This document shows, in pieces, positions 1 through 64,000 of a stretch of 64,000 nucleotides of DNA. How positions within the stretch are numbered: position 1 is the stretch's first letter; each line of letters opens with the position of its first letter. Source of the DNA: Ostrea edulis (taxonomy: Eukaryota); contig NC_079171.1 in NCBI RefSeq assembly GCF_947568905.1, positions 75,702,001 to 75,766,000 of the forward strand, read 5' to 3'. The translations under genes were made by a program, and so were the position numbers. The notes under the pieces were generated by a model. The model searched no databases and had not been told where the DNA came from. It saw only the letters and a program-made list of their open reading frames with translations.

Positions 1-63
1 AAACAAGAATATCTTTCTATATGTCAAGTTTGCGCATTCTCAATATTTTACACAGCTCATGAT

Positions 64-690
64 TTACAATAATTTCTTTTTTTCTCTCTTTTTGATCTTC
101 CGACCTTCTTCAACCCATCTGGTGACTATCTTCACACTTTCTGCAAAGTAAACGGGGTCAGTCTGACACCCTTTGTGTTGGACTGATGGTTTCTCCACTA
201 TGGGCTCACAAGACAGCAGCAACCTTGGCAGGGACAAAAACAGGCATGGACCTAGTTTGTTTCCAGAAGAGTCTACCTTCTTCAATCTGCGGATCGCCAT
301 TGCTCGGAGGTGCCTTCTTACTTCTTTCTTCACCCATGTCTCCATTGTCACTTTCACTCTCAATTATATCTTCAGGAAGTACACCTTGAAGATCTCAAGG
401 ATCCTGTCTGACCCAACATTATGTATCAGACTCGTGACTTTCACAGTGAGCTTTACTTCGAACTGCTCCTACCTCACCACCATTGTCTTCCCCAATATCA
501 TGCTCTCTCTTGAGGTGTCTTCTCAGATTCTTGAAAGTCGTAGAGCTGAAATCGCAGTAATTGCAGAATAGAAGTCCCTTACTACATTCAGCGATGTGTG
601 TTGCTAATTCTTCATCTTTAATGAACCGGTAAGGACAGAATGGACATTTCTGTCCTTATTTACAGTAATCTTTGTCTTTGGCATCGTAAC
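64..690 (-). pseudogene. Accessory C2H2 zinc-finger ORF downstream of Ty3/Gypsy pol (frameshifted, with stops)
   Basis: Minus strand: polypyrimidine/AG acceptor (ttttgtttag, AG at 692-691), then ATG at 684. After a frameshift it reads KCPFCPYRFIKDEELATHIAECSKGLLFCNYCDFSSTTFKNLRRHLKREH (two zinc-finger-like units). The C-terminal part matches ORF 64..363 (..CQTDPVYFAESVKIVTRWVEEGRK..). It lies ~95 bp after the pol stop codon, on the same strand. Confidence 0.55.
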
Positions 691-909
691 CTAAACAAAA
701 TATAAAGCAGATGTTAAACTACCTGTCTAACAAGTAAAAGCACTAATCTAACTGTACACAATTATTTATTTCCAAAGCAAGAGCTTAATCTCTTATATAG
801 TCTGACATCCACCTTGGAGGACGTATTTCCCTTTTAGTTGGGTCTAGTGACCGCATGCCAATTTGACCCTTTGGTTCCAAAACTAACTCTGACATTTCGT
901 CATCTACCT

Positions 910-1813
910 TCTGATCCGCACTCTCAAAGTGATATTTTACATCATATACCACTGACAATATCTTCCTGGTCTTTGGTGATCAGGTCTTCCAACAGTTTGT
1001 TGGAATTCCCATGGACACGAATTGTGCTCCTTTGGTAGCTGACCTGTTTTTATATTCATATGAAGCAGAATTTTTTCAAAAAACTTCTACGTGAGAAGAA
1101 AAAATATCTCGCTGTGACCTTCAATTCGACTTTTAGATATATCGATGACGTTTTGACTATTAACAATGATAGCTTTCATTCATATGTCGATTTGATAAAT
1201 CCCTGTGAACTCGAAATAAAGGACACCACAGAGTCGTCCACTTCTGCTTCATACTTAGATACTGTATTGAAAGTAGACATTAACGGCAAACTAACAACTC
1301 AACTGTATGACAAACGGGATGATTTCAGCTTCTCCATCGTCAACTTCCCACATTTATGTAGCAATATTCCATTATCACCTGCATATAGTGTTTATATATC
1401 TCAACTGATTCGATATGCAAGAGCGTGTTCTGAGTATAGTCAGTTTTTAAATCGAGGTAAGCTACTGACAAACAAGTTGATGGTACAGGGATTTCAACAG
1501 TCTCGATTGAAGTCAGCATTTCGCAAATGCTATGGTCGTTATAACGATCTAGTTCGTCAATACAACCTCGCATTGGGTCAAATGCTGCCTGACGTGTGTC
1601 ATACGGATTGTTAAGCCGTTCTTGGCACACTGATATTGACTGCGGATAACTCCGTTTACCTCATCAGGATATGGGGCTCACGGCGGGTGTGACCGGTCCT
1701 CCTAGGCACCTGATCCCACCTCTGGTGTGTCCAGGGGTCCGTGTTTGCCCAACTATCTATTTGTATTGCTTGTAGGAGTTATGATATTGATCACTGTTCG
1801 TTATCTTCACCTT
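910..1813 (+). mobile_element. 5'-truncated Penelope-like retroelement (RT at C-terminus, Naiad-type architecture) with 3' UTR
   Basis: GIPMDTNCAPLVADLFLYSYEAEF, FRYIDD, YLD..LTTQLYDKRDDFSF..SQLIRYARAC. The ORF stops at 1614 with no C-terminal GIY-YIG domain. The 3' UTR ends in gttatcttcacctt. Confidence 0.85.
1060..1614 (+). pseudogene. Penelope-like reverse transcriptase, C-terminal fragment (YIDD motif and thumb)
   Basis: 184-aa ORF in the supplied track containing RYIDD and YDKRDDF. The upstream part is frameshifted. Confidence 0.8.
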
Positions 1814-4800
1814 GGATACCTTACATTCAAAGTTATCTTTCAGACTTCCTTTATCAACTAATTCATCTAGTCCACAGGATTTAGTTTCTCCCCTTAAAAG
1901 CTGGGGATGTTTGAGTCTGATACTATCTACGTGTTTTCTAAACTTTTGTCGGCAATCCACCCTATCGTTTAATTCTGAACATTTGCCCAAGATCTTGTAC
2001 GGACCATACCAGAATGAGATCAGTTTTGCGGATCTTCCTATCTTCCTAACCGGAAAGTATACAAAAACGATATCACCAGGATCAAACTTTTCAAAGCTAA
2101 GCTTTCGATCATGCGGTCACTATTTATCTGTTGACACGTACCCGCTTACACCCGGGCCTCTGCAATGCATATGATTTACAGAAATGCCTGCTGTCTACAA
2201 GGCAAGAAACGAACTTATTCAATATATTTACGATGATTGATTCAGCCAATTTATCTAATAAATATATTTACTACGATTCGTATTTCAAAATCAAGATATA
2301 ATTCAATAAGGATTTAGCCTAACCCTTTACTTCCCTAAATTCAATGTCCCTGGACAATTGGCCCTTACCAATGGTTTATACTACCGACCTGAGGTTTCTT
2401 ACCAGATGATGTTTCCAGCTCACTTTGACACTGGGGTACAGACTTATTCAGGCTTTATTGCCAAGTGGCAAAGCTACGATGGTTGATTCAGCCCTAACGT
2501 AGCCTTTTACTTACAAAAGATTGGCTTATTCAGCTTCTCTTATGGTGTAAGGAAAACAGGTTATCACCATGGCAAAACCCCATACCACCTGATTTTCTTT
2601 GATTGACTTAACCTGATTCATCTCACTGTTTTCATAACTGTTTATGATAGTGATACTATGATTAGGCATTACAGCTGAGTTAATGGTTATGGTTGTGAAC
2701 CAAATCCATATATGTGGAAAGATCATAACTATCTTATGCCGAGTAACAATAAAAAATATTCCGTGCACTTAAATATTTAAGTAATATCGGGCGGCCGGAG
2801 CTAGCATGTAGAAACGACAAAAGCGGATGACTCAGGCAAGTTTTTCTGATCAAAGTTTGTCAATCGTTCCGTCTTTCTATGATAGCTTCTTGTATTTTTG
2901 AGTTCTTCTACAGTACAAATTGGGCACACCTAAGTAAACTAAACTCGCCACAAAGCATTTTGAAGTTTATTCGAGTGAACCTCCGCTTAAGGGAGTTTAG
3001 TAAGAAATACCAATGATATGGTGAGATCATTTAAAACAACGTTGTCACTAGAAGCAATGGGACTGAATATTCGAACACCATTCCAGAGCTTTCTTATGTA
3101 GTGAAGATTCAAGGTGATTCAATTCGAAAGTCGCACTTTTAAGATGTTTAAATGTTTTAAATGGAAAACATATTTTAAAATCTTTCTCTCACATACAATG
3201 TTACAACATGCCACATTAACATCCTCAAATAAAATCCAAATGTATAAATTCGAATCCAATCGCACGAGGTTAGGATGGATTCACAATGGGGGTGCAACGT
3301 TTGGTACACAGAATAATATAGGAAAAGAACCTTTGGATAATTTTCTTCTGAATAAGAAGAAAAAGACTACAAATTCCCAACTCTACATACAAACATTGAC
3401 ATGTAGTGTGGATTCACTTTTGTACAAATCATAGCCCAAGGAGCTAGGATGGGGGCCATAAAGGGGGTTGAAAGATTTACATTGAAATATTAAGGAAAGA
3501 ATCACATTTACGTAAGTCAAGATCACTAGGGCAGGGTCCGCCAAAAAGGGGATGGAAGGTCTATTCGAAACATGTGTTGACAAAAAAGAACCTACGTTAA
3601 GAGGCTAAAAGATATTAAGTTTCGATAGGGCAATTATTTGGGGTTTCCAATAGCGAAACATAGACTTTCTTGGTACACTCGGAGGTGGTATCACTTGTCA
3701 GCAACTCCTCTTACACCACTGAAAGCAATTCATTTAAAATTTCACAGAATCTTTATTACATAGTGCCATTTTGCAACTCTTAATCTATGTGTACATCAGA
3801 TAGATATTTGGTGCTTCCAGTAGCAACACTTTGCTATTTTAAATTCTTAAAAAAAGGGTACGACACCAACTGCTCGAAGCCTATTCAAAACGTTTTCCCG
3901 GGGTCAATGTGGAACCACATCAGGAGTCCGAGTTCAAATTGATTTATATATCGAACAAATTCACCTTGATCATCCTTCTACAATGGAGCTTTTCAGGTAG
4001 TTAGTAATTGTAAAGCTCTATAACTATATACACTGTACTAATATGAAAGAGTTGAAGTACAGTGAAATTGTTGCTCAAAATTTGGACGACAAACTCAAAT
4101 TAACATTCCTTATTAACATACAAGAAGTTATCAAAATATGAACGTAAAACCTGAAAAACGGTATCATATCGACATGGTTAATTATCCTTTTATAGAATTG
4201 CGAGAATATCTCTACGCATTTTATATTGCAGCAAATATTATTACGCAAAAAGTTATCATCACATGATTAAAGTCAATAAAACTGGAAGAGGGTGGTAAAA
4301 TCATCCAAAGTATATCGATTTTTTTCTGATCTCCTTGTACAAGTCGACATGATTTTGACGTTATAAACATTTAATTGGAAGATGCCAGTAATTTTATTTT
4401 GAGGTATAACACAACAAAGGAGGTGGTTATACGTTTCCGTAGTTATATCCAGGGTCCTCGTTTGCCCAGCTCTCTATTTTGTATTGCCAAATGGAGCTAT
4501 GATATCAATTGATTCGTTATCTGCACCTTTTAATCTGCATCATTGTCTGTATCTCCTGCAAAACATTCATTTGTGTCATCATCTGTTATGGCATCACTGT
4601 CATGGATTCCATGGCTTCTTGACTTTCCTGTTTCTGTTATAGGCTGACTGAGAATGTCATGTCCAGATACAGCATCCTGTGTTTATATTTCATCTTCCAT
4701 TTCCTCCCTTTGAAGTGGATCTGCTTGTTTTCCAATGTTGTTCCCTTAAAAGCTTTGAGGTTCTACAGTGGATGGGGATGGAATTGTCTATTTCCCAAAT

Positions 4801-5676
4801 CCATAACTTCCCCGTTTTTTTTTTGTTGGTTTATTTAGAGATACAATTTATCTATCTGGGAAAAGAGGATCTGTAACCATTTGGTCACCCTGGTTCTACA
4901 CTATTCTCTGTTGATATTTAAGGTCCAAATAAACAAAAAAAAAATAATTCCACTTCAAAGAAAACGACTTAGTTGTCTTTCATTTTTCTCTCCCAGTTAA
5001 GATTGATCATTTGCAAGAATAAAATACTATTATTACAATAAATCAATAGTAAAAAAAAAAGTGTCCATGACCTCTGAAAGCTGCAAGAGCCTATTATTTT
5101 TTTTAAACCGAACAACTTAACAACTTACTGCTGACAACTAACTCTGAGCCCTAACTCAAACTGCTAAAGGGATTCCGTATTTATACATAGCATGTATTTT
5201 CCAAGACCCGGATGTAAATAACTAGATATCTAGGTCACCATTAATATGAGTATTTACATATAATATAAAGCAACGTATATAATATATAAGAAAACATATC
5301 AATAAAACAAGAAAAACACAGACACATTCGTTATTTTACAAGATGTGCCACATTCTTAACATAATCATGTTTATTAACTAACAGTATCATTAAACGTAGA
5401 AAATGACAATAATGTTGTATATATCTGTAAACCGAAAAAAAAAATTACAAAAAATATATACAGTAAACAAAATAAATCGGAGTGTATATTAAATAAAATC
5501 AATAGTAAACATAATCAATTGTAATATTGATGGTGCAGGGGTTTCAACAGTCTCAAAACCAATACTAGTGTATGATAAACAAACTATATGCTAGTGTTTA
5601 GTACAAAATAAATCCTACTATAAAGTAAGCAAACTCAAACCCTACTGTAGAGTAAATAAAAGCAATCCTAGTGTCT

Positions 5677-6002
5677 TGCTGGTGGACTGTTAGTCCCCGA
5701 GGGTCTCTACGGCCCAGTGACTAAGTAGTTCGTTACTAGCTTGAAAATACGGATGTACATTTAATTGATGTGAACACATTTAGAAATTCATTTCAAAATT
5801 AAGGAGTATCTCCCTCATGCATAGCTCTTATCCTTAGACGAAATTGATTCAACTTTTTTTGGTAATTTGTTTTCCCTAAAACAGCTCTAGCACGTTTGTT
5901 GTTATTTCGGATTTGAAACATTTCGGTTGAGCATCACTGGAGAGACACTATTTGTCGAAATGCGCATCTGATGCATCGAAATTGGCACCGTATGTTTTAC
6001 AT
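5677..6002 (+). mobile_element. Non-LTR retrozyme-like element, ~0.9 unit
   Basis: Matches the ~355-bp repeat unit and ends in ttttacat. Confidence 0.8.
5931..5974 (+). ncRNA. Type I hammerhead ribozyme motif, core mutated (CTGGAGA instead of CTGANGA)
   Basis: gcatca ctggaga gaca ctatt tgtc gaaa tgcgca tc tgatgc. Stems I-III pair; core position A6 is changed to G. Confidence 0.75.
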
Positions 6003-6310
6003 ACTTAACAAGATTATGTTTAGTGTAAAGAAACTCAATCCTAGTGTCATACTAAATTGATACTGATGTACAGTAAGCAAATGAATCCCAGTGTGTAGTA
6101 ACTAAAATGAATATAAGAGTATCGGTGTTGAGACTGTTGAAACCCCTGCACCATCAATATTACAATTGATTATGTTTACTATTGATTTTATTTAATATAC
6201 ACTCCGATTGATTTTGTTTACTGAAAATATTTGTTGTAATTTTTTTATGTAATGTTTATTAATTTATATAGAAAATGCGGATTGGCTTGATTATCGTGTT
6301 TATTGCCGGT

Positions 6311-6341
<31 letters not shown>

Positions 6342-6469
6342 ATACAACATTATTGTCTTTTTCTACGTTTGATGATACTGTTAGTTAATAAACATGATTA
6401 TGTTAAGAATGTGGCACATCTTGTAAAATAACGAATGTGTCTGTGTTGTTCTTGTTTTATGACCTCTAT

Positions 6470-6672
6470 GTTAGTCCCCGTTGGTTTCTACAGCTATGCG
6501 TGAGGGAGATAATCCTTAATTTAGAAATGAATTTCTAAATTTTATAACAACAATTAAATATACATCCGTATGTCCAAGCTAGTAACGAAGTACATAGCTA
6601 GTGTGCTGTAGAAACCATCGAGGACTAACAGCAGAGGCCTCAACCCAGGGGTCACAATGTAAAATTTATACT
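6470..6672 (-). mobile_element. Partial, rearranged retrozyme copy without the hammerhead
   Basis: agctatgcgtgagggagataatcc...cccaggggtcacaatgtaaaa matches the unit. 6470-6493 is an inverted piece of 6606-6631. Confidence 0.7.
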
Positions 6673-6699
6673 AAATCCAACTTTTCAAGATCGACATAG

Positions 6700-9600
6700 T
6701 TAATGTGAAACAATGTTAAATGATGTTTCAGAACAACATCGCTTATTAATAAATAATGCAGCAATTAAAATGGATATTGTCTCTATTGAACTGGGCATTA
6801 ACTTCGAATTTGTTTTTATACTTGCTAGGCGTTTCTTTGGTGATGTAGTCCTTCAATTTCATTCCCAAAATGTAATACCTTTTTTTTTTGGATGTACACC
6901 TACAACAATTTCATTCTGTCGAAAGTGTCCAAAATTTCTAATATTTAAAGTAAAGATCTCTTAACAAAGTTTATGCCATCAGGTGTGTAGTGGACATAGC
7001 TGAATTCATTGAACACAGGACAAAGTACCTAGGATGTACAAGCACCCCCTGTCTTAATAGAAACTCTATGTTAACTTCACTTTTTCAAGAACCACATCAG
7101 ACAAAAGCCTTCGAAATGACATATTGTGTATGCTTATAATATTGGAATAATAGTCACAACAAGCTACATTATATCCATTTTAATTCAGATTGTTGAAACT
7201 TCTGTTACATAAATTATCAAAATCCATTGATTGGGCAGTAACCTCTCACAAAATTGAGGTGTTAGTCTGCCGATTTCCAATTAGATATACAGATACGAAG
7301 CAAAGTAAGTGGTATCGATTGTTGTTCATATATCTAATGTTAAGTTAAAGGTCACATCATTTTTGAATCACGTCACCAAATTTATTCAAACCAGATCTCC
7401 AGTAGTTTGAAGTGCAAACAGGACAAACTATATCATTCAACTTTGACAGCTGTATCAGACCATATTTAGCATGTAGCCTATATAAGACTCTGATTAAGCA
7501 CGACTTACTACATACAGAAAAGTATATGATGCTCTATTTTGTTTCTGGTGTATTGTTAAAGAATTTTGATATTGATATTACGTTTTATCATTCTGACAAG
7601 GATTCGGCTTCGATATCATGCTAGATAATGGTCAACAGGGAATGCTTACTCTAATAGGCACCTGTTCCACCTCTGTTGTGGCCAGGGGTCTGTGTTCTTC
7701 TAAATATATATTTTGTGTTGCTTATAGGAGTTTTCATATCCACGAAATGATGGAGTCATCATTGTTGTACCTTTAAACAAAAGCAATGAAAGTGACACAA
7801 CCGGTTGTGTTAATGGAGTTAACAGGAAAAGGAATATGTACATTTCAAAAGAGACGTGATCAAATGTTAAAATGTGGCTGATTGTTTAGCTAGATTACCT
7901 AATTATTAAATAGTTATGCATATATGTAAGGTAAAGCAATTGAGGGTCATCGATAACATTAAAGTTCACAATGGCAGATCAACGCCATCTTAAAACTTTA
8001 TATTTATAAGACATGGAATACTTATTCCTCTTCGGCACAGTATACCACCTCTGGTGTATCCAGGACTCCGTGTTTGCCCCAACTTTCTATTTTGTATTGT
8101 TTATAGAAGTTATGGGATTGATCATTGATCGTTATATACACCTTTCATTCGAAAAACGTTGGACTCTCAGTTGTTATACCACAAGCTGGTGACCAAAAAT
8201 ATACCAACTTTCAGTGTCATAAGATTGAGGATCGAACACTTTTTTAATGAATACGTCATTGGAATCAAAACATTGCAGGTCATTGTATTGTAGATATAAA
8301 ATGTTACTGACCATATACATATGAGAGGCTTATCAAAAGTAACCATGACCCATATTTCTGATTTCGTATATAGTTTGCAAGTCAATAACAATGATGGTTC
8401 AAAATATATCCACAATTTCTACAGAGTATTACATATGTGGCTTCATTTTTTTTTCCATGATAGAGGAACTCAAGATGGAATGAACTTGAAGTTGTATTCC
8501 ATATAATTCAGTTTAGGTAGGGGTGAATGTTTGTAAAGAAATTGACTTTCTTTGAAAATACACAACAGTACCAATTTATCGATTCATTTAGACACCTTAC
8601 ATCTCCAAGGGTGAAAATCTAGAAGTACAAATGCTAAATGATATATCACAAAAAAATGCAGAATACTCATTAACATCAAAATAGTATCCAAAATCTTTCA
8701 GGCATTGAGTTTGTAACATGCGAAATAATTGCATTATTGGTCAACCATTATTTACATTAAAGCTGAGCAGTTTAATAGTAGAAAACACAAGTAATTGTAT
8801 ACGACTTGTCATTGGGGTAGATCTTGTCTGGTGTATTCATATGAATTGTTAGTCAATTGTTTGCATGCCGATTTGGACGTCGGATCAACCCGATTATTTT
8901 ATTAAAAGAAAAAGATTGGACCAGGTGTGACCAGTTGTCATGATGTGCTTACTCCTCCTAGTCACCTGGTGTGTCCAAGAATCCGTATTTGCACACTCTG
9001 GTGTCTGTATTCCTTGTAGTAGTTATCAGATACTTCAAGATCATGATGTTCACCTCTTCATTGCACAATTCAAACACGCGTAGCACAGACTGCTATCTAC
9101 TTTAGCAATACCTTATAGGATAAGATTAAGCGTACTTACTCTTTAGGGAACAGGGTAAACAAATTCAACAGAGCGCAACACAAGTAGCCCTCGTGAGAAC
9201 ACCACAAGCACACTAACGTAGGAACAAATTCAATATAATTGTCATAGCACTACACTGCGTATTTAATTTCACGGGTAAGAGATCAAGGTTACAATATGTC
9301 GGGTATGTTTAAGTTGAACGCCCTGAAACTATCAAACATATCATATCACAATCATTCAGACACTGTGCGCGTATTTCAAGGTCATGGCGATATCATATTT
9401 CTGTCCAGGTTTAATTGATTTATTCGCAAGCATTACAACAAATAGGTGACTATCAGTACATATATTACATAAAGAGTTCCATTCTGTTGTAAAATATACT
9501 AGTAAATGTTCGGTATTAATCTCCGTCATTATTGATCCGCAATTACACCAAATAAATAACCTAAATAGATATAGATAGGGAAGCAGCACACGTTAACACC

Positions 9601-11060
9601 ATACTCTGTAATTTTTCCAGAAATCACAGTTAACTTTGCGAATCTCTAAACGACTATTTAGATCATAACACAGAGTGTATGGACAGTTTAGAATTCGTGA
9701 TGCATAACTACAGTACACGACACGAGTTTTATACACCCCACCGTGGAAAGACCATAGCAGAAAAATTAACGGAGATCCACTGTTTTGGACGACGTGTGTT
9801 ATTTGCCAATACACACAGCTTCCGCGGGCTTCGACGTTGTTATCGCCGCTCTGCAGAATACATGAAATGTGCCACCGGCCAAACAATCCTGATGAAGTCG
9901 AATTTAAAAAAAAAGTTTTTAATATCGATTTAATCAAATAAACTTCATTCAATATAGCAATCAAAGTAATGTCGATGATTAATAAATTGAAATTAATATA
10001 TTACATATATGAATATAAACAAATATGTATCCATCAAATGATTTGAATTGATATATTATGTTAATCACATTTGACTGAAATTTATATTCAATCTGGATAA
10101 TAAAATGAACTTTATATAACAAGTATAGTCCATGAAATATTCCGTGGATTTTTACCACAATAAAATAAATCACGGTTAGATAGTCCTCGTATTTGAACTA
10201 AAAAGAAGTGTTTGACTTCTTGCAAAGAGTGGGAAAGATATTCAATGGGCCTGCACGATGTAAGATCTAGTCTAAGATCATGTGTATTTCACGTAAACCT
10301 AATAATGATAATAATAATACCATATGTATATGGTACCCTTTTCATACACTGTGTACGTTCAACTGTGCTTTACAATGCATATATACCTTACAACAGAATT
10401 TTATACACATAATACATATAAAATGAATAAAACATTAAAATACAATGATATAAAATGCTTTATCACATATAAACAGTCCGTAGTTATACCTATCCTGATT
10501 GTACATATAAAACATGAAAACGCAAGATACCATCAATATGCTAGATAAGAATAAACATCAGTTTCAGTTTCTAATGTATATCACACTTTTCGCAAGAAGT
10601 TAAACACTTCTGTTAATTTCTAATATCCGGATTTGATGACTCCCAACTGATATATTGAGACAAAAACCCTTCCATTTGCATGGAATACACAAGTTATCCA
10701 CAGGTCATTGTTGTAGACAGAGATCATAGGGAGCAATTTTGTGTTGACAAAAATAAGCTTTTGAATGACGAAACAAGTCCAACTCTGTTTAGATTAAAAG
10801 ATGTATGTAACATCCTTACGTCCTATAACACAAACGGCAGTAAGAGATTAATGTTACAAGATGTTAGGGTATGTTTCCTTTGAACGCCCTGAAACCATTA
10901 GACATATCATAGTACATTTATTGAGATAATGTGCGCGTATTTTAAGGTTATGACGGTATCGTATTTCTTTCAGGTTTCATTTATTGATCAGCAAACATAT
11001 GCAAAAATAGGTGACTACCTTGCCTTTATTTGTCATTATATGGTCAACATTTTCTTTGAG
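6700..11060 (+). pseudogene. Decayed LRR-coding sequence, tentative (paralog ~41110-46180)
   Basis: Broken frames with LRR-like words: NALKPLDIS (~10885-10912), MFKLNALKLSNISYHN..VFQG (~9303-9380); in the paralog TLNMNGNE (~41733) and VLRLNLA (~41879). Many stops and frameshifts. The strand is ambiguous around 9600-10230. Confidence 0.4.
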
Positions 11061-11077
11061 TTGCTATAATTCATAAA

Positions 11078-11362
11078 AGGCGAAGATAGCAGACGTTTAT
11101 GAATCCCATAACTTCTACAAAAAATGCAGAATAGAAAGTTCGGCACACGCGGATCCCTGGATATACCAGGGGTGGGATCAAGTGCCAAGGAGGAATAAAC
11201 ATCGGTTGACTGATGTGACCGATCGACACGGGTGTTTACTTCTGCTAGGCACTTGCTTTCGCCTTTGGTATGTCCAGGAGTTCGTGTTTGAACAACTGTT
11301 TATGCTGTTGTCCTCGTGGGATTTATGCGATTAATCATTACTCGTTTTCATAAGTTTTCACC
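11078..11362. mobile_element. Inverted pair of Penelope-like 3' tails (minus-strand copy, then plus-strand copy)
   Basis: 11078-11200 is the reverse complement of the PLE 3' UTR; ~11210-11362 is the same UTR in forward orientation. The same structure occurs at ~46195-46485. Confidence 0.7.
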
Positions 11363-12539
11363 GAAGCCTAAATATATTATGTATGAATCAATTTCAGCGA
11401 AAACAAAACACCATATTTAATTTGATCTTATAGTTTTGTGTAAAAAGTTAAATACAAGGATTCAGAAATTAAATTATAACACTAGATTAATTGGTGCACT
11501 GTAGCTTTCTCAAAGTTTGTGAAGAAATTGCAAATCTGCATTCAAAACAAGAGAAGGTCGTCTGCTATTGCAACACGTCTGGTGACATGACTGTCATTGC
11601 AATTTATCTCTAAAGTCAAAGGAAAACTCGATAATTAAGCGAGAGCTTACTACAAACAACATTTGATAAGAGGTTCATATAACCTTTTTTGTAAATGAAA
11701 ATTATCCCGCAAATACGTCCTGGCTACATGTTTTTGACAAACAAGAGACCTACTAAAAAATTCTAAAACCACACAGTGTGAGTGATCACTGATCGTTATA
11801 TTAGCCTTACATAAGGCAGATCCGTTTGTCGTCTTTGCTAGCAATCACATTCCAACAATCGCACATGTGTATAGATATCGTGCCATTGAACATGAGAAGG
11901 AAATTACTCCAACTATCATGTTTAATCACACCACAATTTTTACGTTGATGTAGAGACCCGATGTGATATTGTGTCAGTGTTTTTATGTAAATGTAATGAA
12001 ATAAAACAAGTATGAAGTAAAACAGGTATGCATAGTGTATGCTGTTGTTTGAAATGGTCACCACCATGATACGTTAACCATGCGATTGTATTGATAAATA
12101 TTAAACCAATACTGATTAATGATTGATAGCAATGATGGGCTTCTGAACACGGCGTTTTAGTCAAAGACACCAAAATGCAGTAAGTTTTTTTTCACGGATG
12201 AATGGATTCGGACGAAACTTATCTATGGTGATTGTTGTTTGCCTGCGATTTACCTTGTCAAGAGATCATGGTGTTGTGTTTAATTTTGAAATTCACAGGG
12301 CCATCTGGAGACTATCTGTAGCCAGTGTGTATACTGCTTGCATACCTAATGGTAACTGACACATTCTAGACCCGCCCCTCTTTCTGTCTTCCGTATTATC
12401 AGTCATTGGCTCAATATATGATTTATTCTATAAAAATAGAGCTATCAGAAATTAATGATGAACGTTTTTCAATAAGTTATACATTTTAGAACCTAATGTG
12501 GAAACTATTGTTTGATTTATGATTGAGTACTCTACAATA

Positions 12540-13080
12540 CATTTCTATAGAGGAGATATAAAATACAATTATATCAAAGTTGCATTGTTCATGGGGGCTT
12601 TCTTTAAAGATTATTTACGAGAAAATAGCAGTTGTGTACAAGTCAATGCTATTAAAACTCTGTTATACTGGGCTTTTTCAAGATCTAAAGAATGTCGGTA
12701 AGCATTGACTGTGAGTATTATTAAAACACCTTTCTTGGGTAGTTTCAGAACACAGTCGCTGTAGAGGTCACTCCACTTGAAATATGTTGTTAAATGTTTG
12801 TTTCAGAGGCGGCTTGCCATTGATCACAATACACATGGAACTGTGGGTGTTAACTTAAATTTGGTTTCTTGGAGGAATTGGCATGGCTTATGAGATAGTA
12901 AAACCTGGTTTTGATGACTTCAAGTAGATATATATTACACCTACGTCACAATCAGATGTAGAAACAGAACCAGGTTTCTGCTTCCCAAAACGTGCGTTTT
13001 GTTTGATTTTTTACATGATACTATGATTATTCGCCATCGATTCCTCCAGAGTCTTTCTTATCAGCTGAGGTTAAAATCAA
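12540..13080 (+). pseudogene. Decayed LRR-coding segment
   Basis: NAIKTLLYWAFS, IKTPFLGSFR..SLHLKY, LHLRHNQM, IPPESF. The paralog reads LDLRHNQM at 60235-60258. Confidence 0.55.
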
Positions 13081-13804
13081 AGTTGAGATTGTGTTACAAA
13101 GGGCGGGGGGGGGGGTCAAGGCGATTCAAGCTTTAGAAGAAGTCGGTTGCAGAACAAATGGCATTGTTTGCGGATGAAAGCGCGCCGATTGCATTATGCA
13201 TATCTATGATGCATTCAGTGTACATTTATTATTCATGGATGTAAAAGTGTTGCAATGATCTGAGTTGGTACGTATGGTCAACATATGGAATTTCGGGACA
13301 TCAGGAAGTTGGGGAGACGGATGGGAAAGGGGAGGTGGCACCAATGCAGATTTCCACTAGTATCATGATATCAGCTGATAATATTTCACTTTGTTGTGAG
13401 GACACAATATCAAAGCTAGTTTCTTTTAATTTGATGTTTTTATTTACATTGCATGCAATTATAGATATGAACAGGGATCAATCTCACAACTCCTACACGC
13501 AATGTAAAATATATAGTTGACCAAACTTTATGATAGCAGATTATTCTTCATTTTTTTAATACATGATATGCGGGAAGATGATATCCATATTATATTGTAA
13601 CGTTGAAACCGCCCCTAATTTTAATGACTAATGTGTTTAAAAATTCACTCACGTGCATACATATTACAATTGTACAGAATAGTGGTAACATTCAGATCCA
13701 CCAACTATAACCCACAATACATTTTTTCTGATACATATTTTATATATCTCAATGCGTCTGAAAAGTGTAGGAAATAACTGCTGTCTTGTGTATTAAAGGT
13801 ATGG

Positions 13805-14092
13805 TAAGTACTTCGTTACTAGTTTGAAAATACGTATGCATTTTTAATTGCTGTGATAAAATTTAGAAATTAATTTTAAAATTAAGGATTATTTCCGTCA
13901 TACATATCTCTTATCATTAGACGAATTTTAACTTCACTTTTGGGCACTCTATTTCCCCCTATAATAGCTCTAGCAAGTTTATTGTTGTTGGGTTTTTTTT
14001 TTCGGATTTTAAACATTTCAGATGAGCATCACTGAAAATACATTATTTGTCGAAATGTTATCATCAAAATTGGTACCGTATAAGTTTTACAT
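13805..14092 (+). mobile_element. Retrozyme-like copy with a dead hammerhead (14026-14060)
   Basis: Core reads CTGAAAA and stem III is deleted; ends in ttttacat. Absent from the paralogous site at ~61225-61240. Confidence 0.8.
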
Positions 14093-15030
14093 CTATAGGA
14101 ATGTGAACAAATCTTGTAATTCGTAATGGATGTTAATATGTTCTTAAGGTATATGGTCGACAACATCCATAATCGCAATGTTCAATTTCTATCCTGGTGT
14201 TGAAAAATCCAAGAATAGGCTACCTTTTAAATAACATATTAAAAACTCTCCATTGAATAGAGCAAAGTCTTGTGCAAATATAATATGAACGTAAATGTTT
14301 GTTGGCGTGATGTAAAATTGAATCAAGTCTGACATCGTGCATACTTGTTCTTTCATGTGAACGGTGCTAATGGTTGCGTTTACGTCTACGGGCTGTCGAA
14401 AAGAGCCCCGTCATATATACGTTATTTCTTTGTGGACTAGTCACATTCCCTACCTTGTCGTTATCAGCATTATATTGCATCCGTAAGAAAACACAGTGTT
14501 TGAATTTCTGATCCAATGATTTTCTTATTTTCTATGAAAAGGGTTATTTAATGCTATATAGTTTGTATGAGAGTATTTGTTTTCTAGAATATTAACACCC
14601 ATGGAGAAGATAGAGTGGTCAGGGGAAATTAAAAGGTTAAGAGAAATTGGTTGCAATCGTTACTAATTTGAAATATGTGTCCCGATTTTTTATCAAGTGA
14701 ACCCTTAGTTTCTCCGACACAAATTAAGCCATAGAGGGTAAACCCGATAACGTTGAAAACATTAGGAAATTTACAGGTCAAGGTATCAAAGGTTTTGGTA
14801 CAGAAAATACGTCGGTGAAAATACCAGTAAATGAAATTATAAATATCAATATATCGTAAGTTTTATTTATCCTTATCAAATTATTGACGATCAAGCGGAC
14901 AAATTTAAAAGTGAGACGACTTAATATACGGTAGGAAATGCAATAACAAAAGTCAACAGGGAAACTACCAAACAAGACACAGGGCGGTGTAAAATGATAG
15001 ACAAACACGTTTTGCTGAGGCCGTAGGGGA

Positions 15031-15184
15031 CACTTTTTTGCACAGTTTTGTTTCCCTTAAAGGAGCTTTAAAACATCATTGTTATTTTGGATTTCAAACA
15101 TTTCGGTTGAGCACCACTGAGGATACATCATTTGTCGAAATGCGCATCTGGGGCATCAAAATTGATACCGTATAAGTTTCACAT
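15031..15184 (+). mobile_element. 5'-truncated retrozyme-like copy
   Basis: Unit match ending in tttcacat. The paralogous empty site is at ~16100-16120 (ggacacatagtaaa). Confidence 0.8.
15111..15154 (+). ncRNA. Type I hammerhead ribozyme motif, core intact, stem II closing pair broken
   Basis: gcacca ctgagga taca tcatt tgtc gaaa tgcgca tc tggggc. Confidence 0.75.
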
Positions 15185-16559
15185 AGTAAATGGATGCTTA
15201 ATAACAACGAATAAAACCTGCAATAAATGAGGGAAAGTATAAATCACATACATTAGAAACATGACAGTTGTCTACCAGATTATGATTATGATTATGATTG
15301 TGTATTTTCTGTAAATCGGAATAAATGTCCGTGTCATGGTAGATGTGGATGTAGACGGAGCGACATTATGAATGCTGAATAACTCCGGCGCGATTTAGCT
15401 GAATGTCTGACATCGTTCATACTTGTTCTTTCATATGAAAGGTGTTAATGGCTGCGTTTACGTCTCTGAACTGTCGAAAAGAGTTTCATCATGTATACGT
15501 TATTTCTTTGTGGACTAGTCACATCCCCTTCATTGTCGTCATCAGCATTATTTTGCATCCATAAGAAAATACAATATTTGAATTTCTGATCCAGTGATTT
15601 TCTCATTTTCTATGAAAAGGGTTATTTAATGCTGTATTGTTTGTATGAAAGTATTTGTTTTCTAGAATATTAACACCTATGGACAAAATAGAGTGGTCAT
15701 GGGAATTTAAAACTTTAAGAGAAATTGGTCGCAATCGTTATTTATTTGAAATATGTGTCCCGATTCTTTTATTAAGTGAAACCTTATTTTTCTCGAGACA
15801 AATTAAACATATAGGATACACCTAATACCGTTGAAAACATTAGGAAATTTACAGGTCATGATATTAAAGGTTTTGGTACAGAAACGACGTCGGTGAAAAT
15901 ACTACTAAATAAATTTATAGATATCAATGTATCGCAAATTTTATTTATCCTTATGAAATTGTTGACGAACAGGCGGTAAATCTTAACATCAATCGACTTC
16001 ATTTACGGTAGGAAATCAAATAACAAAATTCAACAGGGGAATTACTAAACATAAAACAGGGCGGTGTAAAAGGATACATAAACACGTTTTGCTGTGGCCG
16101 TACAGGACACATAGTAAAGGGATGCTTAATAACAAACGATAAAACCTGCAATAAATGAGGAAAATTATAAATCATATACATTTGAAACATGACAGTTGTC
16201 CATCAGATTAAGATTATCTAATATCTGTAAATTGGAATGAATGTCCGTGTCATGGTATATTTGAATGCAACCGGAGCGACATTATAAATGCTGAATAAAT
16301 CCGGCGCGAGCTGGACTATAGTTAGCCAAAATGTATAGAGGGCCGTTTGGGACAAAATATGAAATTGATATTTCCAAGCCCTCAAGAAAATTTATAACCG
16401 CATGTACATGTATTAGATATTACAATGGGAATTGTGAGGTCATTTCGTACAATGTTGGAATATCATAAGAATAGAATAAACGCTGGTCACTTTGTTGTAA
16501 TCAGCAACACTATTTCTTTGCTTGGCAAAGAAACGATGATCGCATTATGAGTTTTGCGC

Positions 16560-17330
16560 TTAGAGTACAAGAATCTGAATGTGTATTCTAATGTACGAGT
16601 AGGTGAAATCGAAACGGTCTGATCACCAGAAAACGGGTTTTGACGGTTTCAGAAAACTCAAAGATTGCTGTCTGAATTTACAAATCAACGATACAGTAAT
16701 GCCTGTTGCACAACCTATGACATAACTACCATTCAACGTTAGCAACAATATCCACAACACACTGATTGAAATGGAAGAAGAAAATAATATAATAAAGAGA
16801 TTGTATATACCTTTAGCATTAATTTCAACTTTTCTCGTCACACACAAAAAAACAGCGATATACGAATATGTGTTGATAAGCGTGCCGTAAATACAACTAT
16901 AAGGTGTGCGCGTCATCAGATACCGACAGTTGATTTATATGTTAGAAGACAGGATGGGAAACAAAGTGTTTTGAAAATCCGGTGTGCGTTAGGGATATCA
17001 TCAATTTGAAGTTGAGAAAGTGTCATGGAAAATCACTACGTTCAAAGCATTCAGAGGTCTCTACAATTACCAATGTCTGGTGTTTTGAATCTCGTCTGAT
17101 GAACATATCACAAATCACTGACCTGTATCGTCTTGCCGAAATGGACGCCATTGGTGAGGATGGAACGTTGTATACCTGGGATACAGTCATACACCTTCAA
17201 ACTAGTGTATACACCCGTGCCTTAAAATGCAGCCGATGGAGAAAGTGGAAAATATTTCAAATGAAATTGCCCATTTATTTGCAATTTATCAAGCGTATAT
17301 ATGTACACTGCTTTTATAACATGCAGTATC
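16560..17330 (+). pseudogene. Decayed LRR-coding segment
   Basis: FDGFRKLKDCCLNL (~16638), FNVSNNI, FKAFRGLYNYQCL (17041-17079), NVVYLGYS (17164-17187, same frame), IPGIQSYTF. Related to ~21280-21340. Confidence 0.6.
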
Positions 17331-17386
17331 ATTTTTTTATTGTGTACAGCATGGGTATGCATTGTAATATAGGTGTTATCTAAATA

Positions 17387-17421
17387 AATACTATTACTAC
17401 TACTACTACTACTACTACTAC

Positions 17422-17475
<54 letters not shown>

Positions 17476-17482
17476 CAGTATT
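17387..17482. repeat. Palindromic microsatellite (TAC)n-(TAG)n
   Basis: A TAC run is followed directly by its reverse complement TAG run, centred on actagt at 17420-17425. Confidence 0.95.
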
Positions 17483-18075
17483 GCAATCGATGCTGTTCCA
17501 AAAGCTCCTACTATCAACAAGGTTCGGCGAAATGTCAAAGAGGATCGTGAGATAAGGCACAACGTAATAGTCACAATGTTTATTGTGCTAAGCTGAACCT
17601 GATTATTAATGACAAAAAACATGACGAATATTCCGACTAATCTTGCGCATGAGTGATATTTTGCAATAATTCATAGACAACGACGGCAGTGCAAAAAAAA
17701 GTATAGCGGTCAGACATCCGCACTGAATTTGGAAAAAATAGAATAAAACAAATAATCAATGTCAATTGCTGACTAACACATGTAAGCCGGAACCGGTAAA
17801 ACAAACAACTATGCCTGACCCACCGTGTTAGGATCCAGTCATTGACTTAATGGACCAGTCTCCCTCGGACGACAATTTACATGTAGTGGTTGATTAATAT
17901 TTAAGATACCAACAAGTAGTTATTGTGAAGATGATCATATACAGGTGATAATGGAATGCTGCTGCATAAATATGGAAATTTGACAATGGAGAAGATGAAA
18001 TCATCCCATTTGTCATACAGTTGAGCCGTCAATTTTTTGTTAAAATCTACTTTCATTAAAATATCTAAGTAATAC

Positions 18076-18215
18076 CTATAACGTAGACATGGCCGACTCT
18101 ATGGTGTCTTTTATTTCGAGCTCACAGGGATATATCGAATCGACATATGAACGAAGATGATCAATGTCAATAGACAAAACGTCACCCATATATTTAAATG
18201 CACTGCTAAGGGATA
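18076..18215 (-). mobile_element. Internal Penelope-like RT fragment
   Basis: YMGDVLSIDIDHLRSYVDSIYPCELEIKDTIES matches YIDDVLTINNDSFHSYVDLINPCELEIKDTTES of the 1060..1614 ORF. Flanked by ~110-bp direct repeats (17745-17855 and 18285-18395). Confidence 0.75.
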
Positions 18216-19709
18216 ATTGGCACACAAATGACAATGCAAAACAAGTATAGTAGTCAGGTATCGACACGGAAGTTGAAAAAAAATCAAAACAAGTAACCAA
18301 TGTCAATTGCTGACTAATACATGTAAGCCGGGACCGGTAAAACAAACAACTATACCTGACCCACCGTGTCAGAATCCAGCCATTGACTTGATTACTACTT
18401 AATATACCAACAAGTAATACCAACACGGACCCATTTTGGAGATCACCACAAGTGATAGAATAACCACTCATTTGGAAGCAAATTTTGGCAAACATGACAT
18501 ATTCCGTACAATTCGAAGTGACAATGATTATTGTACGACTTGTTCACGGGAGTGTGTGTAGTTCCAGGTTAATATAAACTAACAATAGTCAGTCCGCATG
18601 AGTGATTTTATGAAACCAAAAGCTCAAGCAAATGTCATAGTAATTTTGTGACTTTTCTGTTTTATTATTTTTTACCGGCCTTCCTTACATGTGAATTGCA
18701 GCTTTAATAAAAGAGTTCACGACACAATCGTTATTTTTTTTAATCTTGATAAAAAGTGTCCCAATTCACTGACGTAAACCAAAGTACGAGTATAAATATA
18801 TGGAACACCCCCTTTACTTGGACGGCACTACAGCAAGTCAATAATTTACAACTAACCAGTCATCTATTAATTGAAAATCTTAAATTAGAAATAGAGATGG
18901 ATATTGCTGTGTTTTCTTTCTCTTTAAAGTATCAAAGACCTGCAAATAAACCTCCTAAAAACTGACATACACAATGATCAACAAGATACGTCGAACTTTA
19001 TTTATATGTTGTTAACACATGGAAAATGTACGTAAAATAATTGATGTGCATTGCCTATTCCCACAATACAATAAAATAACTACAAGCATTTCTTTACAAG
19101 AAAGAGACTTTGTATTTGCACATTTCAAAACAGATTATCATTTCTGTTTCCAGATTTACTAACTTTGATTAAAGTTAATCAACTCCTAAGGATCTCCGAT
19201 AGACTTTACAATATCTTAGGTGTCAAGTACAGCTTTCGATATCCCCACTGCATATATCTTTAATAAGAAGCGGTGCAGTGATATCAATGTTTGTTCAGTC
19301 ACAACAGGATCAGACTCCGACATAAAATAACTTATAATGAAAAGACAAGAGTTACATGTCGTAAGTGGTTATTGAAATTACAAAAATGTCCCGGGTTAAC
19401 ACCTACATACTTGGCTGTAGAGATTTAGTTTCACTGCAAATCTGAAACACAAGTGTAGGACCACATCAGAGACACTGCAGAAATCATAAATCATTAGTTG
19501 TTATAACGGTTTCAATATCAGAGTAAAATTATCTCAAAATTACAGAAAGCATAAGCGAATGTCCTCGCTGTAGAAGACTGTATCTTAGTATGATTGGTGT
19601 GAATTCATCAATACAATTACAAAAATCAGAGTGATACCAAACCCAATCTGACACCCAAGCAGTTCCAGAAAGCAATCCTGGGGACATCTCTCGGACTGCT
19701 CTCTCAAAA

Positions 19710-19830
19710 AGTGGGACTGCTTCGGGACTGCTCTTGGAGTGCTCTCTCAAAAAGTGAGACCGCTGTGGGACTGCTCTGGGACTGCTCTCTCAAAAAGTGG
19801 GACTGTTATGGGACTGCTCTGGGGCTGCTC
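19710..19830. repeat. Short tandem repeat (GGGACTGCTCT subunits, ~46-bp period)
   Basis: Three copies of ctctctcaaaaagtg interleaved with gggactgct(c/t) motifs. Confidence 0.8.
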
Positions 19831-20859
19831 CTTGACTACTCTAGGGGAAAGCTTTCTAGGACGGATTTGTGCACCAAATAATTAATGAATCATGTGGTGT
19901 AATGATTGACAAGGACTCATTTTAAGTTGTTTTTTTTAAAGAAGCAGATTTTACATGAATGTGAACAATTTACTCCTTGTTTTTCCACTAAATCATGATT
20001 TTATGTAAAATTTTACAAGTATGTGTAGTTCAGTGATTTTTTCATGTAAAGAGAAACAAAAAATATTTACCTGTCAGCGCCTGCGTTAGTCGTTGTGACA
20101 TATTCGATGTTAGATTTTTTAATCCAGAGTGAAAAAAGCACGCTTCAGATTCAATTATAATTTGCTTTATCAATTTTAATTGGCCAATTACATTTGAAAA
20201 GGGAAATTCATTGGACCATTTATTAGATAGACGAGTTTATGCATGCTTCTTGGGGGGAGATTGGGTATGGTGTCGGCACCTTCGATCTGAAGGGGAAGCT
20301 ACTCAGGTATACTGTGTCCATGGCGACGTGAGACACCAAATGTCGTCGTGTGTTCACAGGTTTCAAAACCGGGCTATCATAAGTTTCAAACAAGCTATTA
20401 TTGTTAAATGTTGTTGTCGGTAACGCTTTGGACACGTCTATTAGGAAACATGCACTTTACAAACACTACACCCTCGATTTCAGTTAAAACATCATGTACA
20501 TATACGCTTTGATTGAAATTTTCATAATTATATAAACCTGTCTAAATATGGTAGTGAAATTAAACAATTTTACAATGCTGGTGATAAGTAACCTATATCT
20601 AACCAATCATTTTCAAATCATAAATACGTGTGCACGTAAGTGGAAAGCAGTTTTTGCTAGTTTAATATAGACGATACGTGAATAAATCATTTAGGCGACT
20701 TTAAACATAATTATTTCAATAACCCAGACAAGAACTAAATAAAGTTGTGTCTGGTTTTTACTGTACTGATTGTTAGGCCGTTTTTGGAACAGTGATTTCG
20801 CTAAAGATAACTCCGTTCACTTGATCAATATAGAGGACTCAGGGCGGATGTGACCAGTT

Positions 20860-21800
20860 GACAGGGGGTACTTACTCTTCCTGGGTAACTGATCATACAT
20901 CTGGTATATCCAATGATCCGTGTTTACCCAACTCCATATTTTGTATTGCTTTTAGGAGTTATCAGATTGATCGCTCTTCGTTTTATCCATCTTTCATTGT
21001 AAAAAATATTTGTATACCGGTATATAGCTGTTTATTTATCAATCTTAAATGTCTATTGAATAGTTGCCTTAGTAGTCCTACCACATCGTGTAAATATTTC
21101 TTACAATATGATTGTACAACTAGTGGTACAATGCGTGAATCCGTGCAGGATGCTTTTGATTTGAAGGCATATATGGAGTAGGTGTTCTATGAAAGGTGTA
21201 TTGAAAGATACGGTTTAACCTATACCAATTCTGAAGAAAAACAGTTAAACACCTCTTGTCTGCGTTAGATAACTTTACTATAAGTGAAATCGAAAAAGTG
21301 TCATCGCCAGAAAACGGGTTTTTGACGTTGTCGACAACTTTTTCCTCCGGTACTTTGATCACCATTCTGAACCCTGGATAATCTTTATTGTCTTGAATAT
21401 GGTATGTTCATCAATCACGCTGTCAAATTTGCAAATATTTTAAGGCTTCACAAACTTAGTATATGTAGTATATGTAGTAAACTGATAATTTATAATTCTG
21501 TCATCGTATCTTTTAAGTTAGCATGATTGATATTTGAGCAGATACGTCGAATAGTATCAAATTTAATGGTATTTCTCACCAAAAAAAACTTGATGTTAAA
21601 AGAAATAGGGTAATTCATATATTTCTGAGCAAAATCCACATAGATAAATACTTACACTAATCTCAAAAAACTGTCTTCCACTCAGTCAAGTTCTTGCTCA
21701 CACCTATTAGTGTTCTTGTTCTAAATACCTTTATACATTAATGAAGATCTCATGGTCCTAACATACAACCACAATTACTTTAGCATACACCATTTATTGG
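20860..21800. repeat. Segmental duplication (paralog ~26680-27560), LRR-like content
   Basis: tacaatgcgtgaatccgtgcagga..atatggagtaggtgttctatgaaaggtgtatt is present in both. The paralog reads IPDWCSYFKGLYTLMK. Confidence 0.85.
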
Positions 21801-22948
21801 CATTGGATATGTGTATGTAACCAAAGAAACATAATAAGCAATCATTTCACTCGCATTTGAAAGCAAACATTTTCCTTACAATATCAATATAAACCTCTTC
21901 ATAGGGATTTAGATTTTGTTGTGACGTGACACGTTGCGAAATGCCATTAGCTACATTTTAACACGGTACAGCAATATTTTTCTTCATATGCCTTAGTTAT
22001 ATTTCGTTTCATTTATTCCCTTCTTGAAGTCGCACATCATTTTCAAATGCTACATATTAGCACGGTGTATATGATAGTGCTGCTATTCCTTTCTTTCTAC
22101 ATATACGCTGTTTATTACACACAGCTTGGTAAAACTGATTTACATCGCAAACCTCTTACAGAGACATAACATGTTTGCCCTGTGGTCTAAATATCTGGCA
22201 AAATATACATTATATTATTTCTTCACTCCAATAACAATCAATCTCAATCATGACAGACGCAAGCCTATACCATATGGTAATATTTGTAGGCACACATCCT
22301 ACACATGAAGTAGACCTTCCAACATACAAGTCTGCAGCAGCGGTATCTCATCGGTTAGCATGTAGGCAATTCAACCAAGCCGTGTCATGTATAAAAAAAT
22401 AATAATAAAATGGTGATTGAAGTGGGAAAAAAACAAGAACTACAACAAATAAGCATATGCCATATCAGTTCTGAGATTAATCAGCGTTTGTTATTTTGAC
22501 TTTTCCATGGCACCTGTACTTCAACTGTTTTTCTGTGAATACCAAAAACTTCGTGATGAGCGAACAATGCATTTGCATAGATTATATCATGGTGTATACT
22601 TAATTTCAAACTCATATGTTACCTGAAAGAAGATAAAAGGCTGATATATTCGCTGCATCCACTAAAATCAAACCCAGTAACCATAGCTACGTATATGTAG
22701 CACGACAGGAAATAATGACGAGGAAATGATTTCGGAAATCAGGTTTATCACACTGCGGTGTTTATGTTTTATTACTAGGCTTTCTTATGTACCAAAGTGT
22801 AGATAACCTGTTGTAATAATAATGAGTCACGATGTGAAATGGTTACATATTATATTTTGATTATTTCTAGACAAGAATACAATTATATAGAACCATGTGA
22901 TGGTATATGTCATACGTATATACAATACAAACATATGTATGTTCCCAG

Positions 22949-23026
22949 ATAGTCTTACCGGACACACTTGAACTACAGAGGCCAATGTAGATACGGTAGC
23001 GTCAAGTAGAGTCACTTGAGTTTTGA
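22949..23026 (+). pseudogene. LRRNT-like exon, copy 1 (in-frame stop)
   Basis: cccAG acceptor and GTGAGT donor; SYRTHLNYRGQCRYGSVK*SHLSF. Colinear with 31629-31707. Confidence 0.45.
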
Positions 23027-23239
23027 GTGAGTGAATCCAACTATTTGTCGGTGTCAGTTCTACCCTCATGTTAAAGGGCATTGCTGATCCTTTTTGCATA
23101 TGCTATATTCGGTATCATTCATTTTCTTTAAATTGGGCTCAATTCCTTTTCCTTATTGTGAGATCAATGGAAAATAATGCTATACAGAAATTTTGATTCC
23201 TATGGGAAACAAAATTAATCTAAATATACAGCAAACAAA

Positions 23240-23824
23240 ACCAAACGTAGTGTATAGTAAACAAAATCAAACCTATTAGACAGTACACAAATCAAAACAA
23301 AATCAATTATAGTGTACAGTAAATAAAATCAAACCTACTAGACAGTACACAAAACAAAACAAAATTAATTATAGTGTACAGTAAAGAAAATCAAACCTAC
23401 TAGACAGTACACAAAACAAAACAACATCAATTATAGTGTACAGTAAAGAAAATCAAACCTACTAGACAGTACACGAAACAAAACAAAATCAATTATAGTG
23501 TACAGTAAATAAAATCAAACCTACTAGACAGTACACAAAACAAAACAAAATCAATTATAGTGGACAGTAAATAAAATCAAACCTACTAGACAGTACACAA
23601 AACAAAACAAAATTAATTATAGTGTACAGTAAAGAAAATCAAACCTACTAGACAGTGCACAAAACAAAACAACATCAATTATAGTGTACAGTAAAGAAAA
23701 TCAAACCTACTAGACAGTACACGAAACAAAACAAAATCAATTATAGTGTACAGTAAATAAAATCAAACCTACTAAACAGTACACAAAACAAAACAAAATC
23801 AATTATAGTGTACAGTAAATAAAA
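23240..23824. repeat. 62-bp minisatellite with a 4-unit (248-bp) higher-order duplication
   Basis: Unit starts (gacagtacac) at 23341, 23403, 23465, 23527, 23589, 23651, 23713. Diagnostic variants recur every fourth unit. Confidence 0.95.
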
Positions 23825-24249
23825 TGAATCTTGGGTAATCTTACCGACCATGTGTATAGAGGCTCAGACAGGTCCCATTGAGTAAGTAAGTAAGTAATTT
23901 TTATTTAAAGTCGGAACTATATACAGGTAACAATAAACATGAGCTAAGACAATTAGTCTTATTAGTGTGACTTCAGTTAGGAATGAATTGATCCAATTAA
24001 TGTATTTTGGTGTGAAATTGTGGACTTCTATCATTGCATTCTATGTGATTAAATATCTCCAAATTAGATGGATATCGTAAAACATTGGTCGAAATTTGGT
24101 CGACATTTACTTCATTCCTTTGGTAATTAAAATGCATCTTTATCATTAGTGAATGGAATAATTCCAAGTTGACGTAAAACAAAATCAACCCAGGGGTCCG
24201 TGTTTGTCACTCTTTTTTTTGTTTGCTGATAGGATTTATGAGATAGATT

Positions 24250-26170
24250 ATTGAGCACGGTTTTTCGAAACCTGGTTAACTTTAACACAGATGCTAAGTT
24301 TAATGGAGTGTTAACTCTTAACCAAGCGATCAGGTAACACAATGGTTAAATTCTTTTTTTCGAAAGCAATTTAACACTTTCGTTAGTCCACACTGTGCTA
24401 ACCGATTTAACCTACTAATCATGCCATTACTCATAATGCACATGCACTTCCTATGTAAACAATAAGAATACAGGAGTAAATAAAAGTTTTGTTTGTGGGA
24501 AATAGCTGTTGAAATGTCCATGCATTGGTTAGTTTCGAAATACATGACCATGACTATGGGTCATGTATTTATACTTGTAAATGTATTCATTAGTCTATTC
24601 AATTTGAATAATCATAGAGGTGTTAGAACATTATATAATGATACCTACTAGGCCTCAGCCTAATTGAGAAAAACGATGCTTATGTTGTAGAAAGCAGGCT
24701 CATTGCATACTTTATCAAAGCGGAGCTTTATAAGGACTCGGACAAGTTGACTTCACAATTGTCTGAACATATTTGACAAGCCAAAACAAAATAATTTATA
24801 ACCCCACCCCCTTAAAATGAATTATTTCGTACGGACCGAACCTGAAATTATGTCAAATACTAAATTGCGTGAGGGGGGGGGGGGGGGAGTCATCCTCTAC
24901 CAGTAAAATATAGGAGTTCAGTTCAAGCTGAAATTCCAGTAGAGTACCAATATCTGGTACTATGATATGAACAAGTGGGGGAGGGGGTGTGATACTCTGC
25001 ATGTAAAAATAACAGTAAACGTATGTTGTCTGAAATGAGATGGTTGTGTGCTACACGTCTTGAAAATTAACAAAAGCAATAAAACCTATGATTTTCTATA
25101 TTGTTTAATTCATAATTGGACAACATTTATGAGAGGGTTTGGACGACGATGCTAGCCTATACAAATATCTATTTTTTTAAGAAAATCTAAATATCTTTTG
25201 TTTTCTGCTCTTAGTCTTATTTACCCCAAAACAGTTAAACATATTGATGGAGAAAATGATAAACCAATTTACCTTATGATAATCTGTTCACATATATATC
25301 TATATAATTTTATATCTATGTTGTTTTTATGCATTTATTTATTTTAATATTCTTTTTGTTTTAAACATAATACTTGATCCATCACATAATTTCTACTAAG
25401 GGAGGTTTATCTGGAATATCAACAATGAAAAACTATTCTTCCTAAAAGTGTGTTAACTGTATAAGCCTGAATTCAATACTGTTCATATTAGATAACCTTC
25501 AAAAAAGAAAATACATGTATGTACGTGTTCATGCATGCAGATACTAATTTGAATAAGTTTTATATGATACAAGGGATTTTCAAAAGGTCAAGGCAAGTGC
25601 AGACGATATTGTTTTTTTTTAAGTTTTAAAGTTTGTGTTTCAATGGAGATTATCATCATGAACTAAGGGCCTGCATGCACTTTGACATATGGAAGCCAGT
25701 CAATTTGTAAAATTACATCTTAAGCATGGATCCTATTGCAGGATTTCATATAGATGAATCTAATACGAGTTGTATTAACCCCATGATCCCCCCTTATTGA
25801 AAGGTAATGCCGAAAGTATCTACATATACGTGCAATATATTGCCAGTGAAAGAAAAGTTGAACACCATTATCCAGCTGTACTAGTTTTCCCATTAGATAT
25901 CCCCCTTAGGTAAATTGCATGGTATTTGACGAATATATCAATTTATGGCAGCATAATTAACACACCGTCATAGTTCAGCATCAGTACACACCTCAAAATG
26001 TCTGAGCCTTTGACATTTTCATGATTTTTGGTCTGAGGAGGACATAAATTGAAGGCGGTGGCCATTTTTAACCACTGTGTTAAGACTTAACACCGGTACT
26101 GGAGGTGGATTAAAGTTAACACAACGTTAACACAGTGTTAACGCAAACTTGTATTTTGAAAGCGAGGAAT
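24250..26170 (-). mobile_element. Probable decayed PIF/Harbinger DNA transposon
   Basis: Minus-strand remnants: MATAF.., FEVCTDAEL (~26005-25975; cf. Harbinger N-terminus), FYKLTGF (~25715; cf. FYxxAGFPxVxGCIDG). The ends are rich in gttaac/ttaacacag motifs. TIRs are only weakly recognisable. Confidence 0.4.
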
Positions 26171-29100
26171 ACCGAATGAAAGGATTGGAAAAATGAGTTA
26201 CTCAGTGTGTTAATTATGTACCGTTAAACGCCGCATACAATGAGAGGGAACGAAATCTAGCAGAACTACTCTTCAACGGAAAGATATGCACAAAACTACT
26301 GGAGATTCCTAATGAAAAATATATGGAAGACGATAGGAAACACAGGGAGGAGAAGAAATAAAACTACAAAAGTTATGCTGACTAATACTGTAACATAAGA
26401 TATTCAATTTAATGATTTATTACAGAAATAGCAGGGAAAATCTAAATTAACGATCAAATTCACACCTAAATGCTAACCGTGGAAGAAAAATATGAAAATA
26501 CAGTTCTATCTTAGACAAACATCGGCACTACAAACTAAACAGATGCCCATTCGAAAATTGCATTATGAAAGTTACTCAACTGAGTTAATGCGTTCCCAAT
26601 AAATACCAGTATTGTACATAAATGATATTTACCACACTGGCACAATACATGACGTCACAATGAAAAATATGTCATGACGAAGATCATACCTCTGGTATAT
26701 CCAACGATCCGTGTTTTCCAAATTATATATTTTGTATTGCTTTTAGGAGATAGCATATTGATAACTGCTCGTTATATTCATCTTTCATTATCAGAAATAT
26801 TTGTATACCGGTATATAGCAGTCTGCTTATCAATCTCACATGTCTATTAAACATTTGCCTTAATAACCTTATAACATCATGTAAATATTGCTTACAGTAG
26901 GGTTGTAAAACTAGGGATACAATGCGTGAATCTGTGCAGGAAGATTTTGATTTGAAGCAATATATGGAGTAGGTGTTCTATGAAAGGTGTATTTAAAAAT
27001 ACAGTTTAACCAAGAATAATTCTGAACAACACTGGTCAAACATCTCTTGCCTGTGTTAGATAATGCTTTCTCCTCCGATACTCTGACATTCCGTCTGGAC
27101 TCTGGATAAGCTATGATATGCTGAATATGTCATCTTCATCTACCACTCTGTCAAATGTGCAACTATGTTAAGACCTTCCAAACTTAGTAGATGAAGTAAA
27201 TCGATTGGTATTTGAGCAAAAACGTCGGATATTATACAATTTAATGGTATTTCTCACCAACAATCAATGATGTTAAAATAAATACGAAAAAATCCCCAGC
27301 AAGACTCCCATATATACATAATTATACAAATCTCAGCAAGCTGTATTTCTCTCCGCCAAGTTACTGCGTATACCTGATTGGTGTTCCTATTTTAAAGGCC
27401 TTTACACATTAATGAAGATTACGTGCTCATAATATTGGACACAAAACCACTGTAGTGTATATGATCTATTGACATTATTGGCATCACTGTTTGTTATATA
27501 CACCATTCATTGGATATTTGTATGATACCAAAGAAATGTAATAAGTAATCCACTCATCAACATTTTAAAGGAAATCTACAAATTGACAGTTTGAAACCTG
27601 ACTACATGTTTTTCATTCACGACACAATGTTGTGATATTTCCCCTACAATACCTGTATTACCCTCAGCACAATGAATTAAAGATTAATGTGATGTGAAGC
27701 GGTGCGAAATACACTAAGGTACACATGACTGCAAAATTATTTCTCGAGATATTCGTTTTATTTATTCTTTTCTTGATATCGCGCACTATCTTCAATATCA
27801 ACGTGGCGTTCAGTTTTGATGATAATGTTGTTTTTTCTTTCTTTATTTTATTGAGCATAGTTTGGATCCCAAAGTTCTAGAACAAGACATCGTATTTTTG
27901 CTGTGATCTCAAGTTCCGCTTAATAATATATTTCGATCCAATAAAAATTAATTTCAATTACAACAGAACAAAGCTTATAATAAATGGTAGCATTGGTGTG
28001 CAGAAAAAAAAACTACAGGCGAGGATATAGTAAAGATAACTCCTTTGATAAAGTGAACTTCCAAATACAAATCAGCAATAGTTGTTATCATGCTACTGAC
28101 AGTGGTAGATCATTGGTTAGAACGTCCGCTTGGTAAACAAAAATGTTGTGAGTTCTCTACCTACCAATCACCAACCATTAACAAATGAGAGTCGTGTATT
28201 TTAGTTAATAGCCTTAAGGAAGATCTTCTATGATGCGGTGCGCGGTTGAGTTAAGGCTTTCCCCATACAATTTTTAATACCAGTGCTGTATATAAATATA
28301 CTTTACCGCACTGGCACATTGCACGACGTCACAATGAAAAATACGTCATGACGAAGGTATTGACGCACATATCACAGTCCTTTTGTGGTTGGAAATGTCA
28401 AAATATTGTTTCGTTATTTACCACTGCTGTCATACGGTAAACTGCAATTGCGTAAAAGTTTCCGTCAAATGGGTTATATTAATTATCTTTCATTATTGCA
28501 AAAGTTTCAATTTCTTCTTTATATAGCATACATGTAATATAAAGTAATATCCATATTATAGTATGATCTTGATATCGCCCCTAATCTACACGTATAGTTA
28601 CTTTCACAATGGACTCATTTGCATAAACAGGGTTTCTGTACATAAAAAAATTCATCATTGGCACGACACCCCGATATTTTTAAGTGAAAAATGTTTGATT
28701 TATGTGACATGTGAACTTCAGTGACAAAGGCAAGTTAGGAGAGCAAATTCTGGCTTCAACAGAAAATATGTTTTCCAGGTTAGATTCAACTTCGTATGTG
28801 CAAAAATCGCTGCATCTTGCATATTCAATGCAAAAATGAGACATGTTACAAGTCACAATAAACTTGCTCTCAGCACTTTTCAAATTAAGAAATTAATATG
28901 CTTTCAAGTTATATTAACTTCAACTTGCATATATATCTGGATATCGTGCCAATTCAACGATTTATACATACACGATACGTTTTTATCTTGATATTTGATC
29001 ACGTGATACAGAGTTGATGTAGAGACTGTCGGTCTGGTGAAAAATGTATAAGAAGTCAATATGCACTTAATGATATATAAATATTGTTTTTGTATAAAAG

Positions 29101-29599
29101 GGTTGTGTTTACAGAATTTGTAACAAATTGATATGTTTATTAACGCTTTTTTCTTGACTTATTGTTATGGCCTACTTAACACAGCTGCGTGAGTTCTGAC
29201 ACGCTGTATAATCACCATTGAGACGGTTGTGAGCATTAAACGTTGACATACATATGTGACAAAACGATGCATGTATTCTCAAATATACATAATGCAAAAT
29301 ATAGCCGTGTCCTTCAGCTAAAAAGATTAGAAATAGTAGTTGGAGTACAAAACAGACAGCAACATGAACAGTATATGTCCTGATAGGAGTTGTGAGATTG
29401 ATCAAAATTGTTTCGCTTCAACTTGTCATGGAACTGATAGTTAAAGATTTATTTGTGAATACTAAGGACTGCATGATGAACGAACAATCAACGACATATG
29501 AAGACAACAATTGATTTATATACATCATATTTCAGACTTATAGGAATGTTTGTTTATAAATAATAATAACTGTCATGCATATGTCAAATTGATATACCA

Positions 29600-30260
29600 C
29601 TGTGATATCGAACTATGACACCACAGAGTCGCCCAGTTCTGCTTCATGCATATATATTTTATTGAAAGTAGACTTTAACAGCCAACTGAAAACTGACAAC
29701 TCAACAGATGAGCTCAGCGTCTTCACCATGACGGTTATATTCATTGCTACATAAATATGGGAATATGACATTCCCATATTTATGTAGCAATAGTCTATTT
29801 TCACTTAAATATGGTGTTTATATATCTCAACTAATTCGATACGCAAAGGCTTGTTCTGCGTATAGTCAGTTTTTAAATCGAGGCAAGCTACTGGCAAACG
29901 GGTTGATGGCACAGGGGTTTCAACAGTCTCGATTCAAGTCAGCATTTAGTATATTATATGGTCGCTATAACGATTTAGTACGTCAATACAACCTATCATT
30001 GAGTCAAGTGCTGACTGACGTGTTTAATATCGATGGTTAGGCCGTTATTGGAACACTGATTTTGACTACGGATAACTTCGTTTACCTGATCAGGATTTAA
30101 GGCTCACGGCAGGTGTGACCGTTCGACAGGGGATGCTTACTCCTCCTAGGCACTTGATCCCACCTCTGGTGTGTCCAGGGGTCCATTTTTGCCCAACTAT
30201 CTATTTTGTATTGCTTATAGGAGTTATGCGATTGATCACTGTTCGTAATCTTTACCTTGC
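29600..30260 (+). mobile_element. Penelope-like RT 3' fragment with 3' UTR
   Basis: ORF 29744..30040, GVYISQLIRYAKACSAYSQFLNRGKLL..., followed by the shared 3' UTR. Confidence 0.85.
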
Positions 30261-30350
30261 ATCCGTGTACTTTATCTTCACCTTTCAATCTACCATGTTG
30301 TAGACCTAACTTCAAAGCCTAATGTAACATTAAGGTAGATGCAAGGATAT

Positions 30351-30760
30351 ATTATTTGTCGAAATGCGCATCTGGTGCATCAAAATTGGTACCGTATACG
30401 TTTTACATTAGGACCCCTGGGTCGAGGCCTCTGCTGGTGGACTGTTAGTCCCCGAATATCTTTACAGCCTATTAGCTAAGTACTTCGTTACTAGCTTGAA
30501 AATACGGATGCATATGTAATTTCTGTTATAGAATTTAGAAATTCAATTCAAAATTAAGGATTATCTCCCCCATGGCTAGCTCCTATCCATACACAACTTT
30601 GACTCCTCTTTTTTGGGGCACACTGTTTTCCCCTATAAAAACCCTTAAACTTCACTGTTAATTCGGATTTCAAATATTTCGGTTGAGCATCACTGAAGAG
30701 ACATTGTTTCTCGAAATGCGCATCTGGTGCATCAAAATTGGTACCGTACACGTTTTACAT
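30351..30760 (+). mobile_element. Retrozyme-like array, ~1.15 units
   Basis: The 3' half of a hammerhead at 30351-30378 and a full one at 30687-30730. Predicted cleavage sites after 30372 and 30724 give a 352-nt monomer. Ends in ttttacat. Confidence 0.85.
30687..30730 (+). ncRNA. Type I hammerhead ribozyme, core intact (one C.C mismatch in stem II)
   Basis: gcatca ctgaaga gaca ttgtt tctc gaaa tgcgca tc tggtgc. Confidence 0.85.
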
Positions 30761-31225
30761 ATTCGCCCCGAACGACTTAAAGTCAAATGTCACCAATCAT
30801 GAATACGTAAAGTTGGCATGGAAGTAGAAATAACTTTGAAAAATTCAGGTTCATCACATGAATTGGTGACAATTCACTAAAGCTAATCACTTCCTTAGTT
30901 TATTCTATATACCGACGAGAAAACATGTGTGGAAGTTGTGATTCACTGTACCAAATGGATACATCTTACGTTTCATCTAATTCTAAACAAAATAAAAACA
31001 CGTTTTTATGGAGTCATCTGATAGTACCTTTTTAAAAGTATAACCATATGATAATTGTTAAAAGTGACTGTAAAATAATGGCATTGTCTTTTTCAAGCTT
31101 TATTTGTTAAGAAGTGGTGTAGACGTTATAAATTATAACATCCGTTGTCGAAGACAATTTAAAAAAAAAAGAATATCATTTATTAAGTTACTGATATCAA
31201 CTGTACATATGTATTTCTCTTTCAG

Positions 31226-31297
31226 GGATCTAAGTGAGAATCAAATAACAGAGATACCTGAGACAGCATTCTCCAGTCTGGTGAATTTACAACGTCT
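31226..31297 (+). CDS. Single-LRR 72-bp exon of an extracellular LRR protein
   Basis: ttctctttcAG acceptor and GTAAGT donor; phase 2-2; (R)DLSENQITEIPETAFSSLVNLQRL is a canonical 24-aa typical-class LRR. Confidence 0.9.
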
Positions 31298-31628
31298 GTA
31301 AGTGTACTTTACTTGTAATTGTTTAAACAAAAATAAACGATAAGAAAATCCTCTCTATGATACCCGTTTTACGAAAGGCAACAATACATATTTAAATTTG
31401 TAAAATAAAACATCCGAATCTTTATCACACACACCAAAACAAGAACAATCGTGTCAAAATGAATTTTCAGAAAATCTAGTCAGTTTATTCTAAACACAAT
31501 ATACACGACAATGACACTGAACAATTTTTGAATTTGCCGTCTATGGAAGATTTGCAATATTTTGTTCCTACGTATTTTAAATAGAAATGTGAATCGGAAA
31601 AAATATAATAGGCATTTCCATGTTTCAG

Positions 31629-31707
31629 TAGAGTCTTACTGGCTACGTTTACAACGTAGATGCTATTGCCGATACGACTGGGTCAGTTGGTATGACCTGA
31701 ATTTTGA
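31629..31707 (+). pseudogene. LRRNT-like exon, copy 2
   Basis: tttcAG acceptor and GTGAGT donor (phase 2); ESYWLRLQRRCYCRYDWVSWYDLNF, similar to CxCxxxxVxCxxL with Cys lost. Confidence 0.45.
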
Positions 31708-31956
31708 GTGAGTGAATTCAATTGTTCCCTGTTGATGTAAGTTTAAACACCTCTATGATAGGGGTATTGATAACCTTGTCATATATGATATATTCGCTAT
31801 AACTTGTGTTCTTCAAATTGATTTCAACATATTTTTTCGAATGACAAATAATTGGACACTGATTTCAAACAATTGTGTTACCCCTTAATCGAACTGTGAA
31901 TCATGACCCAGCGAAGATACACATGTAACGAAAATTAGTCAATCTCATCTTTATCA

Positions 31957-33290
31957 TGAAATGTGAAGATAGCGAATAATGATCAACCTCATCAATCCGA
32001 TCAGGAATAAAAAGTAACGAGTTGGCAAACGCGGACCCCTGCCAACACTAGAGGTGGATGAGTAGTAAGCATCCTCTGTCGAACGACCATACTCACCATT
32101 AGGTTTATATCATGATCAGGTAAACGGAATTATCCGTAGTTAAAATGGGTGTGTCGAAGTAACAATCAGTATGAAACACGTCAGACCACATTTGACCCAA
32201 TGACAGGTTGTATTTGCAGTTATATCGTTATAACGACCATGAAATTAGCGAAATGCAGATTTTAAATGAAATTCCTGCATCACCAACGTGTTTGTCAGTA
32301 GACTGAACCAATTTAAAAGGAGATCATGCGCAGAATAAGTGTTTGGGTATCGAAACAGTTGAGCTATCTGAACACCATATGCAGGTGGGTGTTAAATGCA
32401 AAACTTATACGGTAACAATTTTGATGTACCAGGTGCGTATTTCGACAAATTATGTCTCTTCAGTGATGCTCAACCGAAATGTTTGAAATCCGAAATAACA
32501 ATGAAGACTTCGAGCTATTATAAACAACACAGTGTACCAAAAATGTGGAGTTTAGTTCGTTTAAGGATAAGAGCTATGCGTGAGGTAGATAATCCTTAAT
32601 TTTGAAATGAATTTCTAAATTTTATAACAGCAATTAAATATACATCCGTATTTTCAAGCTACTAACGAAGTACTTAGCTACTGTGCTGTAGAAACCCTCG
32701 GGAACTAACAGTCCACCAGAAGATGCTTCGACCCAAATCTCATGATTTAAAACTCATACGGTACCAATGTTGATGCACCAGATGCGCATTTCGACAAATT
32801 ATGTCTTTTTAGTGATGTTCAACCGAAATGTTTGAAATCCGAAATAACAATGAACTTTTAGATCTATTATAGGCAAAAACGGTGTGCCAAAAACGTGGAG
32901 TGAAATTCGTTTGAGGATAAGAGCTATGTGTGAGGGAGATAATCCTTAATCTTGAATTGAATTTCTAAATTTAATAACAGGAATTAGATATGAATCCGTA
33001 TTTTCTAGCTAGTAACGAAGTACTTAGCTACTGGGCTGTAAAGACCCTCGGGGACTAGCATTCCACCAGCAGAACCCTCAACCCAGGGGTAATAATGTGG
33101 AATTTATACAGTATCAATTTTGATGCACCAAATTGCTACATGCATGTGGGGAGTTGGTGATGGTGAAACTAAACTAATTCCGTAAATCCCAAAAGGAATA
33201 CGAAATTGAGAATGGGGTAAACACAAACCTTTGAAAATATGAGACAATGTCAAGTGGTTGGTGATTAAGTATATACTGCCGATAGTATCT
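31957..33290 (-). mobile_element. Old Penelope-like 3' fragment split by a retrozyme insertion
   Basis: 31957-32387 is the reverse complement of the PLE C-terminus plus UTR. The homology resumes at 33131 (aattgctacatgcatgtggggagttgg). Confidence 0.7.
32396..33130 (-). mobile_element. Retrozyme-like tandem dimer (349 + 350 nt monomers plus a 36-nt tail)
   Basis: Hammerheads at 32426-32469 (cleavage triplet changed to ACC) and 32775-32818 (core CTAAAAA). The array stops at gcacca (33130), the predicted cleavage point. Confidence 0.9.
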
Positions 33291-35029
33291 CCACACCAGG
33301 AGCATACACCAGCACAGACAATGCATATTGTTCATTTATTTCAACCAGCAATGTAAACCCGCGATAGTCTTTCGTGGTTTAGACTGTAGCTATGCCTAAG
33401 GGCATGTGTTTTTAAATTACAGTTTTTCAGAAGAATGATTGTTTGGAACGTATGGCTGACCGCAATTTTGAGTATAAACTATATATCAAACGCTGGCATG
33501 CTATATGTTGTGGGATTTTGTTAAAATTTCGATACCTTTTTAAAAATTACAAATGACATATCAAATCCTGTGTATGATGCATGGGTACAAAGCCAATCTT
33601 TCCATTCCACACTATTGTGTTTGTACATCCATCCATGCAGTTGATTTTTTCTCAAATCCACGTTTCCCATCCATTTGTATACATTGTATACGATAACATA
33701 CCACTACATAAAGTATAATGAAGGTCAACATTTTCTTCATTCCTTGGGTAGTCAAAATTAATTCCAATGATTAGGGAACGAAATAATTCCAAGTTTATAG
33801 CAAACGGAATCAGTCGTAATGTAAACCGAGAAAGGTAACGTCATTTCCAGTATTCAGAATTTAACGTTATATAATATACAGAATTAATAGTAGTCTATAG
33901 TAAGCAGAATCAATCAAGGTCGAAACCAAATGTAGTAAACAGAAATAAGTCTAGTGTGTATAGTCCATGACATAAAATATAGTATTCTAAATAATTATGT
34001 ATTATCGTAAACAGAATGAATCTTATTCTATGAAGAGATGAGGAAAATGAAAAGTGATCAATCTATTAAATTCTTTAATAATTACAAAATTAAGAGCTGG
34101 ACAAACACAGGCGCTTTGACATACCAGGGGTGGAATCAATCGTCAAAAGGGAAGTACGCATCCCTTATCGATATGTTATGCATGTGATTGATAACTGTTC
34201 ATTATCTTCACCTTTCATGTGGAAATTTGAATTGCTATGGGAAACAATATGTTAGAAATTACCAAATATGGTTAAGGCCTTCCCTTTTCCAACTGAAAAC
34301 ATTATTGTTGTTTTAAGGTGTTTTATTTCTCTATCATTATTTCTTTTTTTACAAATTTTGTGCACGCGATTTCTCGGATATGCGTGGATAGATTTTCGAT
34401 ATGTATTCACTTGAACTCAATAAGTGGTTTTTTTTTAATTACGATTACGTCAATTATTAGTAAGACATTGACGTTGTTTCAAAGATTTAGAGTGTCGTTT
34501 TGTCCAGAAGTGTTTTTGCAAAGTATCAAATACATCAGCTTCAAATTCTCAGCGAGTGTAGAGGAGACTTGGCAGATGTGACATAGTGGATTGCGATTTG
34601 TCTGAAGCAAAAGGCGTTGAAGCTCGCGGTAAAAGTTTGTTGCAATTATTGATACGTTTTCTTTAATATCTTTTTATACAAAAAAGATTTTGTAAAGGCA
34701 TATATAACAAATATTACAGACAATGAAGATACCTATTCTATGATATCAATTTTTAAGGGCGAAGTATATAAAGGCCAAGAGGGGTGAACAGTATTCTTTA
34801 AATATCTCAAAAACTTAAAAGAATTAGTAAAGAATTGTTGAAGGAAAGTTGTCTGTTATCAACTATAGTCAATCATCACGGTCTGCATCCTCTGATGTCA
34901 GCGATATGAAAGTTGACTACGTGATAAGGGATTTTAAGGAGAATAATATAATAAACTTTGATGCCTCCTATCTCTTAAACGAAAACCAGTTGGTAAAGCA
35001 GTATATAATATAAATTGGTCAGAATATGA

Positions 35030-35900
35030 CTATATACAATATGCCATCCTTAAATTGTGTCTCACTTTCCCTCTCAAGGAATTCAGTGGATGGCCCGTAA
35101 ATCTGAATACCAATTCTATCTTGAAAACTAAAAACATGTTGTTAAACGTTATAGAGCAAAAGTTGTAAATAATGACAAGACCTACTCGACCATAACAAGT
35201 TTTAGAAATCAGTCCCGTCAAGAAGAGGACGAGGAAAATTAAACGTCACGATACATTTTCCTGTGTTTTGTTTACAAAACAATTGTTGTCTGGTTTATCT
35301 GGTTTGATATCAATTCAGTGTAGGTAAATACAGTACTATTTAGCAAACACTTATAGTTCAATATACTTTCGACACAAATTAGAGCAAATAGTATGTGCAA
35401 TATGTCGAATTCACTAAATCGGCTTTAATTTAGTCACGATTTATTTCGTCGAGAAACCATGTGTTACAAACAATGTGAATGAAGAATAATCAGTTGGTTT
35501 TAGTTTAAATTCTTTGAAAATAAGAGAAAAAGTGCCCGTAAGATACGAAAAAGGAGAAGCCGGTCATTTCTCACTCCTTTTTGGCTGCAATCTTTATACG
35601 AAGAGAGTCGCAATGAAAAAAACATTATATAATTGTTATCTATCCAATGAACTCATACCATATTTCAATGAAACTAAACAAACAATTTATTTAAACGTCT
35701 ATAATATTTCTTTCAATTCCAAATAATTTCACTCTTGTTTTTAGCCAATCACGCAATACCTACACAGTTATACCTCTTCTCAATCTTGGGTAGTCTACAT
35801 CTGGGTTACACATCCAAGCCTTTGCTACTCTGCTTTCGTATTAATATAGTGATCCATGGGTCTTTAAATACCCCCTTTATTAGCAGAACATTCTCCAAAA
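35030..35900 (+). pseudogene. Decayed LRR-coding segment
   Basis: MPSLNCVSLSLSRNSV (~35040), MKNNQL, and ORF 35735..35983 with FSILGSLHLGY. Confidence 0.45.
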
Positions 35901-36939
35901 TATCAAACCGTCGAAAGGATATACAAGGAGTAAAAGTTTTAGGGACCAGTCCCTGGAAAAGGACCAACATGCGTCAGAAGTAGAAGACTTTTCTAAACGT
36001 TTCGAAAGCTAAATAGTGTTTGGTAAGCATTATAGGAGCAAAATTGTGTGTTTTATATAACGTTTATTAACCGGCGTTAAGTTTAATTGACCATTCATTA
36101 TGTAAGAAGTGCTTAGTATATGGATATTTTTCAAAAGTTGTAAAATGTTATATAAGAAAATTCGCCAGGGTATCATCGTAAATATGTGCAATCGTTAGAA
36201 ATATACGAATAAGTTCCTATTGACCTTTACGTTTTTCTTCCTTGGAATGTCATGGAAGCATGGAATCGTCGAGCTGAAGGCGTATTAAGAGTGATCTTTC
36301 TTCTACAAGCTGAACACCCGAACAATTGATTGCTCATTCTCCAAATCCTCACAAATAAGCAACTATTACAGTTTCTTTTGGATACGACCTTAAAAATCAT
36401 ATCTACGGATTGTATGAAAGAATCGGCACGAACCTGCATTGATGTGAGTATGAGCACTAAACATAGGTCTGGATTTGTGGTACTATACTACAGTTTATGT
36501 AGTTTCATTACAAACATAATTAATCTTTATTTAACTGCTACGGACATCGTATGAAAGGTGACCTTCAAAACGGAGTCCTGTGTCGTGAAAGGCGTTGGCA
36601 CATTTAGGAATCCTCACTGCTACGGTCATGGGCATATCTAAATTGATAGTATTGAGGTATTGTACTTACACCAGATATTATCTTTTATATATGAGTTAAA
36701 AATCTTAAAAAAACATAAAACATACCCAACATCATCTGAAAAATGACCTTAATCATATAGTTCCGTGTCGCAACAAGCGTTGGCATACACCTGCTTTTTT
36801 TTCGATTTTATGATAACGATTTATCGGATATTCTTCGGTTAAAGAATTTGTAGAGACGATACGTCAACAAACTGATCAATACATTTCTTTCTTCTAGTTA
36901 GTACTGTTCGCGCTTTTGTCTCGAATATGCTTAAATGCC

Positions 36940-37110
36940 ACGGCGGTCTAGAAGTAAAACATTCGCCCCGCAAGCAGAAGGTTGGGGTTCAAATCCCGAC
37001 CCCGACAAACTTTAGTCGTTAAAACAGATAGTGACAGTTCCATCGCCAAACGATCGGCATCAAATGTGAATGTCACAGGTCCTTGGAGATGACCTTATAA
37101 AGAATGACCA
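36940..37110 (+). mobile_element. tRNA-derived SINE fragment
   Basis: Degenerate A box, B-box-like GTTCAAATCCC (~36988), then a body (..gtgacagttcc..gtcacaggtccttggagatgacc). A related body piece lies at ~36555-36640. Confidence 0.55.
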
Positions 37111-39022
37111 ATGGTTAGATAATGACTATTCCTGAAATACATGGAGTACTCTCTAAAGTATCAACACCTTCCATTAATTGCTAAATGTGGCTATCAATGC
37201 AGAATTTTACGCAAGTACCGATTTTACGAGTTTGATAGGGAGACGGGGAATGATGTACTTGATGACGTTTTGGTATTTGTCATTGCTAAAGGTCATGATG
37301 GTTTTATACTAAATACATTTCTTGTTACTAAAAATAGTTTAACCTACCTGCCGACGCTCTTCTGAAATATAGGGTCGGGAAAGGGGAGACAAAAATTTTC
37401 TTGGAAAATAGTTAATCTATTGTCAACTGACAACTGGCAACTACCCAAAATGCCTACGGGTTTCCATAGTTATATATAACATATATATATCTCCATTACC
37501 CTGACATATACAACTAAGTACCTAGATCATCATTACAATCCTTCCAGCCCTGATATATGCAGGGTTCGTGTTTGCCCAAGTTTCTATTTTGAATTGCATA
37601 TTGGAGCTATGATATTAATTATTGTTCGTTCTCTTCACCTTTCAATCTGCGTCATTGTTTGCATCTCCTATATAACATTAAGTTGTGTCATCGTCTGTTG
37701 TTGCATCATTTTCATTCATTTCATGGCTTCTTGACTTTCCTGTTTCTGTTATTGGCTGACTGAAAATTTCATGTATATACACTCTATTCTATGTGGTATT
37801 TCATTTTGTATGTCCCCCCTTTGAAGTGGATCTGTTTGATTTCTTTAATTTTCCATTGAGTTCCCTTCAGTGTTTTGATGTTCCACAGTGTTTGGAATTG
37901 AATAGTCTATTTCTCAAATCTATGACTTTCCCGGTTTTTTTCTTCTGTTTATTTAGAGATACAATTTATCTATCAGGAACATAATAAATTGTCACCGTTT
38001 TGGTCACTCTGGTTCTACACTATTCTGTGTCGATATTTAAGTTCCAAATAAACAAAAATAATTTCACATCAAAGAAAACGACTTAGTTGCCTTTTATGTT
38101 CCTCTCCTAGTTAAGATTAATCAATTTGCAAGAACAAAATACTATGATTACAATAAATCAATAGTAGCAAATGTTTAGTGTTCGTGACTCAGTTACCTCT
38201 TCTTTACATCTGTCAACATTAATCGTGGCTTCTGCAATCTGCATGAGCCCCCCTTTTTTTTTTACAACTAACAACTTAACAACTAACTACTGACAACTAA
38301 CTCTGACCACTAACTCAAACTGCTAACGGGATTCCGTATTTATAGATAGCATGTGTTTCCCAAGATCCGTGTGTAAATAACAGGATAACAAGGTCGCCAT
38401 TACACTGAGTATTTACATATAATATAGAGCAACACACATACAAGAAAGCATATTAATAAAACAAGAAAAACTCAGAAACATTCGTTAGTTTCCAAGATAT
38501 GCCACACTCTCAACATAATCACGTTTATTTTTTACTGATAAACAACAGGGTCGGGATCGAGATATACATTACATCGTCCAAATTCCTGTAATTTCGAGGG
38601 AATAAAAAAGGAGAATGTAACGATTTCCCGATACATGACAACTATGAACGGGGGATGCTTACTCCCCCTAGGTACATGATCCCACCTCTGGTGTGTCCAG
38701 GGGTCCGTGTTTGCCCAACTATCTATTTCCTATTGCTTGTAAGAGTTATGAGATTGATCACTGTTCGTTATCTTCACCTTGCATGCGACAGATATTTGAT
38801 GATAATTAACTGACGGTATTATTAAACGTAAATGACAATAATGATGTATATATATGTAAACAAAAACAACCTGCAAAAAACACAGGAATCTAGCAAATCC
38901 GCATTTACTCTATAAATAAATACTCATTACATAAAAAAAATGCAACAAATATATCTAGTAAATAAAATCAATCATAGTTTATATTAAACAAAATCAATAG
39001 TAAATATGATCAATTCTAATAT

Positions 39023-39381
39023 TGATGGTACAGGGGTTTCAACAGTATCGATTGAAGTCAGCATTTCGCTAACTCTATGGTCGTTATAACGATCTAATTC
39101 GTCAGTACAACCTCGCATTGGGTCAAATGCTGTTTGATGTGTTTAATACCGATTGTTAAGCCGTTCTTGGCACACTGATTTTGACTGCGGATAACTACGT
39201 TTATCTGATCAGAATATAGAGCTCACGGCGGATGTGGCCGGTCAACAGGGGATGTTTACTCCTCCTAGGCACCTGCTACCACCACTGGTGTGTCCAGGGG
39301 TCCGTGTTTGTCCAACTATATATTTTGTATTGCTTGTAGGAGTTATGAGATAGATCACTGTTCGGTATCTTCATCTTGCAT
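39023..39381 (+). mobile_element. Penelope-like 3' fragment
   Basis: MVQGFQQYRLKSAFR..YGRYNDL..QYNLALGQM plus the 3' UTR, ending in atcttgcat. Confidence 0.85.
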
Positions 39382-39559
39382 TCTAATATATGACAAACAA
39401 AAGTAATCCTAAAGTATAAAAGCCAAAATATGTTGTAGAGCTTAGCATAAAATAAATTCTAGTGTAAAGTAAACAAAACCTAGCAAGAACACTGTCTTTG
39501 TTTGTAAGGCTTATTGTTACAACTGTATTTTAAACGAACTTGGTATTAAATCAACTTTT

Positions 39560-52035: not shown

Positions 52036-53849
52036 GGTAAGAAGGGAACACATGCCCATCAGCTCATAGCATACAAGTACCAGCATGTATGGATCACATT
52101 TAATTTATGGTCATAATCTACTAAGTGTATATAAAATACATGCATTTGGATAAAAGAGAAATCAATATGATTTTTCATTAGCCTGTCATAATCAGACTTT
52201 GATTGATGTTAACCCACCCCCATTTTGGCCCAAACACACATGTTGTTTTTATTTCTGTTATAGAATAAAGAAAATAATTCAAATTATGATAATAAATTCT
52301 ATCATAAGTGTGTTTTCCTAACAGATTGTGTTTTCTTTTCATAGAAAGATAATTTCTTTTATAAACATGGAAAAAACTTGGAAAATAGCCTTCTCACCAG
52401 CGGTCGTGAATGCCCAGTCTGATTAAAACCACCCCATCCCATTATACACTAAATACACCCCCTTCTTACACTCGCGCGTCACGCAAGGAGATAATTCTGG
52501 GGAAAGGGGGGGGGGGGTAATCAAACTGCCGGACCCGGACAGGGTGTTATTCACTTGTTTTAGATATCATAAAATATAAATATTTGCTTTCATGAAACGA
52601 CAAACCATGGCATCAAATTGCGGTTAATTAATCGTGAATTTTTCATAACATGACGAGACCACATTTTTGTTTTCTTTTTAATCGGCCTATGTGGCTACAT
52701 CAACTTACATGTACGTATTTATACTGAATGCATGATCGTTTGGGTCATCCTGCAACAGGCGATCCAGGGCATCTTCTTCTGACATCAGGTCGTTTTAAAG
52801 ATGTAAAATACAAGCGTTGGTTGTGACAGTCACGGTGAAGCTGTGTTGTTTTCGTTGAAACGGAAACACGTGTCATTCTCCGTGCACACTTTCAGAAAAC
52901 CCCGCGAGGCCCGCGATCCGGATCACGGAAAAATAAAAGTATACAGGCTATATATAGGCGAACTTCTTTTTTGTTTTCTTTCTTTGGCAGAGAAAAAAAT
53001 TATTTCTATTCCGAACAAATATAACGTTTATATCTGAATTTGAAGTACTTTATTTATCTTTTTTTAAATTCAATCTGCCGATGTAATATTCTCAATAGGT
53101 GTTTTATGAAGTTACATGTAGGTTGTGTAACTGTTATAAACCAATATTGGTTTTATGCTTTAAAAAAAAAAAAACAGAGATACCTGGCTGATTATTTCAT
53201 ACATGTATGTATGTTGTTTTAGTGTATCAACAGGTACTGAATTTACTATAAGAGGACAATACAAATAGTTTTCACCACTTTATTGTGCGACGCGCGTCGA
53301 TTGCTTTTAGCGACGTCGATTTGTCGCTAATTTTTAAGAAAACCGCGCAGCATGTCCCAATTTCATTTTATCGTAATATAAAAACTACCGAGAATTATAA
53401 TATGAATAAGGGTCCATCAAAAAGAACATTTCTTCTACTTTTACAGGATGTATTTACTTTTCCCTATTTCCATATATAAATATAGATAAAACGCCGATCT
53501 GTTTAAACATTGCGAAATAAAATCGTAAAACAACGTATATGTGCAAAAAAATACTATTTTCTTATAACTTTGCCAGCCATTAAAAATAATTTTTATATGT
53601 ACTGAAAGCAGGGAATATATGCTTCTCAAAAATATAAAAAATATTGCATTCATAGGGAAAATAAAAAAAATCATAGCGAGGGGGGAAATGGCCTTGCGAC
53701 AAAGCGTTGCGTCATATTTAGACGAAGTCGTCATTCATTTTAAATGCTTTTTTAAATTTAATGGCTTTATTTATTCAATTGATTTTTGCATAGTTAAAAA
53801 ATATAGAAAATTTCCAAAAATATGATATATAAAACATATATCTTACGTC

Positions 53850-54890
53850 CGTAGTTTCAAAGATTTATAGACACTCCTTTTGCGTAGCCCTGTTTTTACG
53901 CGCTATCGGTCATATTGACCGATACGGTAGAGAAAGGGTTAAAGTATTCGCCTACATTCAGAAATACCTGAATCTGTGGTTTTCCTTATGCCCTGATCGA
54001 CCCTAGCCTGTAGCTTACTTCATTCCCTCTCTACTTTAGTTAGATCAGAATCTAAATCCTCTACAATAGCCCTTTGTCCTATTTTATAAAACAGTATAAT
54101 TCTAACTTAACTGCCCTCGCATCCCGTCGCTGCCACCATTTTTGTAACGTATTTCCTGAAAGACTAGAAGGCTATCAAAATCCGTGCCTTATCAATCCAA
54201 GCGCACGAGGTGTAATTAGAATAAGAACTTTCATTGGTAAAATGAAATTGGGAATGTTATTGGAAACTGGACCTGCAGATATACACAAATATGACAAAAT
54301 CAACCCAGGTTAATAATTGCTATCAAATCAAGGGAATTCAATCAACATACTCAGATCAGGGTTAACGATATGAGTTGTAATATCAAAATAATTTAGCAAT
54401 GGGTATGGGCACCCCCAGTCAACGACTGGCTAACCCGGGACTAACGCTTGTACCGCAGCCTTATTCAGGACACAAAGTACAGGTGACATACCTTCAACCG
54501 TTGCACACACTGTAGAGCCTTATCCAGGCAAACACTGTGAGGAGCAACCCGGCCGTCAGTCAATTTCAGTATATAGAAAAGACGAACTGTGTGGCTAGCT
54601 TTTATTTGGTCGACCTCAACAGTGCCAGACATTTTACTACTAAGGTAACACCCAATGCCTCCACTCTAACACCTGTACAACTAATGGGATCAAACACTGA
54701 CTTACTCAGTAAATCACTTTATTGCTTGCAACTCACTGTTAATCTTGTCCACCACGTCTTCTCAGCCCGGGCTTCAACAATAATCGACAAACGACACAAG
54801 TTTGATGCTGTGTTTATAGCGATAGGTCATGCGACTAAAATACAGACGTTTACATTGCAAACTCCACTGTCGAAACTTGAAGGTTGACGA
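53850..54890 (-). mobile_element. Possible decayed non-LTR retrotransposon APE endonuclease region
   Basis: Minus-strand fragments FKFRQWSLQCKRL (cf. WNVxGL), EKTW, SGGIGCYL (cf. RSGGI), ARVDQGIRKTT (cf. NGRxGxDxGxGxxT). Heavily disrupted. Confidence 0.4.
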
Positions 54891-57445
54891 ATGAATTTCC
54901 GGAATATTATATTTACTCATATACTTGTTTTTCAGCGTCTTAATGATTAAAACAGTTCTTCATTTGATAGAACTTTGTTTTCTTTTTTCGTCATTTTGAA
55001 CGAAGCGGCATGTGGGTCAATAATATAAAATGTATGTAAACGTGTTGTTTACCAATTCCAGCGATTGTTATCAATCAAAAGGGTAAAAATAAGTAATAAA
55101 TATCATTTTAAAATATGTATTGGGGTATAAATACGGGTTGTTCTGGTGATCAATTTCCACAAAGCCCAACTTAATGATGCAATGTGAAATTGTCATATAC
55201 CCGCCTTTCATAGTCTATTTCTCTCGAAGATGTTTATAAATTTCCACTGTCATCTGGCCCAGAAAAATAGATGATTTCAGCAGGGGTCCCAAAATCTGGC
55301 ATTCAAATAAGGAATATATAAGCAAATCAAAACAACGTTTAATTTGATCAGAAATTACTTTGTGTTTTTTAACAGGAGCGTGAAGTTGGCATAAAATTGC
55401 CAAAATTAATGAAACATTTCATAAATTCAGGGTATATTTTTCGATTTCTCTTAATACACAATGTATATTAAATTCATTTTGCTCGACAGATGGCCACACC
55501 TTTTCCTAAGCAATAATCTGGATAAAATTTAACAGTTATCAAACTCTTTTTGAAAAATGGCGGGAAAACTCTTATTCATGACGTAATAATGCTATAAAAT
55601 TAGAAATAACCTTGATTTAAGTTGAGATTGTGTACTTGGCATCTATTTAACTTATTCAAAACATAGATCAAGCTTGATTCAAGACACATTTAAATCAAAG
55701 AATTTTTTTGGGCCTTTTTATGTACACAATCGTACCTTGTTCTTTGCAATATTTATAGGAGACGTTCGCTTATCATAGTTTGTGTTATGACGTTTGTAGT
55801 GGGACTTGTTGATATAATTCAACAGAGTACCAGGTATTACGAAGGTTTAAGTACCCTCTATCTTAATAGTAACTCTTCATTATCTTCACTTTTTGAAAGA
55901 AACGGAAAACGTTCTTCGAATTACAAATTATATCTGCTTTTAGTATAATAATGATCGTTATATAATTTAAAATACATTGATTTAAACCGAGATTGTTGAA
56001 AAATCTGTAACATCAAGTCATTAAATTGAATTGGTTGGCCATTAACCTCTTACACAATTGAGATGCCATTTTGCCGATAGCATCTTTATCCAATAATATT
56101 CCCAAAGAGTAAGGAGGTAAGGATGATTATATGGTGTTGACTATGATATATCTGATACACACACGGATGAAAATAAGAAAGATTCATAGATAAACCGTCG
56201 TTGATATATCTAAATATCCAGTAAAAGGTGAAGGCAGACTTGTTTTCTAATCAGATGATCAAATTTATTCAAACAACAATTACAACAGGGTAATTCTTAA
56301 CAGAAAAGACTATTGCATCCAACTTTGGCAAATGTATCAAATCATATAGATACAATATATAAGGATCACGGTGGGTATGACTGGTCAACAGTGAGTGCTT
56401 ACTCATTTCGGGTACCTGGACTTACCTCTGGTATATTCAAGATTCTGTGTTTGTTCAACTCTCTATTTTGTATTGGTTATAGGAGTTGTGAAATTGAACA
56501 CTGATCGTTATATTTATTTTTCGTTCAGTATGCAACTTATCTAATTCGCTTATTAAGCATGGATTCTTAAATACAGGAGAAAGTATGGTGTGTTATTTGG
56601 TTTTGATGTATTTTATAGAATCTTGATATTTATCGTAGATCTTATGTTTTTATCATTCGCCTAGACAATATGTTGATATCGATAATGATATATCTAACAA
56701 ATGAAAAGGAAGCTATTCCTTGTAGTGCCTTTTAACAAATTCAACGAGAGTGGGACAACCAGTTCTGTTAGTGGAGTTAACAAGACAATGAATATGTATT
56801 TTTTTTAAAACAGACACGGATTAAATCTCGAATTGTGGCTGATTATTTTTCTGCTTTTAGCTAATCATGAAACAACCATTCAAACATACAGGACCAATCA
56901 ATTGAGTGTTTTCGGTAACGTTACAGACTACACGTTACACAAATCTTTGTATTGTTATTTGCCAATACACAAACCGTCCGTGGGCTTCGTCGCGGATATC
57001 ACCACTTTGCAGGATGTGTGAAATATTGCGCCGACTAAATAGTGATGGTAAAGTGGAATTTCAAAAAAGATATTTTAATATCGATCAAAACGAATTAACT
57101 TGATTCAATACATAAATTAAAGCAATGACGATGATTAATAAATGGGAATTAATCTATTACATATATCAATAGAAGCAAAAATGTTTCCATCAAATGATTT
57201 TAAATCAATTACATTTGACCGAAACTTATATCTAATCTGGATAATACAATGGTCTATGTACAACAAGTATATTCCATGAAAAATGCTAAGGATGTTTGGC
57301 ACAATATAATACATCATGGCTAGAGAGTCTACATAGTTGAACTTTACAGAAGTGTTTGACTTCTTGCGAAGAGTGGGACGTATATCTAATGGGCCTGTAT
57401 GATGTAATATCTTGTCTAATATCATACGTATATTATGCTGACCTA

Positions 57446-57633
57446 ATGCATAGCTCTTATCCTTGGACGAATTTGGCTTCACTTTTTTGGCACACTGTTT
57501 TTGGCTATATTTAGCTCTAAAACTTCATAGTTATTTCGGATTTCAAACATTTCGGTTGAGCATCACTGAAGAGACATTATTTGTCAAAATGCGCATCTGG
57601 TGCATCAAAATTGGTACCGTATAAGTTTTACAT
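57446..57633 (+). mobile_element. 5'-truncated retrozyme-like copy; hammerhead at 57560-57603 with GAAA changed to AAAA
   Basis: gcatca ctgaaga gaca ttatt tgtc aaaa tgcgca tc tggtgc; ends in ttttacat. Confidence 0.85.
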
Positions 57634-58176
57634 ATATCACACTTTTCGCAAGAAGTAAAACACTTCTGTTAAGTTCAAACATCTGGATTACCTGACCCCA
57701 CCCCCTAACTGCACTGTTGTGACAAAAACCCTTTCATTTGAATGGAATACCCAAGTTATACACTGGTCATTGTTGTAGACAGAGCTTATAGGGACCAATT
57801 ATATATTTTTTTTTTATTTACGAAAAAAGACATCGAATGGTGAACAAGACCAACAACTGATTGGCAGCCACGTGCTATCATTACTTATGCTTACAATGTA
57901 TGAAAAAAATAAAAAATAAACGGACATGCTGAAAGTTAACATGTTCTTGACAAGCAGAAAATAAAACAATAACAAGAAATGATACTTAAATTATCCGATC
58001 TTCAAAAACGTTAAATGTTGTCCATGTGTGTGTGGGTAGGGAGGGGGGGGTCTTGATCCACTCAAATTGTCTCGACTTCCCTTCTGACTTCAATTTCTGA
58101 AATTGTGATATGATGAAGCAATTAAATACTTGTATGTACCTTGTAAAGCACTGTCAGAGAGAGTGAGAAAGAGATA

Positions 58177-58306
58177 NNNNNNNNNNNNNNNNNNNNNNNN
58201 NNNNNNNNNNNNNNNNNNNNNNNNNNNNNNNNNNNNNNNNNNNNNNNNNNNNNNNNNNNNNNNNNNNNNNNNNNNNNNNNNNNNNNNNNNNNNNNNNNNN
58301 NNNNNN
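58177..58306. other. Assembly gap (130 N)
   Basis: Run of n characters. Confidence 0.99.
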
Positions 58307-59899
58307 ACAGATATGTGAAGTGTCCTCAAATATGTTAATGTACACCATTTCTCTTATCTATTAAGTACTCACCTGCATTCATGTATTTTTATTTCACCAT
58401 TGGTTTTTTTTGTCTTTACGTGTTATTTGTTTTCCCCCGTTCCGAGATAGGATCCCCCTTTCTAAAACGATGTTACATGTCCTTGTTTTCTGGATATTAC
58501 TTTAAAACGGTAGTCTAATGTTGTGTCCAGTTTTAATACGCTTTGTAATCATTTCTGTTGTGGCCTTGACCTCTAGATATTCCAAAAAATATCTGTCACA
58601 GATTGATAAATTCTCAAAATTAAATGAAATAATTGAATACAAGTCAAAACCTGTATCATGCTATGCATTTATTGGAAACTTAAAACCGGTGGCCATGTAA
58701 CAAGACGATCCGAGGCCATATACAAAATAAAAGGCAAAATTGGTTATATATATTAGTTACAGTAAAGGTATACACTATTTATGTGATGCCTGGTTTTGAT
58801 ACAGGCATACAGTTCCTGGACACACACAGTTCCGGGGTAAACACAGTTCCTGGACACACATACTGTTTTGCGATACACATTTCCAGGATATACATAGTTC
58901 AGGCACACGCACAGGTCCGGGACACAGTTTCAAAGGAATATTTTGGGACTTGCACGGAAATCAGAAATACACACATTAAGTTAGCAAGGCAATGGTCACA
59001 TATTTCCACTTGTAGCGCTAAGTTTACACTTGAACTTAATGATATTTAACTAAATGATACACACTTGATAATACTTAATACTTTACAAATACGGAACATA
59101 TGATATATACAAAAGTAAATACGGACTCATGGTTACACATTACGAAAACACACATCGATGAAAGAAATACACAAAGTAACACATAACACAATGTATTAAC
59201 TTTAGTTTTTTAACAGAATAGAAAACACAAATTTGAGCAAAATTATTCCAGGACCATAAAATTAACAACACGTAAGAAATAGAAAACATAACACCACATT
59301 AATATTTATAGAAAAGTGACCTCAGACAGCCAAGTGTCTGTATTATTAATGAAGTTTTACAAAAAACTATAAACCAAAATACCTCAACACCAATCAAACA
59401 TGAATTCCGTGCAGCATGAGTGTAAAATGAATGGCTAAACCCAGAACTCAGTTATATCAGACACAGGTAAACGTGGTATCATACGGGGTAAAGATATGAA
59501 CTGATAGAAGAGGTCCTGAAAAGGATAACTATACATACAAATTTAAACAAGTACACAAGTAAATGTGACAAGTTATAATTCAATTGCAACTGCTAGTAGT
59601 TATTTGGTGTCACTTCAGTATATGATTTAAGATTGTAGCTAACAGCGTTTACATCCAGCCCACTTTCTTTATGTCTGTTATGGTCAGTCATAAGCTCAAT
59701 GAATCATATCTTTTATGAATATAGAACTATCACCAATTAATGTTACACTTCTTTCAATATGTTATACATTTTAGAAACTGATGTGGAAAATGTTGCGTGA
59801 TTTCTGAATGAGTACATCTAAATACATGTATACAAAGGAGAGAAAATGAAGAAAAAGAGAGAAAAATGCCATTATATCAAAATTGCATGGTTCATGGGA

Positions 59900-60420
59900 T
59901 TTTCTTTAAATATGATTTACGAGAAAGTAGCAGTTGTGTACAGGTCAATGCTTTCAAAACTCTGTCATACTGGGCTTCCTCAAGATATAATAAATACTGG
60001 TAAGCATTGGCTGTGATTATTATCAAAACACCTTTTATTGGGTAGTATCAGAACACTGTCACTGCAGATGTCACTCCACATGAGATATATTGTTAAATGT
60101 TTAAAGGCGGGTTATCATTGGTCACGATACACGAAAAATGTGGGTGTTAACTTATAATCGGGTTTTTAAAGGAATTGGCATGGTATATTGAACACTAAAA
60201 CATTGAAGTTTTGATGACTTCAAGTAGATCTATACTAGACCTACGTCACAATCAGATGTAGACACAGTTTCCGTTTTCCCAAAATGGAGCCTTTGTTTGA
60301 TTTTTACATGTCACTAGGATAATCCGCCATCGATCCCCCACAGCCGTTCTTATTACCTGAGGTCAAATTAAAGTATATATTTTGTTAAAAAGGGGGATGG
60401 AGTAAGGAGATTAAAACTTT
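59900..60420 (+). pseudogene. Decayed LRR-coding segment (paralog of 12540-13080)
   Basis: LDLRHNQM at 60235-60258; NAFKTLSYWASS. Confidence 0.55.
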
Positions 60421-62209
60421 AGAAAGAAATCGGTTGGAGAACGAATGAGATGTTTGCGGATGTATTATACATATCCATGATGAATTCAGTGTACATTGAG
60501 TATCCATGGATGTAAACGTGTGACAATGAATTGAGTTTATGCATATTGAATTTCGGGGGCATCAGAAAGTTGGGAAGAGGGATGGGAAAGGGGAGGGATC
60601 AGACCAATTCAGATTTCTACCAGTAACATGGTATTAGCTAATTATGTTTCATTTTGTTATGATGACACGGTGTGAATGATATTTTCTTTTATTTTCATGT
60701 GTTTATTTACATTGTATACATGTATGGTAGAACCTGATGCAACTTACTAAGGTTAAACGAGAGAGAAAACAAGAGCAGCGCTGATATAAATGTGACTCTG
60801 TGCACTTTCCACCATTTGAAGTCACAATGGAAAAGTACCTCAGAACGTTCTACGTTACATGTTCTCATACTTGCATCACGGAGAAGGTGTCAACATATGT
60901 TGTCGTTATTTACTATCTTTATCAAGTGACACATGAAACATGTTTTTGTCAAATGCTTGCCAAATAATTATATAGCATCCCTTTATGATAAAAGACCACT
61001 CTTCATTTATCTCCGTATTATACTGTAACGTTGAAACCGCCCCTAATTTTAAAGACTAAGGTTTTCAAAAAATCACTTATGTGCATAGATAATATCTTTT
61101 TGCACACACATTGGCAACGTTTCGGTGCATATCTATAACCCACATCATATTTTTTCTGAGACATATTCAATATATCTGTATGCGTCTGAAAGGTGCAGGA
61201 AACAACGTCTGTCTTGTGTGTTAAAGGTATTGTGTCTATAGGAATGTGAATAATCCCGGCAATTCGTAATGAATGTGGATATGTTTTTAAGGTATATGCT
61301 GGACAGCATCCCTAATCATAGGTTTCAGTTTAAATCCTGGTGTTAGAAATCCAAGTATAGACTACCTTTTGCTTCTTTAACCACCATATTCAAAATTCCC
61401 CATTGAAAAGAGCAAAGTTGTGTGCAAAGACCATGTGGACCTAAGTGTCTGTTCACGTAAAGTAAAAATGAATCAACTGTGACATCGTACATACTTGTTC
61501 TTTTATATGAACGGAGCTAAAGACTGCGTTTATGTCTCTGGGCGTTATTTCTTTGTGGACTAGTGGAATTCCTTACATTTTCGTTACCATCATTGCATTG
61601 CACACGTAAGGAATAACAGTGTTTGAATTTCTGATCCAGTGATCCTGTTCTCTATGAAAAGAGTTGTTTAATGTTGTATTGTTTGTATGACAGTATTTGT
61701 TTTCTAGAATATCAACCCTCGTGGAAAAATGGAGTGGTCAGGGAAATTAAAATGTTTAAGAGAAGTTTTCATTTGAACTATGTGTCTTTAAGTAAAATAG
61801 GGAAATTTCTTTTTATTTGAGGCATTGTAAAAAACACTCTTACGAACTTTTTTTTTCATTTGTTTGTTCTTTTTCTTATTGTCTGTGCTTATCAAGATTT
61901 TTTTTTTGAAAACGTGAATATGCATTAATACTCTGTAGTAATAACACATGTGGTTAAGCTTCCTGAAAAATAACCAATGTAAAACGAAACACCATATATC
62001 TCAGATAAATATGTTTTCGTAGCTCAAATTCCCTCCCTTGTTTACATGTAGGCTATAATGTTTGTATATTGCCTAATATAAGTATGTACACCTAGCGGTG
62101 TGATGTGTGAATCTGATATATAATGGTTAGGATAAAAACAGTAGTTTTAGGAGGTGCCCTATCTGTAGGAGAAGAAGGAGAAGTGTCTGTAAAAGGCATG
62201 GCTTTCAGA

Positions 62210-62480
62210 AAGCAAAATTCTAAGACATGTGTTGGCGAAAGTACTCTATAAAACTTCAACATCGTAAATTTCATATTTATGTAGCATTGTTCCATTGTCA
62301 ACTGTTTATGTTATTTGCATCTCTCTGATTCGATTCGTGATAGCTTGTTCTCCATATGGTCAGTTTTTAAATTGAGGCAAGCTACTGAGAAACAAGTTGT
62401 TTTTTACTAACAAAGTTGATGGTGCAGTGGTTTCAAATGTCTCTTCAGCATTATATGATGGTTTTAACGATTGCCACGTT
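62210..62480 (+). mobile_element. Old degenerate Penelope-like fragment
   Basis: tcgtaaatttcatatttatgtagc..cagtttttaaattgaggcaagctactg..ttgatggtgcagtggtttcaa matches the RT thumb region. Confidence 0.65.
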
Positions 62481-64000
62481 TTGTTCTCAGGGAATATAAC
62501 AGATGGTGTTATACTTTACAATTTTATCATTTTTACATCTTTTTTTTCTAATTATGACAAGAATACGATGGGATATAATTAAAACCCAGTCTTAAAATTG
62601 TTACTTTATGGCAATGCGGTTGTTTCAACCACTTATATATCACGTGAATGGTAGCTGTACATGTTTGGTCCAGTTGGAATGGTGGATCCGCTCGAAATAC
62701 TAGTCCGTTCCCATTGGCTTCCACACTACTTCCTACTTCTCTTTGATTTCTTTTGCTACTAATTTAAAGGATCTATAAAATCAAGTTGCACATTTTCAAA
62801 TATACATATTGTTATCTTACATTGTGCATGTACCTCAACCAAGTGTGGATATATACGCATCACTACCACACTATACATGTTTGTACTACAACCACGGTAC
62901 ACTGTATATACTCATATATGTACTTTTACTGTATTCATTATTTCATATACTCAATGTGCAGTATATACATATACCTGTACATGTACTTTACTTACTACAC
63001 AATACAGATACTGGTGTATGATAATTGACAATGTGTTTTCATTGTTACTAACACTCGTCACTTGTATAAGGATGAGAGTTTTACTCATACTCTATACTTA
63101 AAACTATACACAGAACTTGCAAAATTAACAATATTCAAACTTGAACCAACTTTACACAACAAAGTCAACAATAAACTGCAAGTGAAAAAAAATGAAAGTT
63201 TTATAGATAATCTGATATGAAATTAATATTAAAAAAATGAAGTAGATAAGCTTGCCTCAGAAGTACTAAAGTGGAATCTGCCTGAAGTAAAATAACAAAC
63301 TGAATATCTAGCAATGTAAAGAACCCTACCCGTGCTTGCTACACCCACACTGACCAAAGCAAAAACCGCAAACTATTTCGAATACTAGGATCTAAAAATA
63401 AACCTTGCTTAGTCGCTAATTTCAAACCTAATTTAAACGTATGTGTGAAAGTTTGGGATAAAATGTATTTGTTTACCTGAACACAGATTCGGTTATGAAT
63501 AAACGGAGAAGTTTTTGTTTTAAATGTGACAACGATCTTGTTTACCAATACAACCTACCATAGGGTAAAATACTGGCTAGCTTATTTCCTACCGATTCTT
63601 AGATAGTTTTGACTAATGACACCGCGACTGATTCAAGCATCATTTATGTATCACGACATGGGTACTTTAGCTCCATTTAGAATAATACTTCTTGCTTCCA
63701 CAGGTAGTCATTCTGTTTGTCCTTGATGATTTTATAAAAAATGTTGTGATCTGCAAAATCAAGTGGTACCAGTTAAAATATGCATATTGTTAACTTGTAC
63801 AGTACCTGCGCTTAGTGCGAGTATCGACGTACCACCACTACCCTGTACATTTATGTATTACAAACATGATACACTGCACATACTCACTGGTCATTATCTT
63901 CCCCTTTCACAAGTACGTCTTACTTTATATTTCCATATTCTCAGAACACTCAGTGTATACAGATACTTGTACATCTATATTTCTTACTACACAACACGCA

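What the first reader, a model, noticed from the sequence alone, without database searches (positions are those of the whole stretch)
32396..33130. Retrozyme array begins exactly at the predicted self-cleavage site
In hammerhead sense (minus strand), the array starts TGGTGC at 33130, the first base after the predicted AUC cut. Beyond it, the interrupted older PLE target sequence resumes immediately (aattgctacat...). The insert is two full monomers (350 and 349 nt) plus a 36-nt tail. Inference: the cDNA was copied from an RNA whose 5' end was made by ribozyme cleavage, which is a genomic record of past ribozyme activity.
Basis: partly seen in the sequence, partly recalled or inferred. Interest (0 to 1): 0.8.

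Follow-up and report, generated by a model that had tools for sequence, protein, structure and literature searches.

The report
Oyster retrozyme array starting at ribozyme cut
A small non-coding mobile repeat with a self-cutting hammerhead RNA motif sits inside an old Penelope-like retrotransposon and starts at the predicted cut site, but in this family only the other end is clearly fixed, so this one start is a plausible and unproven trace of ribozyme cutting.

Summary
On the minus strand, 33130-32396 is 350 + 349 + 36 nt of a hammerhead-bearing repeat. It lies between codons 103 and 107 of a decayed Penelope-like (PLE) reverse-transcriptase copy. Its first base is the base after the predicted AUC cut, give or take 3 nt of microhomology.

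The element is an oyster relative of the known animal non-LTR retrozymes. This scan had already found the family on other DNA of this genome.

The strong signal is at the 3' end. All 7 complete window copies end 36 nt past the cut site, at ...TTTTACAT, and raw genome reads suggest roughly 10,000 insertions do the same. This fits the internal start of reverse transcription reported for a PLE enzyme.

The 5' ends are ragged. Window copies start at unit positions about 55, 105, 235, 323, 1, 104 and 196. Genome-wide reads show no dominant 5' end at the cut site:
- The loose-end count there is under 18% of the 3'-end count.
- The depth step across the cut site is about 5%, against 3-4% in neighbouring bins.

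An excess of a few percent is not excluded. At least eight unverified notes from other windows report the same pattern.

Run-off on a ribozyme-cleaved RNA is therefore plausible (about 0.5) but unproven for this locus. Both ribozyme motifs in this array are now mutated.

The parts
32396..33130 (-). Retrozyme array: two units plus a 36-nt tail (735 nt)
   Evidence: Tandem Repeats Finder: period 350, 2.1 copies. Sequence read. blastn to the other copies.
32781..33130 (-). Monomer 1 (350 nt), starting at TGGTGC, which is unit position 1
   Evidence: It is 90.3% identical to the majority of window copies.
32432..32780 (-). Monomer 2 (349 nt)
   Evidence: It is 90.5% identical to the majority and 83.9% to monomer 1.
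32396..32431 (-). 36-nt tail (unit positions 1-36), ending ...TTTTGCAT. This is the family's fixed 3' terminus.
   Evidence: All 7 complete window copies end at this unit position. The genome-wide depth step and loose ends fall at the same position.
32759..32825 (-). Hammerhead motif at the monomer 1 / monomer 2 junction (cut would fall between 32781 and 32780). The core is mutated to CUAAAAA.
   Evidence: Alignment A1. Pairing counts.
32410..32476 (-). Hammerhead motif at the monomer 2 / tail junction (cut would fall between 32432 and 32431). The core CUGAAGA is intact, but U16.1 is C and the loop GCGC is ACGC.
   Evidence: Alignment A1.
33131..33209 (-). Left part of the interrupted PLE reverse-transcriptase remnant (aa 77-103 of the 184-aa ORF frame)
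   Evidence: tblastn, E 4e-5. Alignment to paralogues.
31956..32395 (-). Right part of the interrupted PLE remnant: aa 107-184 at 32385-32162, then the 3' UTR down to the PLE terminus at about 31956
   Evidence: tblastn, E 9e-16. blastn to 29809-30262 and other copies. PLE 3' ends.
41976..42617 (-). Comparator retrozyme copy: starts at unit position about 104, then one full unit and the tail. It is the copy closest to the family majority and was the reference for the read test.
30346..30760 (+). Comparator retrozyme copy: starts at unit position about 323 (27 nt before a cut site), then one unit and the tail
5670..6002 (+). Comparator copy: starts at unit position about 53-58 and ends at +36
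13805..14092 (+). Comparator copy: starts at unit position about 105 and ends at +36
15031..15184 (+). Comparator copy: starts at unit position about 235 and ends at +36
57442..57633 (+). Comparator copy: starts at unit position about 196 and ends at +36

Best explanation
This is one old insertion of an oyster non-LTR retrozyme, a roughly 350-nt non-coding repeat carrying a type-I hammerhead. A Penelope-like element's reverse transcriptase probably put it there.

Inferred mechanism:
1. The enzyme nicked an AT-rich site (..AATATT..) inside a decayed PLE copy.
2. It started cDNA synthesis at a fixed internal site of the retrozyme RNA, 36 nt past a hammerhead cut site.
3. It copied two units.
4. 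It ran off a 5' end that the hammerhead of the next unit upstream had made.

The template would then have been a linear RNA of more than two units, cleaved at its 5' side and uncleaved at its two internal sites. A circle that opened during copying would give the same result.

What is shown: the insertion, its boundaries and the family-wide fixed 3' end. What is inferred: run-off at a cleaved end. At most a small minority of the family's insertions show that pattern.
For: - Boundaries and the interrupted target.
- Hammerhead core and helices fit the metazoan type-I pattern: helix I of 6 bp, helix II of 3 bp with G10.1-C11.1, helix III of 2 bp capped by palindromic GCGC, cut after AUC. 90.7% of cells pair, against 19-49% when partners are slid. 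The pattern is as described in PMC4209133.
- Fixed 3' end at +36: all 7 complete window copies. Genome-wide, depth jumps from about 4,800 to 11,500-13,300 per read class at that base, with 8,920 and 8,424 loose-end reads whose flanks differ (agreement 0.37).
- A PLE enzyme has been shown in vitro to start reverse transcription at fixed internal RNA sites, which explains fixed genomic 3' ends (PMC11167929).
- Only 1 of 11 unit starts in the window abuts non-repeat DNA, and it does so at position 1.
- A stall at RNA structure would be expected 3' of helix I, near +22, and not at +1 (inference).
- At least eight first-reader notes report the same 5' boundary at other loci of this genome, several with lengths near 386 = one unit + 36. 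These are leads only.
- The read depth allows an excess of roughly 0.5-2 thousand out of about 30 thousand insertion-equivalents at the cut site.
Against: - This is a single locus chosen because it stood out.
- The junction is ambiguous by up to 3 nt (ATT against the unit's ATC).
- Six of seven complete window copies and both arrays in L002/L003 start elsewhere.
- Genome-wide there is no listed loose-end peak at the cut site. The depth step there (about 5%) is hardly above neighbouring bins (3-4%).
- Frangieh et al. found that hammerhead cleavage was not needed for insertion by the anole PLE in vitro. They also found no RNA-seq reads ending at the cut site.
- The template needs two uncleaved internal sites next to a cleaved one.
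- Rfam gives no hammerhead hit even at E up to 10.
- Cleavage activity was not tested.
Confidence: 0.5

Rival explanations
1. Coincidence. The 5' end is an ordinary premature stop of reverse transcription (5' truncation) or a microhomology-guided joining (target ..CAAT, unit ..GCAT) that happens to fall on the cut site. The template could have been an uncleaved multimer or a circle copied by rolling-circle reverse transcription.
For: - 5' ends are ragged in the window (unit positions about 55, 105, 235, 323, 104, 196) and in L002/L003.
- Genome-wide depth falls smoothly upstream of the cut site, with no listed loose-end peak there.
- 2-3 nt of possible microhomology at the junction.
- With roughly 10,000 insertions, about 30-50 exact coincidences are expected genome-wide.
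Against: - The per-insertion chance is only about 0.3-0.5% (exact) to 1-2% (within 3 nt).
- At least eight further loci with the same boundary were noted in about 5% of the genome, where about 2-3.5 would be expected. These notes are unverified.
Confidence: 0.35
2. Reverse transcriptase stalled at the folded or dimerised hammerhead (helix I, or the palindromic AUGCGCAU duplex). The cDNA then ended near the cut site without any cleavage.
For: The family's hammerhead has a palindromic helix III able to form an intermolecular duplex (PMC4209133).
Against: - A stall should fall 3' of the paired segment, around +7 to +22.
- It should also give a cluster of ends and not position 1.
- No depth step is visible within unit positions 1-36 beyond edge effects.
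Confidence: 0.07
3. The array was once longer, or began elsewhere, and a later deletion or rearrangement produced the present left edge.
For: The region is old and decayed. The PLE copy is about 70% identical to its paralogues, and complex inverted retrozyme junctions exist elsewhere in the window.
Against: The PLE coding frame continues across the insertion with only about 1 nt of 12 missing. A deletion would have had to stop exactly at both the unit start and the original target breakpoint.
Confidence: 0.05

Closest known systems
Metazoan non-LTR retrozymes (Cervera and de la Pena 2020, PMC7229834), in particular the 350-390-nt mussel retrozyme
   Same: - Short tandem units, about 350 nt, each with a type-I hammerhead.
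- No long ORF, LTR or poly(A).
- Thousands of dispersed copies.
- Co-occurrence with PLEs.
- Low GC.
   Different: - The host is an oyster and the sequence family differs.
- This study adds a fixed 3' end at +36 and ragged 5' ends. The passages of the paper I searched and read do not mention truncation or a fixed end.
- Circular RNA was not shown here.
PLE reverse transcription with internal initiation and the 30-40-bp 'tail' (Frangieh et al. 2024, PMC11167929; Craig et al. 2021, PMC8557442)
   Same: - A fixed 3' boundary a set distance downstream of a hammerhead.
- 5' truncation and partial tandems.
- An AT-rich target and no clear target-site duplication.
- Insertion into PLE sequence itself.
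   Different: - The template here is a non-coding retrozyme.
- The distance from cut site to start site is 36 nt, against about 85-92 nt in the anole element.
- The PLE copies in this window end their ORF in the reverse-transcriptase thumb, so they look Naiad-like. That clade is reported to lack canonical hammerheads.
Ribozyme-defined 5' ends of R2 and RTE-type non-LTR elements, made by HDV-like ribozymes (from my own knowledge: Eickbush and Eickbush 2010; Ruminski et al. 2011)
   Same: The idea that a self-cleaving ribozyme makes the 5' end of the RNA template, so genomic copies begin at the cut site.
   Different: - In those elements it is the rule for full-length copies. Here at most a few percent of insertions show it.
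- The ribozyme is a hammerhead that cuts at its own 3' side within a repeat.
Canonical metazoan type-I hammerhead with short palindromic helix III (PMC4209133)
   Same: - Core CUGANGA..GAAA..UC.
- Helix I of 6 bp.
- G10.1-C11.1.
- Helix III of 2 bp with a 4-nt palindromic loop, implying dimer-dependent cleavage.
   Different: - Helix II is only 3 bp.
- There is no match to the Rfam hammerhead models.

Membership tests
Type-I hammerhead ribozyme | Conserved core C3-U4-G5-A6-N7-G8-A9, G12-A13-A14, the A15.1-U16.1 pair, and H17 before the cut | tested here: met
   The family majority and copies c42617, c30346 and c57441 read CUGAAGA..GAAA..UGCGCA-UC. The majority letters in genome reads agree (table 3). 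In the target array both motifs carry disabling changes: CUAAAAA in one, U16.1 to C in the other.
Type-I hammerhead ribozyme | Helices I, II and III around the core, with helix I open | tested here: met
   16 proposed pairs are 90.7% paired across 9 window copies, against 19-49% for slid partners. There are two one-sided pairing-preserving changes and no compensatory double changes.
Type-I hammerhead ribozyme | Match to the curated covariance models (Rfam Hammerhead_1 and related) | tested here: not met
   No hammerhead hit at the gathering score on the whole window. None at E up to 10 on 32000-33600 or 41900-42700.
Type-I hammerhead ribozyme | Self-cleavage 3' of C17 | not testable with these tools
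Metazoan non-LTR retrozyme | Tandem or partial-tandem units of about 170-400 nt, each with a type-I hammerhead, and no coding capacity, LTR, PBS or PPT | tested here: met
   Period 350. The longest ORFs are 53-65 aa. Many 'goes back 359' read joints show tandem copies genome-wide.
Metazoan non-LTR retrozyme | Dispersed multicopy family alongside PLEs | tested here: met
   8 copies in the window. About 55,000 of 9 million reads per run were laid on one unit. 15 or more PLE 3' ends lie in the window.
Metazoan non-LTR retrozyme | Expression as monomeric circular RNA | tested here: inconclusive
   RNA-seq contigs of one mollusc run cover the hammerhead region at depth above 100 and span the cut site. 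Contigs cannot show ends or circles, and DNA carry-over is not excluded.
PLE-type target-primed insertion | Fixed 3' end from internal initiation, with variable 5' truncation | tested here: met
   The mechanism itself is taken from PMC11167929 and was not tested here.
PLE-type target-primed insertion | The element shares its 3' terminus with the autonomous partner | tested here: inconclusive
   PLE copies end ..CTT(T/G)CAT and the retrozyme ends ..TTT(A/G)CAT. Only about 6 terminal bases are alike.
Ribozyme-defined 5' end (as in R2/RTE) | Genomic copies as a rule begin at the ribozyme cut site | tested here: not met
   1 of 7 window copies and 0 of 2 related arrays begin there. There is no dominant loose-end peak or depth step genome-wide.

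The most novel reading that the evidence does not exclude
A distinct minority class of retrozyme insertions, a few percent and often exactly n units + 36 nt, begins at the hammerhead cut site. That would be genomic evidence that ribozyme-cleaved linear RNAs with 5'-OH ends, and not only circles, are templates for PLE-type reverse transcription that starts internally at +36. It would also show that the hammerhead was active in the germ line.
Probability: 0.4. Interest if true: 0.6.

Novelty: new member of a known kind. Interest (0 to 1): 0.4.

Why it matters
How animal retrozymes are copied back into DNA is unknown. The current model assumes circular RNA templates and an unidentified reverse transcriptase.

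This family gives two readable marks:
- A 3' end fixed 36 nt past the cut site in roughly 10,000 insertions. This ties retrozymes to the internal-initiation mechanism just described for PLE enzymes.
- Possibly a small class of 5' ends on the cut site. This would show that cleaved linear RNA can serve as template.

Both can be tested on any good oyster assembly with a simple boundary histogram. The single locus by itself proves little.

Tried and rejected
- **Rfam.** No hammerhead hit on the whole window or on two subregions.
- **Single-strand folding.** Folding the junction did not recover the hammerhead, z-score -0.29. This is expected for a dimer-dependent motif and is not informative.
- **Metagenome contig scans.** The exact 23-mer of the unit start found nothing. 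The 17-mer gave 96 hits on contigs from unrelated samples, none from the sample that holds the related retrozyme. I took them for chance matches and did not inspect them.
- **Fetching oyster DNA through PLE proteins.** A 20.9-kb Ostrea edulis locus (L001) holds no retrozyme. The genome-average density of about one per 80-100 kb makes this route useless.
- **Searching retrozyme-derived ORFs as proteins.** Only 4 hits. Two gave contigs L002 and L003 with a related family.
- **Target-site duplications.** None convincing at any of 7 copies.
- **Solitary 36-nt tails.** These would be expected if linear monomers were common templates. None are in the window.
- **Copy at 6684-6492.** I first thought it started near the cut site. 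It continues upstream with a deletion of roughly 15 nt across the cut site.
- **Read depth.** It is blurred by edge effects and by subfamily divergence: the loose ends at 42263, 42411 and 42455 are retrozyme-like and are not boundaries. It only bounds the cut-site class and does not measure it.

Full report
**What is there**

On the minus strand the stretch 33130-32396 is 735 nt. It holds a 350-nt unit, a 349-nt unit and the first 36 nt of a third. The two units are 84% alike, and each is about 90% like the majority of the window's copies.

Each unit ends in a hammerhead-like motif. In the better-preserved copies it reads, from 5' to 3':
- GAGCAUCA (helix I, 5' strand)
- CUGAAGA (core)
- GAC-loop-GUC (helix II)
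- GAAA
- UGCGCA (a two-pair helix III with palindromic loop GCGC)
- UC, then the cut
- UGGUGC (helix I, 3' strand), with a further CGGU/ACCG extension of helix I

Sixteen proposed pairs are 90.7% paired in nine window copies, against 19-49% when the partners are slid. There are no compensatory double changes, because the copies are too close. The layout matches what is described as canonical for animal type-I hammerheads: helix I of 6 bp and a short helix III with a palindromic loop, implying action as a dimer (PMC4209133). Rfam models do not detect it. In the target array both motifs are disabled. One has the core changed to CUAAAAA. The other has U16.1 changed to C and a broken palindrome.

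**The boundaries**

The first base of the array (33130) is the base after the predicted cut. The flanks are two collinear pieces of one decayed PLE reverse-transcriptase copy:
- aa 77-103 of the window's 184-aa PLE ORF (which carries the RYIDDV motif) match 33209-33129.
- aa 107-184 match 32385-32162.
- The PLE 3' UTR then runs on to its usual terminus near 31956.

Three uninterrupted paralogues read ..TTATGTAGCAATAT-TCCATTATCACCTGC.. across the site. About 11 of the 12 target bases between the flanks are still present, and there is no target-site duplication.

One caveat applies. The three bases before TGGTGC are ATT, the unit has ATC, and the target has AAT-A. The junction is therefore uncertain by up to 3 nt.

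**The family**

The window holds seven complete copies and one broken copy. All seven complete copies end at the same unit position, 36 nt past a cut site, at ...TTTTACAT, with unrelated flanks. Their 5' ends differ: unit positions about 55, 105, 235, 323, 1, 104 and 196. Of 11 instances of unit positions 1-36, ten are preceded by the hammerhead 3' half. Only the one at 33130 is preceded by flank.

The runs that hold this DNA are labelled as one organism and as 'oyster metagenome'. The closest named PLE protein is from Ostrea edulis. A related family, 73-76% identical with the same hammerhead and a 3' end at +35/36, occurs on two contigs of a JGI sample. Those arrays start at unit positions about 215 and 226.

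**Genome-wide test with raw reads**

I laid two whole-genome read sets (about 1.3-1.4 Gb read from each) on one permuted unit of the best-preserved copy (42190-42550), so that the cut site lay in the middle. About 55,000 and 53,000 reads were laid.
- **3' end.** Depth per read class jumps from about 4,800-5,100 to 11,500-13,300 exactly at +36. There are 8,920 and 8,424 loose-end reads there, and their flanks do not agree with each other (agreement 0.37). The fixed 3' end therefore holds for the order of 10,000 insertions. That figure assumes a genome near 1 Gb, which is my assumption.
- **5' ends.** Upstream of the cut site depth declines gradually. Summed over the four read classes it runs 53.4, 50.8, 48.8 and 47.1 thousand in successive 13-nt bins.
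- **Cut site.** The step across it is about 5%, against 4% and 3% in the next bins. The cut site is not among the six listed loose-end places per run, whose smallest counts are 1,641 and 1,622.
- **Other listed places.** Those at 42263, 42411 and 42455 have retrozyme-like consensus and reflect indel or subfamily variants, not boundaries.

So 5' ends at the cut site are under about 18% of insertions by loose ends. By depth they are probably no more than a few percent. Edge effects near the +36 boundary and subfamily divergence prevent a finer estimate. The test rules out the cut site as the usual 5' end. It does not rule out a minority class several-fold above the per-base background of about 0.3-0.5%.

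**Leads from the scan**

Other first readers noted the same family elsewhere in this genome. They reported the fixed 3' end and ragged 5' ends. At least eight loci were said to start at the cut site, several about 386 nt long, which is one unit + 36. I could not read those loci. If they are accurate, nine cases in about 5% of the genome exceed the 2-3.5 expected by chance. That is consistent with the small excess the depth profile allows.

**Mechanism**

A PLE enzyme from the anole starts reverse transcription at fixed internal sites of its RNA, some 85-92 nt downstream of its hammerhead cut site. This accounts for the fixed genomic ends and the 30-40-bp 'tail' of PLEs. Hammerhead cleavage was not needed in vitro (PMC11167929; PMC8557442).

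The retrozyme's fixed +36 end fits the same behaviour. So do its missing poly(A), its ragged 5' ends, its AT-rich target and its insertion into a PLE copy. These steps are inferred by analogy and are not shown here.

For the 5' end at position 1 the simplest reading is run-off on an RNA whose 5' end was made by the hammerhead of the next unit upstream, with the two internal sites left uncut. A circle that opened during copying would give the same result. The main rival is an ordinary truncation that coincides with the site. I put these at about 0.5 and 0.35. A stall at RNA structure and a later deletion are less likely.

**Verdict**

- The element is a new member of a known kind, an oyster retrozyme, already noted elsewhere in this scan.
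- The inference that this edge records ribozyme cleavage is reasonable but not demonstrated.
- The family-wide signal is at the 3' end, not the 5' end.

Noticed in passing
window 29743-29791: A 22-nt inverted repeat with 5 nt between the arms (ATTGCTACATAAATATGGGAAT and its complement) sits in the uninterrupted PLE paralogue, as a roughly 37-nt extra segment. It lies at the same ..ATGTAGCAAT.. site where the retrozyme is inserted in the other copy. This could be a recurrent nicking hot spot in this PLE sequence.
   Followed up: partly
window 13805 and 42617: Two independent copies with different flanks start at nearly the same unit position (about 104-106, ..CTAAGTACTTCG..). This may be a second preferred 5' end, or chance.
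   Followed up: no
window 6440-6700: A head-to-head inverted junction of retrozyme fragments lies at 6491/6492. The minus-strand copy at 6684-6492 also has a deletion of roughly 15 nt spanning the cut site. This recalls the inverted structures described for PLE insertions.
   Followed up: partly
window, PLE 3' ends at 1818, 8149, 26789, 30263, 31955(-), 38785, 39382, 41015, 43288, 51935 and others: Fifteen 5'-truncated copies of one PLE family share the 3' terminus ..CACCTT(T/G)CAT. Its last six bases or so resemble the retrozyme terminus ..TTT(A/G)CAT. The ORF ends in the reverse-transcriptase thumb with no C-terminal endonuclease, so the family looks Naiad-like.
   Followed up: partly
whole window: There are eight retrozyme copies in 64 kb, against a genome average of about one per 80-100 kb estimated from reads. 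The window is a dense nest of PLE and retrozyme insertions.
   Followed up: partly
L002:3269-4243 and L003:105-972: A related retrozyme family (73-76% identical) occurs in JGI sample 3300045951, with the same hammerhead and a 3' end at +35/36. The mobile family is therefore shared by at least two bivalve sources.
   Followed up: partly
window 42353-42437 (reads laid): RNA-seq contigs of a 'mollusc metagenome' run cover the hammerhead region at depth 100-230 and cross the cut site. One contig runs from the +36 end into flank, which points to read-through transcription or DNA carry-over.
   Followed up: no
window 42252-42259: The reference copy c42617 carries an 8-nt insertion. In table 4 it is listed as left out in about 6,550 of 11,550 reads at that place. 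Variant subfamilies also diverge upstream of 42411 and 42455.
   Followed up: no
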